Assembly: GCA_004022145.1 (NCBI GenBank)
Contig: RCNU01000041.1
Reading direction: 5' to 3' (one strand)
DNA from: Paecilomyces variotii
Taxonomy: Eukaryota
DNA length: 26,504 nt
Position numbers and translations under genes: made by a program. Below are positions 1 to 26,504 of this stretch, piece after piece; position 1 is the stretch's first letter, and every line of letters starts with the position of its first letter. The notes under the pieces were generated by a model that saw only the letters and a program-made list of their open reading frames with translations, ran no database searches and had not been told where the DNA came from.

Positions 1-1264
1 CGTAAGACTAGGGCTATAGGGGGGATTTAATAAATAATATAATAATAAGAGTAATAGAACTATTTAACTGCCTATAGAATAATTAATAAGAATTTTTAGC
101 CTTAAAGGAGAATAATAATGCCCTACTATAGCAGTTATATATTTCTAATACTTAGCTATATATTTAGCAGCTATATATTCTAAATACCTAGCTATATATC
201 CAGCAGCTATATATCTAACAGCTATATATTTAGTAGCTATATACTTAATAGCCTTATACCTAGCAGCTGTATATCTAGCAGTCTTAGTCTAAGCAGATAA
301 TAGCGCTTTAAATATAAATACAAGAGCTCTAATAGTAGCTAGAAGCCTTAATTTAGTAAGAATAGATATAGACTATAATATAATCTAATAATAATAATAA
401 TAGTTAAAATTTAAAACTTTTTATAATATTAATTAGCAAAAAGCCTAAACTTTAATATCTAAAAATATTTAATAGCTTAGTAGAAAAACTTAAATATTAG
501 ATTATAGAATTTAATAAATAGCTAGAAAATAAGATACTGTATAATACTAGAGAGTAAGCTTCCTATCTTTATTTATATATAAAGAGTAGAATAAAGAGAT
601 ATTTAATAATATTAAAGATTAATAATCTAGAAAATCTAATATTCTAGAATTATATACTATTACGCTATTAGCTATTAGCCTATTAGACTATTATAGACTA
701 GCAAATACTAAGATTATTACTGCTTAAAAAATATTTAACTTTTAATAATATTTTAACTAACTATTATAGGATTTTATTAATAAATTTAAAACTATTATAA
801 TAGATCTAGATTAGAATAATATAGCTCTAAGCGATGCGTTTAGCTATAAGCTTATACTGCATATTATCTATAAGGTTTATTAAAAGTATTTTGCATATTT
901 TCTAGCCTTATATATAGAATAGAAGCGCGCTGCTTAATAGGTAGAGGTCTATATATAAAAAAAAAGACGCCGTATAAAATAGTTATTTTAAGGCTATTAT
1001 AATTACTTTAGGGCAATTAGAGTATTTAATATATAAAGCTAGTTATCTAATAGGGAAATAATAATAAAGATTAAAGGTTAAGAATAAGATTATAAGTAAC
1101 TATTCTAGACATCTTATAAGAATAAGAGATATAACCTATTAGATAAGGAGTAGAAGAGATAATATAATAAGGGCTTCTGTTTAAGATATAGAAAAAAAGG
1201 CTATTAAAAAAAATAATGCTTAAAGGCTTTCTAATTAATAGAGGTTATAGGTATAAAAAACTAA
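1..1264 (+). pseudogene. gag: gag of element A (RIP-degraded, start not defined)
   Basis: CX2CX4HX4C knuckle at 1178-1219 (tgt tta aga tat aga aaa aaa ggc tat taa aaa aaa taa tgc, de-RIPped CLRCGKKGHxKKQC); DPEIFDG-like motif near 455-480; ends aaa aac taa (1262-1264). One frameshift, probably at the A-run 957-965. Confidence 0.85.
129..281 (+). repeat. 15-bp coding minisatellite (YAG CAG CTA TAT AYY), de-RIPped QQPY(T/I) repeats within Gag
   Basis: About 9 units such as cagcagctatatatc, tagtagctatatact and tagcagctgtatatc, two of them preceded by a PNT-like insert; in the gag reading frame. Confidence 0.85.
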
Positions 1265-1298
1265 AAGGGGAACTAACTCTAAAAGCCTATTTCCCTTA
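1255..1298 (+). other. -1 programmed ribosomal frameshift signal (A AAA AAC slippery heptamer plus downstream stem-loop)
   Basis: Gag frame reads ata aaa aac taa. The protease (ALIDSG-like, 1456-1473) is in the -1 frame. aaggggaa (1265-1272) can pair with tttccctt (1290-1298 region). Confidence 0.7.
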
Positions 1299-4200
1299 AA
1301 ATAGACCCGAATAAAATACTAATATAGTTTTATTAAATAACTTAAGTATTATATATATTTAGATATTATTATCTTATATCCCTATATTTAATAGAATTAA
1401 AATATTAGTTTTAATAGTAGTATTATTAGCTATAAAGAATATTATAATATTAATAGCATTAATTAATAGTAGTATAAATATAAACTATATTAATATAGTA
1501 GTAATAGAGTAAATTAAGGGGATTTATCTAACTTTAGGACTAGTATTATTACTAAGCATTTAGGATATTAATAATATATAACTAGCGAAACTAATAAAGC
1601 ACTATTTTATACTATATTATATAGTCTTAGGTAAGAAAATAAAACTTTATATATTTAGAGTATTACTAATAGTATTTAATATAATTCTTAGTTTACTATA
1701 GCTAATAGCCGTAAATCTATTAATTAATTAAAAAGAAAGAAATATATTAAAGCAATTAGCTAAGCGGTAAAAGATCTCTAAAATAAGATATATAATAGAA
1801 ATTAAAAAGAATATAAAAGATAATATTAAAGAAGATTTTATATCTATACCTTAATTAGGCTTACTTATAGCAGCAATAAACAAAAAAAAAAGAAGACTTA
1901 GTTACTATTAAAATACCGCAGGAGTATATAGATCTAATATAAATATTTAATAAAAAGAAAGCTAAATATCTGCCTCTATAAAGACTAGGCATTAACTATA
2001 AGATTAACTTTATTAAAGGAGTAATACTCCTATATAGACTATATTACTATTTATTAGAATATAAATTAGAACTACTTAATAAGTTTCTAAATAAAGGTTT
2101 AGAATAAGGGTATATCTAGCCCTCTAATATACCGTGCGCCTTACTATTATTATTTATACCTAAATAACCTAAAGTTCTATAGTTTTATGCAGATTTTAAG
2201 GTTATTAATAAGAGGATAATTAAGAATAAATACTTAGTTCTGATAATAGATAACCTATTCTTAAGGCTATAAAATATAGTTATTTTTACCTATTTAGACC
2301 TTTGCTTAGTATACTATTTAATCTATATAGCGGAGGAATATAAGTAAAAAACAGCCTTTTATACTAGATATAGTTTATTTAAGTAGCGAGTAATACTATT
2401 TAGTCTCTATAATGCCCTAGTAATATTTTAAGTATTTATAAATATAATACTTAGATAGTATATTAATAAATATTATATAATTTATCTAGATAATATACTT
2501 ATCTTTAGCTATAATAGGAAGCTTTATATCTAGTATATAAGAGTAGTTCTTTAGAGCTTATTAGATAATAGCCTATTTTATAAATTAAAGAAATATAAAT
2601 TCTTTATCTTTAGAGTTATATTCTTAGAGTTTATAATTATATCTTAAGGGGTAGTAATAAATAAATAGCGAATAGATATTATTACCGCCTAGCTTATCCT
2701 AATATTAATAATAAACTTAATCTAGTTTCTTAGTTTCTATAATTTCTATTATTAGTTTATTAGATATTATAGCTAAATTACCCTTTTATTAACTTAACTT
2801 ATAAAATGTAATATATTATTTATATAGAAAGAAGAAGCCTAAATAAGCTTCTAAATACTTAAGAAGTGCTTTATAAAGGCCCTATTATTAAGGTATTTTA
2901 ATCTAAATAAACCGCGCATATTAGAGATAAATGCTAGTAGTTTTACTAGGTTAGCGATATTAAGCTAGCTATTTAAGGATAGAGTATAATATCCTATTAT
3001 ATTCTATAGTATAAAGTTTATAAATATAGAATTATATTAGCTAATATATAAATAAGAATTATTTACTATTATTAATGCTTTTAAAGTTTAGAGATATTTT
3101 TTTATTAAAATAGCTAAACTAGTTAAAATAATTATAGACTATAATAATCTAAAATATTTCTTAATAATATAGATTTTATCTAAGAAATAAGCTAAATAGA
3201 TAGAATATCTCTTATAGTTTTATTTCTGTATTAAATATAGGCCCAGGAAATATAACTTTACTAATAGCCTATTATATTAAGATAATTATAAATCTTAATA
3301 AATACTAAAGAATATATTAGCTTAACTCCTTTAAATTAGAGTAATATAATGTATAGAGAAATATTATTACTTTAAGATATTATTATAAGATCTATTTTCA
3401 GATTAAGATTAAGGACTAAATATTCCTTTATAGGACTAAATTAAGTATAGTTATATAGAAGAGATAAAGTTAATAATATATACTTAGCTAAATATCTATT
3501 AAGATAAGAATAATAGTATTTTTTATTATAATTATACTAAAATATATATTCTTACAGAGAAATTCTAACTAGTTATTCTTTATAAATTCTATAACTTAAG
3601 AGTAAGTAGCTATTAGGGTAAGGAAACTATAATTAAGAGAATTAGAAGATAGATATTTTAGCCTAATTTAGTATCTATAATAGTAGATTATATTTAGAGT
3701 TATCTAGTATACTAAAGAGCTAAACTAGCGTAGATATATTATAGTATTTTAATAGTATTACTAGTGCCTAATAGATTATAAGACTATATAATAGTAAATT
3801 TTATTTTAGGACTTCCCAAGAGTATAAATAATTCTAGGTTAAATTATTTTATAATCTTAGTATTTATTAATTAATTTAGTAAGATAAGCTATTTTATAAT
3901 ATATACTGTAAAAATAGATATAAGAATCTTCGCGCAGCTTTATATTAAGAATATATTTTATCTCTATAGTATATAGAGATCTATTATCTTAAATAAAGGC
4001 TTATTATTTATATTAAGTTTCTGGATAATATTAGCTAAGGCCCTTAATATAAACTACTAACTATTTATAGTATTTTACTCTTAAATAAATAAGGCAATAG
4101 AATATTTAAATTAAATACTAGAATAATATCTAAAGATATTTATAAATTAGCAATAGAATAATTAAGCTTACTTATTAGCAATTATAGAATATACTTATAA

Positions 4201-4830
4201 TAACTCTTATTAGGCGGTAATAGAAATATCCCTATTCTTTATCTGCTATAGCCGGCACTTAAAACTACTAAGTTTAACTAAGGTCCCTATTAATAGAGAT
4301 ACTAATATAATATAATTTATATAAGATATTTAGAAGCTATATAGAGAATTTATTAAATACTTTTTATTACTTCAAGATTAAATACTAGAGAAGTCTCTAG
4401 ATAAATTAATAAATTTTAAAATCGGCAATAAAATCCTCTTTAATACTAAATACCTGCATATAAATAGACTTAATAAAAAGCTTAATAATAAACATTAGGG
4501 TCTATTTAAGGTCTTAGCTAAAGTCGGCCCCTAAGCTTACTGCCTAAAACTACTTCTTTTATATTAGATATATTTAGTTTTCTATATATCTTTACTATCC
4601 CTATAGAAATAAAACAAATTATATATAGATCTAAAGCCTAAACCGCTAGTTTAAGTCTTAAATAATATAAGACAGTATAATAAATAAGAAGTTAAAGAGA
4701 TATTTAATATTAAGGGCCGTAATAAAATATTAAAATACCTTATTAAATAGTATAGTTATAGACATTAAAAGAATATATAAAAGCCTTCTAAATATATTAA
4801 AAATATATCTAAAGCAGTATAATAATATTA
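1261..4830 (+). pseudogene. pol: pol of element A: aspartic protease, RT, RNase H, integrase, chromodomain
   Basis: De-RIPped motifs: ALIDSGA 1456; [24 protein letters not shown] 2348-2419; YLDD read as YLDN at 2483-2494; ETDASGF 2924; HHCC ~3590-3712; ISDRG 3986; HPQTDGxTE 4076; GPF 4499; chromodomain EWEVKEI..YLVKWYGY..NTWEP 4682-4790. Many TAA/TAG stops. Confidence 0.95.
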
Positions 4831-6560
4831 GATATTAATAGGAAAGCTAGCCTATATATTAGAGGCAGTATAATATTTTTATACTAAATATCTCTTTATA
4901 CTAAGTCTAATATTAGATAGTTAAAAATAAAGGCTAAATAATAAAAATTACTATTTAAGGCTAGAGCTAAATAAAGAAATCTATTATTTAGAGCTTTATA
5001 TTATATATACTAAAACTTAATAAGCTAAGCAGTTCTTCTGCTATTTAGAGTAAAGCATTAAATAAGATAAGACTATATATTAATAATATAAATATAGATA
5101 AGCTAATTAGGCTATTTTATTTTATTTCCCTAAGTTAATAGATAAGCCGAGTTGGCTATTTAAATCTATATTAAGGAATTATTTATAAACTAATAAGTAA
5201 GGTCTAAGGAATAATCTAGAGTAAATATTAATTACCCTTACTAGTTATTAGTAACAGAATAGTATAAAAGTTAGAAGTCTTATATTAACTATAACTTAGA
5301 ATAGACTATTATATTTAAATAACTAAGAACCTAACTAGTTAGCATTTAAACAACCTATTAGATAACTAAGAGTACTCTTAAATAATTAAATATCCGAAGC
5401 CTTTTTAGCTTTAAGCTTATATATTATTAAGATATATATATTACTTAATATAGATATTAAATATATATTAAATAAATTAATAATAGATATAGATAATATT
5501 ATTAAATTAAAAAATAATAACTCTCTAGTAGAAGAGAGAATATTATTTAATCTATTTTTTAAGTTCTCTTAAGAGATGCAGAAGGCTGCTAAATATATAA
5601 TTAAAGAGCTATTAGATAATATTACTATTCTAAAGGAATTATTAAGAAAATATATATTACTTATAGCTTCTTATATATATACTAATAAATAATAGGGTTT
5701 AAAATAAATTACTAAGAATATTATATAAAAAGAACTGCCGTTACTCCTTAATAGAGAATAAATACCTCTTATATATCTAATATAATTATTACTATTAAAA
5801 AAATTAGAGTCCTATTATTAGATAAGGGTAAAGCATATTCTAAAGAACTGCCCTATTAGTATTAAGCGCCTTGAAGTATAATAAAAGAGGAGGGACCTAG
5901 CGATTTAAAGAGGTAACTTAATGCCCCCCTAAACTAAGAATATTAGCGCATAAGAAGATAAGTAGTAATATCTACCTCTAAGTTATAAGAAGAGCCCCTA
6001 AGCTCTATATACACTAATTTATAAATAAATAGGGATAAATTATCCCGCTAGCAAATATTATAAAAAAGGAGAATATTACTAATATTATAATTAAATTAAT
6101 ATTTATAAATAATAATAAGGAGCTATATTATATTATAGCATATAATTTAAAATAATAAGTTTTTATAATTAAAACTAGACTATACTTAAAAGCAGAAGAG
6201 GATAACCTTAGCCTAGATATAAGCAGATTGCTTTTTATAATTCTAAATATTAAGATATTAAATATGCTAAACTTCGCATAAGCAATTTTAAGGAGGCTAA
6301 ATATTTAGTCTATAAATCTTAAACCTCATAATAATTTATATAATAAACCGGATAATATAATAACTATAATTAATCTAAAGTATAATCTATATAATAAGTA
6401 TAATTAGGACCGTTTTAAAGCCTAAGATAACTATAAATAAGATTATTTTAATAAGTATAGTTCTAAAACCTAGGACTTAAGCTAAACTACTCTTTAAGGG
6501 TTAGAAGTCTAACTAGGGAGTAGTAAATAAGTAAATAAGAAATAGATAGATAGTAATATA
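4831..6560 (+). pseudogene. Unknown ORF or C-terminal Pol extension downstream of the chromodomain in element A
   Basis: The pol frame keeps reading as protein-like sequence (e.g. EMQKAAK at ~5573, KGKAYSKELP ~5825, EEGPSDLKR ~5887) to ~6060, then shifts frame into an acidic stretch. Stops are RIP-type. No family recognised. Confidence 0.5.
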
Positions 6561-6960
6561 ATTATATTATAAATTACTAATTAGAGATTAAAAGTTTAAC
6601 TAGAGAGTAAAAAATAAATTAGTAAAGAATAAATAGACAGTAATATAACTATAATATAGCTTACTAATCCTTTATTAAAGCTTTTAGTAAATATATAATC
6701 TAAGATTAAAAAAAAATTTAGTTAAGATAAAAGTAAAATTAGCTAAGATAATTAATCTTATATTAAATAATAATATTAGTAATTATAAGATTAAAAGATA
6801 CTATATAGCGCTTAATCTAATAATTATTATTAATAAGCCCTAATATAAAATAATTAAGTTAGAAGGTATTAGTTATAATAATACTTATTATATCTTATAA
6901 AGTATATTATATTAATATTATATACTATTTTCTTTTTTTTAAGTGTATTAATAATAGTAA

Positions 6961-7120
6961 TTCCTTATTTATTCTTTAAGATTTAATAGACTTTATCTTA
7001 AGCTTATTAATTTTATTAATATTATTAATTATATTCTTCTTTATTTATTTTTAAGGTCTAATAAACCTTATCTTAATCTTATTAATTAGCTTATTTTATT
7101 AACTAATTAATTATATTCTT
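6961..7120. repeat. Degenerate ~75-80-bp tandem duplication in the 3' region of element A
   Basis: ttccttatttattctttaagatttaatagactttatcttaagcttattaat (6961) vs ttctttatttatttttaaggtctaataaaccttatcttaatcttattaat (~7037); both followed by ...ttaattatattctt. Confidence 0.7.
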
Positions 7121-7332
7121 ATGAGGTTAGCCTTTCTTATTATTATTTATTTCTGCTTACTTTAACTATAATAATTTATAAGATATTATAGTATAGTATA
7201 ATATTTCCTAATTTTTAATACTTTGCGATAAGCTATAATATACTATAATATTTAACAGTAAACCACAGTATTTAATAGTATATTATAGTTTTAGCTTTAA
7301 CTTCTAAGACTCTACGCGGACTTAAGTCCTTT

Positions 7333-7347
7333 AGGAGGAGGGGCGAA
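7333..7347 (+). other. Polypurine tract of element A
   Basis: aggaggaggggcgaa directly before tattata (RIPped TGT...). Confidence 0.8.
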
Positions 7348-7485
7348 TATTATAGATAATAACCCCTAGGTCTTAAGGGTTATATAACCTGCCGGTTATA
7401 TAATACCCAATATACTTAAATATCTCTAATCTTCAGATCTCTTCTAATTCTCAATAAGAAAACCTTCGATTACCGCATTACTAAT
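7348..7485 (+). repeat. 3' LTR of element A (end uncertain; could extend to ~7586)
   Basis: Follows the PPT, begins tatta (=TGTYA), contains palindromic motifs; GC content falls abruptly after ~7485. Confidence 0.6.
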
Positions 7486-7590
7486 AGATTTATTAAACTA
7501 CTTCTAAAAATAAGCTTTATTAAATTTATTAAGTAACTAAGATTTATTAAGATAATAAGTTTAAACTAAAGAAAAGTATTATAATATAGC

Positions 7591-7878
7591 AGTTAAGACT
7601 AATAGCTTATAGAGAGAATATATAAGGAATTCCTTTATAAAGGAATTTAAGATAATTATATATATAGTTATAGAGAATAGTTAGCCTAGTAAAAGAGTTT
7701 TTATACTAAGTATATTAGCTTAGGAGAAGAACTTAATTAAAAAAAAATATAACTAACTAATTATAATATAAGAATATATTAATATTAGTTCTATTTCTTA
7801 TATTTTATTTTTATTTTAAGTTATACTTTTCTTTAAAGCTAGTATAAAAAGTTATTTTATTATTTATTCTTTTTAACT
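7591..7878 (+). repeat. Copia-family LTR (solo or truncated), inverted relative to the LTR at 12966-13249; 5' boundary approximate
   Basis: 7657-7878 aligns with the reverse complement of 12966-13183 (tatatatagttatagagaatag...ctttaaagctagtataaa...tttttaact). Sequences upstream of the TA run differ. Confidence 0.75.
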
Positions 7879-8960
7879 AATATATAGATATTATTATTTA
7901 TTATACTTATTAACTAAGTATAAAAGATTATTCTTTATCTTATATAGTAATATTATCTTTAATTTACTCTATAGGTTATTTATAATTTTATTCTATTTAA
8001 AGTTTATTTAATAACTTTTTATTAATTTCTCCTTAAATTTAAAGCTTATTTTAATTAAGAAAATATAATAAATATTTATCTTATTATTAATATCTATAAT
8101 AAAAATATTTATATCTTTAATATATTTTAATAAAAAAGTATATAGCTTTATTATAGCTAATAATAAATATAATAATATATTTAATATTATATTAGTTTTA
8201 CTAGGCTTATAAATAAGGTTTAAATTAAATTATTAAATATATTATATTATAAAGATTAAGTATAAGTTAATTTACTTTATTAAACTAGATTTTAATATAA
8301 TTTACTTAGCTATTATTAAGATAATACTATAATTTATAAATATTATAATAGTTAACTTTAATACTTTAATAAAATAGTATATTTTCTTAAATATTTATAT
8401 TAAATATATAATTTCTAATTTTATTAGCTAGTATTTTATTTTTACTAAGTTTAATTATCTTAATAGGAATAAAATTAGCTATATCTTTAACTTATTTAAT
8501 ATTACCTTAGCTAGTAGGCTAACTATTAAAAGATAATATTTATCTATTAATACCTTATTATATAAATAGTATATTATTATATTAAGACTATATCTTAATA
8601 TATTTACCCTAGAGCTATTTACTATATTAAGGTTAATATAAAGTAATTTATCTAATAAAAAATAAGCTAGAAAGAATAAGTCCTAGAAATATTATTTAAT
8701 TTCTTAAAATAACTATAGCTTTTATTTAATTAAAATATTTACTTAAATTTTAATTATAAATTTTTAATATAGCTTATTTTTAATAAGATTAAAGTATAAT
8801 AATAATATCTTATAATCTTATAAAGAATCTATAATAATTATATATTTTAAAATATATTAGTAGAACTATTCTATAAAGATAAGAAAATGTTTAAAGTCTC
8901 TTAAAATAATAGAGAAAAGTAAGTTTATTATAGCCTTTATCTTCTTCTTTAAATTAGCTA
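7879..8960 (-). pseudogene. pol: Internal fragment of a different Ty3/Gypsy pol (RT thumb/connection, RNase H, pre-integrase)
   Basis: One continuous minus frame, de-RIPped: EEKIKAV..FPxTLRDLEHFL..WFRQYVPKYA; PLYIDLDA; QPILFLSRxLNSAETKYWPTELEIA; VFTDHSAI; HKPGKTNVVPDALSRL; ends at RRLCI at 7879. Confidence 0.85.
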
Positions 8961-9187
8961 TATTAAAGATATTAATCTAATAATTTAATAATATTACTTT
9001 AATAAAATTAAGCAGCTTAAAGAAATTATTTCTTAAGCTCTATTTAAAATCTATTACCTTAACTAAAAATATATATATATACCTTATATCTACTATATAT
9101 GCTAATACTCTTTCTCTTTAAGTATTATTAGCCCTTTAAGTTAATTAAATAGTCTAGGGAATTTTATCTAAACTTATTCTTTTTAAA
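8961..9187 (+). repeat. Probable solo LTR (Copia-like) joining the Gypsy fragment to the Copia RT
   Basis: Non-coding in both flanking frames; starts tattaaag (=TGTTG..); shares taatttaataatatta with U3 of the Copia LTR; TA run at ~9069-9081; ends ttattctttttaa like the LTR ending at 7878. Confidence 0.5.
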
Positions 9188-12100
9188 TATATATATTAAG
9201 ATTAAAATCTTTTTTTTAAATATTATAGTAAGTATAAGTCTATATTTATTTAAATAAATCTTATTTTTTATAATATTTTAATATAAGAGTAATTTTAATC
9301 TTATACTACTTACTTTAAATTATATAAAGATTTTAAGATTTTAAATACTATTTTTAGTAAAATATTTATTTTAAATAAAGCTATTATATAAATCTTCTTC
9401 TTTAATATTAACTTAATAAAGATATTATTAATATTTATTATATAGTACTTATAGTTATCTATAGTTATTATAGCTAAAAAAAACCTATAATATATTATAA
9501 TATAAGATTAAAGTAAAAATATATTTAAAATTAATTTTATACTTCTAGATAAATTTATAAATAATAAGATAGGCCTTAAGCTTTTATAGAGAATTATTTA
9601 AATTATATTTTATAGCTAGTATTTATTTACTAGTTATAATATTAGCTCTCTTTAATAAAATAATTATCTTAAAAATTTTATTTATTTATAATATATTTAT
9701 CTTAGCTTTAAAAGCCTTTTACTATAATTTATTTTATATAAAATTATTAACTGCAGCTATATAAAAATTAAAAATTAAAATATATTTTTTAGTTATAAAA
9801 GCTATTTTTAATATATAATCTATATACTTCTTTTTATTTAAAATAATCTCTAGAATAATAAGATTTAAAATAAGTATTACTTTATAAAGCTTTATATTTT
9901 ATTTATTCTCTATAAGCTTATATATTTCCCTTTTTTATTTTATTATTATAGGGATTTTAATATAAGATAAAGTTTAAATTTATATAAATAATATAGTCTT
10001 TTATAAATAATTTAAAATAAGTATATTCTTATAATTATTTCTTAAGATTATCTTAAGAAAGTCTTTTATAGCCTTTATTTTCTAATCCTTTAATATTTAA
10101 TTATTAATATTCTTAGAGAAGTTTTTTATATTTTTTTTCTTTTAGTCTTAAAAGAGTTTAAGAGATATAAATATATAAAATCTTCGCCTTTTATTATTTA
10201 GTGCCTAATTATTAATATTAGTATTTTATAATTTTAATTTATTAAGTAATTTTATAGATTTAAACTTATAAAATCTTAGCTAATTAAATTACTAAGCTAA
10301 TAATATATTAATTTATATAGTTAATTATCTTTTTAAGTTCTTTATTAAAGCTATATTTAATATAATCTTTTATAAAATATAAAGATTAATATCTTCTTAT
10401 TTATTTTTAAAGAACTTAGCTTAATAAATCTTAATAATCTTTCTTATATTAAGTACTTAAACTTTTTATTATTTATTTATATCTTTAATATATTTAATAA
10501 AAATATATAAATATTTATAATTTATTAATTTATCTCTTTATATTTCTAGTAGTAATAAATTAAAGTTTATATATAATATTACTTAATATCTTTATACTCT
10601 TAAGTAATTAATAAATAATTTTACCCTAGTAAATACTTTTTTAGAAGTTATCTATATTTTATTAATTATTAATCTATAAAAGATTAATATCTTTAAATAT
10701 AATATAAGTTTCTCTTTTAATAGTTTAATATACTCTTTTAATTATTTTATTTTAAGTTAATATATATAGAACTATTAATTTATAATAAATACTAAAATCT
10801 TTTCTTTATATTTTAAAAATATTCTTAAGTTCTAGTATATTATTTAATTAAATACTAAGTATTTTAAAATCTATAGTAATTTTAATTTCTCTTTTCTATT
10901 TATTTAAAATAAGGCTAGTATTAAATTTTATTCTTATTAAAAATATCTATATTTTTTATAAATAATTATTTATAATAATTAGGAAATAAATATATTTATC
11001 CTTTAACTCTAGTATTTAACTATATATATTTATATAAATTAGTTCTAGGATACTTTCCTTTTACTTACTTATTATATTTTTCTTATTTTTAATATTAATT
11101 ATAATATAAGTTATATATTAATAATTACTAATAACTTTAATTAATTTTTTTAATATTATTATTTTATATAGGCTTTTAATTTTTTTAAGCTTAAGGTAAT
11201 TAATTTAATTATATTAAAGCTAATATTATTTTTAAATTTAATCTCTTATAATTCTCTTATAAAAAAATTTATTAAAATATCTTAACTTATAATTATTATT
11301 AGTAATTCTAGAAAAAGTTTTCTTAAGATTATTTTAAGAAATAACTATAGTATAATAGGCTTAATCTTTTTTAAATATAAATTAGCTATATATAATAATA
11401 TATAGCTTTAATATTAAGTTTAAAAAGATCTTTTTTATAATATAAACTTTATATTTAAATATATCTTAAATTATAATATTATTAAATTTATTTAATATAA
11501 ATATTAAATTAATATTAAAATAATTATATAAGTTAAATTACTAGTAAAGTTTCTTAATTAATAATAGATTTACTTTAAGCTTTAAAATAAGTAATATATT
11601 CTCTAAATATATAACTTTTTTATTTTATTTATTTAATATAGTAATATTTATATATTTTATATATAAAATTCCTTCTCCTATTTAAATATATCTCCTTTTA
11701 ATCTTTATTAATAATTCTTTAAAGTAATAAGTCTTATTAATTATATATAAACTAGTATTATTATTAATATACTCTTAAAATAAATTTTTATTAATTATAT
11801 TCTTTAATAAGTAAGTAATTTTATAAAAGACTTAATTATTTAATATAATTAAATTAGGCTTTAAATATAATAATTTAATATTAGAGGTTTCTTTTATTTT
11901 ATAGGCCTTTTATTTTCTTTTTTAAGATCTTTCCTTTTTTAAAAATTATACTTCTTAGAATAATTTAGCTATTATTTTTATTAGTTTTTAGTCTATAGAT
12001 AAAGATAAGCCTTTTAAAGATTCTTTTCTCTATTTTTAAGTATTTTAAGTAATTTATTAAGCTATAGATAGTTATAAATAATCTTTAATAAAATAATTTT

Positions 12101-12739
12101 TTTATATATATAGTATTTAATAGGTTTTTATTTCTTTATATAAAATATACTTAATAAGGAAATTTAAAACTTAGCTTTTACTTTCTTAAAAATAGCTAAG
12201 ATATTTTTTATTTTTAAATATTTTTAAGTATTAATTACTATTCTAGTAATAATATATTTATTAAATAAATTAGAAAATAAGTATTAGATTTTAACTTTAA
12301 ATTTAGCTAAAAAAAATATAATACTATTATAAGCTATTATTTTCTTTTTTATTTATTATAATTACCTTTATATATTAATAATAATTTATCTAAGTATTAT
12401 TTTAAAATTAATAAGTAATTAAATAAGTTAATATTATTAAGTAAGCTAATTCTTCTTATATTATCTTTTAAAATAATCTTATAGTATTTTAGCAGTAATA
12501 TCTTTAATATATTTATTTTAATTATTCTTAGATAAGTATTTTATAATTTAATATTATACTATTATATTATTTTTCTCTTATAATAAATTACTATCTTATT
12601 ATTAGTATTTAATAATATTTTAATAGTTCTTATTAATAAGCTATTTCTTTATATAAATAAACTATTTTTTATAATTTTTTCTAGAAAGAGTAAGAATTAA
12701 TCTTCTTTTTTAATTATTAGAATTATTAATAGAGAATAT
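9188..12739 (-). pseudogene. Copia gag-pol polyprotein (truncated)
   Basis: De-RIPped motifs: PTLSRENYEEWF..MKEWL ~12700-12640; CYICxxxHFVKDC ~12115-12075; LWHNRIGHLG ~11220-11190; LELIHMDVCG..YFLIIVDDYSRKTW ~11050-10950; IRSDNA ~10850; PYTxxQNGxAER ~10775-10740; KLKARLVARGFTQKYGIDF ~9585-9530; LKSLYGLKQA ~9335-9305; stops at LVYV where DD is expected. Confidence 0.92.
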
Positions 12740-12953
12740 TTTTATCTATATATAAAATAATTTAATTAATTCTCTAGCTATTAATAAGTTCTAATACTTA
12801 TTGAAAATAATATCTATAGAATAAGTATTAAAGTAATCTTATTATAATATCTTTCTTATAAAAATATTTAATAGCTATTATTTTAAATTCTATAATCTTA
12901 GTAAAAGATTTTATACTATTTAAATATTTACTTTCTTAAGTTTTTACTAACTT

Positions 12954-12965
12954 AAGCTTATAATT
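12954..12965 (-). other. Copia primer-binding site, RIPped GGTTATGAGCCC (internal tRNA-iMet, Ty5/hemivirus type)
   Basis: Minus strand reads aattataagctt immediately after the LTR end; it differs from GGTTATGAGCCC only by G>A/C>T changes. Confidence 0.7.
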
Positions 12966-13249
12966 AGTTAAAAATAATAAAATAAAATAACTTTATACTA
13001 GCTTTAAAGAAAAGTATAATTTAAGATAAAGATAAAGTATAAAAAATAAAACTAATATTAATATATTCTTATAATATAATTAATTAATTATATTAAGTTA
13101 ATTAAATTCTTCTCTTAAGCTAATATATTTAGTATAAAAATTTTTTTATTAAGTAAACTATTCTCTATAACTATATATATATAATAAGATTACTCTATTT
13201 TTTAAAAATCTTATTATTAGCTAATATTATTAAATTAAAGATTTTAATA
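12966..13249 (-). repeat. 5' LTR of the Copia element (outer boundary approximate)
   Basis: Directly precedes the PBS; homologous to 7657-7878; TA-run (TATA-like) at ~13172-13183; candidate start tatta at 13249. Confidence 0.7.
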
Positions 13250-13299
13250 ATCTTAAAGATACTTACTATTAAGTTACTTATATTCTTTAAAGAAATAAT

Positions 13300-13757
13300 T
13301 ATTTTACTTAAGTAAACTAAATTAAATTTATTAAAGCTTTAATTTAATAAAGTAATATAATAGAGAACTTTAAAATAAAAAGAAGAAAAGAAAAAAAATT
13401 TAAAGAAAGAATTTTAATTCTTTTATTTATAGAATCTTTTATTTTTTAATTACTTCTAAATAATATAAGCAGTTAAAGGTTTTATTAATAGATCTCTTAT
13501 TTTATCTCCTTATTAAATTAATATTATATTAGTATTATAATATTACCTCTTTATTTAAGCTAATTTATCTTTAAATTAATAAGATAATTATAATTTTTTT
13601 ATTTCTTTAAATTAATATTTTTATTAATATAATTAATCTAATAATTTAAATTAATTAGCGGCTTAAATTTATTTAAAAATCTATTATAAAACTCTTAAAG
13701 CTTTAATAATAAATTCTTAAAGTTTTTAATAAGATATTATATTAAATCTTTATTATA
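13300..13757 (+). repeat. LTR-like direct repeat, copy 1 (458 bp)
   Basis: Aligns end to end with 13760-14215; begins tatt, ends ctttattata; preceded by a purine-rich stretch (aaagaaa) that may be a RIPped PPT. Confidence 0.85.
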
Positions 13758-13759
13758 TT

Positions 13760-14215
13760 TATTACGCTTAAGCAGATTAAATTAGATTTATTAAAGCTTT
13801 AATTTAGTAAGGCAGTATAATAGAGAACTTTAAGCTAGAGAAAGAAAAGAAAAAGAATTTAGAAAAGGAATCTTAATTCTTTTATTTATAGGATTTTTTA
13901 TTTCTTAACTACTTCTAAATAGTATAAGTAGTTAAAAGTTTTATTAGTTAATCTCTTACTCTATCTCTTTATTAAATAGGCGCTAGGTTAGCGCTATAAT
14001 ATTACCCCTTATTTAGGCTAATTTATCTCTAAATTAATAAGATAATTATTATCCTATTAATCTTCTAAATTAAGATCTTTATTAGTATAGTTAATCTAAT
14101 AGTCTAGATTAATTAGCAGCTTAGGTTTATTAGGGAATTTATTATAAAAGTCCTAGAGCTTTAGTAGTAAATTCTTAAAATTTTTAGCAGAATATTATAT
14201 TAAATCTTTATTATA
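13760..14215 (+). repeat. LTR-like direct repeat, copy 2 (456 bp), probably the 5' LTR of element C
   Basis: Starts tattacgc (=TGTYACGC), ends ttata (=..ACA); less RIPped than copy 1; followed by an ORF-like region. Confidence 0.85.
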
Positions 14216-14399
14216 ACTCTTTTAAGTAGCCTTATATTAAAGATATTTATATTTAACTTAAATAGCTAAAATTTTATTAATTTCTTATTTTAATTTACTC
14301 TAGACTTTAATTAATAGAGGCTTTTTATTAACTTAGTATAAGATAGGATTATTTAATGCTTATTAAAGGCAATTTAAAGAGAATATTAAGCAGACTTTT

Positions 14400-14831
14400 T
14401 ATTATGCCCCTAGCCCCCCGCTAGGGCATAAGCTTGCAGGACTGCAGTAAAGCTCTGAATCTAAATGTAATGCTGAGGTAATCAGTTAAACCCCGCTCTC
14501 CCCGCTTTCAGGATTTATATGAGATAAAGCTAGGAAGTGCTTAAGATTTAGAATATAAATAGGCTTTAAATTGCTGTCTTACTAGAAGCTAGCGATTTAT
14601 TCTAATATAATATATATCTTACTATTTCCTTACTTATATAAACTCTTTACTATTAGAATCCTTTAGCATAGACCCTTTTTTACGCTAGTTAGACTCTTTA
14701 TTATAATAATTAACCCTTTATCTTGCCAGTAAACTCTTCTTTAAGCTAAGTATATAAAGCTATTATCCCTCTTGCTATAATTGCTGGCGGAGTAATTTAT
14801 TAGCAATTCTTAAGAACCCCTATTCCTTATA
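14400..14831 (+). repeat. 5' LTR of element B
   Basis: Gap-free alignment with 21491-21922; TATA-like tatataaa at 14751-14758. Confidence 0.97.
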
Positions 14832-14847
14832 GTTTAGATTACTCGCC
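14832..14847 (+). other. Putative self-priming PBS (Tf1/sushi type)
   Basis: No TGG start; agattactcgcc (14836-14847) is complementary to ggcggagtaattt (14786-14798) in the LTR with one bulged G and one G:U pair. Confidence 0.65.
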
Positions 14848-14855
14848 CTAGTAAT

Positions 14856-17800
14856 ATAAGTAGCAGTATTAATGTATCTTATAATTTAGGGGATAAGGGT
14901 CTTAGCGCTTAGCCTATAATATATATTTTAAAGGATTTAGAGAGCGCTAAATTTAGCTCGCAGCAATTAATTGCTGAAGCTAGCTTATAAACCTTAAGAG
15001 ATACTCTAATAAGCCTAGGGATAGAGCAAGCTTAAATAAAAGATAAACTGTTAATAAAGAGAGACCTCCTATAGCTCTTTACCGCTAATTATATTAATAA
15101 GCGGCTAAGGCTTAAGCTGCCGGAATTATAAAGGTATAAAGCTATTATGCTTAATACCTATTACTAATAGTACTAGTATATAGATAAATATTTAGCTTAT
15201 AATACTTTATTATTTAAAAATAAAGCTAAGAAAGTTACTTATACTGTAATATTACTAGATAGGGAACCAGCTTAATCTTAAATCTACTAGCAGGAGGATC
15301 CTAACTTCTAGATGCTAACCTAAGAAGGATTTAAGGGTTAGTTACTAGATTTACTTAATAATCTATATTACTGAGGATAGAATATAATAAACTGCTTTTA
15401 TACCTTAATCTAATATCCTAATTAAACTGCCTAAGCCTTTTTATATTATTTTAAGTAGGCTTAAGCGGAGTTAAATTAAGATAAAGAGTTTAATAATAAT
15501 AGAATTATCTAGTCTTATATCTTCTACGCGAAATTTTAACCTAAGGTTTAGATAAGGTTGCTGAACTATTAAGACCTCCCAATAAATCTTAACTAATTAG
15601 CGTTTTTAGCTACTAATTAAGAGATAAACCAGAAAAAAAACAAGATTATAAATTAATCTATTCCGCCAAACGCAAGTAGATTAATATAGAATATATTAAA
15701 GGACTTCCTCTTAGAGTAAAAGAGGAAGGAGACTAGTAACTAGTGTGCAGAGCTAACTAAATCTTAAAAGAAAAAGAAGTTTAAATTGCCAATAAAATAG
15801 GATTAGCTTAAAAAAAAAGGCTGCTGCTTTAACTATAGCAAAATAGGCTATATATAGAGATCTAAATTATATCTGAAAAAGAAAGACCCCTCTAAAAAAG
15901 AAAAACCTAAGACTATTACAGTCTTTTGCAATAAAGGGTCTAAGCTAGAGAAAGAATCTTTATATACCCCAATATAACTGCACCTTCCTAATAGTATATT
16001 TAAAGATAAGGCCTTTATTAATTTTAGATCAGCCCGTTACTATATTAGCCTAGATATAGCTATATATTATAAAATTCCTTTAAACTTCTAGTAATATATA
16101 AACTTCAAATCTATTAATAGGCATAAAATTCAGAAGTATAGATTATTTAAAGCAGAGATCTATATTACTAACTCTAAAGAAATAATAAAGAAGGCAAAGA
16201 TATACTTTTATATTATCTCAATACCTAGATTAAATATTATTCTTAGGAAACTATAGCTATATATTGTAAATCCTATTATAAATTAAGAGTTAATAATTTA
16301 GAGATATTATATTCTATATTAGCTATAGGTAAAGATTAAAAGCGCTTAATAATTCTCTAAGATAGCAAAAGGAAAAATAATCTATATACTTTATAGGGAC
16401 TGAATTAACCCTATTATTCTTAAAGACCTACCTCTAGAATATAAGAAGTATATTAAGGTCTTTTTAAAAAAAAGAGTGCGAGTATATTGCCTGCTAAAAT
16501 AGGTAAACATAAAATTAAACTCTTAGATAGTAAGGCACTTCTATAGGGTAGACTTTATAACCTCTCTGCTAAAGAATTAGATATTTTATGTAAATATCTT
16601 AAAGATATATAATAAAAGAGTTAGATATAACTATTAACTAGTCCTATAGGGGCACTTGTTCTATTTATTCTAAAGACAGATAATACACTAAGGCTCTATA
16701 TTAATTATAGAGCTTTAAACAGCATTATTATAAAAAATAGATATCCTTTACCTAGGATAGATAAAATGCTTAACTAATTAGTTGGCTCTAAAATCTTTAT
16801 TAAGCTTAATCTTAGAGATATCTATTATTAGATTCGAATCCGCCAAAAAGATAAATAGAAGATAGCCTTTTAAATCTATTACAGACACTTTAAATATTTA
16901 GTAATATTATTTAGCCTATATAATACGCCTACTACTTTTTAAGCCTATATTAATTAGGCATTGCAGGGGTTATTGGATATCTATTATATTATATATTTAG
17001 ATAATATCTTAATTTTCTCTAACTCTATTAAGGAGTATAAGAGATATATAGCGCAGGTCCTAAAGAGGCTATAAGAGTATAAATTATATATAAAGTTATC
17101 TAAATATAAATTCTATAAAGAGAGAGTTAAATTCCTTAGTTTTTTTATAGGAAAAGATAGAATAGAAATAGATCCTAGTAGAATAGAAATTATTAGAGAC
17201 TAGCTAGAGCCTAAATTTTTTAAGGAAGTCTAAGTCTTCCTAAGATTTGCCAGTTTCTTTAGAAGGTTTATTTATAACTACTCTATAAAGATAACTCCCC
17301 TAATTAGTTTACTAAAAGGAAGTGTTTAGGGGAAGAAAACTAGGATATTTACTTAGACTAGAGAAGCTGTAAAGGCGTTTAATAAGCTAAAATTAGCTTT
17401 TATAACTCTGCTAGTACTAAGGTATTTTAATCTAAAGAAGCTAATAATACTAATAACTAATATCTTAGGATTTGCCCTCGCCGCTATATTTTTTTAAGAA
17501 GATAGTAATAAGACAGTTCCGGGTATTAGGTTAAAGATAGGTCTAAAAATTAGAACCTAGATAGACTAATAAACTGTGTCTAAAAACTAGCACCCTATAG
17601 CATATTATGCCCGGAAGTTTATTAAAATAAAGGCATATTATAAGGTCTATAACTAAGAACTCCTGGCTATTATTAATGCTTTTAAATATTAGTATTACTA
17701 CTTAGAAGGTAATAGATATCCTATATAGGTATAGAGTAACTATATAAACTTGCGCTATTTCTTTACTGCAAAAATATTAAATAATAGATAAGCTTAGTAG

Positions 17801-19606
17801 GTAGAACTATTAGCAGTATATAACTTTTAAATTAAATATAAGCTAAGACAGCTTAATACTGTAAATGCCCTATCTAGAAGAGTAGATTTTAAATTATCTA
17901 AATCTAAATCCTAGATAAGATTACTTCTAATCCTTCAGAAAAAGCTTTAGTATAAAGCTTAAAATAAGTATATATAGGAAAGTAATTTAGAGTATAAACC
18001 TATTAAAGCGGGCGGTATAAGTAGTCCAGAATATTTAATATAAAGAATGCTAGTTATTAGGGTAATTAGGGAAGAGTCTATTTAGGATGCTATAACTCCT
18101 AGCCTGCTCTTTATATTAAAGCAGCTTTAAGCAAGGGATACCTTTATTTTAGAGAAAACTAGGGAATTAAAAGCATATACTCTTAAAGATAGCTCAGAGA
18201 TAATATAGAGAATAAATAATAAAGGACTATTATAGAAGGATAATACTATATTTATATTAGATATATCCGCTATAAAGCAAGAGCTCTTTTAAATATATTA
18301 TAATAATCTTTATATAGGGCATTAAGGTATTAAGAAGACTAAAGAGCTGCTTTAAAGAAGATTTAACTAGCCTAAGATAGTATAGGATATATAGGAGTAT
18401 ATATCTATATATAATATCTGCTAGAGAAACTAAACTCTATAGTATAGGCTATATAGAGAGCTAAAGTCTCTGCTAATCCTAGCGCAGCTATAATAGAGTA
18501 TCTTAATAGATTTTATAGTAGGACTGCCGCCGTTAGAGAAATAGAGAGTTATCTATAATTTAATATTAGTAATTATAAACCGCTATTTAAAGATAGCGCT
18601 TTATATCCTTACCCATAAAATGTTAAAGACAGATAAGATAGCTAACCTTATTATAAATTATATTTATAACCGCTTTAAACCTCTATAATTAATTGTATTA
18701 AATAGGGGGGCGCTATTTATTAGTAAATACTGAATAAAACTTTGCTGCTATATTTAAATTACTAGACTTTTAAGCACTGTATTTTATCCCTAGACTAATA
18801 GCTAGACTAAAAGGTAGAACTAGATATTAGAGTATTACCTCTGGGTCTACTTAAACTATAAGTAAGATAATTAGATATCCTTATTAACTACAGCGGAGTT
18901 TATATATAATAATTTAATCTATACCTCTATAAGCATAACTCCCTTTTATATTATCTATAGATTTAATCCTAAGAATTAGGATAAATATAACTTCAGGAAG
19001 CAAACAGATATACTAGCAGTTAATAATTAATTAAAAGAGCTTGCTGAAATACGCGCCTAATTAAAAGAATCTTTCTAAAAGGCTATTACTGCGCAATAAA
19101 AGTATTATAATAAAAAGTATAAGCCTAGATCCTATATAATAGGAGACTAAGTCTGCCTTTTAATAAAGAACTTGAAGATAGATTAACTAATTAAGAAACT
19201 AGACATAAAATACTTAGGACCTTATAAAGTTATAGAGAGAATTAGAACTTAAGCCTATTGGCTTAGGCTCCCGAAGAGCTTAGACAAAATATACTTAGTC
19301 TTCTATATTTCTCTATTAGAGCCCTACTGTTAGAGATTAGGGGCTAAACCTAAGTATCTAGATCTGATCTTAGTAGATAATAAACTAGAATAGGAGATTA
19401 AAGCCATTCTAGATAAATAGACAATATAGGGAAAAAAGCAATATTTAATTAAATAGAAGGGCTATTTAGATTATAAAAATTTATAGCAGCCTAAGGAGGA
19501 CCTTAAGTATACCTAAAATATATTAGCTAAATTTAAAGTAATAATATAAGCTATTAACAAAATCTCTCTAAAAAGGGCTCTGAGAAGCTCTAGAAAAAAG
19601 AGTTAA
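14856..19606 (+). pseudogene. gag-pol polyprotein of element B (Gag, PR, RT, RNase H, IN, chromodomain)
   Basis: Start ata (=ATG) at 14856. Knuckle CFNCGKxGH at 15825. AFIDSGSA at 16011-16034 in the same frame as the knuckle. YLDD read as YLDN at 16994. TDASGFA 17456; HHCC ~18300-18421; MDFIVGLP 18506; VSDRG 18695; FHPQTDGQTER 18782; GPY 19217; chromodomain EWEIEAILD..YLIKWKGY..NSWQP 19388-19492; stop at 19604-19606. One frameshift, probably at the A-run ~16466. Confidence 0.96.
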
Positions 19607-19763
19607 TAAAACTAATAAGATTTCCCTTTTTTTCTACTAGGTTTATAGGTTTTACTTAATTATTTTATTATTGAATTTATATTATTCTTTCTCTATTTAC
19701 CTATCTATAGAGGTTTAGGAGTTTTAATAAGGATATAAGAAGCTAGTCTATCTAGAAATAAAT

Positions 19764-21200
19764 TTATTTTAACTGGGCTATCTCTAGTAAGAACTAAAAA
19801 TATAGGTCTAAGATTAATCCCCCCTATTTATCTACTTCACCGTTATAAAACCCTATTGGCATAGATTTATCCTCCTTTTTATTGGAGAAAGGAGGAATAT
19901 TATAAGTAATATATATAATTTCTTGCATACGCTGCAGATTTAATGCTATTAAATAGAGTAATCTAAGCAACTTCTGTTAGAGCTGTATTATAGACTGCTT
20001 ATATAAAGATAAGGTTAATAGGATAGTAGATATAAGCTTATTTATATCTGCCTTAATAGGCGCTTTGTGCAGGTATATCTTTATAAAAGATTTATATTTA
20101 CTATAGGCCTCCTTAAAAGACCTATAATTACCTAAGAGATGGGCCTCTTAGCTAAGGCTCTATAGATAAATAAGCTTGTCCTTATAAACTGATAAGACTA
20201 GAATATAGGGCTTATACTTGCAACTATAATAATTGCACTTAATATTAGTATTAATACAGGTGCACTAAAGTGCCAGATTTTTAATTAGCCCCTTTAAATA
20301 ATAAAGGCATATCTTTTAAGGTATTAAAGGAAACTCCTTACCCGGCCGGGAGGTAGTAAGGCTATCTTTTATTATTATATTAATAACAATAATAATAGTA
20401 GTTTTAATTAGTATCTTAATAATAGCCGGTTTAGTCTAGGTCCCTATATTAATAACCTCTTTATACCCTATGCTTTATCTCTAGGGCCTTTTTATAGTAT
20501 AAGTAGGAGTTATTTTTAGCTTAGCTATAGTAGCTGGCCTAATAATAGAATAAGTTCTCTTTCTCTTTAGTAGGCTTTTCGGCGCTGCTATTAAGTTAGA
20601 TAGATTTATTTATATAATAGCTAGGATTATAAAAAAAGGCTAATTTAGTAGAGGTATAAACCTTCTATACCTTAATTCTAGTGTAATATTTATTTTAGCT
20701 AATAGATCTTCTATAGGACCTAGGGCGAATAGAGACACTGACCTATTAATAGCTATAAAAGGGGTAATACTTATCTAAGGAGGCAGTCTCTCTAGCGTTA
20801 TAATAGCAGCTAGAGTCCCTAATATTTTAATAATAATTAGGGGATTATTTTCTAATATTATAGTAGTAACTAGATTTAGCTGTGTTATAATAGCAGCAGC
20901 TGTATCCTCTATCTTAAAGATAGGAGGAGGGGATAGCTCCCTAAAGGGGGAGATAATATCTTTAGGCTGTTAATACTATAGAAATTAGTATATAATATAT
21001 AAAATCTTGCACTAGAATACTTACTTAAGGAGTCTTTTTATATTGCTTAAATATAAAATAAATTTAGGGTAGTATTGTCTAAATTAAATTAGCTTATATT
21101 AATATAGTTAATTAAGATAACTTACCCCTAGAGCAGGAAGCTCTAGAAACTAATAAAAAAACAACTAATTTCTTAAGTTTAATAAACTACTATACTATTA
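19764..21200 (-). pseudogene. Antisense, intron-containing cargo gene of element B: Pro/Thr/Ala-rich region, Zn2Cys6-like cluster, helical C-terminus; 5' end uncertain
   Basis: Intron 21125-21079 (GTAAGT..GCTAAT..TAG, 47 nt) and intron 21024-20976 (GTAAGT..TACTAAT..TAG, 49 nt) flank a 54-nt exon. The last exon 20975-19764 is 404 codons with only TAA/TAG stops. CX2CX11CX8CX2CX6C at 20309-20205 (three tgc intact, three tat read as RIPped tgt). Confidence 0.72.
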
Positions 21201-21473
21201 GCACTATTATAATCTTAAAAATATATCCAGATCTTTATTTAAATATATTTAGGACTAAGAGCTATATATAGCAAGAGATAGGAAGATAATTGCTGGGGAT
21301 TAAAATTCTAACCTTATAGTATTGTATAAATAACACTCCCAGCTTATATAACTTCTTAACCCTTCGCCGCAAAGGCAGTAAGAAGCTCCTTTATTTACTA
21401 TACTACAAATCTCTATAAAGCTATACTCTATATTTAATATAACAACTTTACAACAGCTTGGGGATGAGCCTTT

Positions 21474-21487
21474 AAAAAGGGGGGGAA
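21474..21487 (+). other. Polypurine tract of element B
   Basis: aaaaagggggggaa 3 nt upstream of the 3' LTR. Confidence 0.92.
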
Positions 21488-21490
21488 TAC

Positions 21491-21922
21491 TATTATATCT
21501 CTAGCCCCCCACTAAGGCATAAGCTCGCAGGACTGCAGCGAAGCCCTAAATCTAAATATAATACCGAGGTAATTAGTTAAACCCCGCTTTCCCCGCTTTT
21601 AGAATTTATATAAGATAAAGCTAGGAAGTGCTTGAGATTTAGAATATAAATAGGCTCTAAATTATTATCTTACTAGAAGCTAGCAATCTGTTCTAATATA
21701 ATATATATCCTACTATTTCCTTATTTATATAGACTCTTTATTACTAGAACCCTCTAGCGTAGATCCTTCTCTATACCGGTTAGACTCTTTATTATAATAG
21801 TTAACCCTTTATCTTGCTGGTAGATTCTTCTCCGAGCTAGATATATAAAGCTGCTATCTCTCTTGCTATAATTGCTGGCGGAGTAATTTGTCAGCAACCC
21901 CTAGGAACCCCCGTTCCTTACA
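21491..21922 (+). repeat. 3' LTR of element B
   Basis: Ends ...ttaca followed by the TSD ctttt. Confidence 0.97.
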
Positions 21923-21927
21923 CTTTT

Positions 21928-23300
21928 ATAATATTAGGGAGTTTTAGTTTTTAAGTATTTCTTATCTTTTTAAGGATTTTAAAGGAGCCCTTTATTTAAT
22001 TACTAAGTTTCTATAAAGATTAATTAAATATTTAGTTTATAGGCTTAATAAAAACCTTATTACTAATATTAAAATTAATCTCTTAATAATATTTATTAGC
22101 CTATCTTTTCTATTATTCTTAGGCCTTTTTAATAGAAGCTTTTATTACCTTCTAGATCTATTAAAGTTAATATATCTATTATTAAGCTTTAGCCTAATTA
22201 GCTCTCTTTAATATTAAAGTAAATTATAATACTAAGCGCTAGTTAAATAAAATATAAAGCTTATATCTATATTTAATTATAAATAGAGATATTCTTATAA
22301 ATTCTTAAGTTAATACTACTATTATAAAATTAACTATTAAGAGATAATTTAACTAATTATTCTAATAATAATTAATATAAGGCTATAATTTCTAGGCTAT
22401 ATATTAGTTTAAAACCTTTATTTAACTATCTATTTAAAGGTATATAGCTAAAAAGAGCTTTAATTTTACTCTTAGTAGTAAATAAAATTTATTTTAAAAA
22501 TTTAAAATAAATTATAGTCTTTAATTAAAAACTATTATATTAAGAATACTCTTATAATAATATATATATTTAAAGAAGATTTTAGCTATAGTCCGCGCTA
22601 TAGCTATATTATAATAAGAAATAGAGATAAAGTATTTATTAAAATAATTAACTACTATAAAGATAATATTATAATTATTTTTATTCTTTAAAAAAGATTA
22701 GAAATCTATTAAGATATATTACTATAGTTATTTAAAAATAAGTAATAGTTAAAGTAATCTTAATAAAGAATCTTATAAGTTCTTAGTTTAATAATAAGTT
22801 AGATAATTATTAATATATATTAAGGTATAAGCTTAAGAAATAGGTTAAAACGAATAAAATAAAGTAATTAATACTAAGACTAGCTATAAGATCTTTATTT
22901 AGCTAATTTAAGCTATTATAGGCAGGCTTAGTAAATAAAATATAGCTTAAAGAGCTTAAATTTAAATTAAGCTATATGCTAAAGATATTTTTATAAGATT
23001 ATATAACTTCTTATATAAGTATTAACTAATAGATTAATTATTCTATTAGAATATCTTAAGATAGTTTTCTCTAGAACTTTTTTATCTCTTATACTAATAT
23101 TATAATAATACTTCTTTTCTTAAAATTAAGCTCTATTAAGATTATTTTTTAGCTTTAACTTATTTAAATAGTAGTAATAAAAGTTAGTAATAATTTTTTA
23201 AGCATATTATAGGTAATATATAGGCTTTTTAATTAAATTATTATAACTTAACTATTTAATAATATATTATAGTATAATAGAGAGAATTAGTATAAAGAAT
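21928..23300 (+). pseudogene. Gag-like ORF remnant of element C (continues from ~14290-14399 across the insertion of element B)
   Basis: Rejoining at the TSD gives a long low-complexity P/Q/S-like frame, then a helical protein-like stretch from ~22741 (..QAREMGQNEWDEVIDAETGYEVF.. de-RIPped). No diagnostic motif; position after an LTR is the main support. Confidence 0.4.
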
Positions 23301-23765
23301 ATAATTAGTTAAGAGATTATATACTTTTACTTAAAGTCTTTAAAAAGTCTATAAATAAAACAGAAGAAGAAGAATAAAAAGATAAGATCTTTTAGTTATT
23401 TAGAATAAAATAATTAGCTTTATCTTTCTATTATTATTTAGTATTAGTTTAGTATTAAATTATTATTAATTTATTATATTAGTTTATAATTAAAGCTTCT
23501 TTTCTAGCTTTATTTTAAGCTTTAAAGTTAAATATTCTTTTCTTCCTTCTTAATATCTATTTGCTTAAAGATTTTATATTAAGTCTTAATATATTTTCCT
23601 ATAATAAATTAGAGCTAAATATAGGGGATATTAAAATATTAAGCAGAAATAAGGGAGAAAGAAGAACTAAAAGCTAAGGTTAAGGCTAAAATTAAAAAAA
23701 GGGGTAAAAAGTAATAAAAAGATAAATAAAATAGCTAAGGAAGATTACTATTATAAATAAAAAAA

Positions 23766-24284
23766 CGGGATGTAGCTTAGCCCAGCCGGGGACGAGCTCA
23801 GCCCACCCTAAAAGCTCATACCACCTAAGTATTTGGGATCTCGGCGCACCCCAAGAAACTTTGATTTTTCCTAGCCTATTTAGGCATAGTAGAAATATAT
23901 AAAAAATATTATAAAATAATTTATATTTTAGTCTACATTATATATTAAAATTAGGATTTTAGGATTTTAATTGGGTACGCTAGGGCAAGAGTTAGTAAAT
24001 TACACATAGAAATTCGAAAATTACAAATCTTTCTTGGTTTTTTAATTCTTAAAAATCGATTTTTAGATATTTAATTTTTCTTTTTTTATATATATAAGAT
24101 ATAGGTTATAACCTATATAAATATTTAATTTCGAGTGAAATATCTTTAGGTTTCGACTTTTAATAAATTTTTAAAATTTTTAGTTTAAAAGCTCGGCCCA
24201 CTTAAAAAATGGTAAAAATACTCGGGTGGGCTGAGCTTCTAGGGTGGGCTGAGCTCGCCCCCGGCTGGGCCGAGGTGTAGGCCC
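23766..24284. mobile_element. MITE / non-autonomous Mutator-like (MULE) DNA transposon, 519 bp
   Basis: ~70-bp imperfect GC-rich TIRs (gcccagccggggacgagctcagcccaccctaaaagctca vs rev-comp gcccagccgggggcgagctcagcccaccctagaagctca); 9-bp TSD ataaaaaaa at 23757-23765 and 24285-24293; non-coding AT-rich core. Confidence 0.9.
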
Positions 24285-24540
24285 ATAAAAAAAGATAAAT
24301 ATATCTTTTAAATTAGTAGAGATAATAAATATAATATAAGATAAAAATATATATTAGTAATAAAAGAAAGGAAAGACTATTAAATATAAAAAAGAGCTTA
24401 ATAAATATAAAAGAGAAATAGAAATTTAAAAGGAATAAGAAATTATTAAGTAAGAATTATTTATTAAAAAATAAAAAAACTTCTTATTATTATCTTTATT
24501 ACTATTTCTTTAAAAAAATATAAAAAAAAGCACTAATCTT

Positions 24541-26504
24541 TTTAGTATTAATTAAGATAGAAAGATTTTTAGCTCTTTAATATTATTAGATTTAGAGATA
24601 TAAATAGCTTAAGTATTTAAAAATATAGAACTACTAATAATATAGCTAATCTAGATTATATTAGCTTTATAAATATTAATATCTAGAAATCCTAGAGTAT
24701 TATATTTTAAAGGGGATAATATTATTTATTATTTAAGGCTTTTTAAAAAGCTATATAAGGTAAATTAACTCTTAAAAGAGGAAAAAACTAAATAATTTAT
24801 AGACTATTATAGCCTATTAGTATTATTATAAATAAATATTTAATTTAAATATAAAGAAAAGAATTATCTAAAACTAATAAAAGCAATTAAATAAAAATAT
24901 ATTTATTATAATAAGTATTAAAGGAAATATAATATTTAATAGCTAAAAAAGTTTAAAAATATAAAATATAATAGCTTTAAGAACTTAAAGAAGTATAATT
25001 AAAAATATTAAGCTATATTAAAAGCATTAGTAACTTTAAATAAGTTAAGCTAATATTTATAAGGAGTTTAATATTTTTAAAAATTTTTAAAGAAGCTTAA
25101 GTAGTAAATAGTTTAAGAGTTAAATATAGACTATTATACTTTATTTATTATTAAATATACTAATTTCTATAAAGAAGTAATAAATAAGGTAAAAATAATT
25201 AAAACCCTTTATTACCTTAATAATAATAAATTAGAGAAAGATTAAAATATAATAGTTTTAATAAAGAAGAAAATAACTAAAAAAAATAATATATAATTTC
25301 TTATTAAATTTAATAAAATTTATTTAAATAAAAATAAGAGTAAGATTAAATAATAGAGTATTAAAATAAAGTTAATAAAGTAATTATAGATTAATTAGTT
25401 AATAAAAAAATTTAAGAAATTAAAACTATATAATATATAATATATAGAGAGACCTAATAATAGTATGCCTAATATTAGTATAAATATATAAGCTAAGGTA
25501 TTTTTAAGATTTAACCTAATTAGAGAATTTAAAATACCTCTAAATTTATATAACTTCTGCTAGGCTTCTAATTATATTTAATCTTATTATTTAAATTTAA
25601 AAAGCCTCTTAAATTAAAAGCTTATTTATTAAAGAGAAAATTATAAACTTTACTTTAAGCTAAAAGAATAGAATAGAGAAGTTATTTATTTTATATAAAA
25701 AAATATATTATAAAAGGAAATTATTAAATAGAGACTAAAAGAAGAGTAAAAAAATATTAGCTTAATTAAATATAATATCTAGTTAATTATACTAGAATAG
25801 CCTAGAGATAACTTAAGCTTTAAGGAAGAAGCTAGGGATATTATAAAAAATTATTATTTTATTAATATAATAAGATTAAATAAGCTTTAAAAAGTAAAAA
25901 AAAGATAAAGCAAGACTAAATAATTATATAAAAAAAATTATAGAAAGTAATTAAATAAGAGTAGAGATTTCCTTTAATTAAAATAAACTAATTTAGTAAT
26001 TATTAGCCTTTAGATATAATTAAGAAAATAAAGATAATTAAAGAAGAAATAAAGAATATACTTAAGTAAAATAAGGATAAAAAGATTATTAAGATAAAAG
26101 AGAAATAAAAATTAAAGAGGTTTAAAGTTATAAATAAGCTAAAAGAGACTATTAATATAATAAAGGTTATAAACTAAATATTAAATATTAAAATTTAAAT
26201 ATTAATTTAGGATCTTATTAATCTATCTCTTAATTTATATAAAGCCTTATTTACCTTATAATTATAGTAAGTAATAATAAAGGCAATATTCTATAATACT
26301 AAAAGAGTATAGTTTAATATCTCTATATTAAATATAAAGTATATAATAAATAATGTAAATTAGTATTCTTATATATTCTTATAATTTAAGCCTCTTAATA
26401 AAGATAAAATACTATATATAGCTATAACTCTAAAGTTACTAATTAAAATTAATAGTTATAAGAAGATATAAAATATTATAGTAAATAATAGAGCTAAAAT
26501 AATA
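24541..26504 (+). pseudogene. gag-protease of a further Ty3/Gypsy element (D), heavily RIPped, runs off the window end
   Basis: De-RIPped PGNPGALYFEGDNVTHYLRLFEELC..LSEEEK..DYC ~24682-24813 (fungal Gypsy Gag N-terminus); CNFCQAxxHIxSxC knuckle 25549-25590; DLVGLSPDLRKALF ~26210; protease-like VDDGAE 26482-26499. Confidence 0.8.

Follow-up and report, generated by a model that had tools for sequence, protein, structure and literature searches.

A probable antisense, spliced gene for a six-cysteine protein inside a RIP-degraded Ty3/Gypsy retrotransposon

What does the DNA between pol and the 3' LTR of this retrotransposon relic encode, and could its product act on the element that carries it? 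We analyzed the window, that is, the whole stretch of 26,504 nucleotides, which is RIP-degraded fungal DNA holding an inactivated copy of a high-copy LTR retrotransposon of the Tf2/chromovirus type. To our knowledge, no antisense accessory gene of an LTR retrotransposon has an established function, although the first of these genes were described more than 20 years ago. A preliminary description of the locus had proposed an antisense, spliced accessory gene for a divergent Zn2Cys6-like protein. In the present work, we find that the locus probably holds a real, element-borne and spliced antisense gene that codes for a protein, and we describe its exons, the conserved parts of its product and the roles that it might play.

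The host element is a Ty3/Gypsy retrotransposon of the Tf2/chromovirus type, about 7.5 kb long, on the plus strand (Table 1). Its layout is that of an LTR retrotransposon, with two LTRs around an internal region and a polypurine tract ahead of the 3' LTR. The LTRs have a start-to-start spacing of 7091 nt, and their alignment stretches the repeat to about 432 nt. For identification of the pol domains, the pol frame was translated through its stops, with X at each stop, and searched against Pfam. The matches were RVT_1 (E 9.3e-21, residues 590-748 of the read-through), RT_RNaseH_2 (E 6e-13), RT_RNaseH (E 8.6e-11, residues 894-974), Integrase_H2C2 (E 2.1e-8, residues 1125-1177) and SH3_Tf2-1 (E 3e-13, residues 1415-1476), and the order of reverse transcriptase, RNase H and integrase is that of a Ty3/Gypsy chromovirus. 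The Chromo profile (PF00385) scores 12.3 bits (E 0.16) on residues 1499-1546 of this heavily RIP-mutated frame, below its cut-off of 25.1. A double stop at 19604-19609 closes pol.

RIP is recognized by a TpA/ApT index above 0.89, a (CpA+TpG)/(ApC+GpT) index below 1.03 and differences between copies that are nearly always C>T or G>A. In the element these indices are 1.48 and 0.55, and in the flanks 1.35 and 0.19-0.21; the TpA/ApT threshold of 0.89 is quoted in PMC8365987. The segment with the antisense gene does not differ from the rest of the element (1.49 and 0.56 versus 1.48 and 0.55). Other copies were represented by repeat contigs from three sequencing runs of one organism, from which 1623, 2021 and 870 pieces were placed on the element. 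All 30 depth bins between 18500 and 21950, spanning the pol end, the gene and the LTR, are covered in the three runs at a depth like that of the pol end, although the contigs are short (listed pieces of 182-690 nt) and the coverage of bins does not count whole copies. The repeat contigs differ from the window at 1128 positions, almost always by transitions; in run X1, we counted 317 C>T, 340 G>A, 101 A>G and 126 T>C changes and at most 3 transversions in any class. Thus, both indices and the excess of transitions among copies characterize the element as a RIP relic.

The minus-strand frame that had been proposed between the pol end (~19609) and the polypurine tract is real, as it is depleted of stops and has protein relatives. 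From 20975 to 19829 it contains 12 stops in 382 codons where about 40 are expected, a depletion reached by none of 2000 Markov simulations, and the remaining two minus frames across the same stretch contain 50 and 43 stops. A phmmer search among 1.84 billion representatives returned seven matches at E<=0.001, with E-values from 3.7e-32 to 2.1e-4, including P0003 (3.7e-32), P0004 (1.8e-25), P0006 (4.5e-11) and P0007 (1.5e-8). The named homologues belong to Paecilomyces variotii and P. lecythidis, carry an ordinary 'hypothetical protein' annotation and lie on contigs of 528-798 kb; those closest to the window gene come from P. variotii. The element family very probably occurs in P. variotii or in a species close to it. 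P0003, P0006 and P0007 are known here from protein sequence alone. P0003 matches only the N-terminal half of the window gene, P0006 and P0007 match only its C-terminal half, and the complete two-half architecture was found only in the window copy.

The relation between the window copy and its homologues was also followed codon by codon, a codon being classified as RIP-compatible if it can be derived by C>T or G>A changes from a codon for the residue of the homologue. Compatibility reaches 0.98 of 131 aligned positions for P0010 (0.21 in a shuffled control), 0.98 of 94 positions for P0004 and 1.00 of 34 for P0008, and drops to 0.57-0.59 for other subfamilies. The E-values of the homologues, the shared motifs and the six cysteine columns amount to protein-level conservation comparable to that of a coding gene. 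Further searches did not extend the family. Word-indexed protein searches scored none of 6882 candidates with the read-through frame, found only P0007 itself and P0006 among 420 candidates with P0007 as the query, and found only P0007 among 8000 scored with alignment A3, where low-complexity RIP words were probably flooding the list. Scans for relatives confirmed none of 599 and none of 315 pattern matches in metagenomes, and none of 34 and none of 48 in viral contigs.

The gene model, comprising exon 1, a 58-nt intron and exon 2, was fixed by the N-termini of the homologues. The tblastn alignments place the homologues at 20969-19827, and for P0010 and P0003 the N-terminal 17 residues align with 21075-21025 in a different frame, the match resuming at 20966; all 17 codons of exon 1 are RIP-compatible with P0010. 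Only removal of 58 nt (or 49 nt) that begin with GTAAGT and end with AG brings the two exons into frame. The intron shifts the frame by one, so splicing is needed. The resulting gene has two exons, one intron and 397 codons, and its coding sequence (21075-19824, minus strand) lies between the pol end and the polypurine tract, in the placement and orientation of the aORF-3R and brtn types, with 215 nt between its 3' end and the pol stop. The window copy itself, with 13 in-frame stops and a mutated start codon, cannot be expressed as a protein.

Table 1. Positions of the features of the retrotransposon relic and its antisense gene in the window
Feature	Position	Strand	Basis
5' LTR, approximate ends, RIP-mutated	~14400..14832	+	direct repeat of 21491-21790, 86% identity
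gag-pol relic (RT, RNase H, integrase, Tf2-type SH3, chromo-like end), 146 in-frame stops	14900..19609	+	read-through translation, Pfam
Exon 2, 380 codons and stop at 19826-19824; 11 internal RIP-type stops	19824..20966	-	stop depletion, phmmer, tblastn
Six-cysteine cluster C-x2-C-x11-C-x8-C-x2-C-x6-C; reads C, Y, C, C, Y, Y in the window	20205..20309	-	alignments A2 and A3
Two basic patches, KRKR (20567-20556) and KRPxRxS (20492-20472)	20472..20567	-	P0003 has KRKR and KRPRRRS
Intron, 58 nt, GTAAGT donor, TACTAAT branch 18 nt ahead of ACAG acceptor	20967..21024	-	N-termini of homologues, motif
Exon 1, 17 codons	21025..21075	-	codon-by-codon comparison with N-termini of P0010 and P0003
Start codon, now ATA, RIP-compatible with ATG	21075-21073	-	N-termini of P0010 and P0003
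Intron-like motif, 5'-UTR intron or chance	21079..21125	-	motif present; first Met of both homologues aligns to 21075
Polypurine tract AAAAAGGGGGGG, directly 5' of the 3' LTR	21474..21485	+	sequence letters
3' LTR, approximate ends	~21491..21922	+	LTR repeat alignment; loose repeat-contig ends at 21920 and 21922

Several details of the preliminary description change with this model. Two introns had been proposed; the second keeps its donor (21024), and its acceptor moves from 20976 to a site 9 nt further on, at 20967. The first, of 47 nt, lies upstream of the conserved methionine and has no coding support. A coding exon upstream of 21125 was considered and ruled out, since both homologues start at the methionine aligned to 21075 and the upstream region has no stop-depleted frame (9, 15 and 10 stops per 108 codons). 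Intron-like patterns match the window five times, with 1.62 matches expected and at least five in 3 of 100 shuffles. The TATA-like string cited as a sign of a promoter carries no weight because of its chance frequency, TATATATA occurring 38 times where 42.7 occurrences are expected. The broader proposal of a dedicated accessory gene inside the LTRs holds in so far as the gene is antisense, spliced, protein-coding and a member of the element family; the independent transcription suggested for it, and its role as a DNA-binding regulator of the LTR or as an anti-silencing factor, are putative.

The encoded protein consists of (i) a basic N-terminus, (ii) an Ala/Pro/Thr-rich region, which is probably disordered and contains the conserved motif SITPF.AINRSVS...VEDLLAE, (iii) two basic patches, (iv) the six-cysteine cluster, (v) about 90 residues with three predicted helices, and (vi) an acidic C-terminal motif, PPFSD-acidic...GEV. 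The Pro/Thr/Ala-rich region and the KRKR patch, both pointed out earlier for the window, are present in P0003 and P0010 as well; judging from their sequence, the two basic patches may form a bipartite nuclear localization signal. In one AF2 model, three helices (132-151, 154-182 and 196-220) have pLDDT values of about 60-72. In Pfam, the window frame matched only OKR_DC_1 (0.0055) and TILa (0.25), both below threshold and attributable to chance.

The cysteine cluster had been recognized in the window by reading three TAT codons as RIP-mutated cysteine codons, and this reading is borne out: the three tyrosine codons sit at cysteine columns, at all six of which P0007 has cysteine, and in the four sequences that cover the six columns only C or Y occurs, as expected from the RIP change TGY>TAY. 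The spacing is reproduced letter for letter in P0007, an intact homologue, where KPVP follows it, so that the earlier de-RIP guess was right. P0007, P0006 and the window copy all share a first long loop of 11 residues.

Assignment of the protein to the Zn2Cys6 family (PF00172) is not established. The family consensus is C-x2-C-x6-C-x5-12-C-x2-C-x6-8-C, and the spacings found here are 2, 11, 8, 2 and 6. Domains of this family fold as a two-zinc cluster with two short helices around it and bind DNA, usually as dimers. The expectation of a Zn2Cys6-like domain was not borne out by the PF00172 profile, which matches none of the homologues P0003, P0006, P0007 and P0010 at E<=10 and has no match in the window read-through at E<=1; these four homologues match no Pfam family at all at E<=10. 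Compared with Gal4-type Zn2Cys6 proteins, the likeness consists of six cysteines arranged in the same order, spacings of 8, 2 and 6 residues (the second, third and fourth) that fall within the consensus, basic residues after the second cysteine, a helical region after the cluster and an acidic C-terminus. The differences are the first loop of 11 rather than 6 residues, the absence of a PF00172 match, and the location of the cluster, which is near the N-terminus in Gal4-type proteins, whereas here it is in the middle of a transposon-encoded protein, after about 235 residues.

In structure prediction, both AF2 models give the cysteine domain low confidence, with pLDDT below 50 when an alignment was used and 52-63 alone. 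Foldseek found no matches in the PDB at E<=0.001, a PDB sequence search with P0007 returned one irrelevant row (E 0.6), and a wide search with VIA-align gave only generic helical matches (Z<=8.5, residues 130-232). Among the 10 ESM Atlas neighbors of the cysteine domain, rows 4-10 are clusters carrying PF00172, at TM 0.45-0.49, under the bar of the tool and thus a weak sign of a Zn2Cys6 domain, though the only positive one, and three unnamed Ascomycota clusters of 52-157 members have TM 0.54-0.66. Prediction of a homodimer of P0007 residues 84-225 with four zinc ions scored 0.02 against a mark of 0.32. As a separate observation, DUF3716 is present in 28% of the members of one Atlas feature neighbor (score 0.79), and DUF3716 occurs in transposon-borne genes of Zymoseptoria; this domain is only a lead, because none of P0003, P0006, P0007 and P0010 has a Pfam match to it.

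How might such a protein act? In the mechanism that we propose, the gene would be transcribed from its own promoter, in the approximately 400 bp between the ATG and the polypurine tract, or in antisense from the 3' LTR, and the protein would go into the nucleus. Its six cysteines would bind zinc, probably as a binuclear cluster like that of Gal4-type domains with an enlarged first loop, and the protein would bind nucleic acid and regulate the expression or the chromatin state of the element that encodes it. In function it could then correspond to the regulatory proteins that retroviruses encode in antisense and to the nuclear products of antisense aORFs in plant Gypsy elements; for the latter, section 7 of PMC7264820 offers a precedent. 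We hold this regulatory mechanism, taken alone, to be possible but tentative, with somewhat less than an even chance. Its most specific form would be that a Gal4-like zinc-cluster transcription factor encoded by the element, with an enlarged first loop and from a family widespread in Ascomycota, binds the LTR or host chromatin and activates the element or shields it from silencing; we regard this form as doubtful.

A different function of the same putatively zinc-binding accessory protein would be that of an RNA or nucleic-acid chaperone or of an adaptor to host factors, acting for example in nuclear import of the pre-integration complex or in targeting, with the N-terminal linear motif as a docking site. 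The presence of one sharply conserved short motif in a long Ala/Pro/Thr-rich region suggests such docking, the homologues have no Pfam DNA-binding domain, and nuclear import and regulation are treated as equally open roles for antisense aORFs in PMC7264820. Somewhat against it, the combination of basic patch, six-cysteine cluster, helical region and acidic tail is closer to a fungal zinc-cluster activator, and the structural neighbors in the Atlas are Zn_clus clusters; both points are weak. This function appears unlikely, though worth keeping in mind.

The halves of the protein have separate homologues, P0003 for one and P0006 and P0007 for the other, as expected if two sources were joined, and the named homologues are ordinary hypothetical proteins on contigs of hundreds of kilobases. 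Both features would fit a passenger, that is, a host gene, or parts of two, captured once by the ancestor of the family and having no role in the life cycle of the element. However, the frame, the intron and the six cysteines are kept between two Paecilomyces species and between subfamilies with a RIP-compatibility of only 0.57-0.59, position and orientation are those of the published accessory aORFs, and in a high-copy family the frame of a mere passenger would hardly be expected to remain open. We therefore consider capture of this kind distinctly unlikely.

The convergent geometry of the gene and pol is directly visible, and dsRNA-mediated regulation is named as a possible role of antisense aORF transcription (PMC7264820). 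The antisense transcript rather than the protein might matter, if convergent transcription produced dsRNA that led to RNA silencing or damped sense expression. This leaves the conservation of the frame, the six cysteines and the peptide motifs across subfamilies unexplained and is very unlikely as the whole account, even though RNA and protein roles are not exclusive. Finally, the view that there is no gene, the frame and cysteine pattern being a by-product of RIP-skewed composition or part of an unrelated nested element in the 3' region, can appeal to TGY cysteine codons that arise from CGY arginine codons through RIP and to intron-like motifs and TATA strings that arise by chance in the window DNA, but is practically dismissed by the homologues (E 3.7e-32 to 1.5e-8), which include unmutated proteins with the same motif, by a stop depletion not reached in the simulations, by the codon-level RIP-compatibility with homologues, by the equal RIP indices of segment and element, and by the absence of an internal repeat pair around the segment.

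The protein-coding antisense gene, which remains our preferred reading, has several implications, although the window copy itself is dead and has no functional consequence. The conserved six-cysteine cluster, basic patches, helical region and acidic tail provide a concrete handle on antisense accessory genes, in a species (Paecilomyces variotii, judged by the nearest homologues) that is amenable to transformation and crossing. Since the intron runs antisense to the genomic RNA, splicing leaves it in that RNA and it is passed on whenever the element is copied; it is a built-in marker of transmission through the sense genomic RNA. Recognition of the family would also improve the annotation of fungal genomes, because gene callers annotate the intact relatives as 'hypothetical protein' and do not connect them with transposons. 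If the element does encode its own zinc-cluster factor, this would be a fungal counterpart of the retroviral regulators of the Tat/HBZ type, and the large family of fungal zinc-cluster proteins might be linked through it to mobile elements in evolution.

The arrangement has known parallels, one of which is the brtn gene, reportedly described by Zhao et al. 2011 (Virology 417:248). It is an antisense additional gene of the Boty-like (BcGypsy1) retrotransposons of Botrytis cinerea, is also reported for Sclerotinia and has a transcript match in Monilinia (PMC8365987, PMC7264820, PMC4227169, PMC5987419). Compared by placement alone, Boty and the element described here are both fungal Ty3/Gypsy retrotransposons with one extra gene on the opposite strand between pol and the 3' LTR, and the chromodomain pol of Boty has a putative counterpart in the chromo-like pol end here. 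The host of Boty belongs to Helotiales, whereas that of the window element, by the named homologues, belongs to Eurotiales, and none of the seven phmmer matches is named BRTN. In plants, antisense ORFs of the aORF-3R type are gene23 of maize Grande and those of rice RIRE2, Silene Retand and Phaseolus PvRetro13; they persist in the majority of the copies of a family, some of their products are nuclear, and the Grande gene is transcribed from its own promoter (PMC7264820). These ORFs share the location between pol and the 3' LTR, but belong to plant, mostly non-chromovirus lineages and encode different proteins, that of PvRetro13 having an SMC-like domain and that of Retand a transposase_28 domain; sections 5 and 7 of PMC7264820 do not mention zinc. 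The statement that Gypsy elements normally encode only gag, pol and sometimes env, from which the preliminary description started, is thus incomplete, given the antisense accessory ORFs published for Boty and several plant families.

In P. variotii CBS 144490, the Tf2-type retrotransposon Tn123, with a reported span of 7,091 bp, has RIP-mutated copies in AT-rich regions (PMC6300479); the word 'antisense' does not occur in the retrieved text of that paper. Compared by description only, Tn123 resembles the window element in type and in its RIP-degraded AT-rich setting, and its 7,091 bp equal the start-to-start spacing of the window LTRs. In searches of article texts, we found no description of an antisense gene of zinc-cluster type carried by a fungal retrotransposon; additional ORFs of Botrytis elements are shown in Figure S1 of PMC8365987.

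For the possible working of the gene, the nearest analog is HBZ of HTLV-1, whose spliced gene lies on the minus strand close to the 3' LTR and whose product is a nuclear protein resembling a transcription factor. The two have no sequence relationship: HBZ is retroviral and has a bZIP domain, whereas the gene described here belongs to a fungal LTR retrotransposon and encodes a cysteine cluster. The antisense accessory arrangement is already known in fungi and plants, and the window gene is a variant of that arrangement.

The 26.5 kb window is AT-rich throughout (GC 0.11-0.31 per 1 kb), retains a single stop-to-stop frame of at least 80 codons, and has RIP indices strongly on the RIP side in its regions (TpA/ApT 1.35-1.49; (CpA+TpG)/(ApC+GpT) 0.19-0.56). 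The plus-strand frame between the direct repeats, translated with X at each of its 146 stops, matched the Pfam families RVT_1 (9.3e-21), Integrase_H2C2 (2.1e-8), the Tf2-type SH3 domain (3e-13), and two RNase H families; the chromodomain match of this RIP-mutated frame was weak and below the cut-off (E 0.16). On the basis of the LTR repeat pair, the polypurine tract (PPT), and the pol matches, the element, ~7.5 kb in length, is a RIP-killed Tf2/chromovirus-type Gypsy element, in agreement with the preliminary description.

Features of the window and of the antisense accessory gene
Feature	Position	Strand	Remarks
Second, different Gypsy pol relic	1904-4807	+	31-36% identical to the element's pol
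Frame just 3' of the second pol relic	5236-5811	minus	8 stops in 192 codons
Tandem duplication, ~460 nt	13295-14215	+	adjoins 5' LTR upstream; three repeat blocks in collinear order, 78-83% identical, 458-460 apart
Direct repeat pair (LTRs)	14400-14699 and 21491-21790		86% identity; alignment lengthens repeats to ~432 nt
Six-Cys cluster	20309-20205	minus	window residues C,Y,C,C,Y,Y
Coding sequence	21075-21025 + 20966-19827, stop 19826-19824	minus	397 codons, now 13 in-frame stops
Intron	21024-20967	minus	58 nt; starts GTAAGT, TACTAAT 18 nt before end, terminal ACAG
Polypurine tract AAAAAGGGGGGG	21474-21485		directly before 3' repeat
Third integrase-like pol fragment	22263-22766	minus	just past 3' LTR; 30% identical to read-through pol residues 1184-1355, E 7e-8

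The minus-strand frame of the accessory gene is real: 20975-19829 contains 12 stops in 382 codons, compared with 50 and 43 in the other two minus-strand frames, and first-order Markov simulations of this interval gave ~40 stops per frame, with 0 of 2000 as low as observed. The depletion was recomputed for 20966-19827, repeating this test. A full HMMER scan of 1.84 billion representatives, with the read-through translation of the window frame (P0001) as query, returned seven proteins at E<=0.001; P0010 entered as a member of the P0004 cluster. The named homologues are hypothetical proteins from P. variotii (P0003, P0006, and P0010) and P. lecythidis (P0007). The N-terminal half is covered by P0003, P0004, P0005, and P0010, and the C-terminal half by P0006, P0007, P0008, and P0009.

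At all aligned positions, a window codon was classified as RIP-compatible if C>T or G>A changes in some codon for the homologue residue could produce it. The resulting fractions were 0.98 for P0010 (131 positions; shuffled control 0.21), 0.98 for P0004 (94), 1.00 for P0008 (34), 0.87 for P0003 (187), 0.59 for P0006 (176), and 0.57 for P0007 (174). Given these fractions, the window copy is a RIP-mutated form of a gene near-identical to an annotated P. variotii gene; there are also subfamilies at a greater distance. The annotated Paecilomyces relatives P0003, P0006, and P0007 correspond to only one half each of this gene: P0003 (4 accessions, 5 contigs) joins the N-terminal 190 residues to an Arg/Glu-rich helical tail of unrelated sequence, and in P0006 and P0007 differing N-termini precede the Cys-cluster half. 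These proteins may be domesticated derivatives, copies that were truncated, or products of imperfect gene models. Two Logan sequences, P0004 (an N-terminal fragment of 97 aa) and P0008 (the last 34 residues), are each recorded on a 1733-nt contig; if these contigs are one, it would be the second copy in which one gene contains both halves.

Residues 1-17 of P0010 and P0003 fall outside the long-exon frame and map to 21075-21025, after which the alignments resume at 20966. All 17 codons of this stretch are RIP-compatible with P0010, among them ATA in place of the start ATG and two TAA codons, at an Arg and a Gln position. Since the intron length is 3n+1, its removal is required to join the exon frames. 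The second of two introns proposed earlier thus keeps its donor (21024), but the acceptor backed by both homologue N-termini is 20967, not 20976; use of the nearer AG would likewise preserve the frame, with three extra codons, and may occur as an alternative. Just 3 nt separate the first proposed intron (21125-21079) from the start codon, and the frames upstream of the start are not stop-depleted (9, 15, and 10 stops in 108 codons each); therefore, it could be no more than a 5'-UTR intron. By itself, the intron-like pattern is little proof (5 in the window versus 1.62 expected; 5 reached in 3 of 100 shuffles), although a chance match so near upstream of the start on the correct strand would be uncommon. 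The suggested TATA-like signal, TATATATA, occurs at chance frequency in the window (38 observed versus 42.7 expected).

That the gene belongs to the element is supported by the following: (i) the accessory region has the RIP indices of the element overall, (ii) contigs from three runs of one coded organism, aligned at 80% likeness (1623, 2021, and 870 pieces), span the pol end, the gene, and the LTR with comparable depth and leave none of the 30 bins uncovered, and (iii) a repeat search of the window found no repeat pair bracketing the segment internally. RIP targets duplicated DNA. Differences among the aligned pieces are almost exclusively transitions. From a second coded organism, a fourth run yielded 30 pieces, including pieces within the gene. 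Scans of metagenomes and viral contigs turned up no genomic context for the intact homologues. In run X15, labelled as the second organism, a 195-nt contig is identical to window 21319-21513, across the PPT/LTR junction, and the other listed pieces have 20 to 53 differing letters each; this may reflect shared sequence, mislabelling, or carry-over.

The unmutated P0007 contains C-x2-C-x11-C-x8-C-x2-C-x6-C followed by KPVP, and the six columns hold only Cys or Tyr, the TGY>TAY RIP product, in the four sequences covering them; the six cysteines deduced earlier by reversing RIP are correct. The cluster is preceded by a stretch rich in Ala, Pro, and Thr, in which one motif is sharply conserved, and by two basic patches, which read KRKR and KRPRRRS in P0003. 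Downstream, AlphaFold2 predicts helices at 132-151, 154-182, and 196-220 of P0007 (pLDDT ~60-72), and the C-terminus has a conserved acidic motif.

Pfam searches of four homologues at E<=10 gave no match to PF00172, the Gal4-type Zn2Cys6 profile, the sole row of any family being a chance one for P0003. The first Cys loop has 11 residues versus 6 in Zn2Cys6, and AlphaFold2 pLDDT for the Cys domain was <50 with a five-row alignment and 52-63 from a single sequence. Foldseek returned no matches to the protein model at E<=0.001, and VIA-align found generic helical matches alone, covering residues 130-232. In the ESM Atlas (P0007 model, mean pLDDT 0.60), 7 of the 10 structural rows returned for residues 84-160 were PF00172-carrying clusters, with TM 0.45-0.49, all below the tool's bar, and PF00172 itself was the aligned part in two of the seven; these neighbours are the one positive sign for Zn2Cys6, and a weak one. 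Three unnamed Ascomycota clusters (52-157 members, TM 0.54-0.66 to the Cys domain) hint at a wider family. Because of the missing profile match, the 11-residue loop, the low pLDDT, and the weak structural matches, we call the pattern of the domain Zn2Cys6-like and do not assign the domain to that family; the six-Cys pattern stands, but the Zn2Cys6 label is hypothetical.

We conclude that a conserved, spliced, antisense protein-coding gene lies inside the LTRs. The preliminary observation was largely right, and the evidence supports reading it as an accessory gene. Any function of the protein is hypothetical. Our tentative proposal is a nuclear, zinc-binding protein that would act as a nucleic-acid-binding regulator of the element and would be expressed from a promoter between the ATG and the PPT or in the 3' LTR. 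A homodimer prediction gave no verdict and was counted neither for nor against this mechanism. A non-specific chaperone or adaptor is rather unlikely. A captured passenger gene is less likely still, and a role of the antisense RNA instead of the protein is improbable. An artefact is hardly credible.

The frame 3' of the second pol relic may represent a second, unrelated antisense accessory ORF; its stop count was reached in 0.2% of 2000 simulations, for a region picked post hoc on a T-rich strand, and tblastn detected no similarity to the P0003/P0007 family.

P. variotii has active RIP, and RIP-mutated copies of its Tf2-type retrotransposon Tn123 fill AT-rich regions, a setting like that of the window element; the Tn123 account makes no mention of a gene in antisense (PMC6300479). 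The reported Tn123 span is 7,091 bp (231,587-238,677) (PMC6300479), and the LTR start-to-start spacing in the window (14400 to 21491) is 7091, which may be a coincidence or one element measured differently. Our literature searches turned up no fungal retrotransposon described as carrying a zinc-cluster-like antisense gene. An antisense ORF between pol and the 3' LTR, as in the window element, is reported in Boty-like elements of Botrytis cinerea, where it is named brtn; it is also reported in Sclerotinia and has a transcript match in Monilinia (PMC8365987, PMC7264820, PMC4227169, PMC5987419). The plant elements Grande, RIRE2, Retand, and PvRetro13 are described as having antisense ORFs at the same place; some of the products are nuclear, the Grande ORF has its own promoter, and their function is given as unknown (PMC7264820). 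These cases are clear precedents for the arrangement in the window element.
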